From positions 32,001 through 96,000 of the IMG/VR virus record IMGVR_UViG_3300012971_000001: a stretch of DNA of 64,000 bases; one strand, written 5' to 3'. The notes beneath the pieces were generated by a model that had not been told where the DNA came from, ran no database searches, and was given only the letters and a program-made list of their open reading frames with translations. Position 1 is the stretch's first letter. Each line of letters opens with the position of its first letter. Position numbers and translations under genes: made by a program. Source of the stretch: a virus. This document shows, one piece after another, positions 1 to 64,000 of this stretch.

Positions 1-849
1 AGTTCCGCGAATCTAACGGTGCCCGCATCGGTCAGCATTCCCGGCAACTCGTCCAGCTTCAAATTTCCGGTTACAGCTTCGGCGCTAGCCACCGGCATAG
101 AAAAAGATACGATCACAGCCAAGGTTGCGGGTGCAACGAAGACAGTTGCAGTTACGATTGATCCAAGCGCGAAATTTCAATTCCGCGTAACGACCACGGA
201 GATGCCGTCGCTCGTGGATTCCGCGACCGTGACGCCGGTCGTGAAACCCACGGGATGGACCGGCACGCTGACGGTGCGCGGCGGCGGCAGCGTGATCATG
301 AATGCGACCGGCGCGGGCGCGGCATTTCTGAACGGCGGCAACCAGGGCAGCGATGCCGCATATGTGAATTTCACGAGCGCATCGTTCGGCACCGTGTTCA
401 ACAATTCGTCGGAGATCTCGCTGTATCTCAGATCCGGCTACACGTTCGCGGAACGGCAGGCGCTCGCAAGCCCGAACATGCGCAGCGCCTTCGAAATCTA
501 CGACGCCAACGGAAGCTGGTGGAGTTTCAACACGTACACGAGTACGGACGGCGCGCTGCGGTTCGGGTTCGGCGCGAAGGGCTACGCGGCGGTATACGCG
601 ATCCCGGCGGGCACGGAAGACGCAGTGTTCGGCAAAGGCGTGATCGTGAAAATTCGCATTACATGGGATGCCAGCACATTCAGCCTGTGGGTGAACGGCC
701 AGATGGTGCAGACGAATTCGGTTACGCAGCCGAAAAATCCTTCGTGGGGATCGACATCAGCTTTTACGATCGGCGCGCGCAGTGTTCGCTTATCAGGTGG
801 CGGCTTTTACTCCAGCGATGACACGGTTGCAGAGTTCATGATGAGATGA
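1..849 (+). CDS. Partial (5'-truncated) protein with Ig-like repeat and C-terminal LamG/concanavalin-like beta-sandwich
   Basis: Frame is open from base 1. VPASVSIPGNSSSFKFPVTA resembles Ig-like repeats; ITWDASTFSLWVNGQ...FTIGAR resembles LamG C-termini. Confidence 0.5.
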   Translation, partial: SSANLTVPASVSIPGNSSSFKFPVTASALATGIEKDTITAKVAGATKTVAVTIDPSAKFQFRVTTTEMPSLVDSATVTPVVKPTGWTGTLTVRGGGSVIMNATGAGAAFLNGGNQGSDAAYVNFTSASFGTVFNNSSEISLYLRSGYTFAERQALASPNMRSAFEIYDANGSWWSFNTYTSTDGALRFGFGAKGYAAVYAIPAGTEDAVFGKGVIVKIRITWDASTFSLWVNGQMVQTNSVTQPKNPSWGSTSAFTIGARSVRLSGGGFYSSDDTVAEFMMR

Positions 850-881
850 TGAGATAAGGGCTTAGCCGTGCTCTATAAGCT

Positions 882-909
882 TTGACATAGCCAAGGTTCA
901 TGTTAGTAT
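882..909 (+). promoter_or_regulatory. sigma70-type promoter upstream of the first HNH gene
   Basis: TTGACA (882-887), 16-nt spacer, TGn-TAGTAT (901-909). Confidence 0.5.
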
Positions 910-913
910 CTGG

Positions 914-1414
914 GTGACGATGAGAAAGATTCCAGATACACTAGCGGCACAGCAGGCTCGGTTTTCGAAGTTTGTTGATAAGAGTTCGTCGCCTAAGGGC
1001 TGTTGGCTTTGGACCGGATCTAAGGATCATTCTGGCCATGGTCACATAAAAATGAAGATGGCAGATGGCCATTTTGAATTTCAGGCTCATCGCATTGCAC
1101 ATATCTGGTGGATAGGACCTATTCCAGACGGTTTGTATGTTTGCCATAAACGCATTGATGTGTGCGGCAATGCAGCTTGCGCAAACCCTGCACATCTTTA
1201 TATTGGAAACAGCTTTGATAACTTCGCTGATGCAGTAGCTGACGGGCGCCGGCGCCATAACGCTGCACTAACCGAACAGCAGATTGGGCTAATAAAAGCA
1301 ATGTATACTGCCAACATTGTGCATGGAGCTATTTCTGCTATAGCACGAAGGCTAAACCTCAGCAGAGCTACCGTTAGTGCTGTCATAACAGGCAGGATAC
1401 GGAACCGTATATGA
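914..1414 (+). CDS. Free-standing HNH homing endonuclease with C-terminal HTH
   Basis: KSSSPKGCWLWTG...AHRIAH...VCHK...CANPAHLYIG...DN; stop overlaps the portal start (ATGA). Confidence 0.85.
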   Translation: MTMRKIPDTLAAQQARFSKFVDKSSSPKGCWLWTGSKDHSGHGHIKMKMADGHFEFQAHRIAHIWWIGPIPDGLYVCHKRIDVCGNAACANPAHLYIGNSFDNFADAVADGRRRHNAALTEQQIGLIKAMYTANIVHGAISAIARRLNLSRATVSAVITGRIRNRI

Positions 1415-4400
1415 TTGAAATTTTGCGGCGAATGCATAACAGCTTTCGTGCCCGGTTACTCAAGCACTACCGGACGAAGGAAGTCGTGCGGGTGTTTCAG
1501 ATATCCCACGCACAGGAACTGAAGGATTTGCCATATCATCAGTGGCCCGCCGTGCAGGCGCGGCAGACGCAGGAGATAGCAGCAGTGAAGGCCGGGCGCC
1601 TGGATATCGTAGATAGAAAATCCTGGGCATGGCCGTTCATCCCAGCTACGATCAACCGTCTGGCAACGCCGCTGATGAAAGCGACGCCTTACGCACTGCG
1701 GCGTATGTCTCGCACGCCTGTGCCGCGCAGAGCCATCAACCTGATTAAAAACGCTTTGATCGGGCAGGCCTGGGATGTGCAGCCGATAGATGGCGTAGCA
1801 GTACTTGACTCAGATAAGGAGCGGGATGCCCGCATACGGATCGCCAAGAAAATATTCACCCATCCGAATAATGAAGATAGCTTTCAGACGTGGATGGAGC
1901 AGGGGCTGGAGGACTTACTCATCTTCGGCTCATTCTCAACGGAGCTGTCACTTACGCCTGACCCGGAACGCCCGATAAAAATGTGGGCAGTGAATACAGA
2001 GAGCATTCGCATATTTCCCAACTGGGCAGAATCGCTGTCGCAGGACTATCCTCACTACGCGCAGATGACCGGATTAAAAGGCGAGCGCGGAGCCGTTTTG
2101 TTCTACGATGACGAATTAATGTACGTGCGTGACAACATAGCCACGGATACACCATTCGGCACGGGCAAGATGGAAGTCGGATTTCGCTCGATCACAGATT
2201 TTCTGGGCGTGCAGGACATGAGCGGCAGAGCAGGCACGGATCAAGTCCACAAAACGTGGTTGTGGTGGGAGCAGCCACAATGTTTTGACGATCAAACGGA
2301 AGTGTTGACAACGCGGGGATGGGTGCCATGGTCTGGTACTTTAGATACCGATTGCTTTGCTACTCGTAGTGCTGATGGAAAGTTCGAGTGGCAGCAATGC
2401 ACAGCTTTGCATAAGAAGCACTACAAGGGCAATTTGGTCCAGTTTCAGAATCGTAATCTTCGCATACAAGTGACGCCGAATCATCGAATGTTTGGGCGTT
2501 ACAAGTATTCGGGCAGACAGGATGGGAAGCATATCTATTATTTCGGTGACGAGCAGTTTGCGCAAGCGTGCGATGTGATTAGTACGGTTGCCAATAAACC
2601 TGGAAAGGGCAGTAAAATATCCGTTGGCTCAGATATAGCACGGATGACTACACGAAAGCCAAAATGTCACATTGATAGGCCAGATCCGAATTGCAAGCGA
2701 TGTAGAAATCGCCTGGTCATGCGAAGGTACTATGATCGCATATATCAGGGCATAGCGCCTGGCCAGTCTAGCAAGAAAACCCCTGCCGACTTTGTTATTC
2801 CAGCTAGATCTAAGTGGGTAGACGGCGTGCTGCCGGCAGAAAAATTTACAGTAGGCAAATGGGAGTTTGATTGGCAAGATTGGGCAGCATTCCTTGGAAT
2901 ATGGATGGCTGAGGGTTCTACTAGCGGCAACATGCATGCAGCACGCTTAAAGAAAAAGCAAGGGGTAAAAGAGCCTGGTTATATAGCTGCGATAGCAGCA
3001 TCAGCAGATGGAAATGCTTTCGCTCATCAGAAGAAGCATTGCACTGATATCCATACGTTTAAGGTAATCGTGGCTCAGAGCAGTAAGGCCAATTCAGAGA
3101 AGTATCAGGCTATTAAGTCCTTGATGGACAAGATGAACTTGCCTTACTACACGCACGGCAATGCCTTTACTTTTACTTGCCGAGACATTTGGGAACATCT
3201 CGCACAGTTTGGAAATAAATATACCAAGTGGGTGCCAGACTACATTAAGGACGCGCCTTCTGATGTTATCAGCACGTTTGTGCATTGGGCTTGTATAGGT
3301 GATGGCTGGCTTAGGGGAAATAAGGGTGCCAGAGGATACTTCACGACCAGTCGAAAACTAGCTGACGATCTGCAAGAACTATTTCAGAAGATAGGTAGCA
3401 GTGCCAGTATTGGTCGATCGAATGCGCATGTTGACAAGCATGGACGCTGCATATCACCTGGCTATTCCGTGATAGAACAGACGACTGAAGAGATCAGCTT
3501 AATGCCTAGCGCTTATAGGCCTGGTCGAGGGATGTGCAAGCCGCAGCTAGTGCCATATGATGGGATGGTGTACTGTGCGACAGTGCCAAATAGCACTCTA
3601 TACTGTCGCCGAAATGGCTATGCATTTTGGAGTGGGAATTCCGAGGCAGCCTATCAAATCGTGCGCAGGCATATCCAGAACGAGCTAGAAGGGCAGGCAA
3701 AGATATCGATCGTCGGCGGGATGAAGAAGCCAGAAGTCATCGAGGTGCAGCCGACGGTCGAATCCGACTTACTGTTGGGCTGGCAGGAAGTGCTGATCCG
3801 GATGATCGGCAACGCATTCGACTTATCGGCGATGGCACTTGGCGTGGAACACGACGTGAACAGAGCAGTGGGTGAAGTGCTAGACGACCGTGACCACAGA
3901 TCGGCCGTGGTCCCGATGGGCAAGCGCCTGGCAGAAGCACTTACGACGCGCGTCCTACACAACAAATTGCATTGGTACGATATCGAGTTCGTCTACCTGA
4001 ATTTGGACGACCCGGATATGGTCACCAAGCTCGACATGCTGACGCGGATGTACAGCGCCAATGCCGAGACGCCAAACGGAATCAGAATCGGCATGGGCAA
4101 GCAGCCGCTGGATAGCCCATTCGCAGACCTTACGCAGTTTGAATGCATGTTGCTCAACGTGCAGGCGCAGGTGTACGCCCAGGAAGAAGCCGCCAAGACT
4201 CAGCAGGAAATGCAGCCGCCAGCGCCGCCTGCAGGACCGGGCGGTCCCAGTGGTCCCGGGCAGGGGCCGGGGACGACGCCTGCGGTCAATGGACCGCCCC
4301 AAAAATCGATCCCACCGGGGCAGGCGCCGGGGAAAAAGGGCCTACCACCGGGGCAACAGCCGCCGACTACAGCACCCGGCGGTCCTGGCGGGCAGAAACC

Positions 4401-4872
4401 ATTAAAGATAAAGCCCAAAGTTGCCTCGCCAACCAAGCTCAGCCTTCCGAAATTCCCTATCTCCGGCACTGCATATACCGCCATGGAACTCGCGGAAATG
4501 CCGGTGGATCAGCTTCGCAACCTGTTCGACCAGGAGCAGATGCCGCCGGTCAAAAATGTCATGCACGACATGGAAAATCAGGAGCCGGGCATCCTCGAAC
4601 AGCTGTCGGAAGAAACGAAGGAATTCTTCGAAGAGCGCAAGCAAAAGGAACAGGCGCAGCATCGCGTCAAGCCGATAGATCCGAAAATCATCAAGCAGTG
4701 GGCCAAGGAACAGCAGGACCGCCTGAAGGAGCACAGCAAGCGTACCGCGTCCTATTCGGAATTCGTTGAGAAACGCGGTCAGCAAGCCATGAAGCCCGGC
4801 GGCCCGGGATCAAAGGGCATAATCCCCAAGGCAGGCAAGCCGGGGCAGATTAATCCGATAGTCAAGCAATAG
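1411..4872 (+). CDS. Phage portal protein, intein-containing, with Pro/Gly-rich C-terminal extension
   Basis: Portal-like segments (RRAINLIKNAL; LEDLLIFG; YVRDN...PFGTG; LIRMIGNAFDL; TPNGIR...G..PL) and position upstream of protease and capsid genes. Confidence 0.85.
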   Translation: MIEILRRMHNSFRARLLKHYRTKEVVRVFQISHAQELKDLPYHQWPAVQARQTQEIAAVKAGRLDIVDRKSWAWPFIPATINRLATPLMKATPYALRRMSRTPVPRRAINLIKNALIGQAWDVQPIDGVAVLDSDKERDARIRIAKKIFTHPNNEDSFQTWMEQGLEDLLIFGSFSTELSLTPDPERPIKMWAVNTESIRIFPNWAESLSQDYPHYAQMTGLKGERGAVLFYDDELMYVRDNIATDTPFGTGKMEVGFRSITDFLGVQDMSGRAGTDQVHKTWLWWEQPQCFDDQTEVLTTRGWVPWSGTLDTDCFATRSADGKFEWQQCTALHKKHYKGNLVQFQNRNLRIQVTPNHRMFGRYKYSGRQDGKHIYYFGDEQFAQACDVISTVANKPGKGSKISVGSDIARMTTRKPKCHIDRPDPNCKRCRNRLVMRRYYDRIYQGIAPGQSSKKTPADFVIPARSKWVDGVLPAEKFTVGKWEFDWQDWAAFLGIWMAEGSTSGNMHAARLKKKQGVKEPGYIAAIAASADGNAFAHQKKHCTDIHTFKVIVAQSSKANSEKYQAIKSLMDKMNLPYYTHGNAFTFTCRDIWEHLAQFGNKYTKWVPDYIKDAPSDVISTFVHWACIGDGWLRGNKGARGYFTTSRKLADDLQELFQKIGSSASIGRSNAHVDKHGRCISPGYSVIEQTTEEISLMPSAYRPGRGMCKPQLVPYDGMVYCATVPNSTLYCRRNGYAFWSGNSEAAYQIVRRHIQNELEGQAKISIVGGMKKPEVIEVQPTVESDLLLGWQEVLIRMIGNAFDLSAMALGVEHDVNRAVGEVLDDRDHRSAVVPMGKRLAEALTTRVLHNKLHWYDIEFVYLNLDDPDMVTKLDMLTRMYSANAETPNGIRIGMGKQPLDSPFADLTQFECMLLNVQAQVYAQEEAAKTQQEMQPPAPPAGPGGPSGPGQGPGTTPAVNGPPQKSIPPGQAPGKKGLPPGQQPPTTAPGGPGGQKPLKIKPKVASPTKLSLPKFPISGTAYTAMELAEMPVDQLRNLFDQEQMPPVKNVMHDMENQEPGILEQLSEETKEFFEERKQKEQAQHRVKPIDPKIIKQWAKEQQDRLKEHSKRTASYSEFVEKRGQQAMKPGGPGSKGIIPKAGKPGQINPIVKQ
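2281..3639 (+). mobile_element. Intein with LAGLIDADG homing endonuclease inside the portal (453 aa)
   Basis: Starts CFDDQTEVLTTRGW; block B VTPNHRM; LAGLIDADG-like FLGIWMAEGS and ACIGDGW; ends YDGMVYCATVPNSTLYCRRNG...WSGN followed by Ser(+1). Confidence 0.92.
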
Positions 4873-4880
4873 CTTTAGCC

Positions 4881-4910
4881 TTGTCCACGAGTTCGAACCC
4901 GTGGTATAAC
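4881..4910 (+). promoter_or_regulatory. sigma70-type extended -10 promoter of the accessory block, likely giving a leaderless mRNA
   Basis: TTGTCC, 18-nt spacer, TGg-TATAAC ending 5 nt before the GTG at 4916; no Shine-Dalgarno before that start. Confidence 0.55.
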
Positions 4911-4915
4911 AGGGC

Positions 4916-6019
4916 GTGGCTGACAAAGATACCAAAACAACGGCAGATGACGGGTTTACGTTCAGCTCCACGTCTGAAGAGGCAGTGGGCGTTGCCTTCG
5001 GCGGTCCGCATATGTTTCCAAGGCTGGCCGGTGAAGACATCGGGCATCTAATGGTCCGCGGGGCCGAGACGATAGAGCCGGAGCTGTTCCGAAAACTGTA
5101 TCCACGGCGTTACGCAGAGATCGGCGGGTTTCACTCAGCCAAAGTAGTCGCAGCATTCCTGACGGATGCAGTCGCCTCAGCTCGATGGCTCGACCTGGAG
5201 AATCTTCCAGCTGCAACGCGGTTGCTGTTGCCTGGATTGAAATTCCTGATGGAAATGAAGATGCCGATGATGTTTCTCGATCCGAAACTGGTCGAGGCAG
5301 TCAAGCGGACAGATTTCCCGGACGCGATCAACTGGCAGGAAATGCATCTGCCGTACGAGCATGGCATCTTCATGCTCCCGAAGGGAACGCTGGTGCATCC
5401 AGTCGACGGGGAAGCAGTCTGTATCATCTATTCGCGGATGCCGCCTGGTATCTACTACCCGCCGGAACAAGGAAAGCTGCCGAGGCTGGAGCACACGCAG
5501 GGGACATTCTCGTTTCTGGCGTTAACGACCAAGAACGGCGTCTGGTACGATGGGAATTTGACAGATGAATCGTCGCCGCTGGTGAAGCTGAATAATCTGT
5601 TCTACAGCATCGGTGAGGAATACGGGCACGGTCCGCATCTGCCAACGCCAACGATTCTGGATCACAAGCTGAATCACGAGGACAGCATATTCCTCGAATC
5701 GGTCGCCACGCTGATGTTCGGCACGTTCATGGTGATGGACGCAAAGCCGGAGCTACATGAGAAGGCAAAGTTAGAAAGAAAGGTCAAGAGCAAGATAGGG
5801 CCGCCGATCGAATACTGGTCGCCTAACGTTATCGGCAAGTATTACAAGCCAAAAGTAATCCGCACCGATCACGGCACCCACGCCTCACCCAGAATGCACT
5901 GGAGACGGGGCCACACACGGGAGCAGGCGCATGGACCGCAAAGGTCACTTAGAAAAACAATTTGGATCGAGCCTATGTTAGTATCAGCTACGGCAGAAGA
6001 GAAGGATAAGCATGGCTGA
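4916..6019 (+). CDS. Conserved phage hypothetical protein (HWRRGH-motif family)
   Basis: 367-aa ORF with C-terminal HASPRMHWRRGH...RKTIWIEP, a motif I recognise from phage proteins of unknown function. Confidence 0.7.
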   Translation: MADKDTKTTADDGFTFSSTSEEAVGVAFGGPHMFPRLAGEDIGHLMVRGAETIEPELFRKLYPRRYAEIGGFHSAKVVAAFLTDAVASARWLDLENLPAATRLLLPGLKFLMEMKMPMMFLDPKLVEAVKRTDFPDAINWQEMHLPYEHGIFMLPKGTLVHPVDGEAVCIIYSRMPPGIYYPPEQGKLPRLEHTQGTFSFLALTTKNGVWYDGNLTDESSPLVKLNNLFYSIGEEYGHGPHLPTPTILDHKLNHEDSIFLESVATLMFGTFMVMDAKPELHEKAKLERKVKSKIGPPIEYWSPNVIGKYYKPKVIRTDHGTHASPRMHWRRGHTREQAHGPQRSLRKTIWIEPMLVSATAEEKDKHG

Positions 6020-6317
6020 CGATAACGGGGCAGGAAGAATAGATCGCATAGAGCAAGCATTGGAGCGCCTGGTAGACACGATGGCAATGGCTGATCGTCG
6101 CCTTGAGGCAAGATTTACGCAGTTGAGTTACTTGATCAACGATATGCATGAAGCTACAGCCAAGGAATTCAAGTTTATGCTTGGCTGGCAAGTCATTGCC
6201 CAGGAACAGATGGACAAGCAGACTGCGTTGCAACGGGTGAGAGATGAGCGTATAGAAAAGCTTATCCTTGCCATTGGCGAACTGATCAAACGGTTGCCAG
6301 AAAGAAAGGAAGGGTAG
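6012..6317 (+). CDS. Small coiled-coil hypothetical protein
   Basis: SD-like AAGGA, overlap with upstream stop, heptad pattern. Confidence 0.65.
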   Translation: MADDNGAGRIDRIEQALERLVDTMAMADRRLEARFTQLSYLINDMHEATAKEFKFMLGWQVIAQEQMDKQTALQRVRDERIEKLILAIGELIKRLPERKEG

Positions 6318-6321
6318 CAAT

Positions 6322-6729
6322 ATCTGGTTATTTACGATACATGGATTTTTCAGTGTTTCAGTGCTGGGCAACAGCGTGATGGTGCGCGCCAGATGCAGGA
6401 GTCATCTGGAAAAGCTGGTCAAGCGCTTCGAAATTCTCAAGTCGCCGGCCATCGAGGAGACGCCGCAGAGCGATTACCGCTTCAGAATTCGCATTGACCG
6501 GAAGCGATACAAGCAGCTGGTGTCCGCACTGGCAGAGCAGCAGAACTGGACTAACTTCAAGGAAGCCGTGGAACTGACCGCGGGCCAGACAGTAGAAGAT
6601 GAGCTTTACATAGAAGCATTGCACAAGATCTGGCAAGTCATGTTCGACGTGCAGTGTGACTCGCTGTGCGGCACGCAGTCGAAAGGACTGCCAGCCGCCA
6701 CAATTGCTCGGATACGAGAATGGCTATGA
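6322..6729 (+). CDS. Hypothetical phage protein (MWxFTxxGFFS-type N-terminus; apparent ATC start)
   Basis: In-frame xWLFTIHGFFSV upstream of the GTG at 6361, then VRAR...DYRFR...NFK. Confidence 0.6.
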   Translation: MWLFTIHGFFSVSVLGNSVMVRARCRSHLEKLVKRFEILKSPAIEETPQSDYRFRIRIDRKRYKQLVSALAEQQNWTNFKEAVELTAGQTVEDELYIEALHKIWQVMFDVQCDSLCGTQSKGLPAATIARIREWL

Positions 6730-6742
6730 GCAGGGCGACGAA

Positions 6743-6970
6743 ATGCTCAAGTCTGCTGAAGGCGAGCTTGAGAAGGGCGTGTTCCAATCCTACCAGGAAG
6801 TGCTGGAACATTTGTTCTACAAGTTTAATCGTGACGATCGCCCGAACGGGCAGACTGCTCATAGTTTATCTGTGGGCGACGTGGTTGTTCTAAACAATAT
6901 GGTCTGCATGATGGGCTTTGCACAGATCGAGTTTAATCCAGTGGTTGTAAAGGAGCAGAATGAACGATAA
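6743..6970 (+). CDS. YodL-like domain protein (start uncertain, 6656-6743)
   Basis: LEHLFYKFNRDDRP...HSLSVGDVVVL matches the YodL-like signature. Confidence 0.6.
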   Translation: MLKSAEGELEKGVFQSYQEVLEHLFYKFNRDDRPNGQTAHSLSVGDVVVLNNMVCMMGFAQIEFNPVVVKEQNER

Positions 6971-7337
6971 ACAGAAAGTCCCACTGAATGTCGGCTGGCT
7001 CAGCGAGAACGACTTGCTGACTAAGGCAGCTGGTATGTTGGGCTATGAATTGGGGCCAGCAAATGAGGAGTCGATCATCGTTACTGGTCACAAAGATGCC
7101 AAGCCCGCGGACTACCCGTCAGTTTATCCGTTCTACATGATGTGGGACGAAAACCTGATGTTTACTGTGGCACAGCTGCTTGAACTGGGCTTCGAGCCAG
7201 GAGAGTTTAAGTATTGTGAGTGCTGCAAAAAGCTCCAGGTTGATTGTGATCGTGATGTTGCAGAGTCAATGGATGTGCTGCGGGATCTGGGAGCGCTTGG
7301 CTACGATCAGATGCATCAGGATCTAAGCGACGATTAG
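6960..7337 (+). CDS. Hypothetical protein
   Basis: AGGAG Shine-Dalgarno, 125-aa ORF with a CxCC motif. Confidence 0.6.
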   Translation: MNDKQKVPLNVGWLSENDLLTKAAGMLGYELGPANEESIIVTGHKDAKPADYPSVYPFYMMWDENLMFTVAQLLELGFEPGEFKYCECCKKLQVDCDRDVAESMDVLRDLGALGYDQMHQDLSDD

Positions 7338-7345
7338 GAGCAAAC

Positions 7346-7612
7346 ATGGAAGATCAAAAGCCGGGCGATACAATATTTGTGTCTAAAGTTGAGCTAGCAG
7401 GCTGGGGTGGAGGTCCCGGCATGACGTTCGCAATTCGTTTAATCGGCAATGCAACGGTCAGGATGGCACCGGATTTCCCTGGTTTAATTGAGTATACGGC
7501 GGATGAAGATATATTTGATGATCCGTTTCGTAATGAGCGAAAGCAGCTATACAAGAAGGGCGATGTTCTGCTCTTTGCTCCAAATCATGTTCGGCTGATG
7601 GAGGCAGTATAG
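7346..7612 (+). CDS. Hypothetical protein
   Basis: AGGAG Shine-Dalgarno, 88-aa ORF. Confidence 0.6.
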   Translation: MEDQKPGDTIFVSKVELAGWGGGPGMTFAIRLIGNATVRMAPDFPGLIEYTADEDIFDDPFRNERKQLYKKGDVLLFAPNHVRLMEAV

Positions 7613-7662
7613 AACAGAACAGTTACAATAGTTTAATCAACGCTTTGGTTGAAGACCGCCTT

Positions 7663-7692
7663 GGCCCGGTGCAATGCCGGGCCTTTATTTTG
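7663..7692 (+). terminator. Rho-independent terminator closing the accessory block
   Basis: GGCCCGGT-gcaat-GCCGGGCC hairpin followed by TTTATTTT. Confidence 0.75.
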
Positions 7693-7729
7693 TCTGATGT
7701 TTGCTCGGATACGAGAGGAGTAAATCCCG

Positions 7730-7765
7730 TTCGCCGTTGGCTGCTCCAGGGAACGTTAGTATCCT
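7730..7765 (+). promoter_or_regulatory. Putative late promoter, copy 1 (CGCCG-TWGGCY ... TAnnnT)
   Basis: TTCGCCG TTGGCT, 17 nt, TATCCT; the motif recurs at 14002 and 30334. Confidence 0.55.
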
Positions 7766-7784
7766 CGCTCTAGGAGCACCAGCG

Positions 7785-8375
7785 GTGATTACAGCAAGTC
7801 CAGCTACCCTGCGCAGGCTAATTCTTCAACGCCCCGGCACGCTGCTGCAGCCCATTCAACCCAAACCATTACCCAACCTGCAGCGATTCAACCTGATGGG
7901 CGGTGGTCCCGGCTCCGGATGTCATGGCGACCAGTGTGGGCGTCCTGCAGGCTCTGGATCGGAGCAGAGCCGTGCAGAGCGTGCTTCGGCAACATACAAG
8001 CCTTCGACCAGAGAAAAGCAGCGGATAGCAGACGAGTCGGAACGTGATCTTAGCATAGCGTTGAAGATGGACCGCACGCCCGACAACGCAGCCTTCGATT
8101 TGAAGATTCCTGCAGCACCACCAGCAAAGGGCGTCGGTGTGGAAATCAAGACGTTCATCGACAACTCGAACAGCAAGATCACGATGCACAAGGAATCGCT
8201 GGCGCGGAAGGTCAAGGCTGCTAAGAAAGAAAAGCTAAACGCGCATACGGTGGTGGTCGATAAGAGAGAACCCGGCACAGAACGCTACTTCTATCGCAAG
8301 GGCGTCGGTTCGTTCTATCTCCGCACCATGAAAGAAGTAAGCATCAAAGAATTGAGAGGGATACTAATCGCATGA
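7785..8375 (+). CDS. Putative head-packaged effector 1: GGPGSGCHG tag plus PD-(D/E)xK nuclease domain
   Basis: AGGAG (7772) then GTG at 7785; LMG-GGPGSGCHGDQCGRP; E...DNAAFD...VEIKT nuclease-like core. Confidence 0.65.
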   Translation: MITASPATLRRLILQRPGTLLQPIQPKPLPNLQRFNLMGGGPGSGCHGDQCGRPAGSGSEQSRAERASATYKPSTREKQRIADESERDLSIALKMDRTPDNAAFDLKIPAAPPAKGVGVEIKTFIDNSNSKITMHKESLARKVKAAKKEKLNAHTVVVDKREPGTERYFYRKGVGSFYLRTMKEVSIKELRGILIA

Positions 8376-8650
8376 GCTACGAAGTAATCGGCGACAGCAA
8401 GCCGCTGGGACAGTTTGCCAGCAACAAGGGCTACACGGACCTGATAGACGCTGCAGATGCCGCAGCAGACAAGTATCCCGCACTGCAGGGGCTGTTCGAT
8501 ACGGGCAGGTCAAAGAATGTAGCCAAAGTCATCACGGAACTGAACACACTTGCGGCAACGGCTTCTAAAGATGTAGCTTCGACAGCAAGGACGCTGGTTT
8601 CACTCATTGCAGGGAAAAAGAAAATTGTCATATCGGATGGTGTCTCATGA
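8372..8650 (+). CDS. Small protein, candidate immunity/partner of effector 1
   Basis: 92 aa, ATGA-coupled to the nuclease gene and to the next gene; lacks the tag. Confidence 0.5.
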   Translation: MSYEVIGDSKPLGQFASNKGYTDLIDAADAAADKYPALQGLFDTGRSKNVAKVITELNTLAATASKDVASTARTLVSLIAGKKKIVISDGVS

Positions 8651-10059
8651 AGCTATTCCTACCGCCTCCAGCAATGCCACCCGACTTAGCGAGCAGCATA
8701 TTGCTCAGAATGCGTGTCCGCTACATCAACGCCGGAGGACCTGGATCGGGCTGTCACGGTCCTAACTGCGGCAGACCGCCGGGGCCTGGAAAAGATGCCC
8801 CGATGGGTGACGCGCCCGGCAGCACCGGGTTCTTACTCAAAGATCGCGGCTGGACAGAAACCGGCAAGCAGGACCTGAAAGGCAAGACAGCCCGCGTGTA
8901 TGAGCACCCGATCCACGGGAAGTTAGTGGTTTCAAATAACTGGTACGAGCATTACGACAAGGGTGGCACGAAAGTCGGCGAGAAGACAGATCTGGTGAAG
9001 GGTACACCGCTGTCGGAAAAGCTGGCAAAATACATGGATGACAAGGGTGGCATGTCGGGCAAGATAACTCCGCCTACCAAGCCTACGCCTCCGCCACCGA
9101 CAATCACCAAGCCTGCGCCCGTGAAACCGCCACCGCCACCGCCAGAAAAGAAAGCCAAGCCAGAGCCGCCCGCGCCAGCCGTGGTCAAGCCCGGCACTTA
9201 CGAAAAAGGCGCCGAAGAATTCCACGCTGCCACGCTCAAGCTACTAGATACGCCAGGGCTGGACACCGCCAAGCAAGCTATCGAAAAAGCGCAGGCAAAC
9301 TACGAAGCTGCTACCAAAGAGTACAGCGCATTTACGAAGACGCTTTATGGAAACGAAGGCGCCTGGGATAAGCCGGAAAACAAAGCCAAGCTGAGCGAGC
9401 TGTACAATAAGCAGGATGAAGCCAACGATGCGCTTCACGAAGCGAAGGCCGCACAAGAGGCAGCCAAGACAGCAGTGAGGGACAAGTTCAATACGCTTTT
9501 GCGCGGTGGAGCTCCTGCAGCCAAGATCGGAACAAAAGCTTACGGAGCATTCGGTATCGGCAATCTAGCGTCTAAGTCAGCAGCAGCATTGGGGCAGATG
9601 CTACCGCAGAAATTCGTAAATTACGCCAAGGTGGATACCTGCAATTTCAAGCAGAAGGGCGGCAGGAGGGCTTACTACAGCGAGGAAGGATTCCCCGGCG
9701 GAGCGGTGTTCATCAATCCCGGCAGCGGCAACGTCCAGACTGGAGTTCACGAGATGGGGCACTGGCTGGAATACAAAGTGCCCGGCTTACAGAAAGAAGC
9801 AACGGATTTTCTCAATCGCCGAACAGCGGGAGAATTCGCACAAAAGCTGAAGAAGCTCACCGGCAAGAATTACAAGTCCAGCGAGGTAGCCAAGCCGGAC
9901 AAGTTCACTAACCCGTACATTGGCAAGATCTACCCGCATGGGGCTACAGAAATCATCTCGATGGGCATGGAACAGCTGTACCACAACCCGGCGGGATTCG
10001 CCAAGGATGACCCGGACTACTTCAAGTTCATGTACAGTGTTATTCATAAAAAGAGGTAG
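8647..10059 (+). CDS. Putative head-packaged effector 2: tag, shared domain, Pro linker and zincin metallopeptidase
   Basis: INA-GGPGSGCHGPNCGRP; GVHEMGHWLE (HExxH) with downstream TEIISMG, as in MuF-associated peptidase domains. Confidence 0.7.
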   Translation: MKLFLPPPAMPPDLASSILLRMRVRYINAGGPGSGCHGPNCGRPPGPGKDAPMGDAPGSTGFLLKDRGWTETGKQDLKGKTARVYEHPIHGKLVVSNNWYEHYDKGGTKVGEKTDLVKGTPLSEKLAKYMDDKGGMSGKITPPTKPTPPPPTITKPAPVKPPPPPPEKKAKPEPPAPAVVKPGTYEKGAEEFHAATLKLLDTPGLDTAKQAIEKAQANYEAATKEYSAFTKTLYGNEGAWDKPENKAKLSELYNKQDEANDALHEAKAAQEAAKTAVRDKFNTLLRGGAPAAKIGTKAYGAFGIGNLASKSAAALGQMLPQKFVNYAKVDTCNFKQKGGRRAYYSEEGFPGGAVFINPGSGNVQTGVHEMGHWLEYKVPGLQKEATDFLNRRTAGEFAQKLKKLTGKNYKSSEVAKPDKFTNPYIGKIYPHGATEIISMGMEQLYHNPAGFAKDDPDYFKFMYSVIHKKR

Positions 10060-10061
10060 AT

Positions 10062-10313
10062 ATGCCGACGACGATTCTTATCAACGGTGCACGGGCAACG
10101 GTCGACAACGATGGTAAGTGGACTCTGGGCAAGAGCCTACCGCCGCAGATGGGCAAGATACTGCAGCAAATAACGAAGCATGCCCTGGCCGAACTTAGCC
10201 CGGCAGATGGCGAGCCGAGCCACGAGATTGCCAGTAAAGCCGTCAAGGCGCTTGGCGGAAAAATCATCGAGAGCACCATCGTCGACGATGCGCCGCCGGA
10301 TGCAGTGCTATGA
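10062..10313 (+). CDS. Small protein, candidate immunity/partner of effector 2
   Basis: 83 aa, GAGGT Shine-Dalgarno, directly after the peptidase gene; lacks the tag. Confidence 0.5.
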   Translation: MPTTILINGARATVDNDGKWTLGKSLPPQMGKILQQITKHALAELSPADGEPSHEIASKAVKALGGKIIESTIVDDAPPDAVL

Positions 10314-11416
10314 TAGAAAAAATCACGATCCACTTTGATACCGATTTCCAAGCAGCAACGGATGCGGTGGCCCCAGATGACCTCAGCGACAGTGAGTACT
10401 ACACCGTTACACCAGAGCAGGCAGAAGAGCGCAGAAAATATTTGACGTCGGAAGGCCCAATAGAAACGCTGGAAAGCATGCTTGCCATGCTAGACGCGGA
10501 AGCAGCACTTGATGCAGTAGAAAGTGGCGAGGCAGATGTCAACCTAAGTGCAGCAGAAGAAATGTTCAATCGCATAGATGCTGGCGGGCCTGGCAGCGGC
10601 TGTCACGGTGATAACTGTGGTCGCCCGGCAGGTGCAGGCGGAGAGGGCATATCCAAGGCTTACGCAGATAATTTGTCGAAGGCCAAAGCGCTGCTGGAAA
10701 AATATGCAGCAGACAAAGAGCCTGAATATCAGGGCCACGTGAAGCTGCCGAATAAAACCATGTACAACAAAGATCGAACGAACAGGTGGATGCAGAGGCT
10801 GGAAGAAGGCCAGCCTCGAGAAGAAGCAGCAAAAGGGCTGGGGCTGTATGTCGAGCTAGCCAACTCGATGGGTCTGGGACCGAAGCACTTACAAGCCGTG
10901 GCCAAGTACATGGATGACTGGACGAATGAGTCGGATGCGGGCGGCGGAAAATACGTGCAGGAAAAAGGCCAGGAAATCGTCGACGGCCATTGCTGCTCGG
11001 ATGCGCGTGCCAAGGCCATGATGGTGGAATATCTGATTACGCAGGCAAAGCTCGAGAAGAAATATCCAAGTGGAATGATTCCCGTGCTATATCGCGGCGT
11101 GTACGGCGACCATGCAGCAGGCTTGAAAGACCAGGCTTCAATGGCGCGCACTAAAGAGGTCAGCATTCGGACCAGAGGTGCAGAAAGCTTTTCGGCGAGT
11201 TACGAAAAGGCAAAAGACTTTGCTGATAGCCACGAACATGGCGTGGTCATCGAAGAACACAACGTGCCGATCACGCATGTAATTTCGTCGTTCGACACGT
11301 CGCCGGGATACTTTGCTGGCCTGGCAGATGAGCGGGAGTATGTACTGTCTCATCCGGGTGCGGGCATGAAAGTGCCCAAGCAGCATATCAAAGACGTGTC
11401 GATGTACGGAGATTAG
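10310..11416 (+). CDS. Putative head-packaged effector 3: acidic leader, tag and R-S-E ADP-ribosyltransferase
   Basis: IDA-GGPGSGCHGDNCGRP; LYRGV, ESFSAS and DEREYVL motifs. Confidence 0.7.
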   Translation: MIEKITIHFDTDFQAATDAVAPDDLSDSEYYTVTPEQAEERRKYLTSEGPIETLESMLAMLDAEAALDAVESGEADVNLSAAEEMFNRIDAGGPGSGCHGDNCGRPAGAGGEGISKAYADNLSKAKALLEKYAADKEPEYQGHVKLPNKTMYNKDRTNRWMQRLEEGQPREEAAKGLGLYVELANSMGLGPKHLQAVAKYMDDWTNESDAGGGKYVQEKGQEIVDGHCCSDARAKAMMVEYLITQAKLEKKYPSGMIPVLYRGVYGDHAAGLKDQASMARTKEVSIRTRGAESFSASYEKAKDFADSHEHGVVIEEHNVPITHVISSFDTSPGYFAGLADEREYVLSHPGAGMKVPKQHIKDVSMYGD

Positions 11417-11417
11417 C

Positions 11418-11546
11418 ATGGCTGACGAAGAAGAAAAAGAATTCGACATAGACTTGTCCGACGATCCCAACAGCAAGTGGATGCACCAGATGCGCGAGAA
11501 AAAGAAGGAGTACGAGCCAGAGCCGGATCCACTGGAGGACGAATGA
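11418..11546 (+). CDS. 42-aa acidic peptide absent from the ORF track; candidate ART inhibitor/partner
   Basis: MADEEEKEFDIDLSDDPNSKWMHQMREKKKEYEPEPDPLEDE fills the gap exactly and its stop overlaps the next ATG; resembles the C-tail of effector 4. Confidence 0.6.
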   Translation: MADEEEKEFDIDLSDDPNSKWMHQMREKKKEYEPEPDPLEDE

Positions 11547-13963
11547 GCTACGTCGACGAGATAGAAAATAATCTCTCTGACTTAGAAGAGTTCCTTGCCC
11601 GAATCGAGGCCGGCGGACCCGGCAGCGGTTGCCATGGACCGAACTGCGGGCGCCCGCCCGGTTCGGGCAAGGGAGGCACGGCACTGCACGATGCTCCAGA
11701 AGGCGCGCCAGGCGTCGGCACGACCGGCACGCTAATGAAGGACTTCGGCTGGAAGAAAGTGCCCGGTGGGGAAACTACCGTCAAAGGCCATCCGGCAACG
11801 ATGTACACGCATCCAACGCATGGCACGATGTTCGTGACCAAGAATTGGTACGAGCATTACAAGGCGGGCGAGAAAATCGGAGAAAAGACGGAGCTGGCCA
11901 AAGGCAAGCCACTCGCAGAGAAGCTGAAGACGTATCTGAAGGAGAACACGCCCCGGCCTGGTTCTGGTCCGGTAGCGCCCGCGCCGACGAAGCCTGCAGG
12001 CCCCAAACCGACCGGAACTACTACTCCACAGCCGAAGCCTATCCCTGCCACAGCCGCTCAGATCCCCAACCGGGACGCAGAGTTCAAGTTCAAGGAAGAC
12101 GCGGGCCATCTGGGCGGCGCCCATGACAAATATCTCTACACCGACAAGCTCGGAAAAGAATATCTGTTCAAGCCAGCAACAACGCTGAGCGGGGATGTCT
12201 CGCCGTTGATGGCACACGCCGATGAAATGGCATCGCGGATAGCGCAGAAGCTGAGGCCCTACGCATTCGAACACGCCAGAGCAGCAGAGCTTACCGTGCC
12301 CGGCCAGGGCAAGGTGGTCGGCAGCGTGCACGAGATGCTGCCGAACATCATGCAGAACAAAGACTTCAGCGGTGTAAAGCCGAAGGACTTAAAGCCAGAA
12401 GACTCGGCACAGCTGCAACGTGAGCAGGTAATCGACTGGCTGATCAGCAACCACGACTCGCATGGCGGCCAGTTCATCCGCAGCGAAGGCGGAAAAGTAA
12501 TCGGCATCGACAAGACGCAGGCATTCAAGTACTTTGGCAAAGATAAGCTGGATGTTGATTACCATCCGAATGCAAGCTACGGCGAGAAGCCGCCTTACTA
12601 CAATGACATGTGGAAGGCGGTGAAAAAGGGTGATCTGACAGTCGACCCGATGCAGTCGTACAAGACGATTCAGAAGGCACAGGCAATCCCTGATGATGAG
12701 TATCGCAACATACTCATGCCTTATGCCAAAGAAAGATTCAAGAACGACGACAAAGCCGCGAACGAATTCCTTGACAAAGCCGTTGGCAGGAAAAACGCTC
12801 TAAAGGCAGACTTCGAGAAATTCATCGGTGGTGTGTACGGCAAGCCGTTCACGTTCAATAATGGCTTTTCCGGCACTGGGAATCCTATTCCAAAACCCGC
12901 GGGCGCCGGACCGAAGCCACCGTTGCAGCCGGGAGATAAAGGCAGGCCAGCGCCGGTAGAGGAGCAGAAGCAGCGCCTGGCGGAGATGATACAAAAGCCT
13001 TCGGAAAAAGGCCAGGGCACGGCCGGCCACGTCATTGCCTGGGAACCGTATGTACCGCCAGATAATCCGCAGTTCAAATCGCGGATGGCTGAGGCACATC
13101 AAGTGGTGGCAGATGTGATGAGCAAGTACAGCGGCCCGAGCCAAAAATATCTGCATAATTTTGACGATGACAAGCGCTGGGAATGGGAAGCTAAAATCAA
13201 CAGCGGAAAATCTCCCGTAGATGCAGCAAAGGGCCTGGGCGTCTATCCAGAGGCATTTGCTAAGATGGGATTTTCGCCGGGAGAGATGCATGACATGATC
13301 GGCACCATCAAGGGCTGGACGGGCAGCTCGTCGGGAACGAATGGTACTAAGGTGCAGGAAGCAGCGCAGCAGATTATTAACGGCAAGTGCTGTAGCTCAA
13401 AGGTGGCTCGTGCCTTCGAGTTGGAGTACGCCTTAACGCAGGCAAAATTAGCCAAGCAAGTAGATTCGGCAGGTAAGCTCAAGATTCCGGTGTGGCGGGG
13501 CGTGAATGATACTGACGAGCCAGGTTACGCCAACCAATTAGAGGCAGCTGCAGCCAAGCATGACTTCGTAGAAACGGTCAACCGCGGTGCTGAGAGTTAC
13601 TCGACCAGCTTGGATAAAGCTAAGCAATTCGGTCGAGTCATCCTACAGATACACAACGTGCCCGCCAAGCAAGTGCTTACTTCAGCACTTACTAATCCCG
13701 CAGCATTTACAGCTCACCATCACGAAGCGGAAATGGTGGTTGCTCACAAGGGCAATCAGAAGCTGCTTGCGAAAGATGTGATCATCAAGCATTCGGGACC
13801 GTACACGGCGCTGCTAAAGTCGGAGGCAGAGAAAGAAAAAGGATCGTTGGTGCTAGATCTGACGGATGATGTGAACGCAGATTGGTATGCAATAGCTGCC
13901 AGACGTATGCATCTGCCACCAAATGAGGATTATAAGATCTTCGTTATGGAAGCTGTAGAGTAA
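11543..13963 (+). CDS. Putative head-packaged effector 4: tag, shared domain, HipA/PI3-4-kinase-like domain and R-S-E ADP-ribosyltransferase
   Basis: GGAGG then ATG 11543; IEA-GGPGSGCHGPNCGRP; kinase motifs YLFKP, ADEMASRI, DWLISNHDSH, IGIDK; ART motifs VWRGV, ESYSTS, HEAEMVV. Confidence 0.72.
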   Translation: MSYVDEIENNLSDLEEFLARIEAGGPGSGCHGPNCGRPPGSGKGGTALHDAPEGAPGVGTTGTLMKDFGWKKVPGGETTVKGHPATMYTHPTHGTMFVTKNWYEHYKAGEKIGEKTELAKGKPLAEKLKTYLKENTPRPGSGPVAPAPTKPAGPKPTGTTTPQPKPIPATAAQIPNRDAEFKFKEDAGHLGGAHDKYLYTDKLGKEYLFKPATTLSGDVSPLMAHADEMASRIAQKLRPYAFEHARAAELTVPGQGKVVGSVHEMLPNIMQNKDFSGVKPKDLKPEDSAQLQREQVIDWLISNHDSHGGQFIRSEGGKVIGIDKTQAFKYFGKDKLDVDYHPNASYGEKPPYYNDMWKAVKKGDLTVDPMQSYKTIQKAQAIPDDEYRNILMPYAKERFKNDDKAANEFLDKAVGRKNALKADFEKFIGGVYGKPFTFNNGFSGTGNPIPKPAGAGPKPPLQPGDKGRPAPVEEQKQRLAEMIQKPSEKGQGTAGHVIAWEPYVPPDNPQFKSRMAEAHQVVADVMSKYSGPSQKYLHNFDDDKRWEWEAKINSGKSPVDAAKGLGVYPEAFAKMGFSPGEMHDMIGTIKGWTGSSSGTNGTKVQEAAQQIINGKCCSSKVARAFELEYALTQAKLAKQVDSAGKLKIPVWRGVNDTDEPGYANQLEAAAAKHDFVETVNRGAESYSTSLDKAKQFGRVILQIHNVPAKQVLTSALTNPAAFTAHHHEAEMVVAHKGNQKLLAKDVIIKHSGPYTALLKSEAEKEKGSLVLDLTDDVNADWYAIAARRMHLPPNEDYKIFVMEAVE

Positions 13964-14001
13964 AATCGAGTAACAAGCGGAATATCGAGTAACTGGTTCG
14001 C

Positions 14002-14038
14002 TTCGCCGTTGGCCGTTCCTGCTCCTACATCGTAGACT
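14002..14038 (+). promoter_or_regulatory. Putative late promoter, copy 2
   Basis: TTCGCCG TTGGCC, 18 nt, TAGACT; preceded by the direct repeat ATCGAGTAAC at 13965 and 13984. Confidence 0.55.
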
Positions 14039-14052
14039 CACTTTGTTAAACG

Positions 14053-15489
14053 ATGGCACAGAGACTGGAACTAATCCAAGGATCGGTTAGCATAACCGCA
14101 CAGGAGACTCATCCCAACAAGATGAAATTCCGCGGAGTGCTGGTCCGTTTGGATGAGCCGTCAACCCGGCCGCCGAACGGAGCCGAAGGGCACCGAATCT
14201 ACGTTCCGACAGCGGTTGCAGCCAAGCGGTTGCAGACTCTGGTCGGCATGGGATTAAATTACGCTGAGAACTTAGATGGCCATCAGCAGAGAAGAAAAGT
14301 CGGAGTTATCCAGAAGGCAAATATCGAGGGCAAGGATCTGTGGGTTGAGGGAATTGTTTGGAAGCATGACTTTCCCGAAGCCACGGATGACTTGAAGCAG
14401 AAGAACCTGGGCATGTCGATGGAGATCGGGCAGGTAGCGGTCGACGACATCAACGCAGATGTGTGGGTGCTGAACGACTTCTATTTCCTGGGCGCCACGA
14501 TTCTGTTCCGTGATGCAGCAGCCTATGAACGTACGCAAGCAATTGCTGCGCAGGCAAACAAAGGGAGCGCAAACATGAAGAAACCGACGGTAACAAAGCC
14601 AGCAGCCGTACAGCGGATGGACGCTGGCGCCATTGCACAAATCGCCACGCAGGCTGCTGTGGAAGGCGTGTCCAAGCATTTCGCGGGCACGTTCAACCGG
14701 CAGACCAACCTGCTGGCAAGGATGGCCGCACAGTTCGAAGACGTGAACTCGCGGCTTACCGCCCTAGAAGCCGGGGCTGTCACGGATGACGAGGACGACG
14801 ACGAAATCGACGACATCGACGCAGAAGGCAACGTCGCACCTCCGCCTGCGGCAACAGCAGTTCCGAAAATGACGACAAAGAAAAAAGTCGCCGCAGCCGA
14901 TGACGAGGACGATGAGGACGATGAGGACAAGAAGGCGGACGAGGACGACGACGAGGAAATCGAATCCGAAGCCATCGACAAGGGCGATCTTGAAGAGATG
15001 GGTCCGGACACTGCCGGTGGGGACCTCGGCACGCCGGCGCATCAGAACGAAGACGACGAAAACAAAGGGAGCAGAACGACCTTGAACGACGACGTCGGAA
15101 AGACCGTAGCTTCGGCGGCTTTGAAGTCGCTTCGCAAGCAGGTGGCCAAGCTGACAGCAGGGCACGTGCAGCTGCAGCAGGAAAACAAGCGGCTGAAAAA
15201 GCAGCTGGCTGCCACGCATCGCCAAGTTACCGCAGCAGCCAACGATGTCACCCGGCGCTCGCGGCCAATCCACAATGACGTGCAGGGTCTGCTGGCAAAG
15301 AGCGGCCTGGATCCGATGAACATGCAGGCCTCGTCCCAGAAGCTTTCGGTCGCCGAAGTGGACGCACTGATCGCCTCGTCGCTTCCGAATGTGGACGTCA
15401 CCACGCGGATGACGCTCAAGAACAAGATGCTCGAAATGGGGCTGATGGAAGAAGGGGCAGTCCACCGGCAGTTGATTCCACGGGGCTAA
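14053..15489 (+). CDS. Prohead maturation protease fused to an acidic scaffold domain
   Basis: Assemblin/HK97-like protease pattern (GH...KVGVI...LWVEGIVW...LGMSMEI) followed by D/E-rich and coiled-coil regions; lies immediately before the capsid gene. Confidence 0.78.
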   Translation: MAQRLELIQGSVSITAQETHPNKMKFRGVLVRLDEPSTRPPNGAEGHRIYVPTAVAAKRLQTLVGMGLNYAENLDGHQQRRKVGVIQKANIEGKDLWVEGIVWKHDFPEATDDLKQKNLGMSMEIGQVAVDDINADVWVLNDFYFLGATILFRDAAAYERTQAIAAQANKGSANMKKPTVTKPAAVQRMDAGAIAQIATQAAVEGVSKHFAGTFNRQTNLLARMAAQFEDVNSRLTALEAGAVTDDEDDDEIDDIDAEGNVAPPPAATAVPKMTTKKKVAAADDEDDEDDEDKKADEDDDEEIESEAIDKGDLEEMGPDTAGGDLGTPAHQNEDDENKGSRTTLNDDVGKTVASAALKSLRKQVAKLTAGHVQLQQENKRLKKQLAATHRQVTAAANDVTRRSRPIHNDVQGLLAKSGLDPMNMQASSQKLSVAEVDALIASSLPNVDVTTRMTLKNKMLEMGLMEEGAVHRQLIPRG

Positions 15490-15525
15490 GTGCCCGGAAA
15501 GAAAAAGAAGAGGGAGACGCAGACA

Positions 15526-16506
15526 ATGGCAGAAAAAAGACCAGCAGTCTTTCAGGACTTCACAGCAGCAGCGGACTACCTCGGACCGGGCGCTATTGAA
15601 GTCAACCGTTACCAAACGGAAATCGTGGACATGGTGCGGAGACGGTTCGTGCTCGGCCAGCGGATCAATCAAACGCCGGCCACCGGGCAGCCGTCGCGTT
15701 ACTTCGAGCAGCTGGCCATCCCGACGGCCAACTTCGTCGATCCGCGTGCACTGTCCGCCACGCCGTCGCAGCCGCAGCGCCAGGAAAGAGTCCTGATGCT
15801 GAAGGCAATCACGGCTCAAATCAACTACGGGATTTTCGACGTCGAGGTGAACCAGCAGCAGGGCCAGTTCGCGTACCTCGAAGCGAAGGATCTCACGGAC
15901 ACCGTTGACGGGTGTCTGAAGGTGCATGACCAGGGCCTGTGGAACGGCAACGACACGGACCTGATCGTCAGCACGACGGCGCAGTATTACGGCGTCAGCG
16001 GCCAGCTGGTCGCAGGCGCCGGCACTCCAATCGGCAACCCGATCATCAACGTGGGCGCCGCGCCAGCCAGCCTGGTCGACGCAGTGAAGACCGGCATGGC
16101 AGCAATGGCAGCCAGGACGGACTTCGAAGTGCGGCCGTCGGCCTTCTACTCGAACCCGCTTTTCCTCGACCTGTTCGACAAGGAAGCCAAATCGCTGCAG
16201 CTCTACTACAATCAGGTGGAAATCCTGCCGGGCGTGGTGGTCGAGGGCATCCCAACGCAGCTCGGCATCCTGCCCCTGATCGGCGACCCGGCGGTGACGG
16301 TGTTCGGGACCACGACGAAGACTTACACCGGCTTCATCGTGTCGGAAGACATGATCGAATATCACTATCTGACCGACCCGCTGCCCAGAGTTTTCCAGCT
16401 GGGCTTGCTGGCAAATTTGGCCGCGCAGTATGTGGTGGTCAAGTTCGGCGCGCCGGTAGCCAAAGGTGCCGGTTACGCACATCAGGTAATTCAGACGGTT
16501 CGTTAA
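15526..16506 (+). CDS. Major capsid protein (HK97 fold expected)
   Basis: About 326 aa after the protease; strongly biased codons; followed by a terminator; GGGAG then ATG 15526. Confidence 0.8.
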   Translation: MAEKRPAVFQDFTAAADYLGPGAIEVNRYQTEIVDMVRRRFVLGQRINQTPATGQPSRYFEQLAIPTANFVDPRALSATPSQPQRQERVLMLKAITAQINYGIFDVEVNQQQGQFAYLEAKDLTDTVDGCLKVHDQGLWNGNDTDLIVSTTAQYYGVSGQLVAGAGTPIGNPIINVGAAPASLVDAVKTGMAAMAARTDFEVRPSAFYSNPLFLDLFDKEAKSLQLYYNQVEILPGVVVEGIPTQLGILPLIGDPAVTVFGTTTKTYTGFIVSEDMIEYHYLTDPLPRVFQLGLLANLAAQYVVVKFGAPVAKGAGYAHQVIQTVR

Positions 16507-16538
16507 TTTCGTTCGGCGGAGAGTCCGAACCTCTGGGA

Positions 16539-16584
16539 GGGCTTGCATCTGTAAGAGGCATGGCAGGTGCAAGCCCATTTTGTT
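16539..16584 (+). terminator. Rho-independent terminator after the capsid gene
   Basis: GGGCTTGCATCTGT...GCAGGTGCAAGCCC followed by ATTTTGTT. Confidence 0.75.
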
Positions 16585-16616
16585 AGGTGTATAACGGTTT
16601 GTAGGAGTTGCTAATT

Positions 16617-17492
16617 GTGTCACCGACGGTCACTACCACCGAACTGAACGTGATGCCGGCAGACCTAAAGCCGTACATGCCGATGTATATCCTGCCCGAT
16701 GACTTTAGCACGTTCGGCTTACCATCCGACCCGAACTGCAATGCCGCGGGGCTGGTACAGTTCGCGAGCGCATACATCGACGAAGCCTGCGGGCGGATTG
16801 ACGGGGACGGCAGTGGTTCCTTAGCCTACTCCACCTATGTGCAGCGGCTGCTGCTACAAACAAGAAATCGCAATCTCATCCACTTAGCCATGAAGCCCAT
16901 CGTGCCGGTGGATCAAGCGACGGTAGACGATCTGATAGCACTGGCAGCGGCCGCTCCGACGGGAGAATACAGTTCCCTGTTTCAGAATACGCAGCCTTAC
17001 TACACCGGCGTGCTTCCGACCACGATCAACAGCTACAACGGCACGCCGTCGGGCTTCATAGCAGCATCCGGTCGATACGGCTACACGCGGCAGGACCGCA
17101 GCGTGGGATATCCTGATTTATATGCCATGATCAACCCGCTGAACCTCGTTACCATGTGGGGCGGCCCGGCACCGTGGGTGCCTGTGGACGCCACAATGAT
17201 CGAGTACGATCCGAAAACGGGTGAGGCATGGATTCCGGCGGGCTTACAGCTGCAGGCTTACTCAGAAATCCTTTGTATCTACAACAGCGGCTATGACCCG
17301 CGGAAAATCCCGTACACGATCAAAGCAGTGGTGGCCGGATTAGTGAAGAACGCAATCGTGCGCGGCGGCGTGACCGGAATCACGTCGTTGAATTTCGGCA
17401 AGCTGGGAGCCAGTTACAGCTTTTTCCAGGACTTGCTTGATCCGATGCTGGACAGGATGCTGACTCCGTTCAAGACGGTGAGAGGTTACTAA
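16617..17492 (+). CDS. Head-tail adaptor/connector protein
   Basis: First gene after the capsid; ASAYIDEACGR...Y.SGY...IPYTIK...L.PFK resembles gp6/gp15-like adaptors. Confidence 0.65.
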   Translation: MSPTVTTTELNVMPADLKPYMPMYILPDDFSTFGLPSDPNCNAAGLVQFASAYIDEACGRIDGDGSGSLAYSTYVQRLLLQTRNRNLIHLAMKPIVPVDQATVDDLIALAAAAPTGEYSSLFQNTQPYYTGVLPTTINSYNGTPSGFIAASGRYGYTRQDRSVGYPDLYAMINPLNLVTMWGGPAPWVPVDATMIEYDPKTGEAWIPAGLQLQAYSEILCIYNSGYDPRKIPYTIKAVVAGLVKNAIVRGGVTGITSLNFGKLGASYSFFQDLLDPMLDRMLTPFKTVRGY

Positions 17493-17493
17493 G

Positions 17494-17937
17494 ATGCGAC
17501 TGGATGAAATGCTTTTGCTGAGTAAGTCAGCTACAATTCAGGCTGGCAGTGCAAAGAACGATGGCGAGATTTTCCGCGAGATGCACGACACACTGCAACA
17601 GCACGGCTTCCAGCAGGAAAGCAAGGACGACCACCACGCCGACTACCGGCACCAGAACGGAGACTTAGTCAAGCTGCGGCATTCGACGAGCAAGATGTAC
17701 CCCGAATCCAAGGCGGCTGGTAATTTTACTCTCAAGCCGCAGATGGCTTACGACAAGCGCGGCATCCCTGTGGATCGTCCTGGCGTGTCAACAAAGGGCA
17801 AGTCGTTCCGCCAGCTGCACGAGGATTCGGATGCTGAAGGCAGCGGGCATGAAGCGTTGAAGAGCACGCTGGAGCAGTTTGGTCACAAGCCGGCCTACGG
17901 GCCGCCAGAAAAGGCAGGAAAAAATGCGACTAAGTGA
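17494..17937 (+). CDS. Small putative internal head protein with MRLDEMLL...IQA leader
   Basis: Leader ends in I-Q-A; LQQHGF...YRHQNG domain resembles the next gene. Confidence 0.5.
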   Translation: MRLDEMLLLSKSATIQAGSAKNDGEIFREMHDTLQQHGFQQESKDDHHADYRHQNGDLVKLRHSTSKMYPESKAAGNFTLKPQMAYDKRGIPVDRPGVSTKGKSFRQLHEDSDAEGSGHEALKSTLEQFGHKPAYGPPEKAGKNATK

Positions 17938-18319
17938 TGCAGTAGCAATGCGGAATATGGGCACCTTCGGCCGAACTATCATGGCAGGTGGCCCGGGCAG
18001 CGGTCGCCATCCCGGTGGCGGAAGCCAGGAAGACCAGGCAAAGGCGGATGGAGGGAAGCTTCACTCTGCCCTGTCGGAGCATGGCTTTAAGTACTCTAGC
18101 ACCGAACACGACGACCCGAGCGGAGTTGATGAGCACACATACTCGCATCCGAATGGCGAGAGCGTGAGCTTTGCCAGCTATGGCGGCGGCCCGTCGAAAG
18201 GCGGCAACACCGAATGGGAGCACAAAGACTCCAGCGGTGACAGAATCCGCAGAGGTGAAGGTGCCAAGTCGTTCGGTCAGCACATGGAACGCCATTACGG
18301 CGTAAATAAAATGAAATGA
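17924..18319 (+). CDS. Small putative internal head protein with IMA-GGPGSGRH tag
   Basis: AGGA then ATG 17924; MRLSDAV...RTIMAGGPGSGRHPG; LSEHGF...YSHPNG...WEH. Confidence 0.6.
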   Translation: MRLSDAVAMRNMGTFGRTIMAGGPGSGRHPGGGSQEDQAKADGGKLHSALSEHGFKYSSTEHDDPSGVDEHTYSHPNGESVSFASYGGGPSKGGNTEWEHKDSSGDRIRRGEGAKSFGQHMERHYGVNKMK

Positions 18320-18804
18320 GCAACTGTCCGCCTATCCCGAATTTAGCCTGTGCATTGGGCAGCATGCTGGACTTTCAGTTCAACATGGCAAAATCCGGTC
18401 TGCCTGCATGGCTGCGAGTTAGAAATTTTCCCGACGTGCAGAACGAGGAGGCCATCCAGCTTGGCTTCGACTTACAGCCGACCGGAGGCAAGGGCGGCGT
18501 GGGCACGACAGACATGCGGATCATGCCGCAGCCGATCATAGAAAATGTCTCGATGCATAACATCGGCCAGAGCCTGGGCAAGCTGTTGTTCGGCGCCAGG
18601 AAATTTACGGTGTCGCAGACGTTTGTCTGCAATGCCATGGCACAGCTGCACTTACAGCAGTGGCGGGACGTGTGGGAGCATCCGAAAATCGTCGGCATCG
18701 TAACCGAGGGCGTTTTATTCAGCATCGAGAGCGTCGGGCATACCGATATACAAGGTTGTCCGGTAACATGGGAATTGCTGTGCAATGCCAATGAGAGGAA
18801 GTGA
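18316..18804 (+). CDS. Probable head-closure/stopper protein
   Basis: Position in the connector cluster; beta-rich C-terminus (EGVLFSIESV...WELLC). Confidence 0.5.
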   Translation: MSNCPPIPNLACALGSMLDFQFNMAKSGLPAWLRVRNFPDVQNEEAIQLGFDLQPTGGKGGVGTTDMRIMPQPIIENVSMHNIGQSLGKLLFGARKFTVSQTFVCNAMAQLHLQQWRDVWEHPKIVGIVTEGVLFSIESVGHTDIQGCPVTWELLCNANERK

Positions 18805-18806
18805 CT

Positions 18807-18983
18807 ATGCCGTTGAAGAAAGGCTACGGAAAGAAAACCTTCCAACATAACGTAGCCAAGTCGATCAAGGAAGGCAAGAAACCAAATCAAGCCGTAGCTA
18901 TCGCGTACAACCAGCAGCGGGAAGCAAAGCGTGACGTAGCTTCGGCCATCGGCTTCATCAAGAAGATGAAAGGCAAATCATGA
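18807..18983 (+). CDS. Small basic conserved phage protein (MPLKKG...QAVAIA family)
   Basis: MPLKKG...GKKPNQAVAIAY, a motif common in phage head modules. Confidence 0.7.
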   Translation: MPLKKGYGKKTFQHNVAKSIKEGKKPNQAVAIAYNQQREAKRDVASAIGFIKKMKGKS

Positions 18984-19228
18984 AGGATGTATTTATCCGG
19001 CGCAAGCACCTACACGGGAACCTGTCGGAGCTGCTGCGCTGTCAGGTGCTGTCGGAAAACGGGGACAAGCTGCGAGTCAAGCCGGAAGGCTCGATGGCTC
19101 CGATAGAAATCAATCGATCGGAAGTAATGCCGGCAAACAAGATGACGGGAGCCAAGGATAGAGTAGCACTGGTACAGCAGCTGTTTCCGACTTCAGCCGG
19201 TGCCATGCATAACCGGCTTCCCAGATAG
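18980..19228 (+). CDS. Hypothetical protein
   Basis: 82 aa, ATGA-coupled to the previous gene. Confidence 0.55.
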   Translation: MKDVFIRRKHLHGNLSELLRCQVLSENGDKLRVKPEGSMAPIEINRSEVMPANKMTGAKDRVALVQQLFPTSAGAMHNRLPR

Positions 19229-19337
19229 ATGACGGATTCAACAGATGAAAGAAGAAAGGAAGTTCAGAATGAGAGTCCAGCTTGAGAACGACGAGTTAGC
19301 GACGCCGAAACCGTCAAATAAGTCAGGAGACGGAAAT

Positions 19338-19931
19338 ATGGCCGACACGAAAGAAAAAGAGCATCAGCATAAGCAGACTACGGTTCAGGAGCATTCCGGC
19401 ACCGTTGCCAAGACGCACAAGGACGGCGAAGAAGTCGAGACGCTCGTAGCCAGCACGAATCTGATCGGCGACGCGACCACGCTGCTTGGCATGACACCGA
19501 CCGCAGCAAGCGTCGCTCTCGCCACTAACCCGAACGGACCGCTGCAGGACATCAGCGGCAACGTCGGGCTGGTGCTGAACCATTTCAAAGAGGCGGCAGC
19601 GCTGCTGAAAATCGTCAACACTGTGACCGATGCGGCAGATACAGACAAGGCCAAATTCACCGGCGTTGTCAACGCACTGACCGGAGGCGGCAGCCCAAGC
19701 GGGACCCTGCTCGCAGATATGGCTTCAGCCTTAGCCACGGCGCCGACGGCAGCCAGCGCTGCATTGGCCATCAGCCCCAACGGCCCGATCATCGACGCGC
19801 CCGGAAGCGCCGATCTGGTCAATCTCATGCTGAAGGAAGCAAAGATGATCCTGGCCCTCGTCAATCGCGTGATGGACGCGTCAGATCCGATGAAGACCAT
19901 CGTCGGCAATCTGAGCCAAGCATTGGTGTAA
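19338..19931 (+). CDS. Probable virion protein with an internal two-fold repeat
   Basis: AGGAG then ATG 19338; two roughly 75-aa units (PTAAS.ALA..PNGP..D..G...LV....KEA). Confidence 0.6.
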   Translation: MADTKEKEHQHKQTTVQEHSGTVAKTHKDGEEVETLVASTNLIGDATTLLGMTPTAASVALATNPNGPLQDISGNVGLVLNHFKEAAALLKIVNTVTDAADTDKAKFTGVVNALTGGGSPSGTLLADMASALATAPTAASAALAISPNGPIIDAPGSADLVNLMLKEAKMILALVNRVMDASDPMKTIVGNLSQALV

Positions 19932-19934
19932 CTT

Positions 19935-20327
19935 ATGGCGCCGGGCGGATGCTGCAGCGGCGGCGATGAAGTCAATGTCATCGACTTCACACAGGGAGAT
20001 GACTGGGCGAGCAGCGTTACTGTCTACGATGACAGTGGCGCTGCAGCCGACCTGACCGGATTCACCGCCGAAGCGCAGATCCGCCGAGATGTAGCAGATC
20101 TTGATCCAGAGGTTGCAGCAGAGATAACGACGGAAATTGTATTGCCCAATATCATCGTGCTGTCGCTGTTACACGGAGTAACAGCGTTACTGTCGGGCAA
20201 TTACGTGTGGGATCTGGAGCTGACGTCGCCCAACGGTGCCGTGCAGACGATCCTCAGCGGCACGGTAGTCGTTACGCCGGAAGTAACCCGACCTGCCGGC
20301 CTGGTCTTGCAATACTCTGAGATATGA
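19935..20327 (+). CDS. BppU-N-like fibre anchor/adaptor protein
   Basis: QGDDW...[13 protein letters not shown]...YVWDLEL...LSGTV.V.PEVT pattern, directly before the collagen fibre gene. Confidence 0.6.
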
Positions 20328-23300
20328 ATGGAAACGGAAACGGCAAGAAATTCACTGCATCGCTTCGGAAGCCACCGAAGCAGCTTTCCGCATCGCTAAA
20401 ACCAGCCCAAAAATTCAGCACAAGCGGCGTAGTGACAGAAACCATGCCTGTGCCAGGGCCTCCCGGCCCGCCGGGGCCAGAAGGGCCGCAGGGACCTATC
20501 GGACCTGAAGGACCGCAAGGCACAACCGGAGCGCCCGGCACACCCGGAGCACAGGGCCCGCCTGGAGCGCAGGGAGCAACTGGCCCGCAGGGGCCGGAAG
20601 GATTGACCGGGCCAAAAGGCGTGCAAGGCGATCCGGGGCCTATTGGACCGCCTGGAAATACAGGGCCAGCGGGGCCTGCAGGACCGATGGGGCAGCCCGG
20701 CCCGATGGGACCACAGGGCACGCAAGGGCCGACCGGACCGCAGGGCATAGATGGAGTGCCCGGTCCGCAGGGTCCGCAGGGATCAGCTGGTCCGATCGGT
20801 CCGCAAGGTCCGCAAGGCGTAATCGGCTTGACCGGGCCACAGGGAGCCAAAGGCGATACCGGAGCACAGGGATTGCCTGGGCAGCAGGGACCGGCAGGCC
20901 CGACTGGAACTCAGGGTCCGATGGGGCCGAAGGGAGACCCAGGCACGACGGGAGCAACCGGCCCGCAAGGTCCAGCTGGAACGCAGGGGCCAGTCGGCCC
21001 AGCCGGAGCAGCCGGTGCCACGGGACCAAAAGGAGATCCTGGAATAGCAGGCCCGGCAGGACCTCAAGGGCCGCAAGGAAATCAGGGAGCACCCGGTGCG
21101 GTGGGAGCCACGGGTCCGCAAGGAGCGCCTGGCACGCCGGGAGCAGCAGGCCCAGCAGGACCGACAGGGCCACAGGGAGTAACGGGTCCGCAAGGCTTGC
21201 AGGGAGCGACTGGAGATCCCGGCACACCCGGAGCACAGGGGCCGACTGGGCCAACCGGACCGCGCGGTGCCACCGGCCCGGCAGGACCGCAAGGAATTCA
21301 GGGTCCGCAGGGAGTTGGAATAGAAATAAAAGGCACCGTGCCCACCGAGGCAAACCTGCCAGCAACAGCTAATCCCGGCGATGCTTACATTGTAGCAGAC
21401 ACCGGGCATATGTGGGTCTGGGATGCACAGACGGGCTGGGTAGATGCTGGAATGGTGCAGGGACCTCCCGGCCCGCAGGGCATTCAGGGGCCTGCCGGCG
21501 CCACCGGAGCAGTTGGCCCTCAGGGTCCGCAGGGAGTGCAAGGAACTCAGGGTCCGAAGGGTGATCCGGGTTTGACGGGAACGACGGGGCCTGCAGGCCC
21601 TACGGGGCCACAGGGTGTGCCTGGTCCCGAGGGGCAGGCGGGCCAGACAGGGCCTCAGGGGCCGACTGGGTTAACGGGAGCAGAAGGGCCTGTCGGACCG
21701 CAGGGACCACAGGGTGCCACCGGCCCTACGGGGCAGCAGGGCGCGACGGGCGATCCTGGCCCTACCGGACCGACTGGAAATACCGGCCCTGCCGGTGCAG
21801 CTGGTCCGCAGGGTGCAGCTGGTCCGCAGGGAGATCCTGGCATTCAGGGACCAAAAGGAGATCCTGGCCCTACGGGTCCGCAGGGGCCACAAGGCGTGCC
21901 TGGACCGCAGGGAATAAAAGGCGACACTGGCGCGCAGGGCGCGACCGGGCAGCAGGGGCCGCCTGGAACGACCGGAGCCACTGGCCCTGCCGGTCCGCAA
22001 GGCACACAGGGCTTGCCAGGGCCACAGGGCGATCCTGGTGCAACTGGTGCGCAGGGACCAGCTGGAGCGACTGGCGCGACTGGAGCACAAGGCCCGAAGG
22101 GCGATACGGGTGCAGATGGAGCGACTGGGCCTCCCGGCGCAACTGGCAATACCGGACCAGCAGGGCCGCAGGGATCTCAGGGCGTGAAGGGCGATCCTGG
22201 CACGCCTGGTGCGACTGGCCCGGCAGGTGCACAGGGGCCAGCAGGTCCGACTGGCGCTCAAGGTCCGCAAGGCCCGCAGGGATTGCAGGGTGCCCAAGGT
22301 CAGCAGGGACCCGTGGGCGATACTGGTGTCGCGGGGCCGCCGGGACCGATAGGCCCTGCAGGCCCGGTGGGGCCGGAAGGTCCGCAAGGCGTGCAGGGTC
22401 CGGTCGGACCAACCGGAGCGACTGGCCCGCAAGGCCCAAAAGGCGACCCTGGACCGCAGGGCGTAGCCGGACCTACCGGCCCAATCGGAAATACCGGCCC
22501 TGCTGGCCCTCAGGGAGTAAAAGGCGACACAGGGCTGACCGGCCCGCAAGGCCCGATTGGAAATACTGGCCCTCAGGGCGCGAAAGGCGACCCCGGCGCG
22601 ACGGGAGCTACCGGGGCAACGGGACCGCAGGGACCAATTGGAAATACAGGCCCGGCTGGCCCGCAAGGACCTACGGGTGCAGATAGCACGGTGCCCGGAC
22701 CGCCCGGAGCGACAGGGCCAGCAGGTCCGCAGGGACCAAAAGGTGATGCCGGACCACAGGGCTTGACCGGCTCGCAAGGCCCTCCCGGCGCAGCCGGATC
22801 GACCGGACCGATTGGGCCAGTAGGGCCGCAGGGAGCGCAGGGAAATCCCGGCATTCAAGGGCCGAAAGGTGACACGGGAGCTACTGGCCCGCAGGGATTG
22901 ACAGGACCACAGGGATTAACAGGACCACAGGGAGTCGCTGGTCCGACCGGACCTACGGGAGCCACGGGTCCGCAGGGACCGATTGGAAATACGGGTGCCA
23001 CAGGCCCGCAGGGTCCGCAAGGTATACCAGGAGTCATCCAAGGCGTGCAGGACGAGGGCACGAACCTGCCCGGGCGTCAATATATTAATTTCATCGGCGG
23101 TGCAGTTACCGCAGTAGATGACTTGGCCAACAATCGAACAAATATCACGATCCCAAGCGTGACGCCAGCCGGAAGCACGGGCTACGTACAGTTCAACAAC
23201 GCCGGAGCGTTCGGCGCATCGTCCGCATTGTTCTGGGACATCACCAATACGCGGCTCGGCATAGGCACGACGACGCCGAATGTAAAGCTTGACGTGAGAG

Positions 23301-26185
23301 GCAACGTCCAGATCGGCAGCACGGGCGTGACCGGCAGCACGGGATGGCCATTGGTCATCGCAGATAGCAGCGGCCTGGGCACGAAAGAAATGGACGGCAG
23401 CGGCGTCAGCAAGATAGAGACGTATGTCGGCTCCGGCGGTGCCAACGAGCTGAGGCTGCTCAACAGCATGAAGCTGATCGGGCAGGCGCAAGACTTGGTG
23501 CTCGGCACAAGCAGCTTCGGGCAGGCAATCAGAATATTAAATTCCGACGGCAGCACGCGGCTGAGCGGGAACCTTACCTTCGCCACAGATAATTCGTACG
23601 ATATAGGCGCCAGCGGTGCCGTGCGGCCGCGGAATATTTTCGTAGCCACGAGCATATACACGCCGTCAGCAACGATCTCCGGCTTAGCAGGCGTGGGCAC
23701 GCGGATGGTGGTGACAGATGCCAACGGGTTGCTGGGCGCGCAGGCAATTCCCAGCGGCGGCGGAGGCGTTACCTCTGTCTTTACCCGGACGGGTGCGGTG
23801 ACTGCACAGGCAGGAGATTACACCGCAGCACAGGTGACCAATGCAGTGTCTACTGCTGGCAGCTATGCAGATCCTGCATGGATCACATCGCTGAGTTACA
23901 GCAAGCTTTCGGGTGTGCCAGCTGGAGCAGTAGCCAGCGTTTTCGGAAGAACAGGCGCAGTAGTTGCAGCAAGTGGCGATTATACAGCAGCACAGGTGAC
24001 CAATGCGGTGAGCACGCTGGGAAGCTATGCAGACCCTGCGTGGATCACGTCGTTGAATTATAGCAAGATTGCCGGTTCGCCATCGACTGCACAGATTGCC
24101 GCGATGCAGACGCCGTGGTTGCAGAATATAGATGCGGCAGGGTATAGCCTGAATCATCTTTCATCGATCCAAGGCCCGACGGGCGCCGGGGATCATACCG
24201 TCTACATTCTTGGCGGCGGTGGGTTGCAAATTGGCCCGTTGACTGGTCAGCACTGTATCTGGATCGGAGGCGATGACACAACGCTGGACATGTGGTGGGG
24301 CGGTGCGGGTCAAGACCGTTGGGTTACTGGTTTGATCAACACTACTGCGGTCGATGCAATTTCCCCTACTGGAAACGACTTTGCGTTCCGGGCGTGGAAC
24401 AATGGGGCCTATCAATCTACACCGCTGACACTGTTCAGAGGTACGGGCTACGTCGGAATCAATAAGCCTACCGCTGCTGCCTACCAGCTGGATGTTGCAG
24501 GCGATGTTGCTGTTACCGGCTATATCTACTTCAACAGCGTCGGCGGTGCAGGCAATCAGGCTTACATCTACAACAGCGTCGGCACGTTCTCGATGATCGC
24601 GCCCAACGGCGTGAATCTCAACCTGGAATCAGACGGCACGGGCCGGGTGTTGATGTCGACCAACGGCACGCGGCGGCTGGTGGTCCATTCCGGCGGCAAC
24701 GTGGGCATCGGCCCCAGCATGAATCCGTCTTACACGCTGGATGTGCAGGGCGATTGCAACATCAGCGGTACTTACTGTGTGAACGGTGTTCCACTTTCGA
24801 CTGGGCAGAACCAGACGCCGTGGCTATCCGACATTGACGGCGGTACGCACCTCCTCAGCAACATCGGCGTGGGCGGATCTCTCGTCGCCGGGATCACATT
24901 GAACAACTACGTCTCATACGCCCTCAAGGATTCTAGTGGTAGTGGTCGGAGCGTGACGTTTCTTGACAATGCGAACCCGGATAACCTACATATCCGTAAC
25001 AACCAACGTGGTGTTGGCGGCGCGATCACCTTTGACACCCAGGCTGGTGGCGTAGAGAGTATGCGAGTCACTGCCACTGGATACCTCGGTATCGGCACGA
25101 CGACGCCGGCCTTCCCGTTGTCTTTCGGCACCGGACTCGGAAACAAGATCGCTCTCTATGACAATGTTAGCGCCTTCTTCGGCTTTGGTATTCAGCCTGG
25201 TCTGTTCCAGGTATTTGCCAATAGTTCCGGCGACCGCATTGGTTTTGGCTACGGCAATAGCGCATCGTTCACGGAAGGAGTAAGTATAACGAATGGTCGT
25301 CTTGGTGTAGGAACTACCGGCCCGTTTTATTCTTTGCACGTCGCTTCGTCAGCAACAAGTGGATCTACGCCCGTTTATCATTCGGCTAATACTCCGTTCT
25401 CGATTGATAATCCAGGCAGTGCAGAGCTAGTAATAGCCATGTTGGGCGCTAGCCCATACACTTACTGGATTCAGAATCGCGGGCCAGCCGGTGCTTTCCC
25501 GATCGCGCTGAATCCTGCTGGTGGATTTGTCGGGATAGGAACTTCATCTCCTCAGTACCTGCTTGAAGTCAATTATAATGCCAGTCAGCTAGGCACTGCA
25601 ACTGGTAATTCTTTGAATATAGCTCGGTTTGATTTTATTGCTTCGAATAATGTCTTTCTACAGATAACTGGCAGTCGTACATTGAGCGGCAGTGACTGGA
25701 CTACGGCTGCTTTTAAGTTACAGCACGTTGTCGATTCGACTCAGATGGGATATATCTCGTTCAATCCATCGAATGCGAATACTCAGAGTATTGGGTTTGG
25801 ATATGGATCTAACGAATTATTCCGGATTGGTGGGGATGGTATTGTTTATGTTGCTAGTTCCTGGGCACGATTTGCTATACAGACTGCTGGGGTGTCTGTT
25901 GCTGCGATGCTTTCAATGGATGGCAGCGGCAATACGATTTTCGACGTTCCGAACACTGGCACTGCTAACGGTTCGATGATTCTTAGTACCAAGGGCACTG
26001 GTCGAGTAATCGCCAGGCAGTCCGGTTACACGAACATTTTCGTCCCGACTTCAGCAATTCCAGATGGAGAAGTGATTGGAACTTGTATGGCATTTTGGCT
26101 AGATCAGGGAAGCAACCGGATTGTGTTTCGAGTCAGGTATAACGATGGAACAACAATGAAGACCGGATACGTTACTTTAGCATGA
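20324..26185 (+). CDS. Giant collagen-like fibre protein (1953 aa) with C-terminal fibre/adhesin repeats
   Basis: Two long Gly-X-Y tracts, then repeated G.VGIGT..P modules typical of phage fibres. Confidence 0.88.
20456..23032 (+). repeat. Coding 9-bp-period collagen repeats (about 96 plus about 174 Gly-X-Y triplets)
   Basis: Tracts at 20456-21318 and 21461-23032, separated by a roughly 47-aa globular spacer (IEIKGTV...GDAYIV...WVDAG). Confidence 0.9.
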
Positions 26186-26255
26186 GAAGGAGAAGTTAGA
26201 TCATGAGCGTTGGGTTGATACAGATGCCACAAAGAAAAAGAAAAAGGAGATAGCA

Positions 26256-26549
26256 ATGGCATTGACTTACACAGACTCCAACGCGCTCATGAACGACTTC
26301 GACTTTCGCGGGCGCATCAAGGTAGCTGCACTTCACTATGCGGACTACATCATGAACGAAGCAACCAACACGCCTGGCCACACGTCCCGGCTGCGCTGGG
26401 CCAGTGCTACGTTCCAGAGCCCGGATCAGGCGGCCCAATCGTTGCATTCGCCGGTGGTAATGGACCCGGCGGTGCAGGCAGATGGTGCTGCCATCATCGA
26501 CACCAACCTGCAGAGCGCGGTGGAGAACACGATCAACAAATTGATCTGA
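26256..26549 (+). CDS. Small fibre-associated hypothetical protein
   Basis: AAGGAG Shine-Dalgarno, 97 aa, follows the fibre gene. Confidence 0.65.
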   Translation: MALTYTDSNALMNDFDFRGRIKVAALHYADYIMNEATNTPGHTSRLRWASATFQSPDQAAQSLHSPVVMDPAVQADGAAIIDTNLQSAVENTINKLI

Positions 26550-26578
26550 GGATAGAATGACGAGGAGGATAGAAAAAG

Positions 26579-26965
26579 ATGCAAACAGTATTCCTGACGT
26601 TCTATAAGCGGATCACTCTGTGGAATATGGTGGGCAACCATAGCGTGAGCGGACTCAAGCAGGCAGAGGTATATCTGCGGTTGATCGGCAAGCTACGCCC
26701 GACGGACGAAGAAACGGAATCGGTTAATCTTCAGAACAACGGGATGGGTGTGAGCTGGCAGCTGCCGGTGCCGACGTTCGGCGACAAGGACATAGAGCTG
26801 GAGCGATCGGAAGCAGATGCACTTATCGCAGCCATAGAAGTAGCGCAGTTCCGGGTGGTAGATGCAGCGTGGCTGCAGGAGATAGCAGACCAGCTAAAGA
26901 AGAAACCACCAAAAAAAGAAACAGACGAGGCCAGGGCAGAGGTTGAAGAACCGGTGCTCAACTAA
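26579..26965 (+). CDS. Putative fibre assembly chaperone (paralogue of 48516-48902)
   Basis: GAGGAGG Shine-Dalgarno; shares DIELE..E...L and D..WL with the gene after the second fibre. Confidence 0.55.
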   Translation: MQTVFLTFYKRITLWNMVGNHSVSGLKQAEVYLRLIGKLRPTDEETESVNLQNNGMGVSWQLPVPTFGDKDIELERSEADALIAAIEVAQFRVVDAAWLQEIADQLKKKPPKKETDEARAEVEEPVLN

Positions 26966-27474
26966 TGAAAGTGACCATGGAATTCGAGGGCCTGGAAAAG
27001 CTGGACAGACTGTTCAGCAACGTGGGCGGACCGCTGTGGGGCGGCGTGAAGGTGGTCGGCAAAGCAGCCGCCTATGCACTGGTCTGGGAATGGGGATCAG
27101 CGCGGATCACGAAGCCAGGCCCAAAGACGACATGGGGCACCAATCCCGCCGGCGATACGGTGGTGCTTACGCTTACCGCGCCGTACGGCTACATTCGCGT
27201 GAATAAGGACCAGTACCTCAGCATACTGCGGGAGGAGGTTAAGAACGCACGCCTGACAAGGGTAAAGCCGGAGAACTTCGAGAATGCTCTAAAGGACGCC
27301 CTCAGCAGGGCTGAGATTCGCTGTTCGTTATTAATCTCTGAAACTGCCCCTATCGACAGTGGTGACTTGAGGATGAGTATTCAGCCAACGGGAGTTAACG
27401 CACCGATTCTGTTCACCGGGACGCCGAACCTGTTCGGGCCCACCGAATTTGACCTCGGGACTGGCTGGATTTAA
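26965..27474 (+). CDS. HK97 gp10-like tail/neck component
   Basis: N-terminal FEGLEKL and APIDSGDLRMSI motif. Confidence 0.65.
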   Translation: MKVTMEFEGLEKLDRLFSNVGGPLWGGVKVVGKAAAYALVWEWGSARITKPGPKTTWGTNPAGDTVVLTLTAPYGYIRVNKDQYLSILREEVKNARLTRVKPENFENALKDALSRAEIRCSLLISETAPIDSGDLRMSIQPTGVNAPILFTGTPNLFGPTEFDLGTGWI

Positions 27475-27500
27475 GAACTATGTGGTATCGTGTCTCATCT

Positions 27501-28004
27501 ATGGGTAGACCAAGTATGGGGCGGGATACTGCATCGCTACAGCAGCGCTTTTTACGCTACGTCGACAAGACATCTTCGCCTAAGGGCTGCTGGCTTTGGA
27601 CGGGCGCAAAAGATCGGGACGGTTATGGCAGCTTTAAGATACGAGTTGATGGTAAGTTAGAACAGCGCGCGCATCGCATTGCGTATATCTGGTGGAAGGC
27701 ACCTATTCCAGATGGCTCGTGGATGCTGCATAAAGTGGAGTGCAGTGATTCATCGTGTTGTAACCCGGATCATGTGTATGCCGGGAACGCAAGGCAGAAT
27801 TCAAACGACGCTATAACTACGGGTGCTATGCGTCGGGGAGAGGCATCTTCGCATTCTAAACTAACTGCTTTGCAGGTGCGTGTGATAAGGGCATTGTATC
27901 GGCGAGGGCAAGGGACACAAGCTAGTTTGGCTCTTGAATTTGGCGTAGTTCCCTTTGCTATATTTCAGATTATTAAACGTCGGACTTGGAAGCACGTCAA
28001 ATGA
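27501..28004 (+). CDS. HNH homing endonuclease (start 27480-27516)
   Basis: KTSSPKGCWLWTG...AHRIAY...CCNPDH...KLTALQVRVIR...KRRTWKHV. Confidence 0.85.
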   Translation: MGRPSMGRDTASLQQRFLRYVDKTSSPKGCWLWTGAKDRDGYGSFKIRVDGKLEQRAHRIAYIWWKAPIPDGSWMLHKVECSDSSCCNPDHVYAGNARQNSNDAITTGAMRRGEASSHSKLTALQVRVIRALYRRGQGTQASLALEFGVVPFAIFQIIKRRTWKHVK

Positions 28005-28621
28005 AGCTGGACGACTTACTCGCGCTGCATATATGGTCCCGACAGGGAAGGATCATCACTGCCAAAAAGCGGCAGCCGATCGTCTACAATCCCGACGCAG
28101 CAATCAAGGCTCATGTAGACGCCACAGCGGGGAAGCTGCATGATTACTTCGCCAGTGAAAATACCGCGGGCAAACCTATGCGCGCCATGCTGGGCGAGCT
28201 GGTCAAAAACGCACGCATGCTGGGCTTCGAAGATGGCGCGCATTACTCCGGCAAGAAGCTCACCGATGCCTACGTCCAGAAGGTCGACAAGCATGCAAAG
28301 AAATACAGCCGCGAATTGGCGTCGCAGATATCGCAGACGACCAGGAAGGGCCTGAAGAACGAAACGCCTTACGTCACCACGAGTGACCGCGCCACAGCCA
28401 TAGCCGCCCATGAGGGAAGAAAGGCCTACAACAAAGGGCTTTTGGAAGCGATGGGAGGAAATGGCTTTGGAAAATCCTGGATGACGGGAGATAGCCCGTG
28501 CCCGGACTGCCAGGACAACGAAGATGATGACATCATAGATATGAATGATGTGTTTTCCAGCGGGGACGATACGCCGCCAGCACATCCTAATTGCGGTTGC
28601 ACCTTAGGAGTCCACGTATAA
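28001..28621 (+). CDS. Short MuF / SPP1 gp7-like head morphogenesis protein without toxin extension
   Basis: RA..IA..E...KSWMT...CPDC...PPAHPNCGC ending at the C-terminus. Confidence 0.8.
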   Translation: MKLDDLLALHIWSRQGRIITAKKRQPIVYNPDAAIKAHVDATAGKLHDYFASENTAGKPMRAMLGELVKNARMLGFEDGAHYSGKKLTDAYVQKVDKHAKKYSRELASQISQTTRKGLKNETPYVTTSDRATAIAAHEGRKAYNKGLLEAMGGNGFGKSWMTGDSPCPDCQDNEDDDIIDMNDVFSSGDDTPPAHPNCGCTLGVHV

Positions 28622-28745
28622 TGGTGCATTGTTGTCATAATACGTCGATGACTAAAGCGCAACGCATATTCAATCTGATAGTCAGACGCAAGATTTGGAA
28701 AAACATATGAGTGCTACAAGCGCGATAGTGATGGAAGTCGGCGAG

Positions 28746-29180
28746 ATGTCCCGGAAGAAATTCTACAATCAGGATTTCTCCGGCAAGGATCTTTCGCACA
28801 AGAAGATGAGATCGAGCTTCTTTTACCGCTGTAACTTCGACGACGCAGACATGTCGCATGCGGATGCCGAAGGAACGGAATTTGTCGGCTGTACCTTCAA
28901 TAATTCGATTTGCTATTACTCCAATTTCAAGGATGCAAAGTTAGCCGGGAACGTGTTCAAGCCAAAGGATGCTTACGGCATTACGCTTACGATGAGCTGC
29001 AAGACCTTCGATCAGATGGAGACGAGACAGCTGTGGTGGTACGGAATGTTGCTTTTTGCCACGATGATGGTGCCTGAACGCGAACCCGTCGACGAGGACC
29101 TCAATGCAGGGCTGATTAACCTCATCGGCGCTGAACGGTACGCCAAGCTTAAGACCTTGTTCAGCAAGCGGGAAGTGTAA
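28746..29180 (+). CDS. Pentapeptide repeat protein (start 28695-28746)
   Basis: QDFSG KDLSH KKMRS SFFYR CNFDD ADMSH ADAEG TEFVG CTFNN SICYY SNFKD AKLAG. Confidence 0.8.
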   Translation: MSRKKFYNQDFSGKDLSHKKMRSSFFYRCNFDDADMSHADAEGTEFVGCTFNNSICYYSNFKDAKLAGNVFKPKDAYGITLTMSCKTFDQMETRQLWWYGMLLFATMMVPEREPVDEDLNAGLINLIGAERYAKLKTLFSKREV

Positions 29181-29731
29181 TGTACTATTGGTTGATGCCG
29201 AAGCTAGATGTAAACGAACAGCGTGATCGTTTTTTCTCGCATGTTGATAGAACCTCTTCGCCTAAGGGATGCTGGATTTGGACAGGTACTCTAAACGCTT
29301 CTGGCTACGGCAGAATCAAAATTACTTTCACCGATGGAACATTTGAACGGTTAGCTCATCGTGTGTCGTACAGGTGGTGGAAAGGGCCAATACCGATGGG
29401 TCTGTTGGTTTGTCATATCCGAGCCTGCAGTGATTCAACTTGCGTCAATCCTGCCCACCTGTACACGGGTACAGATCAAGACAACACAGATGATAGGGTC
29501 GCTGTAGGTAATCAGCCAAAGGGCAGAACCCACCACATGCACTTACATCCAGAATACGCCGCGCGTGGTGCTGCTGCCGGACGTAGCAAGCTGACTGATG
29601 TGCAAGTGCGCGTTGCACGTGCTTTGCATAGACGTGACCACATGATAAAGAGCATTGCTAGACGTTTCGGTGTAACCGCAACGGCTATCTCCGCTATTGT
29701 GCATAGCAAGACATGGAGGCATCTGTGGTAG
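29180..29731 (+). CDS. HNH homing endonuclease (start may be 29195)
   Basis: RTSSPKGCWIWTG...AHRVSY...CVNPAHLYTGT..DN...KLTDVQVRV. Confidence 0.85.
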   Translation: MYYWLMPKLDVNEQRDRFFSHVDRTSSPKGCWIWTGTLNASGYGRIKITFTDGTFERLAHRVSYRWWKGPIPMGLLVCHIRACSDSTCVNPAHLYTGTDQDNTDDRVAVGNQPKGRTHHMHLHPEYAARGAAAGRSKLTDVQVRVARALHRRDHMIKSIARRFGVTATAISAIVHSKTWRHLW

Positions 29732-30327
29732 AGGCGATCGATACCTATTTTCTGTTCGTCAAGAGCCAGATGGCAAAGCTGGATCCAACGCAACGCTTTG
29801 GACCTATTGTGGCCAGTCGAGATTGGCCGCAGACGCCGCCGAAAGACAGCACGCTGTATCTGCTGTACCTTAGCTCGACGCCGATCTCGCCCGGCACAGC
29901 ATCGGTGACCTTCTATCAGCATATGCTGCAGTGGGTCTGGCTGGTGATGGGCGACGACATAGAGCCGACGGAAAGAAAACAGAACCGCGGTGACAGATAC
30001 CGCGTCCACCTGAACATGCAGAACAACCTGCAGGACGCGAATTACCCGGGCTTCTGCCAGAAGATGGCTTACACAGCAGACAGGGACGGCAACCTGTCCA
30101 GCAACGGTTTTACCCTGCCGGAATACGGCGGGGCAGAAACGATCTTCTGGACTACACCAAGATTCATTCCGAGATTCGATGCAGAGAGATCGGGCTTACT
30201 CTACGGAGTAGCAGCCGTGGAAGTGGATGCGTGGGAAGATATTACGCTGAAGTTGCAGCAGCCGTATCCGCAGCCGGTTTTGACGAAGGATGTGCGTGCT
30301 AGAATAGACGCGTTTAACAGATCGTAG
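29713..30327 (+). CDS. Probable tail terminator/completion protein
   Basis: Position directly before the tail tube gene; size about 200 aa. Confidence 0.5.
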   Translation: MEASVVEAIDTYFLFVKSQMAKLDPTQRFGPIVASRDWPQTPPKDSTLYLLYLSSTPISPGTASVTFYQHMLQWVWLVMGDDIEPTERKQNRGDRYRVHLNMQNNLQDANYPGFCQKMAYTADRDGNLSSNGFTLPEYGGAETIFWTTPRFIPRFDAERSGLLYGVAAVEVDAWEDITLKLQQPYPQPVLTKDVRARIDAFNRS

Positions 30328-30333
30328 ATGTGC

Positions 30334-30370
30334 TCCGCCGTAGGCTGTAGCTGATAATGACGTCTATTAT
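30334..30370 (+). promoter_or_regulatory. Putative late promoter, copy 3
   Basis: TCCGCCG TAGGCT, 18 nt, TATTAT, upstream of the tail tube gene. Confidence 0.5.
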
Positions 30371-30411
30371 TGTAGGGCAGACCAGGCTTAGTGAATAGAG
30401 GAGAAGGACGA

Positions 30412-31521
30412 ATGGCAGGAGCAAATCTTCCAAAGTCATTAACGCAGCCATTCCGACAGGGCCAGCTTAATGTTGGTTCCGGATGGCGCGGTTATTTTGC
30501 CCCATTCAATCAAGCAACAGCAGTGAATCAGACGTCGACGTCGATCGGGCCCACAATGTACGACTTGGAAGTTTTGGGCCGGTTCGTCGACGCGACTCCA
30601 CCTGCTGGCTGGTTTGACATCGGGTTGATTCGAAACTTCAAATTTACGCCAGGCTCGAAAATCGGAAATATCGTTTCCGGTTACCGCGGAGCAGTGCGGG
30701 CCAAGTACCGCGGAGAGGTGGCGGAAAAGTTCAATTTCGCATTCGCGGAAATGTCGCGGACGGCGATGCGGCTGGCGACCGGCTCGCAGGTGTTCAACCT
30801 GCTCAAAACGGCCGGGAATGCCACGCCGAACACGCAAGGGCCTTTGAATTCGCCTGGCGTAGCCGGCGTTCCGATGATAGCCTACTCGCCGAGTGGGATG
30901 ACGGGCGGGCCGTCGGGCATACCGACGCTTTCGGTCGCCACCGGGACGGGCTCGCAATTCCCTGTCGGCTCGATGATTGTGTGCGACATCGACTACGACC
31001 CGGCGACCTACGGCTTTGTGGGAGACGCAGGTGCCAACGTGTTTCCGGGTGCCGTGACGGACGTCGACTTCATTCGCAAGACTTCCGATTACGTAGCCGG
31101 TGTTCAGCAAATCGTTACAGCCGGCGGTGCCGACTTACTCGTGCTGACCGGCCCGTTTGTCGGCGGCGGCAACAAGGTCGGCATACAAGGGATGGGGCCG
31201 ACAGCTCCGGCGCCGCCTGCGAAGGTGCAGGCCATAACCGGCTACGCATCGCGAGAAGGCGGCACTTACATCGCAGAGTGGTCGGCGGTGTTCAAGCTCG
31301 ACACGGCAGACTTCTCGCAGCTTCTGCTCTACTACCCACGCGTAGCTCCAGACGCATTCGCCGGCCTGGGCGAAGTGGCCATTCAGAATATCTCGTCCAT
31401 GCAGGAATACGACATGGATGCATCGTTCGAAGCAATGGCCTTTGACGATCCGTTGGATGGCGAGACTGTGGTCCGGTATTCGGCCTATTATCCGCATCCC
31501 GGAACAAATCCGGCGCAATAG
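30412..31521 (+). CDS. Major tail tube protein with an inserted domain
   Basis: Lies before chaperone and tape measure; GWFDIGLI..F.F pattern; followed by a terminator. Confidence 0.7.
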   Translation: MAGANLPKSLTQPFRQGQLNVGSGWRGYFAPFNQATAVNQTSTSIGPTMYDLEVLGRFVDATPPAGWFDIGLIRNFKFTPGSKIGNIVSGYRGAVRAKYRGEVAEKFNFAFAEMSRTAMRLATGSQVFNLLKTAGNATPNTQGPLNSPGVAGVPMIAYSPSGMTGGPSGIPTLSVATGTGSQFPVGSMIVCDIDYDPATYGFVGDAGANVFPGAVTDVDFIRKTSDYVAGVQQIVTAGGADLLVLTGPFVGGGNKVGIQGMGPTAPAPPAKVQAITGYASREGGTYIAEWSAVFKLDTADFSQLLLYYPRVAPDAFAGLGEVAIQNISSMQEYDMDASFEAMAFDDPLDGETVVRYSAYYPHPGTNPAQ

Positions 31522-31536
31522 CTTCCTTGCAGGGGG

Positions 31537-31596
31537 AGGCCCGGCTCAGCTCAGAGCCTTACCACGCGCCAGCCATAAGCTGGGCCGGGTCTTTTT
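31537..31596 (+). terminator. Rho-independent terminator after the tail tube gene
   Basis: AGGCCCGGCTCAGCT...AGCTGGGCCGGGTCT followed by a T-run. Confidence 0.7.
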
Positions 31597-31652
31597 GATA
31601 AAGAAAGTAGGTGAATAAAGATGTGGCGGCTAAAGTTAGAAAAGGATAGCTT

Positions 31653-32378
31653 ATGGCAGACCACAATTTCCCTTCGCCGAAAGAAGTTGCTGAAATTCTC
31701 TCTACCGAACCTGAATACGATCTCTCCACACTAACCGCAGAAGAAAAACCCATAGCCTTAAAGTTGATCCCGCTCGTCGTGGGCCGAGTGCGCGAGACGG
31801 TGCGGGTGGATCTAGAGGCAAAGAAGGCCCGCGAACTCGAACAACACATCCAATCGCTCAGCGCTCAGAACGCCGAGATGATGGAAAAAGAAATAACCAA
31901 GCTCAAAGAGTCGAACAAGCCGCCGTCGCCGGAAGACCTGAGCAAGCTACTCAGCCAGGAATACGCCGAGATGACCGTGCGCCTGGTGGTGCGTGACGGC
32001 AGCGGAAGAAAAGAGCGCACGTTCGTCATCCGCGAGCTACCGCAGTCGATCGAGATGCGGCTCTTCAAATCCATATTCGACTTACTGCTGCCCAACGTCA
32101 AAAAGCTGAGCGCTGCAAACTTCGCTCCCGGTTCGAGCACAGAACAAAAGGTGCAGCAGGTAGTTGACATGCTGCCCGAAGCCATGACCCTGATGTCCGA
32201 TCTATGTGCCACGTGCCTGGATCCATACGGCGATGAGAAAATAAATGGAGATTGGGTGCGGATGAACATGAGTTCCGCACGGATCAGAGACGTACTGGAA
32301 GCACAGGTTGCCGTAGGGCGGATCCGGGATTTTTTCTCTCAAGCTGTCCGCATAGTCCCAGAATACCTGACTCAGTGA
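31653..32378 (+). CDS. Tail assembly chaperone (lambda gpG-like)
   Basis: Between tail tube and tape measure; ends with R-D-F-F over a slippery site. Confidence 0.7.
   Translation: MADHNFPSPKEVAEILSTEPEYDLSTLTAEEKPIALKLIPLVVGRVRETVRVDLEAKKARELEQHIQSLSAQNAEMMEKEITKLKESNKPPSPEDLSKLLSQEYAEMTVRLVVRDGSGRKERTFVIRELPQSIEMRLFKSIFDLLLPNVKKLSAANFAPGSSTEQKVQQVVDMLPEAMTLMSDLCATCLDPYGDEKINGDWVRMNMSSARIRDVLEAQVAVGRIRDFFSQAVRIVPEYLTQ
32330..32336 (+). other. Putative -1 programmed frameshift heptamer T TTT TTC
   Basis: X XXY YYZ in frame; the -1 frame is open to 32773. Confidence 0.65.
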
Positions 32379-32773
32379 CTAATAGTGCATTACCGGCGGT
32401 GGCAGCTGCGGCCAGTTGGATGGAATCGTTTCATATGCCAATGCGTGAGATTTATAAGCGATTTACTAAGTCGGAACTGGCGATCATGGGCTGGCGTAGC
32501 GCCGAGCTAGCTTACAACATGCATGTATCCCACGGGAGAGGGGCCAACGATGGTGCCAGACGGCCCCTGATCGACGAAGATATGGATCTACGGGGCCGGT
32601 CCGAGCCGGATGTGGAGCATCAGTTACGGGTTATGGGCGAGGCGCTTGCCCCCATTGCCAAGAAGATGGTCAACGAGCGTGGAGAGATAGATCTGCGTCG
32701 CCTTACCGGGCCTGAGGCACTGCGTTACTTTGCAGTTTTGGGGATCCCCATTGGAGGTCGCGTACTAAGATGA
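32330..32773 (+). CDS. Tail chaperone gpT-like extension (frameshift product, or GTG start at 32375)
   Basis: -1 frame ORF that overlaps the tape measure start. Confidence 0.6.
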   Translation, partial: FFLSSCPHSPRIPDSVTNSALPAVAAAASWMESFHMPMREIYKRFTKSELAIMGWRSAELAYNMHVSHGRGANDGARRPLIDEDMDLRGRSEPDVEHQLRVMGEALAPIAKKMVNERGEIDLRRLTGPEALRYFAVLGIPIGGRVLR

Positions 32774-35700
32774 GCCCCAGCGGAGCGTCAGCAACAGAGC
32801 AACTGCTTCTGAAATTCGGTCTTGACTTATCGCCGCTGAAAGAAGCGTCGGCAGCAGTCAAAGCCACTATTCAGGAATTGAACAAGTTCGCAGCCGATAT
32901 AGCATCAGGGCCGAGCGATGAAGATTTGTCACGAGTCAAGGAGATGACTGATGCGTTGCTTCAGATGCAGAAGCTGAAGCAGGAACAAGCTAATGCAGAA
33001 GCAGCTGTGAATGCAAAGGCCATGCAGGAGAAGCTGGCGGCCCAGCAGATAGCAACAGAAGCAGCAAGAACAGAAACAGAAGAGGCACGCAAAGAAACAG
33101 CCGAGATAGAAAAACAGTTAGCCCTGCTGAGAGAAAAGAACGCCGAGAAGAATAAAGAAAAGCATCATGAAGAGGGCGGCCTGGGAGAGATGCTTCAAAA
33201 GTTTGCCACTGGTGGTGTCGGCATTATGGGAGGCGGGCTGGCGCAGGCAGGGCTGCTTGGGTTGCTGGGCGGTGGTACATTTGCCCTGGCTGAGAAGGCA
33301 GTTGATCATCTCCTTGAAAGCATTGAGCATTTAAAAGAAGCACTAGAAGAGGCTTTTGTCACAGCTGAGAAAATGGCAAAGCCTTTGGCCGCTCTTGAAA
33401 ATATAGCTCAGAAGTCGGGCACGAGTGCCGAGAAGGTGATGGAAGAACTGGATGCAGCGACGGGTCATGTGGTGAATAACATGACGCTGCTTCAGTACGG
33501 CATGACGGCCATGAATAACCTGACTGACATCTCCACTGAAAAGATGGCCGAGTGGGCTAAGAGTGCTAGCGATGCTGCTACTGCCATGGGGCATACGCGC
33601 GAAGAAGGTATAAACGCCTTGTCACGCGCTATACAGACCGGGCAAACGCGTATGCTGGCGCACATAACGGGTATTCGGGCGCTGAAAGATCACTACAAGC
33701 AGGCTGCACCGGCGTTTAGTGAGGCTGCTGATCGCCTTCGCAAGATAGATGATGTAATGGGTCAGATAAATACGAAATTGGAGGGCATGGAAAAGGTCAG
33801 CACTATCAAAGGTGCGTGGGCAGAGTTGAGCAAGCAACAGGAAGAATTCTTTGTCGGCTTCTTTATAGGTGCACAGAAGTCGGTTCTTTACAAAGATCTC
33901 GTTGCAATTATCAAAGATCTGGCTACAGCCCTTGAGCTGGTGAATCCATTGATGGAGAAGCTAGGCTCATTAATAGGCGATATTGCCGGATGGGTGGTGA
34001 GGCTACAGCCACTTTACTGGGCTTTCAGAGGAATATTGGTCGAGATCAAAGGTGCCGCTAAGGCTGTTTCTGATTTATACAATGAGATCAGAAAGTTGAT
34101 GGGCCTGGAAGACGAGCGCGAAAAGAAGAAGCAAAAGCCAGAAGAAGAAGAGAGCGCGCAGCACATGCAGTATGCAGCCAAGATGGCAACGATGGATGAC
34201 GCCATCCTTCAGGCTCAGAAAAAGGCTGCATCCGAACATACAATTGCATTACTAACAGAAACCAAGAAGCGCGTTGAAGAGCAGCTAAAGCTAGAACGCG
34301 AGGCCATGTCGCGCGGTGAGGGCCTTGCCAAAGATCATCAGGACAGAATAGCAGCGTTAGAAAAAGATCGCTTGAAGAGCACCAAAGATCTTATCAGGGC
34401 CCGATATGTCTCTGAGCAGGACGCTCTGCACGACAAGCAAATGCTTCTGTTCCAGACTACCGGCAGGACGGGGACGACGCCGGAGCTGATTAAAGAGCAG
34501 GAAAAAGTCAATGCCGAGATAGCCGCAAGCAGCCAGAAATTCAAAGATGATATGTTGGCGGCAAACGCAGATGCCAGCCGCGAAGATAAAGAGCGTACTC
34601 TGAAGGATGCCCAAGAGCTGATAAAGCTTCACGAGGAGCAGAACAAGCGCATCTCCGAATTAGATAAGGCCGCGCTGGAAGATCGTAGGTCAGCTAATGA
34701 AGCCGCATATCATCGAGACCGCAAGGGCCTGGAAGACTACTTCGCGGATCGTAGGAGTATGGAACAGGCAGAGCACGAGGCTACGGAGCAGGACTTAATA
34801 GCGCAGAGGCAATTACACGCTGACGAGCCGGAGAAAGTAGCGGAAATAGACAAGCAGATTCAGCTAGCGCATAATACCGCCAGGCAAAAAGCAAGGGAAA
34901 CAGACGATGCTGAAGAAGATGCCAAGCTCAAGCGTTTAGATGAGCATCTGAAGCAGGAGTTAGAAATAACTCAATCAGCCCTCAAGGAACAGAAGACAGC
35001 TAACGAGGAGTATCTAAAAAGTGGCCTTGCTAACTGGGATGACTATTATCAGGAGAAGCTGAGGTTAATCGATGCGAACAGGAAGGCTGAGTTAGATCAC
35101 ATTGATGCCCTAAAAATAGCTCATGCCGGAGAAGTTCATTACATCGAACAGCTGAATTATCAGCGGGGCCAGATCGAGCGTAAATACGCAGCTGAACGCC
35201 TAGCTGCAGAGGAAGCTGAAGGCAAGGAGCACTTAGCGTTCATCAACGAGCGCTACGGCATGCGCCAGCAGATAGCGCAGGCGAAGCTGGCACAGTTTCA
35301 GGCTCAGCCGGGCATGCAAGGCGCTGGGGCCGGAATTATAGAAAATGAGATAGAAGTACTCAAGCAAAAGCTGGCAGCCTTACCAGATGTTTTAGCCAAG
35401 AGCCCGCAGCTGTTGAACGAGGTTAGACTGGCAACGATCCAGCTTAACACCGAGCTGAAGAAGCTCGAGCTGCAGCTTATACAGATGAAAAGCGTTGCAT
35501 ACGCTGCAAGCACTGCCTTTCAAGGCATTGGCAATCAGATCGGAAAGATATTTACCTCACCGTTTGCACAGAATCTCGCGAAGATACTCAATATCGGAGC
35601 CGGAGCAATGCGCTCATCCGTTGAGCGCCGGGATATCATGGCAACGCCTTGGAAGAGAGACGAGACAGGCGCATTTGTAAAAGGCTCCGAAAATATGACT

Positions 35701-36942
35701 TTGTTCGTCAACAAGCTGGGCGCTGCAGTCGGAGCCGTGGGCGATTTTGTTACAGCAATTACGCAGGCACAAAGCGCCATAGCCGGTGGTCTTGGCGGCG
35801 CCATGTCCGGTGGCGGCCTGGGCGGCATGATTGGCCAGACTATGGGCAGTTTGTTCAAGAGCATTGGCAAGATGGGCGGCCCAATCGGCGAGGCAGTTGG
35901 GATGGTGGTTGGCGGTGTGATGGGCGCCATTACCGGATCAAAGAACGCGGCGATAAAGAGGAACATAGACCAGCTCAAGAACCAGATGCAAGCCATTCAG
36001 CTAGCCCTGAAAGAAAACGCCAACAACATCGCACAGACCATCACGCAAATACAGGGGCTGATCAATCAGGCAAGGATGGAGCAGGCGCAGTCAAAGAAGG
36101 GTGGCGAGCAGTATCAGAAAGTCATCGACGACTACTCACAGCAGCTGCAAGACCTGCAGGTGCAGCAGCAGGGAGTCATCCGGGATATGAACCAACAGCT
36201 GGCAATCCTGCAGGCGCCGCTGGGCGGGCAAGACTTTTTGAAGTCGCTGCAGGACATCTATACCAGCTACAACAAATTCGTGGGCGCTGCACAGAATGCC
36301 AACGACTTAGCATCAGCAAATCAGTGGCTGGATCTGAGCTTGAAAAATCTCGCCAGGACTACGGAAGAATACAACGAGCAGCAGCTGTCGGAATTCAATC
36401 AAGATCAACAGAATGCCGTCAACGATGCCATCAAGTTAAACGACTTACTGCTCGAGCGGCAGCAGCTCATGAACCAGATGGCAGATCAAATCCGGGGCGT
36501 GCTCAGCCAGGGTTCGCTACAGCGTCAGGCAACGAGAGCACAGACGGCAGGCGAGCAGATAGCTCAGATCAAGCTGGACACGGACAAGCAGCTGCAGCAG
36601 CTGAACGCCGAGATAGCAACGACTCAGTACAAGGTGGCCAGTGAGCAGCAGATCTTTAACTTAGCTACGACACGCATCGGTCTGGAAATGCAGCTGGTCG
36701 GCCTACAGAATGACCAGACAGACCGTGACATGGTCCGCATCGAGCAATTGCAGCAACTGGTAGCCGGGCTGAAAGACGTAGCCGGGTTCGCTCCTGGCGT
36801 ACTTGCCAACGTACAAAAGGGATATAGCAGCGCAGCTGGCACACCAATGAGCATGCAGGACATCCTGGATGAGTACTTTGCAGCCGCCTACGCCTCCCGC
36901 TCAGCGTACGGATATGGCGCCTTCCGGGGCCAGAATCTATGA
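32770..36942 (+). CDS. Tape measure protein (1390 aa)
   Basis: Long helical A/E/K/Q-rich ORF with Gly-rich hydrophobic segments, after the chaperones. Confidence 0.85.
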   Translation: MSPSGASATEQLLLKFGLDLSPLKEASAAVKATIQELNKFAADIASGPSDEDLSRVKEMTDALLQMQKLKQEQANAEAAVNAKAMQEKLAAQQIATEAARTETEEARKETAEIEKQLALLREKNAEKNKEKHHEEGGLGEMLQKFATGGVGIMGGGLAQAGLLGLLGGGTFALAEKAVDHLLESIEHLKEALEEAFVTAEKMAKPLAALENIAQKSGTSAEKVMEELDAATGHVVNNMTLLQYGMTAMNNLTDISTEKMAEWAKSASDAATAMGHTREEGINALSRAIQTGQTRMLAHITGIRALKDHYKQAAPAFSEAADRLRKIDDVMGQINTKLEGMEKVSTIKGAWAELSKQQEEFFVGFFIGAQKSVLYKDLVAIIKDLATALELVNPLMEKLGSLIGDIAGWVVRLQPLYWAFRGILVEIKGAAKAVSDLYNEIRKLMGLEDEREKKKQKPEEEESAQHMQYAAKMATMDDAILQAQKKAASEHTIALLTETKKRVEEQLKLEREAMSRGEGLAKDHQDRIAALEKDRLKSTKDLIRARYVSEQDALHDKQMLLFQTTGRTGTTPELIKEQEKVNAEIAASSQKFKDDMLAANADASREDKERTLKDAQELIKLHEEQNKRISELDKAALEDRRSANEAAYHRDRKGLEDYFADRRSMEQAEHEATEQDLIAQRQLHADEPEKVAEIDKQIQLAHNTARQKARETDDAEEDAKLKRLDEHLKQELEITQSALKEQKTANEEYLKSGLANWDDYYQEKLRLIDANRKAELDHIDALKIAHAGEVHYIEQLNYQRGQIERKYAAERLAAEEAEGKEHLAFINERYGMRQQIAQAKLAQFQAQPGMQGAGAGIIENEIEVLKQKLAALPDVLAKSPQLLNEVRLATIQLNTELKKLELQLIQMKSVAYAASTAFQGIGNQIGKIFTSPFAQNLAKILNIGAGAMRSSVERRDIMATPWKRDETGAFVKGSENMTLFVNKLGAAVGAVGDFVTAITQAQSAIAGGLGGAMSGGGLGGMIGQTMGSLFKSIGKMGGPIGEAVGMVVGGVMGAITGSKNAAIKRNIDQLKNQMQAIQLALKENANNIAQTITQIQGLINQARMEQAQSKKGGEQYQKVIDDYSQQLQDLQVQQQGVIRDMNQQLAILQAPLGGQDFLKSLQDIYTSYNKFVGAAQNANDLASANQWLDLSLKNLARTTEEYNEQQLSEFNQDQQNAVNDAIKLNDLLLERQQLMNQMADQIRGVLSQGSLQRQATRAQTAGEQIAQIKLDTDKQLQQLNAEIATTQYKVASEQQIFNLATTRIGLEMQLVGLQNDQTDRDMVRIEQLQQLVAGLKDVAGFAPGVLANVQKGYSSAAGTPMSMQDILDEYFAAAYASRSAYGYGAFRGQNL

Positions 36943-37020
36943 TAGGTGGTCCTAAGTATCGGGTACAGGGCCAGCGACGCTGCCTGACGGGCCCTACAGC
37001 GACGGAAACAGGGGTTTGCC

Positions 37021-40000
37021 ATGGCCTTTAAACTCATGATCAGCTGGAGTGGCGCCGAACGCGACTACACCCGGTATCTCATTCATCAGTCGCTGTCGAT
37101 CAGTGAATCGCTCAACGTTCCTACCACCTGCACGTTTTCGCTTTCGCCGATAGACTCGATGTTCGTGATCCCGCCCGAACACGCCTACATCGACCTGTAC
37201 GGCACGCTGAAGAATAAAAGCCTGTTCACCGGCTTTATCACCGTACAGCCGAAAATGGTCTACATGGCCCTTTCGCCGACGCCGATCATGGGCGGCCAGT
37301 TATTCGAGTACCAAATCAACTGCTCGAGCGATGAGCACTTACTAAATATCAAATCGGTGCCGTTCATACCGGCATATCTGAATCAGTATCAGGGAGATAT
37401 TCTAGCGTCGATAGCAGAAGTGCTGTGCCCCGGCTTCTTTGATACAACGATGCTGCAGAAAGGCGATATAGTCCCGTACTTCGAGTACAAGCCAACGCAG
37501 TCGTGGTCCGAGTTAGCCAAAGAGTGGGGAGATGCAACGCGCTTCCGTAACCGGGGCAGAAATAAAAAGCTGGTATACGCACCGTACGATGACGCACCGC
37601 TCGGCATAGGCTACGACGAAAGAAAAGCTCAGCGGACCTTCGATCCAAAGGGCCTGAATACGGATGTAATGACAGTGCCGCTGGTGAACGATGTTACGAT
37701 CATCGGCAGAGCAGAGGCCGGAAACAATCGCGAGGACTATTTTATCGGCGACGGCTTTACTGGCACCTTTCCGCTGCACCACAAGACGTTCGAAGGCGCA
37801 TCGGCATTGCTGTTGAACGAGCCGTGGACTAACACCGATCTGAACAAGCAGAACTGGTATCTGCTAGACCCGTACATGGAATTCGATTTTACCGCAGGTG
37901 CATTGAATATCGTCACGCCTGCGCCACCGCACAAGCTGGGCGACTCCTATCTCCAGATGAACAACGGCTTGGAAGTAGCGGGCAGCATAGACTTAGAGCA
38001 CGGCGAGATTACGTTCAACGGGCACTGCGAGGGAATAATCGGCGGCCTGTACGGCAGCTTTGATGAGAACACGCAGGATAAATTAATAGCCGGGTTTGTC
38101 ATCTCTACGACCGACAAGCTAACGCCGCCAGCAATTATTCCGTTGCCGGGCGGCGGAGGCATGCAGGGCATAGGCTATGGCGGAATACAGATAGCAGCAT
38201 TTGCCGTGCAGCAACCGACAGCCAAAGATGCGGAACAAATCGGCGACGTGATCATTACGAAGCCGAACCATAACTACGTGCTGCAGACGCTGATTACAGC
38301 TCCGATGTATACCCGGTACAATCAGGTGTACCGCACGCAGGATGGCACAGAGTTCGGTGGGACTGTAGATAGCGTGCCGTGCTCGATCACGTTTGCCGTG
38401 CAGGATTGGGATATCCTGGCAGTGAAGGTCGGCACAGATTTCTTTTACGAGCCGACGATCACGAAGATAGCATCGCTAGATATCGAGTTACCGGCTTTCC
38501 TTGCCTACGCACTGATCAATAATCAGCAGCTGAATCTAACGCTTGGCAATACGGTGGTCGCAGCGATGCCGCAAGGCTCTCTGTTCGCACTATGTGGGCC
38601 GTCTGGATTAGCAAGACCAACCGGGTGGCTGCCGATGCTGCCGTGGACGTCGGGCTGGGTCAAGAAAGGCGACATGTGGGCAACGGGTTTCATCGGCCCG
38701 GTGCTGCCGTGGCCTAGCCCGGCATCGGGTAACATCGTACCCGGGCCGTTGATGCTGTCAGACACAGCAGTGCAGGAAGTGCTGGGCAACGGCCTGGAAT
38801 TACAGGTAGCTCAAATTACGCCTGGCAATGAGTCGGATACGCTCGGATTCTACAACCAGAATCCGCTTACCATCCCGGCAGCAGGAACGCCGTTGCGGTT
38901 TCAGTCCTGGGAATCGCAGGCAGCAATAGCCAGAATACAGAACAAAGATTCGATTGACAGTGAAGCAGATATCGTGGGAGATGACGGCATACGATCAGCA
39001 GTAGTAAGTGACCTGACTCCACTGCCACGCACAAGCGAAGACTGCGACAACGCGGCATTGGCCTATCTGCACGACCGCGGCATGGTGCTCTACAAGGGCA
39101 CTTACACATGCACGAGCTTTTTCTTCACCGGAGACGACAAGGACTGGCAATATTTCCCTACGTGCGGCAGGGAGTTATTCATCCACGCCCCGAAAAGAAA
39201 AATCGACCAACAGAATTATCTGGTCACCACGCTGAAGATCAGCATTCTCGACTTACAGACGGAATTGCTCTCGTATGAGATCGGATTCGGCGCCGACTTA
39301 TACCTGGAAAAGATGCTTAAGAATTTCATAATGCCAGATCCGGCCACGGTGCTCACGTTCAAAGACAAAGCAGATCCGCCAGATCCACGCTACACTACGC
39401 AGGTTGGAAATTCGTATCTGCCGGATCTCAACAATGTGCAGATCTCACTGTTCCAGATCGTAGATGATCGGTGCCGCGTGGAAGTATTCGATACATGGCT
39501 TACAGATCCAGACAACCCGTGGGACGGTGCAATAGAAATCAGGCGCCAGGATCATAATTGGGGCAACAAAGATCTGCCGGATTACGTCGATCTGGTCAGC
39601 CCGCCTATTACCGAGTCGGATGGCATTTACTCGCTGGAATTCGACTTACTTCGCAGGCAGTACGACCAGACGTGGTATCTGCGGCCAGTGAAAGATGGCA
39701 TCTATTCGCGTAGATCAAAAGTGCTTCGCCTGATGTGGCCCATGAAGCCAGATCAGCCCCTATACATCGGCGCCACGGCCATACGGGAGCAGCCGAGCCA
39801 AGAAATGGGGATGATAGATTCGTACAACGTGCAGTATGGCTTTAACGGCGATGTGCGGAATATCTGGGGAGTAGAAATAAGAGGTGCGGATAATAGAACG
39901 ATCCTGGTGCAGAAGCAGTGCACGGCAGCAGCATCTGACTTACTGATAGACTTAGCACAGACGCCGATGCCGTTCATGCCCGCGCCATACAATACCGACT

Positions 40001-41589
40001 TTGAAATTTACGCTTACTTTTTCAACCAAGCATGGATTTACTCCGATGGCCTACCGATAGATGTAAGGCGGATGGCAACGCTGGACATGCCGCTTATCTG
40101 GTCGCCCGGATACGCCAACATCGGGCCGGGCGATACGTTTGATATGTGGGGCAACTTCGGAATAAAGCCCTTCTATAAGATGACCGAAGACGGGACACCG
40201 ATCGTGTCGTTCACCATGATCGGCAACCCGGCGCCAAACCAAGTCAGCAAGATCGTGGGCGAGCCCGTCCTGCTTATCGCTACAGCAACAGACGCCGGAG
40301 CTTCTATTCCACCCGGCAAATACGCGGTAGCCGTATGTGCCTGGGATGGCGTGGTGCCGAGCGATCCTTCCGTTCATCCCAGCTTCAAAGAGTCGCCGAT
40401 GTCGAATGTGATATACGTTGACGTAGCGCAAGGGCAGGCCATAGATATTACGATAGACCCACCTGACTTAGCAACAGCACAGGAAGTATTTATCAGCGCC
40501 ACGAATAATAATCAGATCTGGTTTTGGGTCGCCAAGATCGGCGCTACAGATACGTCGTATAGAATCACGTCAGTGCCGCATTGGAACGTGGGCGCACCCG
40601 ATGATGAATTCGATCATTTCCGGGTGCAGAATAAAATCGAATGGCATGCAGGCATCCTGGGCGCGCAGGTGCATGGAGTTATCTGGAATAAGTTGCAGAT
40701 CGGCATGACGAATGTGAATGGCGAAGACTACCATTTTATCCCGGGCTCGCTGGTGGGCCGCTCAATTAGCATGTTAGCCAAGTACGATCCTGATGTGGAA
40801 ATACCAATCGTCAATTACAAGATCATAGATAACGATGAAGAGTGGATTCAAGTCGGCCCAAATACGTACAACCAGATACCGCCTGACCTGACTACTATCT
40901 TTGCAGAGAATGATGTAATCACGATTCGGTGCAGGCCAGAGCAGATCACATCTAACAGCTACGTGGACCCGCTGTGGATCAACCCGTTCAGTGCCAACAA
41001 GGATGCTAACGGCAACTATGTGCTGGATGACAACGGGAATAAAATCTACGGCCTGAGACCGCACGAAGAAACCGGCCGCCTGTGCTGGATCATAGATGGC
41101 CCTGGAAGAGGGCAGGTGCGCGCCATAGCTGATAATACGGATACAAAAATCACGCTGTCGAGCGACTGGGATCCGGCTAACATGCCGACAGCAGATAGCG
41201 TGATAGTCGTGGTAGACGCACAGTGGAGGCCCACTTATGATACGCAGCAGTACGAAGTAGCTGACAGATTTTCCTACGGCCCAATCGTAGATCAGAACTT
41301 CGGCACGTTCGGGCCTGTGGCACAGCCTGATGTGCAGAACCTCGGCGGCATCACCTGGATACTGCGGCTGCTGACGATCAGTGCAGACGGTAGGTACAAC
41401 GATACGGATGATAGAATTCCCATGAGAGAAGCTTATGCCTTCCCGGCCTTCGGGACATCGCAGAATGACATGGGCACGATCAGCTGGGATACTGGCGGTG
41501 CAGACTTAACGCCGCAGGGACGCAGAGTGTTCCGGCGCGGAACGCGGATGAGAGTGATCAATGGAGTGTTTGTGAAGTCAACGATGTGA
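37021..41589 (+). CDS. Large tail tip/hub protein (1522 aa)
   Basis: Directly after the tape measure; beta-rich, with a hub-like N-terminus. Confidence 0.65.
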   Translation: MAFKLMISWSGAERDYTRYLIHQSLSISESLNVPTTCTFSLSPIDSMFVIPPEHAYIDLYGTLKNKSLFTGFITVQPKMVYMALSPTPIMGGQLFEYQINCSSDEHLLNIKSVPFIPAYLNQYQGDILASIAEVLCPGFFDTTMLQKGDIVPYFEYKPTQSWSELAKEWGDATRFRNRGRNKKLVYAPYDDAPLGIGYDERKAQRTFDPKGLNTDVMTVPLVNDVTIIGRAEAGNNREDYFIGDGFTGTFPLHHKTFEGASALLLNEPWTNTDLNKQNWYLLDPYMEFDFTAGALNIVTPAPPHKLGDSYLQMNNGLEVAGSIDLEHGEITFNGHCEGIIGGLYGSFDENTQDKLIAGFVISTTDKLTPPAIIPLPGGGGMQGIGYGGIQIAAFAVQQPTAKDAEQIGDVIITKPNHNYVLQTLITAPMYTRYNQVYRTQDGTEFGGTVDSVPCSITFAVQDWDILAVKVGTDFFYEPTITKIASLDIELPAFLAYALINNQQLNLTLGNTVVAAMPQGSLFALCGPSGLARPTGWLPMLPWTSGWVKKGDMWATGFIGPVLPWPSPASGNIVPGPLMLSDTAVQEVLGNGLELQVAQITPGNESDTLGFYNQNPLTIPAAGTPLRFQSWESQAAIARIQNKDSIDSEADIVGDDGIRSAVVSDLTPLPRTSEDCDNAALAYLHDRGMVLYKGTYTCTSFFFTGDDKDWQYFPTCGRELFIHAPKRKIDQQNYLVTTLKISILDLQTELLSYEIGFGADLYLEKMLKNFIMPDPATVLTFKDKADPPDPRYTTQVGNSYLPDLNNVQISLFQIVDDRCRVEVFDTWLTDPDNPWDGAIEIRRQDHNWGNKDLPDYVDLVSPPITESDGIYSLEFDLLRRQYDQTWYLRPVKDGIYSRRSKVLRLMWPMKPDQPLYIGATAIREQPSQEMGMIDSYNVQYGFNGDVRNIWGVEIRGADNRTILVQKQCTAAASDLLIDLAQTPMPFMPAPYNTDFEIYAYFFNQAWIYSDGLPIDVRRMATLDMPLIWSPGYANIGPGDTFDMWGNFGIKPFYKMTEDGTPIVSFTMIGNPAPNQVSKIVGEPVLLIATATDAGASIPPGKYAVAVCAWDGVVPSDPSVHPSFKESPMSNVIYVDVAQGQAIDITIDPPDLATAQEVFISATNNNQIWFWVAKIGATDTSYRITSVPHWNVGAPDDEFDHFRVQNKIEWHAGILGAQVHGVIWNKLQIGMTNVNGEDYHFIPGSLVGRSISMLAKYDPDVEIPIVNYKIIDNDEEWIQVGPNTYNQIPPDLTTIFAENDVITIRCRPEQITSNSYVDPLWINPFSANKDANGNYVLDDNGNKIYGLRPHEETGRLCWIIDGPGRGQVRAIADNTDTKITLSSDWDPANMPTADSVIVVVDAQWRPTYDTQQYEVADRFSYGPIVDQNFGTFGPVAQPDVQNLGGITWILRLLTISADGRYNDTDDRIPMREAYAFPAFGTSQNDMGTISWDTGGADLTPQGRRVFRRGTRMRVINGVFVKSTM

Positions 41590-41596
41590 GGAAAAG

Positions 41597-44500
41597 ATGC
41601 CGACTTATCCAAATGCAATACCTCGAAACACATGGGACAAGCATGGTGAGCGTGTCTCGATTCTCGATTATCTCGCTGACAAGGGCAACCCTACGGCAGC
41701 GTTCAACGCGGCAATCCAGCATGCATCAAAAGTGCGCGGCGGGTGCTCGATTCAAATCCCGGTGGGCGAGTATGTGATCACGCAGCCGATCGTGGTGGAT
41801 GTACCGAATATCGTGTTCCACGGCGAGGGTGAGAATTCGGTGGTGCAGAGGGATCTACACTTCCAGGGCGGCGATGCCATGTTTGTTATTAAGGCATCGA
41901 ATATCACGTTCCGCGATTTTCTGGTTGACGGCAACATCACGAATCCGGATCATGTGGTAATTCAGGGTGGCAACTTTATCATCGATGGCTCATCTTATCC
42001 TTTAGACCCGATGATAGATCCGTTTACTTACAACAGCTCGTTTTGGGTCAAGTCAGATGCAGGGCCGGTGGATCAGGTTCGTTTCGAGCGGATTACGATT
42101 CAGCATACAGCGGGCTATGCCATCATCTTCGATGCCCGGCACGAGTACCTTACGCACATGCGGGTCACGGATTGTCGATTCCTGAACAACCGGCCCCATC
42201 TATTCGGTGTGACCGCCAGCGACGTTGCCTACGGGGCGTGGACGGGCGGAATACTCATGGAGGGCGACGGTTCGTCCAATGCCTGCCATGACGTGCTGGT
42301 GCATGGCTGCTCGTTCATGCGCATAGACGGCAACTGCGTGTGGTCGCACCTGTACGGCTTCAACCGCCTGCACAGCAACATCCGGATCAAGAACAACGAT
42401 TTCCTCGACATAGGGCGAGACGGTGTGCTGATGGGCGGCATAGACGGCGGCGTGGTTGAAGGCAACACCATGCGGCGGATCGGCTACATCACGATAGATG
42501 ATGATAATATGTCTGCCCCGAAATGGTTGAGAGATCAGTGGGCCGTCGGCATAGATACCAGCGGGCTTACGGTCGGCGTGAACTATGTCAACAATGTGCT
42601 GACATCGTGTAACGGCGGGTATATCGACTGCGACGGATATTCAAGCGGTACGATCGTCGGAAATAAGTGCCGGACGCCAGCACCAACCGATCCGGATTAC
42701 GCAGCAGATCAAATCGGCGCGCCGGGATGGGGCGGCAGAGCAGCTGACGGGCAGTCGGACTGGGCTTACGGCATAAACTTCGGCAACACGAGCCATGCCG
42801 CGACCGGAGACAGAGGCGCACGCGGAGCCACGATCGTCGGCAATAATTTTCAGAATATGGGGCGAAATGCCATCGCCCTGTACGCTGCAAGAGACAGTTA
42901 CGTATCCGACAATGATATCTATGTGCAGCCAGCGCCTTCGGCCAGCCCGATCGTGGTCGGCAATATCCTGTATCCTGATCCACCGGCAGACGATACGCGC
43001 GGCTTCAATAATGTAATCATCAATAACCGCATTTACTGGAGCCCGACCATCTACGCCCCAGCGGTGCTCGAAGATGCGAACCTGAGCGGCTACGGCCAGA
43101 ATTACGCTTCGGGCGAGGGGAATCAAATCCGTGCCAACGACCTGATCGGGACGACTTACAAGACGTACGAATTCATGAAGGACCCGTCGTCGACGAGCAG
43201 CACGGCACACCATTACGCCAGCAACTTCGCATCAGCAACAGGAGACGCACGGCTGCAGCAGACCTCGACCCATTCCATCCGGCGGGAGGGCAGAGGAGAT
43301 GATGGCACGAGCGTACTGCGCGTCTACAACGTAGATACGGGCACTGCCCAGCTGCACATGCAGCTGCAGGCTTACGCCCGGGTCGATATGACAGATCCGA
43401 GTCATCCTGTGCCTGTGAGGATGCCGTTGTTAAATGTCTCGCTGGGCGCGACAGCAGGGACCGGAAATATTTCCACGGGTAATAGAACGCAGGCCGGATT
43501 CGATGACTGCGTGCTGACGGGCAAAGTGTACGGCGATGCTTTGTTGTGCCTTGGATCAGCTACTTATCACGATGCAGATGCTGATTTACTCACAGCAGAC
43601 GTGGGATTAATCCGGTACAAGACGGGGACGCCGAATAAGTTTCAGATGTCGGTGTCGGTAGATGGCAGTGGAAAACGCGTGTGGCAAGACTTCGGCGGCG
43701 GAGGAGGCGGAGGCAGCGTCGGCGGCACCGATAAATCCATCGTGTACAACATGAATGGTAATTCATGGGGCGATCAGAATTTACAGTGGGATTACGATCA
43801 GCAGGTAATGACGGTATACGGCAAGTCAGGGCAGCCCGGTATTCAGGCAATTAACTCCTATATCCGCGCCGACCAGGGCTTTATCGTCACGCAGCCAGCG
43901 TGGAATGCCTTCAATGGTGCATCTTCCGGTGCCGGAGCTTTTTTGGGTGCCGTGAGTGTGGCGCCGTATACTCCGCCAGCTACAACGCCGCCAGCACCGC
44001 CAGCGCCAGCACCGAATGGAGGTTATATCGACTTAGCACAGCTCGGATATGCGAGTTACCCGCGGCCACTGGCCGGTGCTACGTTCGATAATACGCAAGT
44101 ACTCATGTGGAACGCTGGCCAGAATGACACGCCTACAGATGCCATAAATCACACTACCGGCCTGATGCTGAATACGTTCGTCAATGCAGCAGCAGGATTT
44201 GCCACGATGGCGACTACCTGGAACGCGATCCAGGCTCCAGCAGGCGGCGTGTATGGCGAGTCGCTCGGCGCGAGCAAGTATACGCATATCGGAGTGCATG
44301 CGACAGATTTGGTACAGGGCGACCTGACGACGAGCGATTCGCTGACGCCAGGGACTATGTTCTGGAATTCGACGTTGAATCAGCTTAGAGTATATGATGG
44401 TAATAGCTGGTCTACTGTTGGAACAGGCACGACGGGTGGAGGCGTACCGGGTGGCATAGATAAAAGCATTCAGTACAAGGTCGGAAGTAATTTCGGCGGT

Positions 44501-47500
44501 GATGCGAACTTACTCTGGGATTCGACGCTTAGAGTGCAGACGATTTTGGGCGTAGCCGGGCAGCAGGGGCTGATCGTGGACAAGGGATACACGATGTCGA
44601 ATGGCTACGTATCGACGCTTGATTCATGGTCAGCAATTAATACGATTGGGACGGGTTATGGCGGCGGTGCAGTAACTGCCGGATATGCAGTGGCACCGCA
44701 TGGAAGCCGCGGTGGGTACATCGACGCAGCTCCGCTTGCATCGCAGAACTTTCCGGTAGCGCTGCCGGGACTAAGTGCATTCGGTAGCAATGACGTGCTG
44801 ATGTGGGTGTCTGGAGTAAATGGTACGACGTCGGCTACGGCTCCACAGGGTGCATACGGCCTGATGTTGAACAGCTTTGTCAACGCTTACGGCGGGTTTG
44901 CCACAGCCAATACACAGTACAACAGCGTGCAGACAGCGGGCGGACTAAATGCCCGGTCGATGGCAGTTACGAGTTACGTGCAGGTCGGCCACGGAGCAAC
45001 CACACCTACGCTGACAGCAGGCGATACCTTCCAGGCAGGGGCACTGTACTGGAGTGATACGAATAAAATGTTGATGGCCTACGATGGCACTAAGTGGATA
45101 TCGCTGGGCCTCGGCGGTACGGGCGGTGCTTTCGGCAGCATTCAGTACAACAAAGGTGGCGTGCTGACGGGTGATAATAATCTGGTCTGGAATGACACGG
45201 CACAGTCGATGGCCGTGGCAGGCAAGGCAGGGCAGGCTGCCATATCTGTGACTACAGGTTACGTGACGTCAGTGGGCGGCTTTGTCAGCACAGCAGATAG
45301 CTATAACGCCTTTCAGGGAGCAGCAACGGGTGGCGGTGCGTGGATGGCTGCTTACAGCACATCTGCTTTCAACAGCAAGGGAGCTTACTACAGCGTTTCA
45401 GCGCTGGGATATGGCAGCTTTCCGGTTGCCGTGACCAGCGCCTCGTTCGCCGCCACAGACGCGCTGCTGTGGGTATCAACTACGAACGGGACTACGACTC
45501 CGGTCACGACGGTAGCATTGAATACGAATATAGCTGTTAACTCAGCTGTGGGCTTTGTTACCGGCAATGCCAGCTACAACAGCATTCAGGCGCCTGGCGG
45601 TGGCGTGTTAGCAAGATCACTGCATGCAGACAAGTACATCGACGTCGGAAATAGCGCAGGACCGCCGACCAAGACGACGAATGCGAATTTCCGCGATGGC
45701 AATTTGTACTGGGATACGACACAGGGCAATTACCAATACTACAAAGCCGGTGCGTGGCAGGCATTTTCCGGCGCCGCAGCCGGAGTGGATAAGAGCATTC
45801 AATATAACAAGGCCGGCGCATTTGCCGGAGATACGTATCTTTATTACGATGACGCAGCCCATACATTTTTTGTTAACGCCACAGCAGCCAACAAGCCAGC
45901 AATAGCCGTGACCGGGTATATGCAGTCAACCGGCGGCTTTCTCACTACAGCGGTGGGCTACAATGTAATCCAAGCCAGCATGGCAGGCGGCGTCTACGCG
46001 GCAGCAACGACTGTAGCTCCAGATCCAGGCAACACTGTCGGCGGTTACATGGCAGTGAAGGCACTGACTTACTCCGGCAACCAGCCAGTCGCATTGGCGG
46101 GATTTACCTTCGATGCCAACACGGCGTTGCTGTGGGCGGGAGGTGCCAACGGAGCAACAGCAATAGCGCTGGGCTTGAATACGAATGCATGGATAGATGC
46201 AGCAAGCGGACTCAGAACCAGTAATGCCAGCTATAATGCCATTCAAGCATCATCGGGAGGTGTGTATGCACGTTCGCTGCACTCGCTGTACTATGTTGAC
46301 ATCGGGCAAAGCAGCGGTGCTCCGACGGCAACGACCGGAGCCGCGTTCCGCGCAGGCAATATATATTGGGACACTTCCGGTACGCCTGGAATAAGAGTGC
46401 ATAACGGTTCAGCGTGGGTGCCGCTGGTGCCTGCAACGTCCGTGCCCGGCGGTGCCAACAGAGCCGTGCAATACAACAGCAACGGCAGCTTTGGCGGAGA
46501 TACAGCTAACTTCTATTGGGATACTGCAGCGAAAGTGTTGTATCTGGTAGCTGCCGACGGCGCCAGCCCTGCCTTGGGCGCAACCGGGTATCTGCAAGCG
46601 AGTGGCGGCTTTGTCACTGCAGGAACTAGCTATAACGTGATCCAAGCGCCTAGCGGCGGGTCGCTGGCACGACTGCACAAATCGACTTACTACACGCAGC
46701 TTGGAAATAATAACGGCGTGTCCGGCGGGACCGGCGGACCGGGCCTGATCGGCGGAGATCCGAGCTTCACAGCCGGAGCAATTTACTGGGATGTCGGCTA
46801 TGCACAGCTTAGAGTCTACGATGGCACGACGTGGGGCCCGATCGTGGCGCCTTCATCGGGTATCGGAGGCGCACTGACCACTCCCAGAATTCCCTATGCG
46901 CTGAGTTCGAACACGCTGACAGATACGCCTAACCTGTTTTGGGAAGTGTCGACGAACGGGCTGAATACGACAGCACTGGGAGTGAACTCACCTACGCAAG
47001 CTTCGTGCGTGCGCATCAGCTACGGCCGTGTGGATAATGGCGGTTATATCACGGTGCCCGATGCGGCGAGCTTTTATACGTCTGCTGGATGCAGTTACAA
47101 CGGCACTTCATGGGTAGCAAAAGCTTCATCTGGGACCATATTGGCAATGGTTGGCACGCAGATAGCCTGGTATCAGAGTGATAATAACCCGGTGAATGGG
47201 GCCTATGCCGTAACCGAGCGAATGATCATGACCAACGCCGGAATAAAATTCCGGTTTACAGCTGGGAATGCCCTGCAGGTGCTGAATACAGCAGAAAATA
47301 CGTGGGGCGGTGCAGTGTTCGGCTATCTTGGGATTAATTGTCCTAGCCCGGTGTCAGCAGTTAGAATTTCCTACGGTGCCAGCAATAATGGGATGTTTCT
47401 GACTTCGACATCGCCATCGCAGGCGTTTGTGTCCGGTGGAGCCTACTATAACGGCTCTCAGTGGATTGCTACGGATACTTCATCGTCGGCTATACAATGG

Positions 47501-48481
47501 AACGCCGGGCAGATAGCCTTTTATGCTCAGACTGGGCTTTCGGTCGGCGGTGCCTTCAATATATTTCAGCGCGGACTAATAGATACAGCTGGGAATTTTG
47601 TCTGGTATTCCAGTGTATATTGCGGATTGAAGTTGATCATACAGTCACCTGCGTATGTAGGCGGTGGCGTGATGCTTACCAATTATCAGAACAATGGCAA
47701 TTATATGGTTCTGAGCATGGGGTACGATGGCAGCAATAATCTTTACCTTGATAACCGCAGTTGGAACGACATTTACATCCGTCCTGGGGATAACCGATAT
47801 GTCTTTATGGGTTCGGGCGCTGGTAACGACTTTGTGTGTCCGAATGGAGATAATAACGCGTCGCTTGGGCACCCGTCGTACCGCTGGAAGAATATCTACT
47901 GTGTAACTGGGCTTGTTGCCTCGCTTAATGGGGTAGCAGGCGCAGTGACTCTCGTTGCCGGAGCAAACATTACGATTACTCCTTCCGGCCAAAACATTAC
48001 GATTGCAGCTACTGGTGGCGGTGGCGGTAGCTATACCGGAGGCACCGGCGTTACGGTATCCAATAATGTGATTTCGATTGGGCAGGCTGTAGGCGCTACT
48101 AACAGTGTGAATTTTGCTAACGTCATAACGTCTAGCTATATACAGATTAACTACAATCCTGGCGGCACGAACTGGGGCCTCTATCTGCCATATACGTATG
48201 TGTATTCGAAGGGTGTAAACTCGACAGATACCTCATGGAATGGCATACAGTCTGCTGGTGGTATTTCGGCGAGTTCAGGATTTTACGTGCCTTCGCAAGT
48301 TCAGGTGATTGACAGTGGCGGTGTTTTCGTAGGTAAGGGAGTAAGCTGTCAGAGCTACGGTGTAGGCTGCTCTGGTGTGAATGTTTATAGCAATGGCTGG
48401 TATTACGGATGGACTGGGTACTTCACCGATGCTAATAACATCCTGCGGCATGTGGTCGGCGGCATCATTGTTACTGCTTGA
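41597..48481 (+). CDS. Tailspike/fibre: N-terminal pectate-lyase-like beta-helix, five long repeats and a fibre tip (2294 aa)
   Basis: VSILDY...AAFNAAIQ...IPVGEYVIT followed by beta-helix-like repeats; repeated GG.DKSIQYN...GD.NL.WD units. Confidence 0.8.
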   Translation: MPTYPNAIPRNTWDKHGERVSILDYLADKGNPTAAFNAAIQHASKVRGGCSIQIPVGEYVITQPIVVDVPNIVFHGEGENSVVQRDLHFQGGDAMFVIKASNITFRDFLVDGNITNPDHVVIQGGNFIIDGSSYPLDPMIDPFTYNSSFWVKSDAGPVDQVRFERITIQHTAGYAIIFDARHEYLTHMRVTDCRFLNNRPHLFGVTASDVAYGAWTGGILMEGDGSSNACHDVLVHGCSFMRIDGNCVWSHLYGFNRLHSNIRIKNNDFLDIGRDGVLMGGIDGGVVEGNTMRRIGYITIDDDNMSAPKWLRDQWAVGIDTSGLTVGVNYVNNVLTSCNGGYIDCDGYSSGTIVGNKCRTPAPTDPDYAADQIGAPGWGGRAADGQSDWAYGINFGNTSHAATGDRGARGATIVGNNFQNMGRNAIALYAARDSYVSDNDIYVQPAPSASPIVVGNILYPDPPADDTRGFNNVIINNRIYWSPTIYAPAVLEDANLSGYGQNYASGEGNQIRANDLIGTTYKTYEFMKDPSSTSSTAHHYASNFASATGDARLQQTSTHSIRREGRGDDGTSVLRVYNVDTGTAQLHMQLQAYARVDMTDPSHPVPVRMPLLNVSLGATAGTGNISTGNRTQAGFDDCVLTGKVYGDALLCLGSATYHDADADLLTADVGLIRYKTGTPNKFQMSVSVDGSGKRVWQDFGGGGGGGSVGGTDKSIVYNMNGNSWGDQNLQWDYDQQVMTVYGKSGQPGIQAINSYIRADQGFIVTQPAWNAFNGASSGAGAFLGAVSVAPYTPPATTPPAPPAPAPNGGYIDLAQLGYASYPRPLAGATFDNTQVLMWNAGQNDTPTDAINHTTGLMLNTFVNAAAGFATMATTWNAIQAPAGGVYGESLGASKYTHIGVHATDLVQGDLTTSDSLTPGTMFWNSTLNQLRVYDGNSWSTVGTGTTGGGVPGGIDKSIQYKVGSNFGGDANLLWDSTLRVQTILGVAGQQGLIVDKGYTMSNGYVSTLDSWSAINTIGTGYGGGAVTAGYAVAPHGSRGGYIDAAPLASQNFPVALPGLSAFGSNDVLMWVSGVNGTTSATAPQGAYGLMLNSFVNAYGGFATANTQYNSVQTAGGLNARSMAVTSYVQVGHGATTPTLTAGDTFQAGALYWSDTNKMLMAYDGTKWISLGLGGTGGAFGSIQYNKGGVLTGDNNLVWNDTAQSMAVAGKAGQAAISVTTGYVTSVGGFVSTADSYNAFQGAATGGGAWMAAYSTSAFNSKGAYYSVSALGYGSFPVAVTSASFAATDALLWVSTTNGTTTPVTTVALNTNIAVNSAVGFVTGNASYNSIQAPGGGVLARSLHADKYIDVGNSAGPPTKTTNANFRDGNLYWDTTQGNYQYYKAGAWQAFSGAAAGVDKSIQYNKAGAFAGDTYLYYDDAAHTFFVNATAANKPAIAVTGYMQSTGGFLTTAVGYNVIQASMAGGVYAAATTVAPDPGNTVGGYMAVKALTYSGNQPVALAGFTFDANTALLWAGGANGATAIALGLNTNAWIDAASGLRTSNASYNAIQASSGGVYARSLHSLYYVDIGQSSGAPTATTGAAFRAGNIYWDTSGTPGIRVHNGSAWVPLVPATSVPGGANRAVQYNSNGSFGGDTANFYWDTAAKVLYLVAADGASPALGATGYLQASGGFVTAGTSYNVIQAPSGGSLARLHKSTYYTQLGNNNGVSGGTGGPGLIGGDPSFTAGAIYWDVGYAQLRVYDGTTWGPIVAPSSGIGGALTTPRIPYALSSNTLTDTPNLFWEVSTNGLNTTALGVNSPTQASCVRISYGRVDNGGYITVPDAASFYTSAGCSYNGTSWVAKASSGTILAMVGTQIAWYQSDNNPVNGAYAVTERMIMTNAGIKFRFTAGNALQVLNTAENTWGGAVFGYLGINCPSPVSAVRISYGASNNGMFLTSTSPSQAFVSGGAYYNGSQWIATDTSSSAIQWNAGQIAFYAQTGLSVGGAFNIFQRGLIDTAGNFVWYSSVYCGLKLIIQSPAYVGGGVMLTNYQNNGNYMVLSMGYDGSNNLYLDNRSWNDIYIRPGDNRYVFMGSGAGNDFVCPNGDNNASLGHPSYRWKNIYCVTGLVASLNGVAGAVTLVAGANITITPSGQNITIAATGGGGGSYTGGTGVTVSNNVISIGQAVGATNSVNFANVITSSYIQINYNPGGTNWGLYLPYTYVYSKGVNSTDTSWNGIQSAGGISASSGFYVPSQVQVIDSGGVFVGKGVSCQSYGVGCSGVNVYSNGWYYGWTGYFTDANNILRHVVGGIIVTA
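43721..46850 (+). repeat. Five degenerate internal repeats of about 220-240 aa (last one shorter)
   Basis: Units start at 43721, 44450, 45122, 45779 and 46448. Confidence 0.75.
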
Positions 48482-48515
48482 TTCGTTATCATTAGGAAGG
48501 TGAGGAGGCTAGAAT

Positions 48516-48902
48516 ATGGCAGCGATATTGAGAATGACCGTACAGCAGCGGTTGAACTTGGAAGGCATGCTTCGCCAGCAGAAGTCAGAGGACGGCGAGG
48601 CACTGATGACCAGTTACGAGCTGCTAAAGAAAATCCGTATCCCGACTGAAGACCGTGTGCTGTACATGCGTGAGATACAGACACCGCAAGGACCAGCGAC
48701 AGAGTTCTTTAACAGAACAATCAATGCCGCGCCTTCGACCGATATCGAGTTAGAATCTGCAGAGATTCGAAGACTAGAGGGCACGCTCAAAGATTGGAAA
48801 AATTATTCGCCAGAAGATGTCGAATGGTTGATCGACTTAAAGAAGCAGCTATCCGCCGTCAACAATGGCACTGCCGCGGCAAAGAAAAAGTCAGCCAACT
48901 AG
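48516..48902 (+). CDS. Putative fibre assembly chaperone (paralogue of 26579-26965)
   Basis: GAGGAGG Shine-Dalgarno; 128 aa; DIELESAE...DVEWL. Confidence 0.55.
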   Translation: MAAILRMTVQQRLNLEGMLRQQKSEDGEALMTSYELLKKIRIPTEDRVLYMREIQTPQGPATEFFNRTINAAPSTDIELESAEIRRLEGTLKDWKNYSPEDVEWLIDLKKQLSAVNNGTAAAKKKSAN

Positions 48903-48903
48903 T

Positions 48904-50415
48904 ATGCCGATAGAAGTGGTGCTGACCAATCGGTACGCCTATGTCACGGAAGCCACCGACGCCGACTACGAAGCTATCTCCAAGTTTTGGAGCTTCTATC
49001 CGCCGGGTTACAGATTCTCACCGAAGTATCTGTACGGCAAATGGGACGGGCGCATCACCATGCTTAAGGAAGGCAAGGTGCCTGCGGGCCTGTTTCGCGC
49101 CACAAGAAAAGACGCTGTGAAAGACTTGGGCGTTACGTTCAAGGTCCGCATCGACTTACCGAAGGTGAATGGCTACCACGCGCCAGAGGCATCACTCGAC
49201 GAGAAGTACAGATACCAGGAAGAAGCAGTGCTGAACATGCTTGACAACGTGCCGAGGGGCGGCGGGATAATCCTGTCGGCTACCGGCACCGGAAAGACAG
49301 CCGTAGCCGGGAAGTTTTTCAAGTGCCTGAAAGAGCACTGCCTCTTTGTGGTCGACGAGCTTGGGCTGCTATACCAGTCGCAGAAAGAAATCGAGCAGTG
49401 GGCAGGCGAGCCGGTGGGCTTGGTGGGCAACAGCAAATACGAGCCACAGCGGCTGACGGTGGCCACTATCCAGACGCTGCACAAGCACCGCGATGACTTA
49501 GAATTCAGAAGATGGTTCCGGAAGGTGAAGATCGTGATCGTCGACGAGCTGCACGAGCAGCTGTCGCGTCGCAACTTCAAGATCCTAGAAACGATCAAGC
49601 CGATAGCGTGCTACGGTCTAACTGCCACGCTGCAGCTTAGAAGAAAAGAAATCAGAACGAAGGCTTACAGCTTTGCCGGGCCAGTAATTTATGAGTTCCC
49701 GCTGCAGAAGGGCATAGAGCAAGGAGTGCTTACCAACGGACGAATGCTGCAGCTGATTTTCGAATACGAGCCTATCCCGGAAGAGGACTATCAGCAGTCC
49801 TACGAAGTGCAGGTGTGGGACAACGAAACGAAGCTAGCAGCAGCGCAGAAAGTAATCCGCTACCTCATCAAGCAGGGCCACTACGTGATTGCGTTGGTAC
49901 ACAGGCCCGTACACGTCAAAGCCCTGCACGCGATGCTGCTAGACGTGCCCCATCGTCTTGCATACGGTGCCATAGATCCGCATAGCCGGGTCCGGTCACG
50001 CAGGAAATTCGACAAGGGTGACCTGCAACTGATCATAGCCAACAAAGTGTTCAAGAAGGGTATTAACGTTAGACGTGTCGATGTGATGATAGACATGGCC
50101 GAACTCAAGTCCAAGAACGATGCCTGTCAAAAATTTGGGCGGGGAGTACGGCTGCATCCCAGCAAGACGGAGCTGCTATACTTGGACTTCGGCACAGACG
50201 GTGAAAACCGATACAGCAAAGCAGCCAAATCGAGAGCCAGAGCCATCAAGGCGATGGGGATCAAAGTCAGAAAAGTACGCGTAGATGATCCGGCCTCAGC
50301 ACTAGCAGCAGTGAAGGCCGAGTTGGAGATGATGGAGCGGAAGCAATGCCCCAAAGCGACCGTGCAGCTAAGCATGTTCAAGAAGGCGGGGAAGCGTTCG
50401 AGTCGGGCGAGCTGA
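48904..50415 (+). CDS. SF2 DExH helicase (UvsW/ResIII-like)
   Basis: SATGTGKT, VDELH, GLTAT, KGIN and QKFGRGVR motifs. Confidence 0.88.
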   Translation: MPIEVVLTNRYAYVTEATDADYEAISKFWSFYPPGYRFSPKYLYGKWDGRITMLKEGKVPAGLFRATRKDAVKDLGVTFKVRIDLPKVNGYHAPEASLDEKYRYQEEAVLNMLDNVPRGGGIILSATGTGKTAVAGKFFKCLKEHCLFVVDELGLLYQSQKEIEQWAGEPVGLVGNSKYEPQRLTVATIQTLHKHRDDLEFRRWFRKVKIVIVDELHEQLSRRNFKILETIKPIACYGLTATLQLRRKEIRTKAYSFAGPVIYEFPLQKGIEQGVLTNGRMLQLIFEYEPIPEEDYQQSYEVQVWDNETKLAAAQKVIRYLIKQGHYVIALVHRPVHVKALHAMLLDVPHRLAYGAIDPHSRVRSRRKFDKGDLQLIIANKVFKKGINVRRVDVMIDMAELKSKNDACQKFGRGVRLHPSKTELLYLDFGTDGENRYSKAAKSRARAIKAMGIKVRKVRVDDPASALAAVKAELEMMERKQCPKATVQLSMFKKAGKRSSRAS

Positions 50416-50936
50416 TCAAGGCCAAGCTCGATCATGCTATCCGGTACATAGCCACAAAGAGCACGCACGCCACACTCCACGGTCGCCTATCTTCAGATGA
50501 GCAACACGCAGTAAGGCTGTTAAAATCCCGTCAGCGTATGATTGACCGGGAATGGCATGCCGTATTCGGGAATGGGAAAATGAAGATCAACGCAGTAGCA
50601 GAACTAAAGCTTTCCAAGCCAGATGACGGGACTCTGTTCCGGCTTGGCGAGAAGTGGCATTCGCGCGGCCGACTAGACTGCAAAGCCTGTGCCACGACTA
50701 TGTTGGAAGACCTACCGATTCCGGTGCCGGTTTCCCGGATCTGCCCCAAGTGCAAAGACGGCGTAGAACACGCCTACGATGTGCAAGAATTAAAGCCTTT
50801 ACCCGAGGGTATTGTCCTAGGGGACGGGGACGTCGTAACGACGGTGCCTGAGGGAGGAAACAAGCCCATGAAAGTGGTTGTAACCCGGTACTTCCACTGC
50901 GACGGGTGCAACAGCCGGGATCAGGTGGTGTTATGA
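50346..50936 (+). CDS. Hypothetical Cys-rich (zinc ribbon) protein
   Basis: CKAC, CPKC and CDGC pairs. Confidence 0.55.
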   Translation: MPQSDRAAKHVQEGGEAFESGELIKAKLDHAIRYIATKSTHATLHGRLSSDEQHAVRLLKSRQRMIDREWHAVFGNGKMKINAVAELKLSKPDDGTLFRLGEKWHSRGRLDCKACATTMLEDLPIPVPVSRICPKCKDGVEHAYDVQELKPLPEGIVLGDGDVVTTVPEGGNKPMKVVVTRYFHCDGCNSRDQVVL

Positions 50937-51334
50937 TAGCCGTAATGCTGTTTTGTACTTTTGCCGTCGTCCTGTTAATTGCTTTCGGGTCGAACGTGAC
51001 GAGGATACAGAACCTGGAAAAGAATGCCTTGAACATGCAGCAGCAGGCGCAAGCCAGGATAGCAGCGTTGGAAGCAGAGCTTATGCAAGCCCGGCAAGGC
51101 CTGATGCAGTCGCTCGAAGCACGGTTGGACCAGCAAAAGAAATTGACCGCTGCACTAGAAAAGATCGAGACCATGCAGCACGGCAGACTGTTCGACCAGA
51201 CATTGGCAAAGAGCGCATTGGAGCGCGGCGACCGCTTCCGGGGCGTGTTGGAAGCAGTGCTGAAAGCGCAGGGAGTAGACGAAGATAAAATCGCGACTCT
51301 GGTCGAAGTAGCCGAAGAGGAACCGGAAAGCTAG
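50933..51334 (+). CDS. Membrane-anchored coiled-coil protein
   Basis: N-terminal hydrophobic helix, then a Q/E/A-rich coiled coil. Confidence 0.6.
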   Translation: MIAVMLFCTFAVVLLIAFGSNVTRIQNLEKNALNMQQQAQARIAALEAELMQARQGLMQSLEARLDQQKKLTAALEKIETMQHGRLFDQTLAKSALERGDRFRGVLEAVLKAQGVDEDKIATLVEVAEEEPES

Positions 51335-51465
51335 CTTCCGATTTCATCCTCTCTGAAAGAGAGTCATAGCTACCGCATAGCCATAATGATAGCCGTGATC
51401 ATAGCCATAGCAGTAGCAAGCGAAAAGATATTCCTAATATACGTATTACGAGAAATTCCCGGCGC

Positions 51466-52116
51466 ATGCGGGACCGACATCGAACCTTTCCAAAACGCCT
51501 GGGATACAGCTTCCAGCCGCATACGTTACCATACAGCATGACCGGATCGGGCAGTAGCAGAATGTCGGAAATGTGGGGCGCGGCCAATGCCATAATGACA
51601 GAAGTGGAAAATTGGCTGCTCTCCAGAGAGCGCAAGCAACTGAGGCTGAATTTCCGGGTGCTCGACCAGGCACGGCTGCTCAAGTTACGCGTATGGGAGC
51701 AGAGATACTGCGTCGGAATACCGGAAATACTCGATCTGATCATGCCGATCCTCCGCGCCCAGGTAAAGAGGATCAGAAAAAGCGGCGGCCTGGGCATCAC
51801 GGTCGCAGCCATGACGGGTGACGGGGCGGAAAAGATCCTCGTGCAGGAACTGAAAAAGAAATACCCCGACGGCGAGAACGTGACAGTGCTCAGAGAGCGC
51901 ATGAGAGAGCAGCAGCTGCAGGCCGAAGAAGAAGCGGACAACGACGGAATGAGGACGAGGGACCGCAGCGTGCGATCCGTGCTAGATTCGATCAGCATCG
52001 GGGACTTTGCCAAAGCCTACTCCAGCAGCATCATACGAAAGCGCATGCGCGTGCAGTCGGAACTGAACAACCCGGTGCGTAGAAGAAAAGCCTATCGAGG
52101 CAATTGTTGGAGATGA
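51466..52116 (+). CDS. Hypothetical protein in the replication region (start uncertain)
   Basis: 216-aa ORF with phage-typical codon use in its 3' part. Confidence 0.5.
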   Translation: MRDRHRTFPKRLGYSFQPHTLPYSMTGSGSSRMSEMWGAANAIMTEVENWLLSRERKQLRLNFRVLDQARLLKLRVWEQRYCVGIPEILDLIMPILRAQVKRIRKSGGLGITVAAMTGDGAEKILVQELKKKYPDGENVTVLRERMREQQLQAEEEADNDGMRTRDRSVRSVLDSISIGDFAKAYSSSIIRKRMRVQSELNNPVRRRKAYRGNCWR

Positions 52117-52120
52117 TTCA

Positions 52121-52723
52121 ATGGAAACGCCTTTACCTTTCTACATTCCAAGCGCAGCTGACAACCCGGAATCATTGAAAGCGCCGGGAGTCAGAATTAC
52201 CCTGCCGCCAACGATGATAGATATGTCGGCTCATCTATCCACGCTTGACTACACCGACGACTCGATGATGCAGTCGCTCTGCGTAGCCATCGCCACAACC
52301 AGAAAAATCCGGCGCACCTCCGTGCCCAATCTCACCGCGTTTGCCCAGTCGAGGCCGGACACGCTGCTGGACGCCATGAACATGGCAAAGAATGAAGGAT
52401 TCATAGACCGGATCATGACGCTGACGCTTATGCAAGATTTGGTCAAGGCCATCTCGAACGGGTTTGTCATCCTGTTTGAGACGAAGCTGACGCCGACCGT
52501 GTTCGATGACGCAATCCTCGATGATAACATCTCACCGTATCAGCAGCTAACGCCGTGGAAAGAGCCTAACGGCAAGCCGTGGCTAGCAGCTCATGGCGTA
52601 GGCATCGGCTACCACTTACCGAGGCAGATGGTGGTGAGCCTCATTTACAAGCACCTGTACGAAGTACCAATGTCGTACATACTCACCGGGACGAAGACAC
52701 CGCAATTATGGACACTAGACTGA
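52121..52723 (+). CDS. Hypothetical protein
   Basis: GGAG Shine-Dalgarno, 200 aa. Confidence 0.6.
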   Translation: METPLPFYIPSAADNPESLKAPGVRITLPPTMIDMSAHLSTLDYTDDSMMQSLCVAIATTRKIRRTSVPNLTAFAQSRPDTLLDAMNMAKNEGFIDRIMTLTLMQDLVKAISNGFVILFETKLTPTVFDDAILDDNISPYQQLTPWKEPNGKPWLAAHGVGIGYHLPRQMVVSLIYKHLYEVPMSYILTGTKTPQLWTLD

Positions 52724-52956
52724 GAGCACTGAACTCGCTACCGCGGGCCTCACAGAAGCAGATAGACCTTATTCAGCGGCTACTAAATGACTGCGGCTAC
52801 GGCGATCTAGCCAAGAGAAATGCCTACCTGTCAGCCAAGACAGAGCGGGACATCAAGTACGTAGATGACCTTAGAAAAGTAGAAGCAATCTGGATCATAG
52901 ATGAGCTGATGAGATACAGAGAGCAACTGTGGATAGAACGTTCGAAGAAGAGCTGA
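52708..52956 (+). CDS. Small hypothetical protein
   Basis: ASQKQIDLI...DDL...EA..IIDEL helical motif seen in phage proteins. Confidence 0.55.
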   Translation: MDTRLRALNSLPRASQKQIDLIQRLLNDCGYGDLAKRNAYLSAKTERDIKYVDDLRKVEAIWIIDELMRYREQLWIERSKKS

Positions 52957-53852
52957 AGAGAATTGCTAAGCGGCGAAGATGGGCTTTTATTGAACTTACG
53001 TATGCTGAGAAAATGGTCGAGCACAATCGACTTTGCAGTTCTGGTAGACGTGCTCTGCTGAAGTACTTAATGACAGTATTTCACGGTGCAAAAGAAACGA
53101 CATTTACTTTTCAGCGTAGGTATGGCATAAATGAAAAAGTAGAAGTAGAAGATTTATACGATGTGAAGTACGAATGGGCACTACATGACTTATCGCTTTG
53201 GAGTAAGGAGTGCGAAGCTCTAGCTTTAGCTACTTCTAATAATGCTATGTACGCATATCTCAGACAGCAATATGGTTCTGGGATAAAGGTGGTAAAGACT
53301 TTGCGCTGGTTATTACTGTCTCAGCACGTACCTCGCAAGAGTGTGCTGTTTGTAGAGACGTGGCTGAAGCCTGCAATGCAGAATGACTTTCTCCAAAAAG
53401 TTGATACACTATCGTCGCCTGACGGATGCTGGTTGTGGAAGGGTGCAACAAAGGATGAAGGCTACGGCAAAGTGTTTCTGCGTATGCCAAATGGAAGTAT
53501 TGAACGCACTGCTCATCGCGCTGCCTTCATTTGGTGGGTTGCTGCTTTGACGAAAGCAAGACCCTGTGTTTTGCATAGAAGTTTTTGCAATAACCGAAAC
53601 TGTCTGAATCCAAGCCACTTGTATGCCGGGACAAAAGAAGATAATACAAATGATAGAATTGCTTGGGGCAGCAATAACTACTCTAGTGGCATGAATAACC
53701 CCAATAGTAAGTTGACAGAACTACAAGTTAGAGTGATTCGCTCTTTGTACTCTAGGACGCGCATGTCCCAGCAAAAGCTAGCCGATATTTTTGGTACAAC
53801 TGATACAGCGATATGGTCTGTCGTCAATCGAAAGACATGGCCTAACTTGTAA
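52929..53852 (+). CDS. HNH endonuclease with an extra N-terminal region of about 150 aa
   Basis: SSPDGCWLWKG...AHRAAF...CLNPSHLYAGT..DN...KLTELQVRVIR; lower GC than neighbours. Confidence 0.75.
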   Translation: MDRTFEEELKRIAKRRRWAFIELTYAEKMVEHNRLCSSGRRALLKYLMTVFHGAKETTFTFQRRYGINEKVEVEDLYDVKYEWALHDLSLWSKECEALALATSNNAMYAYLRQQYGSGIKVVKTLRWLLLSQHVPRKSVLFVETWLKPAMQNDFLQKVDTLSSPDGCWLWKGATKDEGYGKVFLRMPNGSIERTAHRAAFIWWVAALTKARPCVLHRSFCNNRNCLNPSHLYAGTKEDNTNDRIAWGSNNYSSGMNNPNSKLTELQVRVIRSLYSRTRMSQQKLADIFGTTDTAIWSVVNRKTWPNL

Positions 53853-53853
53853 C

Positions 53854-55176
53854 ATGGATAGTGAGCTCAGACTACAGCTGCTGCGCGCGCTGGTCCGGGA
53901 CCGTCAGTTTCTCAAGTCATCCTGGCGGGACGTAGATCCGACCACGTTTGCGGAGAAGGAAGAGCGCACGATTGCTAAGGCGGCCTTAGGCTTTTGGGAG
54001 AAGTACGAGTCGCCGATTGGACCTATGTTGCGATCGGCTATAGATGAAGAAATCTCCAAGAATGGGATGGCGGTTAAGACCAAGCAGAAGCTGAAGGACT
54101 TGGTCAATCTAATACAGGCGCAGAAGCTAGAGCCAGTTTCTCTATTAGCGCTGCAGGACAGAATAAAGTCACTAAAGCATAACTCGTTCTACGAAACAGC
54201 ATTAGACGAAATCATTACCGCACACGAAGCCCACGAGTTCAACGTGGAGATGCTTCGCGAAATAATCGAGAAGGCTGCGATCGAGTTACAGACTGGGAAA
54301 GTCGAAGCCAGAGACTATCTAGACCAGCTCGAGAACCGCATAACTCGACGCAACCATTGGGACGAATTGAAAAAGTACCCGATGCTGCTAATAGATCCAT
54401 TGGATGAGAAGGTCCGATCTATTGGTCGCGGGCATATCGGCTTGTTACTCGCCCCGTACTCCAGTGGCAAGGGCTTAGCACTAGCATACATAGCTACAGC
54501 CTATGCAATGCAAGGCTTGAAGGTTCTCTTCATCACGCTAGAGGATCCTTTGGATCAAGTCGAGGATCGGCTTGATGCATCATTAACAGGGCTGCCGTTA
54601 TCGCGGTTGCAACAGCTACCTAATCGACTTAGGAAAAGGTTCCGACGCATCAAGAAGCAGATGCGTGGGCGTATCCATATTGTTGATGGCACAGAGGGTG
54701 GGTGGACACTTTCACAGATAGAAAAGTTATGGGAGCAAGAAAGGCAAGCAGGCTTCGTAGCCGACGTCATTATCATAGACTATGACGATGAAATAGAATG
54801 CGAGAAGCAGTTCAAAGGTGAAAGTGCAAGGAGGATGGAGTTTGCTTGGGTGTACCGCCGGATGAGAAGGATGGCAGCCAAGCTTGACGTAATACTCTGG
54901 ACAGCCGCACAAGCTTCGAGAGGTGCTGAAGGTAAGCGTATTGTAACCGGCAAGGATACTGCAGAGGACATTTCCAAGGTGCGTAAGGTGACCTTTGCGA
55001 TAGGTATTGGTGGAGATCCGAGGGAGGAGAACACGAAGACTCTGTATGTAATCCGCCATCGCTTAGACCGTAGTAGATTCGCAGTAGATATAAAAACGAA
55101 TTTCAGATGTGGATTGTTTTATGATAGAGAAGCCACCCTTGCCGCGAAACGGCGCCCTCGCAGACCTGCAAGCTAG
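53854..55176 (+). CDS. DnaB-like (SF4) replicative helicase
   Basis: APYSSGKG Walker A variant, FITLED, IIIDY, WTAAQ and AEDISK motifs. Confidence 0.85.
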   Translation: MDSELRLQLLRALVRDRQFLKSSWRDVDPTTFAEKEERTIAKAALGFWEKYESPIGPMLRSAIDEEISKNGMAVKTKQKLKDLVNLIQAQKLEPVSLLALQDRIKSLKHNSFYETALDEIITAHEAHEFNVEMLREIIEKAAIELQTGKVEARDYLDQLENRITRRNHWDELKKYPMLLIDPLDEKVRSIGRGHIGLLLAPYSSGKGLALAYIATAYAMQGLKVLFITLEDPLDQVEDRLDASLTGLPLSRLQQLPNRLRKRFRRIKKQMRGRIHIVDGTEGGWTLSQIEKLWEQERQAGFVADVIIIDYDDEIECEKQFKGESARRMEFAWVYRRMRRMAAKLDVILWTAAQASRGAEGKRIVTGKDTAEDISKVRKVTFAIGIGGDPREENTKTLYVIRHRLDRSRFAVDIKTNFRCGLFYDREATLAAKRRPRRPAS

Positions 55177-55648
55177 ATTCCTGAAGCACGTAGATAAGAC
55201 GTCATCGCCAAAGGGATGTTGGCTGTGGGTTAGCTCTACGCGTGGTGGTGGTTATGGCAACATATCAATTCGCATGCCAGATGGACACATGGAGTGTCTT
55301 GCGCATCGAATAGCTTATATCTGGTGGATCGGCCCCATTCCAGCGGGAAAGGAAGTCTGTCATAGAGGATTTTGTAATAATCCACATTGCGTAAATCCTG
55401 ATCACTTATACGCTGATACACATCAGCAGAATATGGCTGTTTCGATAGCTTTAGGCACGTTTAACTTTTTTCTGGTCAGAAGAGGTGAGCAGGTTCATGG
55501 CTCTAAGTTGACTGACTTGCAGGTTAGAGTAATTCGTGCTCTTGTTCGCAGAGGGATGATGCAGAAGAACGTTGCTAAGTGCTTTGGCTTAACACACGGC
55601 GCCGTGTGGAAAATAATTAGCCGAAAGACGTGGAAGCATGTTACTTAA
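55109..55648 (+). CDS. HNH homing endonuclease
   Basis: KTSSPKGCWLW...AHRIAY...CVNPDHL...KLTDLQVRVIR...RKTWKHV. Confidence 0.85.
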   Translation: MDCFMIEKPPLPRNGALADLQARFLKHVDKTSSPKGCWLWVSSTRGGGYGNISIRMPDGHMECLAHRIAYIWWIGPIPAGKEVCHRGFCNNPHCVNPDHLYADTHQQNMAVSIALGTFNFFLVRRGEQVHGSKLTDLQVRVIRALVRRGMMQKNVAKCFGLTHGAVWKIISRKTWKHVT

Positions 55649-56600
55649 AGAGGTCTTAGAAGCAGCGGGCGTCGAGTACCACGAGTCAAGGTCCAAGAAA
55701 TACGAAGTTACGATGAACTGCCCGTTCTGCGAGGAACGCGATGAGAGCCCGGACCACAGATACAGACTGGGACTCAACCTTGACCAGGGCCGGGGCCACT
55801 GTTTCAATTGCGACTGGAAATCCAACAGCTTCAGCTTCACGCTGCGAGAGTTCTGTCGCGTATTCGGCATCAAACGCAGAGTAGCACTGCGGGCAGCAGA
55901 GCCGGAAGTGAAAGAAGAAAAAGCACCGCAGATCACGGGCTGGCCGGTGGGATACGAGCCGTTTCTATTCGGGCAGAAGATGGAGCCGTTCGAGCACAAG
56001 GCGTACAGATATCTCCAGCTGCGGGGAGTGACCAAGCTACAGGTAGAACGCCATGAAATCGGCTATGCAGAAGTAGGGCCGTTTGCCGGTAGAATCGTGT
56101 TCCCGGTGATCGGGAAAAAGCATCGGATCTATGGTTGCGTGTCGAGGGCAGTCAGCCGCAGCCTGGAGCCGAAGTACCTGAACACGCCTGGTATCAAGCT
56201 GCTGTGGAATGCCTATCGCAAGGGCAAGCGTGCGGTGGTGGTCGAAGGGATCATGGACGCACTGGCAGTCGAGCGCGCCGTACCCTGGACAGCAGAAACG
56301 GTAGCCGTAGCGCGGCTGGGCAGTGCTATCACCCGGCTGCAGCTCCACGCATTGGCCAAGTATGAGGAAGTGGTCATTCTACCCGATTGGGATGTTCCGG
56401 GTGTCCAAGGGGCGGCGAAGCTTGCAACGATGCTGCTTGAGGGCGGAAAACCGTCCAAAATATGCGTTCCCATCGTGATGGATGACCGGGACCCGGCTTC
56501 CATGGACCCGCTGGATATCGTGCTGGCAATAGACTCAGCAATCCCGTGGTCCCGTAATACTGAACGTAGACTGAGACTTGCAGCATCCCGCGCTGCATAG
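55638..56600 (+). CDS. DNA primase (zinc finger plus TOPRIM)
   Basis: CPFC...HCFNC; RIVFP; KYLN; VVEGIMDA; PDWD. Confidence 0.88.
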   Translation: MLLKEVLEAAGVEYHESRSKKYEVTMNCPFCEERDESPDHRYRLGLNLDQGRGHCFNCDWKSNSFSFTLREFCRVFGIKRRVALRAAEPEVKEEKAPQITGWPVGYEPFLFGQKMEPFEHKAYRYLQLRGVTKLQVERHEIGYAEVGPFAGRIVFPVIGKKHRIYGCVSRAVSRSLEPKYLNTPGIKLLWNAYRKGKRAVVVEGIMDALAVERAVPWTAETVAVARLGSAITRLQLHALAKYEEVVILPDWDVPGVQGAAKLATMLLEGGKPSKICVPIVMDDRDPASMDPLDIVLAIDSAIPWSRNTERRLRLAASRAA

Positions 56601-56608
56601 GAGGACAG

Positions 56609-57172
56609 ATGAGCCATCTGGTCGAAGACGACAACAACATAGCAGTTCTGGAATTTATCCACTATATGTGCACGGCACGAGAGCCGGATGTGCTGGAAAT
56701 GGGCGCGAAGCGTAGCAGGGCAGAAATCAGCACACTGCATAAATGGTGGATACCGCATGCGAAGTCATTCACCGGCACAGACTTCGAGTACGGCTTTGAT
56801 GTTGACGTGCTGGCAGATGCCCACAGCATGTCCAAGACGTGGAAAGAGCCTACGTTCGACGCCATCATTAGCTGTGCAGTGTTCGAGCACCTGGAAAAGC
56901 CGTGGATCGTAGCGGAAGAAATGGCCAAGATCCTCAAGCCCCGCGGTGCAGTGCTGGTGCAGACGCACCAGAGCTTCCCGTTGCATAGTTACCCGAACGA
57001 CTACTGGCGCTTCTCAGCAGACGCAATGCGGGTGCTGTTCCATCGGGGCATCGGCTTCGAAGTGAGAGAATCCGCTTATCAGTTTCCCTGTCGCATCGAA
57101 AGCGAGCGAGACCCCGGCGGGCGCAATCATCCTGCATATCTGAACATCAACTGTTTCGCGGTGAAGCTCTAG
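56609..57172 (+). CDS. Class I SAM-dependent methyltransferase
   Basis: VLEMGA, FDAIIS..VFEHL..PW, ILKPRG and H.YP.DYWRF motifs. Confidence 0.8.
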   Translation: MSHLVEDDNNIAVLEFIHYMCTAREPDVLEMGAKRSRAEISTLHKWWIPHAKSFTGTDFEYGFDVDVLADAHSMSKTWKEPTFDAIISCAVFEHLEKPWIVAEEMAKILKPRGAVLVQTHQSFPLHSYPNDYWRFSADAMRVLFHRGIGFEVRESAYQFPCRIESERDPGGRNHPAYLNINCFAVKL

Positions 57173-57368
57173 CGTTGTACCTGCCCGGATTCTGTTATAT
57201 TCTGTCAATGGCTCCAAGCGCTGAATGCTGGCCCTGGAATAAAGCGCAGCAAGTCGTAGGGTGGAGCGGGGCACAGGCGATGGTGGTAGCCCAAAAGAGA
57301 GGCGGATCGGCCATCCGATTAGCATTCACCTGGATGGAGTACTAACGCCTCCCACCAAAGGAAGAAAT

Positions 57369-57566
57369 ATGGATGCAGATGATCGTAATTATAAGCCGCA
57401 GAAAACGCTGGACGAGAGACTGGACGCTTTAACGCAGTCGGTTGAGCTGCTGGCAGAGATGCACAAAGCAAATGAGGTACGGATGGAGCGAATGGAGCGC
57501 TCAATTACCGCAGCGGCTGTGGCGTTTTTGCAGGAGTGGGCCAAGAAGAACGGCAACGAGTCATGA
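57369..57566 (+). CDS. Small coiled-coil protein (TLDERLDALTQSVELLA type)
   Basis: AAGGA then ATG 57369; heptad pattern. Confidence 0.6.
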   Translation: MDADDRNYKPQKTLDERLDALTQSVELLAEMHKANEVRMERMERSITAAAVAFLQEWAKKNGNES

Positions 57567-57769
57567 GCCGCCTGACGCAAGAAGAGATTGATGCCCTCAA
57601 GGGCACCGAAGAGTACGCCAGCGCATTTGCCACGGCATTGGAAATTCACAAGAAGGTGCACGACCCAAACGCCACGCATTTTCGTGACTGCATAGAATGC
57701 AAGAGCGGCTTTGCCCTGCTGCTGGGCGCCGGCCTACAGAAGCTAAAGAATGAAGATAATCCTCATTGA
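57563..57769 (+). CDS. Small hypothetical protein
   Basis: ATGA-coupled; H...H..CxxC. Confidence 0.5.
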   Translation: MSRLTQEEIDALKGTEEYASAFATALEIHKKVHDPNATHFRDCIECKSGFALLLGAGLQKLKNEDNPH

Positions 57770-58694
57770 CGCAAAGAACGCCCTGTTCCGATACGGCTGG
57801 GCGTTCAAAACGCTGCAGACGTCGGACGGCACTTACACCGGAGCCGTTTACGGCATCCTGGGGCTGCTGCAGCGACTCAAGCGTCACCACAGCAACGCTC
57901 GCTTTGCGATGGTGTGGGATGGCGAGGGAAAGTCGTGGCGGCATGATTACTGGGCGGGCTACAAGTCGAACAGAGTCAAGAACGGCCCCATAGCCGACGG
58001 AGTAAAGAGGATCCTTGCCCAGATATCGACCGTGACAGAAGCCACGACTATGCTGGGCATACCGCAATTCCGGGTGCCTAGGCTGGAAGGCGACGATGCC
58101 ATAGCGTTGGTAGCAAAGCGGCTGATCGGCGAAGACCACGAAGTAATCATCTACAGCAGTGACAAAGACTTTCTGCAATTAATGCCGCTGGGCGTGAAAG
58201 TCATCCACAACGCTGAAGAGCCGGTGAACGTGGGATGGGTGAATTTAAAATTCCGGTGCGCGCCGGACAAGGTGCTGCTGGTCCGGTCCATCGCCGGAGA
58301 TCCATCGGACGCAATACCGGGCATACTCGAAGGCGTGGGCGTGGTTCGTGCAGCAGATATCATCAACGCCGGATGTAATCCCAGCTACAGCGATTTCGAG
58401 ATGCATGACCTGCGGCTGCAGCGTGCATGGAAGCATCTAATTCCTCGATGGGATGAGATACACAGAAATTACACGCTGATGAAGCTGGTGGATTTCAACA
58501 CGCTGCCGAAGCGTTATTCGGTAAGCGAATGCCATTGCATCGGCACTGCCATTGAAGACTGTGTGAAGAGCCTGTTGAATTATTCTCCCGGCCACAGATA
58601 CAGATCCTTTCTGCAGATGATGGGCGCGCTGGAGATGGCCCAATTTATTTCCGAAAGACACAGTCTGTGGCAGTTACAACGCCTGCCAAAATAG
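57750..58694 (+). CDS. 5'-3' exonuclease / flap endonuclease (T4 RNase H-like)
   Basis: LIDAKN, VWDG, YKSNR, EGDD, SDKDFLQL and GDPSDAIPG motifs. Confidence 0.9.
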   Translation: MKIILIDAKNALFRYGWAFKTLQTSDGTYTGAVYGILGLLQRLKRHHSNARFAMVWDGEGKSWRHDYWAGYKSNRVKNGPIADGVKRILAQISTVTEATTMLGIPQFRVPRLEGDDAIALVAKRLIGEDHEVIIYSSDKDFLQLMPLGVKVIHNAEEPVNVGWVNLKFRCAPDKVLLVRSIAGDPSDAIPGILEGVGVVRAADIINAGCNPSYSDFEMHDLRLQRAWKHLIPRWDEIHRNYTLMKLVDFNTLPKRYSVSECHCIGTAIEDCVKSLLNYSPGHRYRSFLQMMGALEMAQFISERHSLWQLQRLPK

Positions 58695-59092
58695 TGCGAA
58701 ACATTCCTATAAAGCACGCATCGAAAAAAGCCTAAATCATAACTCGTTCCAAGCCCTTGATCTTGCAATAACGGAGTGTTACAGTACCGTTGTTCTGGTA
58801 CGGGTTTCGATGTGTGTACAGTGCAAGTACAAGCCCGGTATATACGCGTTTTGTTGGTAGCAAGCGCATTCGCAACGCCGTAACCAAGCTGTAACGTTGA
58901 CGTAGTGAGATCAAGATGAGAAAGGCTCAGAAGAATGTATCCTACATACAGACCAGCGTCGTCTGCAGTGACGCCTCATAGAAGATGCTCTACACCCGGA
59001 TCGCGCAAAAAGCCTGGGGCACGGTTCGCGGGGCCTAGAATTTCCTAACCGATAATTTTGGGCTATACCAGGAAAAAGAAGAGCTTAATACT

Positions 59093-60592
59093 ATGATGTC
59101 TGAAAAGAAGATATCCCGTAATATAGCTAGCTGTACGGGGCTGATTATTTCGCGATCCCGGCAAACGTATGCTATGATTGCACCTGAACACAAGCGGCAT
59201 ATCGACCTTGAAGACGTAGTCCAGGAGGGCTATATAGCCGCGTTGGAGGCTGAGGCCTGCTTCCGGCCCCAAGGGGCAAAATTTTCCACGTTCCTATTTA
59301 ATCGGTTGACGTTTCGGTACAACCACGAGTTTACCGGGAAGCTGACGCAGCAGAAGCGCACTTCGTATCTGGTCGAGCTCGATGCACCGCTGAGCGAGGA
59401 CAGCGATCGAAAGCTGGAGCTGACGGATGACACGTTTACACCCGATTCGGATGTAGATTGCGTCGAAGGCTTCATTAATGTATGTAGGCTTCTATCACCG
59501 GGAGCTGTGGTGTGGTTCATCGGAACGCTAGTGTCTAGCACACAGGAATGGGAGCGCATGGTTCCTACCAGCGGCGCACGCAGTGAGATACTGAGGAAAG
59601 AGGTTGCAGACGCGGTTAAGATGCAGGGGTACAGTAGGGATGACTATAGCGCATTACGCGGGAGCGAGCGGGCACAAAAAATGGCCTTGATTACTCTTGC
59701 ACGGAATAGTAGCATTGGCTTGGGCACGGAACGAGATGCCCGGATACTGGAGTGTGTAGAGTGTCGTGGTCGCTTCGCTTTAGCAGCAATCCGCGCCGGT
59801 CGATACGTGGTACAGACCATGACCTGCGTGGCCTGCTATCAACAGATGCGGAAGGCAGACCCTGAGGAATCCTGTTTTGGCAAGTCAAAGACACCCGAAC
59901 ACGAAGGTTATTCGGAAAAAGATGTCGAGTGCACACTGCACTGTAGAGACAGAAAGGTCTGCAGTCAGTTTATTTCAGAGGAGAAAGATACAATGAAGGA
60001 AAAGAAGAGCAAGAAGGCTGCAGAGGAAGTCGAGACTCCGGTGGCCGAGGAAGAAACAAAGAAAAACGGCAGCGGCAAGAAGAGCGCAGCCGCAGCTGCT
60101 CCGGCTGCCAAGCCGAGCAAGAAAGCAGCCAAGGTCGAGGTCGAGGAAGAGGACAGCGAAGACGTCGACATCGAGACCGGGGACGACGACGAGGAAGAGG
60201 AAGAGAAGCCCGTTGCTGCGAAAAAGGCAGCGAAGCAGCCCGGCAAGGTCGCCAAGATGGAGACCAAGACCGAAAAGCCCGCAAAGGCAGCGAAGACCGA
60301 GGGCAAGGCAGCTTCCAACGGCAACAAGGAATATCCGGCGCCGAGTGAGGTGGTCCGGTGGCCGCACAAGACCGGCTCGTGGATGCAGTACTGTTTCCAG
60401 CGCGCCTACAAGGGTGTCAAGGCTACCGAGCTGGAGAACGAGACCAACGAGAGCGGTCGCAAGTGGGCCATCTTTTTGAAGGTGCTCCGCGGCGGCAAGT
60501 CCGGTATGAAGCGGCCGACGCATACGTGGCGTCTGGATGAGACCGGCGGACGACTCAAGATCGGCGACGTGAAGTATTTGGGCGGTGAATAG
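59093..60592 (+). CDS. Sigma70 region-2-like regulator fused to Cys-rich and K/E/A-rich domains
   Basis: DLEDVVQEGYIAALEA...GAKFSTFL; several CxxC-type pairs; in-frame internal GAGGAG plus ATG at 59993. Confidence 0.65.
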   Translation: MMSEKKISRNIASCTGLIISRSRQTYAMIAPEHKRHIDLEDVVQEGYIAALEAEACFRPQGAKFSTFLFNRLTFRYNHEFTGKLTQQKRTSYLVELDAPLSEDSDRKLELTDDTFTPDSDVDCVEGFINVCRLLSPGAVVWFIGTLVSSTQEWERMVPTSGARSEILRKEVADAVKMQGYSRDDYSALRGSERAQKMALITLARNSSIGLGTERDARILECVECRGRFALAAIRAGRYVVQTMTCVACYQQMRKADPEESCFGKSKTPEHEGYSEKDVECTLHCRDRKVCSQFISEEKDTMKEKKSKKAAEEVETPVAEEETKKNGSGKKSAAAAAPAAKPSKKAAKVEVEEEDSEDVDIETGDDDEEEEEKPVAAKKAAKQPGKVAKMETKTEKPAKAAKTEGKAASNGNKEYPAPSEVVRWPHKTGSWMQYCFQRAYKGVKATELENETNESGRKWAIFLKVLRGGKSGMKRPTHTWRLDETGGRLKIGDVKYLGGE

Positions 60593-60625
60593 CTGTAGAA
60601 CTCCTGGATGCGCACTTGGGCACAC

Positions 60626-60671
60626 TCGCCTGTCCTGGATTCAGAAATGGATTCAGGGCAGGCGGTTTTTT
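60626..60671 (+). terminator. Rho-independent terminator
   Basis: CGCCTGTCCTGGAT...ATTCAGGGCAGGCG followed by GTTTTTT. Confidence 0.75.
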
Positions 60672-60739
60672 ATGACTAGTAGTCAGTTGAATGGTCAAGC
60701 TTATGTGTTATTGTTGGGGCCTAGACGTGGAAGCTCATC

Positions 60740-61003
60740 ATGGATAAACGGGTATATCTGGTTTTGCTCAAATGTGCACATCATCATATCGTCGGCGTAG
60801 CGATGACGCTCACTTCAGAGGAAGCTACAACTGCACAGAAAAGACTAACTGCGTGGAGCAAGAACTGTCGCTGTAATCTGTGCGGTTCTGGTCTGACGAC
60901 AACCTTAGAGGCCACCGAATTTTACACGGTGGAACAGGCGAGACCGTCGCTCGCAATGCGAGCTGCAATTGAAAAGATTTCACATAGTGCTGCTGTGAAC
61001 TGA
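60740..61003 (+). CDS. Small Cys/His-rich hypothetical protein
   Basis: 87 aa with CAHHH and CRCNLC. Confidence 0.5.
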   Translation: MDKRVYLVLLKCAHHHIVGVAMTLTSEEATTAQKRLTAWSKNCRCNLCGSGLTTTLEATEFYTVEQARPSLAMRAAIEKISHSAAVN

Positions 61004-61097
61004 AAGTCAAAATAGAACCGACGCGGTCGCGTGGGCAACGAAGATAGCTTTGTTCGATTTCGCAACTGGTCGGCTTTAATCGGGTTTTTGTCCTACG

Positions 61098-61253
61098 AGA
61101 GCAAGTTAGTCTACATACGTTGGGCTGAGTTGATTTTGTGAATCAATTTGTTTCAATCTGGGCGTGCAGCATCGGGGAACGGCAAGGGGAAGCTTTCGGA
61201 ACTGAGCCTTCGAAGGTTTTCGCTACCAAACCTAGCCCAATGTGCCCCGCTCT
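61098..61253 (+). ncRNA. Candidate structured RNA (family not recognised)
   Basis: Nested complementary stems in a 320-nt intergenic gap; see findings. Confidence 0.35.
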
Positions 61254-61257
61254 ACTA

Positions 61258-61298
61258 GGCCCCAATGGCTACGATGTGGCCGTTGGGGCTTTTAGTTT
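61258..61298 (+). terminator. Terminator-like hairpin just upstream of the dpdA-like gene
   Basis: GGCCCCAATGGCTAC-gat-GTGGCCGTTGGGGCT followed by TTTAGTTT. Confidence 0.6.
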
Positions 61299-61325
61299 AA
61301 ATGTGGGGACGTGGGAAACTCATAG

Positions 61326-62300
61326 ATGAAGTTATTTTTCAGCGGCTGGCAAGCCACTAACAAGCAACGTGAATCAGCAGTGATCAAAGCCGGGGCCATC
61401 CGGCATAGATGTTTCTCGTTCGCCATGATTCAGAAGCTGCCCGGACTGCCATACTACTTACCGAGGCTGCAAGGTGCTTATGACGCATGTCGCAAGCACG
61501 GCATCGGAATCATGTTCGATTCCGGCGTGGTCAGCTGGCGCTCGCACAGGGCTACATTGCGCAAGCAGGGCAAGGATATCTCCAAGCTGCCGGACGAAAA
61601 GACGTTTATCAAGCTGTATGTCGACCATGTGAAGCAGCATAGAAAAGAGTGGGACAAGGTCGACAGCGGGATGGACTCGATGTATTTCACCATCGACTTG
61701 GAACGCAATGCAGAAGATATCTTCCGGCGCCATTACGAGATAGTGAAGATGGGAATCAATCCGGTGCCAGTGTTCCACGGCGACAGCTCGCTGGACATAC
61801 TCAGGCGCTACGCAGACAAGGGCTGCACGCTGATCGGGCTGGCATCGTGGCGCACCATCAGAACGCAGCAGAAGCAGTTTCGAGCCTACTTCGACGGATG
61901 CTTTGACTTGGGTGAAAAGCTTGGCATTCGTTTTCATGGCTTAGCTATGACGGCGAGTTGGTTGATGCTAACCTACCCCTGGTATTCCACCGATTCCAGC
62001 TCCTGGTCACGCGTGGCAGGCTACGGCTCGATCATGTGGTTCGATGAGCACAAGCAGCGGATGAGTGCCTTTCACATCTCAGATAGACATAGCGAAGGCA
62101 AAAGCACAGCAGCGAAGATGAATCCTATCATCATGGGCCGTGTGAAAGAATGGGTTGAGCATGAGGGCTTTGATTTCAAAGAGCTGCAGACAGACTTTGT
62201 TCAGCGTCATATCTGGAATGGCAAGCAAATGCTAAAGCTGGTAGATGCAGCTGACAAAAGACATAGTAACGGTGTGGGACAATGGCAGTCGCTTTTTTAA
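61326..62300 (+). CDS. DpdA-like / TGT-fold 7-deazaguanine DNA transglycosylase
   Basis: MFDSG, TIDL, PVPVFHG, FHGL and YPWYSTDSSSW motifs; adjacent to folE and queD-like genes. Confidence 0.75.
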   Translation: MKLFFSGWQATNKQRESAVIKAGAIRHRCFSFAMIQKLPGLPYYLPRLQGAYDACRKHGIGIMFDSGVVSWRSHRATLRKQGKDISKLPDEKTFIKLYVDHVKQHRKEWDKVDSGMDSMYFTIDLERNAEDIFRRHYEIVKMGINPVPVFHGDSSLDILRRYADKGCTLIGLASWRTIRTQQKQFRAYFDGCFDLGEKLGIRFHGLAMTASWLMLTYPWYSTDSSSWSRVAGYGSIMWFDEHKQRMSAFHISDRHSEGKSTAAKMNPIIMGRVKEWVEHEGFDFKELQTDFVQRHIWNGKQMLKLVDAADKRHSNGVGQWQSLF

Positions 62301-62878
62301 GGTCAGCTTGGCCTTGGGCTGCTGAACATTTGCCATCATTTTTGGCAAAGTTTTTGTCGCACGTACAGATTGTAGATGATGCTGATAGTTGCTGGCCTTG
62401 GCAAGCTAATAGAGATAGCGATGGTTACGGCTATTGCTCTCTGGTATATGATGATTTAGCTTTTTTCAAGGCACATAGAATTTCTCTTTTCCTTGCTAGT
62501 GGTGCTGTTAAAGATATTCGTAATGTTGTTAGGCATAGCTGCGATAATCCGCCTTGTGTGCGTCCAAAGCACTTACTTGAAGGGACGCATCAAGATAATG
62601 CTAGGGATCGCGATTCGAGAGGCCGTGCTGCTTGGCAAAATGGGAATGCCGGATGGCAGATAGATCCAAATTGGAATAGCTGGCTAATCGGAGGTAGGCA
62701 TGCTCCAAAAGGCGAAGCACACTACAAAGCAACGCTGACAGAGCTACGCGTCAGATGCATACGAGCTATGCACAGACGTGGCTACGGATATAGACGCTTA
62801 TCTGTAATATTCTCAGTGCCCAGAGGTACCGTTCGATGTGTAGTTACACGAAAGAATTGGAAACGCGTTCGTTGGTAA
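62282..62878 (+). CDS. HNH homing endonuclease
   Basis: CWPW...AHRIS...VRHSCDNPPCVRPKHLLEGT..DN...LTELRVRCIR. Confidence 0.85.
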   Translation: MAVAFLRSAWPWAAEHLPSFLAKFLSHVQIVDDADSCWPWQANRDSDGYGYCSLVYDDLAFFKAHRISLFLASGAVKDIRNVVRHSCDNPPCVRPKHLLEGTHQDNARDRDSRGRAAWQNGNAGWQIDPNWNSWLIGGRHAPKGEAHYKATLTELRVRCIRAMHRRGYGYRRLSVIFSVPRGTVRCVVTRKNWKRVRW

Positions 62879-62891
62879 GGGAACCCTAATC

Positions 62892-63515
62892 ATGAAACCA
62901 TCCGAGGTAGCAGTAGCGGTAGAGACCGAACCGTGGCAAGTCCTGCTGAAGCCGGCCATTGCGGCCTACATGCAGCAGAACAGGCCGAAAAAGAATTCGA
63001 TTGTCTACGACGAGCATACGCAGGGTACACCGGATCGCGTGGTCAAAGCCTTCGCCGAATATGTGCGGGGATGCACGGAAGACCCTGCGACTTACTTGGC
63101 CAAGACATTCAACGCACACACTTACGATCAAATGGTCAGCGTGCCGAACATCCGGTTGATCAGCATGTGCATGCATCACTTAGCCCCTATCATCGGCAAG
63201 GTACACTTCGCTTACATTCCGCAGGCCGCGATCGTCGGGCTGAGCAAAATTCCGCGCTTCATAGAGGCGCTGGCACGGCGGCCGCAGGTGCAGGAACTGC
63301 TGACAGATCAAATCGTCGACACGTTCTACTCCACGGTAGAACCGAAGGGCTGCGCGGTGCATGTGCGGGCCTTCCATTTCTGCATGTGCGGGCGCGGCGT
63401 AGAAGAGCCAGCGGCATATACCGTGACGACGGCATTGCGCGGCTCGTTCAAGGACCCGCTTACGCGGCAAGAATTTCTGCAATCGTTAGACTTAGACGAG
63501 GTGATATTTCCGTGA
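62892..63515 (+). CDS. folE: GTP cyclohydrolase I
   Basis: TPDRV, SMCMHHL.P..G, VGLSKIPR, RRPQVQE and HFCMCGRG motifs. Confidence 0.93.
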   Translation: MKPSEVAVAVETEPWQVLLKPAIAAYMQQNRPKKNSIVYDEHTQGTPDRVVKAFAEYVRGCTEDPATYLAKTFNAHTYDQMVSVPNIRLISMCMHHLAPIIGKVHFAYIPQAAIVGLSKIPRFIEALARRPQVQELLTDQIVDTFYSTVEPKGCAVHVRAFHFCMCGRGVEEPAAYTVTTALRGSFKDPLTRQEFLQSLDLDEVIFP

Positions 63516-63946
63516 CAGACATTCCATTGGCCGGGATAGATACTCCCATCGAAACATCAACGCATACAAATACAAGCTGGACGCCGACTAAGCGGACGAC
63601 TTTTGTGTTCTGCAACTTCCGGCAAGTCGGCTTTCATCAGTGGGCGGGCGCACCGGATCAGTATGCCTATCTCCGGTCCAAGCACAGACATGAATTCCAC
63701 GTGCGGGTGCAGGTGGCAGTCAACCACGACGACAGAGATATGGAATTCTGCCATCTCAAGCAGATAGCACAGGAAGCGTTCCGAAACATGGGCGTGCCGA
63801 CTGCAGATGGAAGTCTGATCCTGGGATCACAGTCCTGCGAGATGATGGCACGGCGCCTGGGTTCGTCGCTGCAGGCAATGGGCATACAGGCGACGTCGGT
63901 TGAAGTGTCGGAAGACGGAGAAAACGGAGCGTTGGTTATCCTATGA
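63512..63946 (+). CDS. QueD-like 6-carboxy-5,6,7,8-tetrahydropterin synthase
   Basis: GTG overlapping the folE stop; GFH.W...HRHEF...DRDMEF...SCEMMA...VSEDGENGA. Confidence 0.75.
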   Translation: MTDIPLAGIDTPIETSTHTNTSWTPTKRTTFVFCNFRQVGFHQWAGAPDQYAYLRSKHRHEFHVRVQVAVNHDDRDMEFCHLKQIAQEAFRNMGVPTADGSLILGSQSCEMMARRLGSSLQAMGIQATSVEVSEDGENGALVIL

Positions 63947-64000
63947 CGTCTAGCGTCACCATGACTGGGAAGGAATTTGCAGCCCTGGTGCAGGGTGCAA
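63943..64000 (+). CDS. Start of the next gene, truncated by the window end
   Basis: ATGA overlap with the previous stop; frame open to the end (MTSSVTMTGKEFAALVQGA). Confidence 0.4.
   Translation, partial: MTSSVTMTGKEFAALVQGA

What the first reader, a model, noticed from the sequence alone, without database searches (positions are those of the whole stretch)
11418..13963. Unannotated 42-aa peptide after ART 1 reappears fused to the C-terminus of ART 2
Seen: the small ORF 11418-11546 contains FDIDLSDDPNSKW, and the tail of effector 4 contains LVLDLTDDVNADW (13847-13885) just after ...LLKSEA. Both follow paralogous ART domains. Inference: an acidic ART inhibitor or chaperone, supplied in trans in one case and in cis in the other, possibly removed by the prohead protease to arm the enzyme inside the capsid.
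Basis: partly seen in the sequence, partly recalled or inferred. Interest (0 to 1): 0.72.

Follow-up and report, generated by a model that had tools for sequence, protein, structure and literature searches.

The report
Detached tail peptide of phage ART
A 42-residue gene behind a phage ADP-ribosylating enzyme is the cut-off end of that enzyme, a short tail that most relatives carry fused, which gives a natural way to test what the tail does.

Summary
ORF 11418-11546 (42 aa) and the C-terminus of the 806-aa protein 11543-13963 share the motif [ILVF]D[ILVF][ST]DDxNxxW. These are its only two occurrences in six frames of the window, and both lie behind paralogous R-S-E ART domains.

The motif is a family feature. 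By my reading, 25 of 31 distant ART homologues carry a tail of this kind after a floppy linker. A profile built only from nine foreign tails picks the 42-aa ORF as the best hit in the whole 117-kb phage genome (E 5.9e-5).

ART1's stop codon falls inside the conserved element, two codons after a conserved hY[SGT] position. The remainder restarts one base later, with its own GGAG ribosome site. So the peptide is a split-off tail, not a new gene family.

AF2 models of two fused versions place the tail strand and Trp turn confidently (pLDDT 87 and 92). Structural alignment reaches the tail for Vis toxin and few other entries; Vis's C-terminal fragment is known to replace chaperoning of an ART core.

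Best reading: a detachable cap for the ART core, supplied in trans to ART1. An inhibitor role and protease removal remain untested. The complex predictor was unavailable.

The parts
10310..11416 (+). ART1 gene (368 aa): N-terminal leader with GGPGSGCHGDNCGRP (10586-10621) and a C-terminal R-S-E ART domain, ending SMYGD-stop
   Evidence: Pfam DRAT 18.2 bits, below the 25-bit cut-off; R262, E341, E343 invariant in A4
10757..11371 (+). ART1 catalytic domain (aa 150-354)
   Evidence: phmmer domain limits; 37% identity to ART2, E 1e-34
11399..11416 (+). SMYGD plus TAG stop. The conserved hY[SGT] position of the tail element lies here, and the stop falls 2 codons after the Tyr
   Evidence: compared by eye with KDMYSA (P0030), SFYSS (P0036), DMYSS (P0048), SYYAS (P0046), GMYGS (P0018), GPYTA (ART2)
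11408..11411 (+). GGAG Shine-Dalgarno-like site, 6 nt before the ATG of the peptide ORF
   Evidence: read from the sequence
11418..11546 (+). 42-aa ORF, the detached tail of ART1. It starts 1 nt after the ART1 stop (+1 frame), and its stop overlaps the next start (ATGA, 11543-11546)
   Evidence: called on 3 contigs; top hit of the foreign-tail HMM; BLASTP E 3e-6 to the P0036 tail and 3e-5 to the P0048 tail
11442..11495 (+). Core of the tail element in the peptide: FDIDLSDDPNSKWMHQMR (strand, Trp turn, start of the basic stretch)
11543..13963 (+). Effector 4 gene (806 aa): leader with GGPGSGCHGPNCGRP (11615-11650), kinase-like middle domain, ART2, tail
   Evidence: the 806-aa form is the one in public gene calls
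12005..12862 (+). Kinase-like middle domain (aa ~155-440)
   Evidence: 21 IMG/VR loci match query residues ~144-446; weak HipA_C hint, E 0.078; conserved in A7
13130..13804 (+). ART2 catalytic domain (aa 530-754), with R, S and ExE present
   Evidence: Pfam DRAT 32.9 bits, above the 25-bit cut-off; R123, E199, E201 invariant; the AF2 model matches R-S-E ARTs among the entries shown, apart from two anthrax lethal factor entries
13805..13963 (+). ART2 tail (aa 755-806): linker TALLKSEAEKEKGS, strand and Trp LVLDLTDDVNADW (13847-13885), then YAIAARRMHLPPNEDYKIFVMEAVE
   Evidence: AF2 gives strand 241-243 and helix 247-250, block pLDDT 87

Best explanation
The 42-aa ORF is the C-terminal tail of ART1, separated from its enzyme by gene fission. 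This clade of phage R-S-E ADP-ribosyltransferases normally ends with a conserved accessory element. Its parts, in order, are a hY[SGT][SA] position about 10 residues after the last core strand, a floppy and mostly acidic linker, a short amphipathic strand (h-x-h-D-h-[ST]-D-[DE]), a Trp turn (N-x-x-W-[LM]-H) and a basic stretch. In polyproteins the AGGPGSG motif that opens the next module follows within about 7-25 residues. In this phage a TAG and a 1-nt frame offset fall inside the element, two codons after the Tyr. The rest is kept as its own small gene with a GGAG site, an ATG 1 nt after the stop, and an ATGA overlap with the next gene, so it is probably made by translational coupling in about the same amount as ART1. 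My proposed mechanism is inferred, not shown. The tail folds back on the ART core by strand addition and a Trp anchor and covers an exposed surface. This would be a self-cap or intramolecular chaperone, like the C-terminal fragment of Vis toxin, which replaces 14-3-3 chaperoning of ExoS. ART2 has the cap in cis, and ART1 receives it in trans from the peptide. Shown: homology, colinearity, the position of the stop, the reality of the junction, and the confident placement of cis tails in models. Inferred: translation, trans binding and the capping function. I put the fission origin at about 0.9 and the whole statement, including trans capping, at about 0.45.
For: Homology and specificity. The strict motif is found 2 of 2 times at these places in six frames. 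A foreign-tail HMM ranks the peptide first of 3192 genome segments, E 5.9e-5. The peptide matches the tails of P0036 (E 3e-6) and P0048 (E 3e-5) better than the ART2 tail (E 0.001).

Family feature. Exhaustive phmmer with ART2+tail found 34 proteins at E<=0.001. I read the flanks printed, plus P0046. By that reading, 12 of 31 non-window homologues have the NW[LM]H-type tail, 13 of 31 a hhhDGT...[HW] variant, and 6 of 31 end 4-27 aa after the core.

Colinearity. ART1 end plus peptide (KDVSMYGD-stop / MADEEEKEFDIDLSDD...WMHQMR) runs parallel to contiguous P0030 (KDMYSAADEKSEEPEEIDLSDVDVDWLHRNR), P0036 and P0048.

The junction is real. Identical ART1, peptide and effector-4 products are called on 3 contigs. 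A 151-nt contig from another soil study covers 11361-11511 with 0 differences, and no indels are listed.

Expression signals. There is a GGAG 6 nt before the ATG and an ATGA overlap downstream. No + strand promoter-like or terminator-like site lies in 10000-14300.

Structure. In the ART2+tail model (pLDDT 85.7, pTM 0.82) the linker 226-235 is below 50, while the tail block 241-250 is 87 with strand 241-243. In the P0036 model (pLDDT 89.9) the linker block is 68 and the tail block 171-180 is 92 with strand 172-174. In each model the tail holds no other strand, so the strand's partner probably lies in the core. The VIA alignment ranges reach the tail for the three Vis entries, and otherwise for only 2 of 50 entries and 1 of 50 entries.

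Precedent. Vis residues 218-249 grafted on ExoS 233-409 give a 14-3-3-independent active enzyme. The ExoS core is competent for catalysis but prone to aggregate (PMC6141617, passages read).
Against: I could not see model coordinates, so the docking site on the core is unknown. Docking itself is inferred only from pLDDT and DSSP.

The Vis match is weak (Z 5.9-6.4, rmsd 5.1-5.5 Å), and a range gives only the first and last aligned residue.

Both models share nearly the same alignment, so they are not independent.

6 of 31 homologues end without a tail, so the core can exist alone and ART1 may not need the peptide.

The motif also occurs away from this ART. It is at the end of P0048, which has a non-ART module. 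It is in a 67-aa free ORF (L044) and at the end of a 166-aa zinc-ribbon protein (L036). It is in 61-aa ORFs next to RecT (L010, L014). A pure ART cap would not be expected there.

No other free-standing homologue of 15-84 aa was found at E<=10 among 701 candidates, so the split arrangement is so far a one-off.

My tail classes were assigned by eye. My regex recognised fewer: 10 NWL, 9 DGT and 15 none, of 34 domain rows.

Translation of the peptide is not shown.
Confidence: 0.45

Rival explanations
1. Decaying remnant. A nonsense or frameshift lesion cut the tail off ART1. ART1 works without it, as the naturally tail-less homologues presumably do, and the 42-aa ORF is a leftover that is not used, even if it is translated by accident.
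For: 6 of 31 homologues end 4-27 aa after the core. One of them, P0025, ends ...KYAGEEME, at the same hY[AG] position as ART1's ...SMYGD. No other free-standing homologue was found. No relatives close enough to test purifying selection on the ORF were found.
Against: The leftover keeps an intact 42-codon frame, an ATG 1 nt after the stop, a GGAG at ideal spacing and an ATGA overlap with the next gene. Its core matches the family consensus (W-M-H-x-x-R) better than the fused ART2 tail does. The junction is identical in a second study's contig.
Confidence: 0.2
2. Module-junction element. The tail belongs functionally to the joint between cargo modules. With the following AGGPGSG(CHGxNCGRP) motif it would mark where polyproteins are cut, or where separately encoded modules dock head to tail. 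It could also act as a conserved recombination cassette for module swapping. On this view the peptide is as much a leader of effector 4 as a tail of ART1.
For: In polyproteins the tail is followed by AGGPGSG after about 7-25 aa: P0046 IELSDDENAMWLHKKSISAGGPGSGCHGDNCGRP, and also P0030, P0040 and P0042. P0048 is a non-ART module flanked by an N-terminal GGPGSGC and a C-terminal tail. P0009 has a similar IRVDLSD...W before AGGPGSGCN after a non-ART part. The peptide ORF overlaps the effector-4 start, and ART1 and effector 4 are in the same frame. Iyer et al. propose processing of polyvalent proteins into units (PMC5512222, passages read).
Against: The tail also ends proteins with nothing behind it (ART2, P0036, P0043, P0041). 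Of the four GGPGSGCHG proteins in this window, only the two ARTs have the strict tail. The tail-profile search returned 10 of 12 hits on this ART family, though the profile came from ART tails. No cut has been mapped, and no head protease was recognised here.
Confidence: 0.2
3. The tail is an inhibitory latch (antitoxin-like) that keeps the ART silent in the producing cell. It would act in cis on ART2 and in trans on ART1, and be removed by the head protease inside the capsid.
For: The models place the tail confidently, tethered by a disordered linker that carries a conserved hY[SGT] position, which could be a cut site. The peptide is probably made with ART1 by translational coupling. ART toxin/immunity pairs appear among the structural neighbours of the core (6dre, 8za7). 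Free-standing or foreign copies of the motif (L044, L036, L010) could be read as trans-acting binders.
Against: Nothing shows that the tail touches the NAD site. The one structural analogue with data, the Vis C-terminus, supports activity and does not block it. A late-expressed phage ART in a cell that is about to lyse has no obvious need for immunity. No protease and no cut site were identified. The two-gene arrangement is not conserved anywhere else that I could see.
Confidence: 0.1
4. Programmed +1 frameshift or stop bypass that makes an ART1-tail fusion from the two frames.
For: The ORFs are separated by a stop and one base, and there is a GGAG just upstream. A +1 shift would give a product colinear with the fused homologues.
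Against: Read from the sequence, the site is GAT-TAG-C. A tRNA-Asp cannot re-pair on ATT. The GGAG overlaps the shift codon and does not lie about 3 nt before it as in prfB (recalled). An ATG with proper spacing explains the GGAG better.
Confidence: 0.03

Closest known systems
Phage-type polyvalent proteins (Iyer, Burroughs, Anand, de Souza, Aravind 2017, PMC5512222; abstract and passages read)
   Same: These are late-gene, head-module proteins that string disparate enzyme domains (ART, kinase, NUDIX, InPase, zincin peptidase). They are presumed to be packaged and injected, and the same modules occur fused or as separate genes. Homologues of ART2 sit in proteins of 700-2847 aa with InPase and NUDIX domains.
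   Different: The paper's polyvalent ARTs are H-Y-[EDQ] (Tox-ART-HYD2). [quoted passage not shown] Here the ART is R-S-E and DraT-like. The passages I read mention neither the tail nor the AGGPGSG delimiter; 'linker' and 'glycine' have 0 occurrences.
C-terminal fragment of Vis toxin, and 14-3-3 chaperoning of ExoS/ExoT through a C-terminal LDLA box (Karlberg et al. 2018, PMC6141617; passages read)
   Same: A short segment after an R-S-E ART core stabilises an otherwise competent but aggregation-prone core. The Vis entries are among the few shown whose alignment range reaches the phage tail.
   Different: There is no sequence similarity to the Vis tail or to LDLA. The phage tail hangs on a long disordered linker and can be a separate gene. 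No host cofactor is implied. The match is weak (Z about 6).
T4 Alt, a packaged ART with a targeting peptide removed by the head protease (as summarised in PMC5512222; cleavage details recalled)
   Same: An R-S-E ART encoded among late genes and delivered with the DNA.
   Different: The Alt signal is N-terminal and is cut at a known motif by a known protease. Here the element is C-terminal, and neither a cut nor a protease is identified.
ART toxin-immunity pairs such as Tre1-Tri1 (PDB 6dre/6drh among the fold hits; biology recalled)
   Same: An ART gene is followed by a small gene whose product may bind it.
   Different: The peptide is a fragment of the enzyme's own tail. It has no hydrolase or known immunity domain, and the pair is not conserved elsewhere.
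Fragment complementation of split proteins (RNase S, split GFP strand 11; recalled)
   Same: A short strand-forming peptide encoded apart from the body it completes.
   Different: Those examples are laboratory constructs. Here the split would be natural, and the piece is probably accessory, not an essential part of the core.

Membership tests
R-S-E ADP-ribosyltransferases (DraT-like, Pfam PF07357; C3/Vis/ExoS-type fold) | Score above the Pfam gathering threshold | tested here: met
   ART2: 32.9 bits against a 25-bit cut-off. ART1: 18.2 bits, below the cut-off, but tied to ART2 by BLASTP E 1e-34.
R-S-E ADP-ribosyltransferases (DraT-like, Pfam PF07357; C3/Vis/ExoS-type fold) | Catalytic Arg, Ser motif and ExE | tested here: met
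   YRGV/WRGV, ESFSAS/ESYSTS and EREY/EAEM are present. The R and both E are invariant in alignments of 7, 32 and 33 sequences.
R-S-E ADP-ribosyltransferases (DraT-like, Pfam PF07357; C3/Vis/ExoS-type fold) | ART fold | tested here: met
   AF2 models have pLDDT 85.7 and 89.9. Apart from anthrax lethal factor entries (4xm7, 1j7n_B), the entries shown are ARTs (HopU1 Z 6.5, Vis, C3, ExoS, iota and others). All have Z below 8, and Foldseek E is no better than 7.6e-3.
R-S-E ADP-ribosyltransferases (DraT-like, Pfam PF07357; C3/Vis/ExoS-type fold) | NAD-dependent transfer activity | not testable with these tools
   Needs an enzyme assay.
Phage polyvalent proteins (Iyer et al. 2017) | Two or more disparate domains in one polypeptide | tested here: met
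   Effector 4 has a kinase-like domain plus an ART. Homologues add InPase and NUDIX.
Phage polyvalent proteins (Iyer et al. 2017) | Encoded among virion or late genes | tested here: met
   The genes lie downstream of the portal (Phage_portal, E 6.6e-19), all on the + strand. L050 has a homologous effector gene within a run of same-strand ORFs; those ORFs were not identified.
Phage polyvalent proteins (Iyer et al. 2017) | ART of the H-Y-[EDQ] Tox-ART-HYD2 type | tested here: not met
   The ART here is R-S-E. The paper says R-S-E Alt/VIP2 ARTs are not in genuine polyvalent proteins.
Phage polyvalent proteins (Iyer et al. 2017) | Packaged in the virion and injected | not testable with these tools
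   Needs virion proteomics.
ART toxin with a cognate immunity or antitoxin gene | The two-gene arrangement recurs in relatives | tested here: inconclusive
   Only the peptide itself scored at E<=10 among 701 candidates of 15-84 aa. DNA around the six tail-less homologues could not be fetched.
ART toxin with a cognate immunity or antitoxin gene | The partner has a known immunity fold or a hydrolase domain | tested here: not met
   The partner is 42 aa with no Pfam or PHROG family. It is homologous to the enzyme's own tail.
Head-protease-removed propeptide (T4 CTS type) | A recognisable prohead protease and a mapped or consensus cut site | tested here: inconclusive
   No protease family was found for 14053-15489 in Pfam, PHROGs or PDB sequences. 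The conserved hY[SGT] position is only a candidate site.
Programmed +1 frameshift (prfB type) | A shift-prone P-site codon before a weak stop, with an SD about 3 nt upstream | tested here: not met
   The site is GAT-TAG-C and the GGAG overlaps the GAT codon. The criteria themselves are recalled.
Vis-type C-terminal cap of an ART core | The segment after the core folds back onto it | tested here: inconclusive
   Tail blocks have pLDDT 87 and 92 with a short strand. The Vis alignment ranges reach the tail. I saw no coordinates.

The most novel reading that the evidence does not exclude
The tail is a portable ART-binding peptide, and this phage runs ART1 as a natural two-piece enzyme whose state depends on whether the 42-aa piece is present. 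The free-standing or foreign copies of the same motif would then be trans-acting binders of incoming phage ARTs, that is, a peptide-level defence or competition device. These copies are a 67-aa ORF on a bacterial-looking contig (L044), the end of a zinc-ribbon protein (L036), and 61-aa ORFs beside RecT in other viruses (L010, L014).
Probability: 0.1. Interest if true: 0.75.

Novelty: new variant of a known kind. Interest (0 to 1): 0.45.

Why it matters
Phage-packaged ADP-ribosyltransferases are known, but how their activity or folding is managed around packaging and ejection is not. This work defines a conserved tail behind one clade of R-S-E ARTs that sit in polyvalent-type cargo proteins, a setting where the defining paper did not find R-S-E ARTs. 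My searches found no description of this tail in print. The work also shows that one phage carries both forms side by side, fused on ART2 and split on ART1. That pairing is a ready-made experiment: compare ART1 with and without the peptide, and ART2 with and without its tail. The result would tell whether the tail is a cap, a latch or only a joint. It also ties the tail to the widespread AGGPGSG module delimiter, whose function is open.

Tried and rejected
The queue was full eight times and then the tool was declared unavailable. Nothing was folded, so there is no result on trans binding.

Near relatives.
- blastn against the phages collection gave only 4 short mycobacteriophage matches, covering 3-4% of the query.
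- The search for related loci found none with P0001, P0025, P0022 or P0017 in viral contigs.
- It also found none with A5 in metagenome contigs or genome contigs.
- A1 had no conserved stretch to search with.
- As a result I could not see whether the six tail-less ARTs are followed by a tail ORF.

Motif scans.
- The first viral scan gave 13 loci. Four were terminase C-termini (one checked with Pfam, L003), and only L010 and L014 look tail-like.
- The metagenome scan gave 30 loci. At least 15 belong to an unrelated WDVWDELNGHWIH family, and by eye only L044 and L036 are convincing.
- The second viral scan gave 3 loci, none relevant.

A7 scan. Of 21 loci with the kinase-like domain, 1 has this ART (L050, DGT-type tail) and 0 have a tail-HMM hit at E<=1.

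Other searches.
- ESM Atlas gave no usable hit for the peptide.
- No RNA holder is listed for the region.
- A chance explanation is rejected.
- Assembly error is rejected.
- The prohead protease could not be identified.
- The 215-aa gene after the L050 effector is not similar to 14053-15489.
- A scan note says the Gly-Gly joint includes the mapped T5 tape-measure cut site. I could not check it, because the site is only in a supplementary figure.
Full report
What is there.

The window is bases 32001-96000 of a 117,450-bp virus record with terminal repeats. All long ORFs are on the + strand. Downstream of the portal (Phage_portal, E 6.6e-19), four proteins share an N-terminal GGPGSGCHGxxCGRP motif, at 7905, 8737, 10586 and 11615. 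Two of them end in R-S-E ART domains:
- ART1 is 10310-11416 (368 aa).
- Effector 4 is 11543-13963 (806 aa), with a kinase-like domain followed by ART2.

The two ART domains are 37% identical over 204 residues, E 1e-34. Between the two genes lies the 42-aa ORF 11418-11546.

The motif [ILVF]D[ILVF][ST]DD.N..W occurs twice in six frames of 64 kb, once in the small ORF and once in the tail of effector 4. BLASTP of the peptide against effector 4 aligns residues 2-21 with 762-781, E 0.001. The exact 42-aa product is already in public gene calls on 3 contigs, unnamed.

It is a family feature.

An exhaustive phmmer search with ART2 plus its tail found 34 proteins at E<=0.001. Most are proteins of 700-2847 aa, and some carry InPase and NUDIX domains. 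I printed what follows each ART domain and added P0046. I dropped P0024, which is truncated, and P0044, a repeat protein without the ART. By eye, the remaining 31 fall into three groups:
- 12 of 31 have a tail with the consensus h-x-h-D-h-[ST]-D-[DE]-x-N-x-x-W-[LM]-H-x-x-[RK].
- 13 of 31 have a variant, hhhDGT...[HW]..PPDW, followed by a second strand-like stretch.
- 6 of 31 end 4-27 aa after the core.

A crude regex of mine recognised fewer: 10, 9 and 15 of 34 domain rows.

About 10 residues after the core there is a recurrent hY[SGT][SA] position: KDMYSA, SFYSS, SYYAS, DMYSS, GMYGS, KIYGA, GPYTA.

In polyproteins the tail is followed closely by the AGGPGSG delimiter of the next module. One example is IELSDDENAMWLHKKSISAGGPGSGCHGDNCGRP in P0046.

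An HMM of nine foreign tails, with no window sequence, was run against all 3192 six-frame segments of the phage genome. It ranks the peptide ORF first (E 5.9e-5) and effector 4 second. The peptide matches the tails of P0036 (E 3e-6) and P0048 (E 3e-5) better than that of ART2.

The split.

ART1 ends ...KDVSMYGD-TAG. The peptide starts one base later, MADEEEKEFDIDLSDDPNSKWMHQMR. Together they run parallel to contiguous ...KDMYSAADEKSEEPEEIDLSDVDVDWLHRNR in P0030, and to the same stretch in P0036 and P0048. So the stop lies inside the conserved element, two codons after the Tyr.

The junction is real. The three products are identical on three contigs. A 151-nt contig from a different soil study covers 11361-11511 without a difference, and no indel is listed.

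The downstream piece has GGAG 6 nt before its ATG, and its stop overlaps the next start as ATGA. No + strand promoter-like or terminator-like site lies in 10000-14300. Coupled translation is therefore plausible but not shown.

A prfB-like +1 shift is unlikely. The site is GAT-TAG-C and the GGAG overlaps the shift codon (the criteria are recalled).

Structure.

AF2 on ART2 plus tail used a 32-sequence alignment and gave pLDDT 85.7 and pTM 0.82. The linker 226-235 is below 50, but the tail block 241-250 is at 87, with strand 241-243 and helix 247-250. The foreign homologue P0036 gave pLDDT 89.9. Its linker block is 68 and its tail block 171-180 is 92, with strand 172-174 and helix 178-181.

In each model the tail holds no other strand, so the partner probably lies in the core. 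I could not see coordinates, and the two alignments overlap heavily.

Fold searches return R-S-E ARTs almost exclusively, apart from anthrax lethal factor entries. All have modest scores: best Z 6.5, best Foldseek E 7.6e-3.

The aligned range ends at the core for most entries. For the ART2 model, 45 of 50 shown end there; for the P0036 model, 46 of 50. For the three Vis toxin entries the range reaches the tail, to model residues 246 and 177 and to Vis residue 234.

Karlberg et al. showed that Vis residues 218-249 grafted on ExoS 233-409 give an enzyme active without 14-3-3. They also showed that 14-3-3 chaperones an aggregation-prone hydrophobic surface of an otherwise competent core (PMC6141617, passages read). 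This is the basis for reading the tail as a cap.

What does not fit neatly.

- The motif also ends P0048, a 196-aa protein with an N-terminal GGPGSGC and a non-ART middle.
- A related IRVDLSD...W precedes AGGPGSGCN in P0009.
- Degenerate DNA scans found a 67-aa free ORF, KPLVVDVTDDENFHWLHSMR (L044), and a 166-aa zinc-ribbon protein ending EPPVIDLTDDENHNWLHEVRRQR (L036).
- They also found 61-aa ORFs next to RecT and a PD-(D/E)XK nuclease (L010, L014).
- No further small homologue scored at E<=10 among 701 candidates.
- The tail-profile search of longer proteins returned 12 proteins at E<=10, 10 of them on this ART.

So the element is strongly but not exclusively tied to this ART, and it is also part of the module joint.

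Mechanism.

I commit to the following. The peptide is the split-off tail of ART1 (about 0.9). The tail is a tethered cap that folds back on the ART core. ART1 receives it in trans from a coupled small gene. I put the whole chain at about 0.45.

Rivals:
- an unused remnant (0.2);
- a junction, processing or docking element (0.2), which is not exclusive with the cap;
- a programmed frameshift (0.03).

No head protease could be recognised in 14053-15489.

Comparison and novelty.

The setting is that of phage polyvalent proteins (PMC5512222). That paper describes H-Y-[EDQ] ARTs and says R-S-E Alt/VIP2 ARTs are not in genuine polyvalent proteins. Its text has 0 occurrences of 'linker' and 'glycine'.

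Full-text searches found nothing on this element. The searches were for GGPGSG (17 papers, none of the 14 listed relevant), NWLH with phage (10, none relevant) and ART with C-terminal extension, autoinhibit and phage (3 reviews). Supplements were not read.

Earlier notes of this scan describe similar cargo polyproteins with joint motifs in other genomes. The general theme has therefore been met before. The tail and its natural split have not.

Not done.

The complex predictor was unavailable. The DNA around the tail-less homologues could not be fetched.

Noticed in passing
window 7905-7940, 8737-8772, 10586-10621, 11615-11650; also 17879-18319: Four head-module proteins share GGPGSGCHGxxCGRP near the N-terminus. 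A fifth ORF has MAGGPGSGRHPGG. The same motif delimits modules in many unrelated large proteins, up to 9 copies in P0030. Its function is unknown, and full-text search found no mention of it in print.
   Followed up: partly
window 1411-4872: The portal protein is 1153 aa. The Phage_portal match resumes at residue 744, right after ...WSGN|S. An insert starts at Cys291 (CFDDQTEVL) and has a weak LAGLIDADG_3 hit (E 0.0027). This looks like an intein with a homing endonuclease.
   Followed up: no
window 8647-10059: The 470-aa GGPGSGCHG protein ends in an HEMGH (HExxH) domain at residue 368. It matches phrog_33618 (E 3.3e-36) and a 'minor head protein' PHROG, so it is a candidate zincin peptidase of the polyvalent type. 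P0011 is a homologue.
   Followed up: no
window 12005-12862: The middle domain of effector 4 (LGGAHDKY...SNHDSHGGQF...IDKTQAF) is kinase-like (HipA_C hint, E 0.078). It recurs in 21 IMG/VR loci, and only 1 of the 21 also has this ART.
   Followed up: partly
window 10310-13963: ART1 and effector 4 are in the same reading frame, and only the 42-codon piece between them is shifted (+1 in, back out at ATGA). This would fit an ancestral single ORF, but the chance of it is 1 in 3.
   Followed up: no
L044 1677-1880; L036 362-862 (-); L010 2887-3072 (-); L014 2887-3084 (-): The tail-like motif occurs outside any ART: a free 67-aa ORF, the end of a zinc-ribbon protein, and 61-aa ORFs beside RecT and a PD-(D/E)XK nuclease.
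   Followed up: partly
window 13965-13974 and 13984-13993: Two exact copies of ATCGAGTAAC lie 19 bp apart, just after the effector-4 stop, in the 89-bp gap before the next gene. With one mismatch allowed there are 10 matches in the window against 2.4 expected.
   Followed up: no
window 14443-14466: The product of the next gene contains DDINADVW, close to the ART2 tail's DDVNADW. It was not picked up by the tail HMM and is probably coincidence.
   Followed up: no
window 8372-8650 and 10062-10313: Small ORFs of 92 and 83 aa sit between the other GGPGSGCHG genes, each joined to the next gene by an ATGA overlap like the peptide. They end KKKIVISDGVS and KIIESTIVDDAPPDAVL, which are strand-like but do not match the tail motif.
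   Followed up: no
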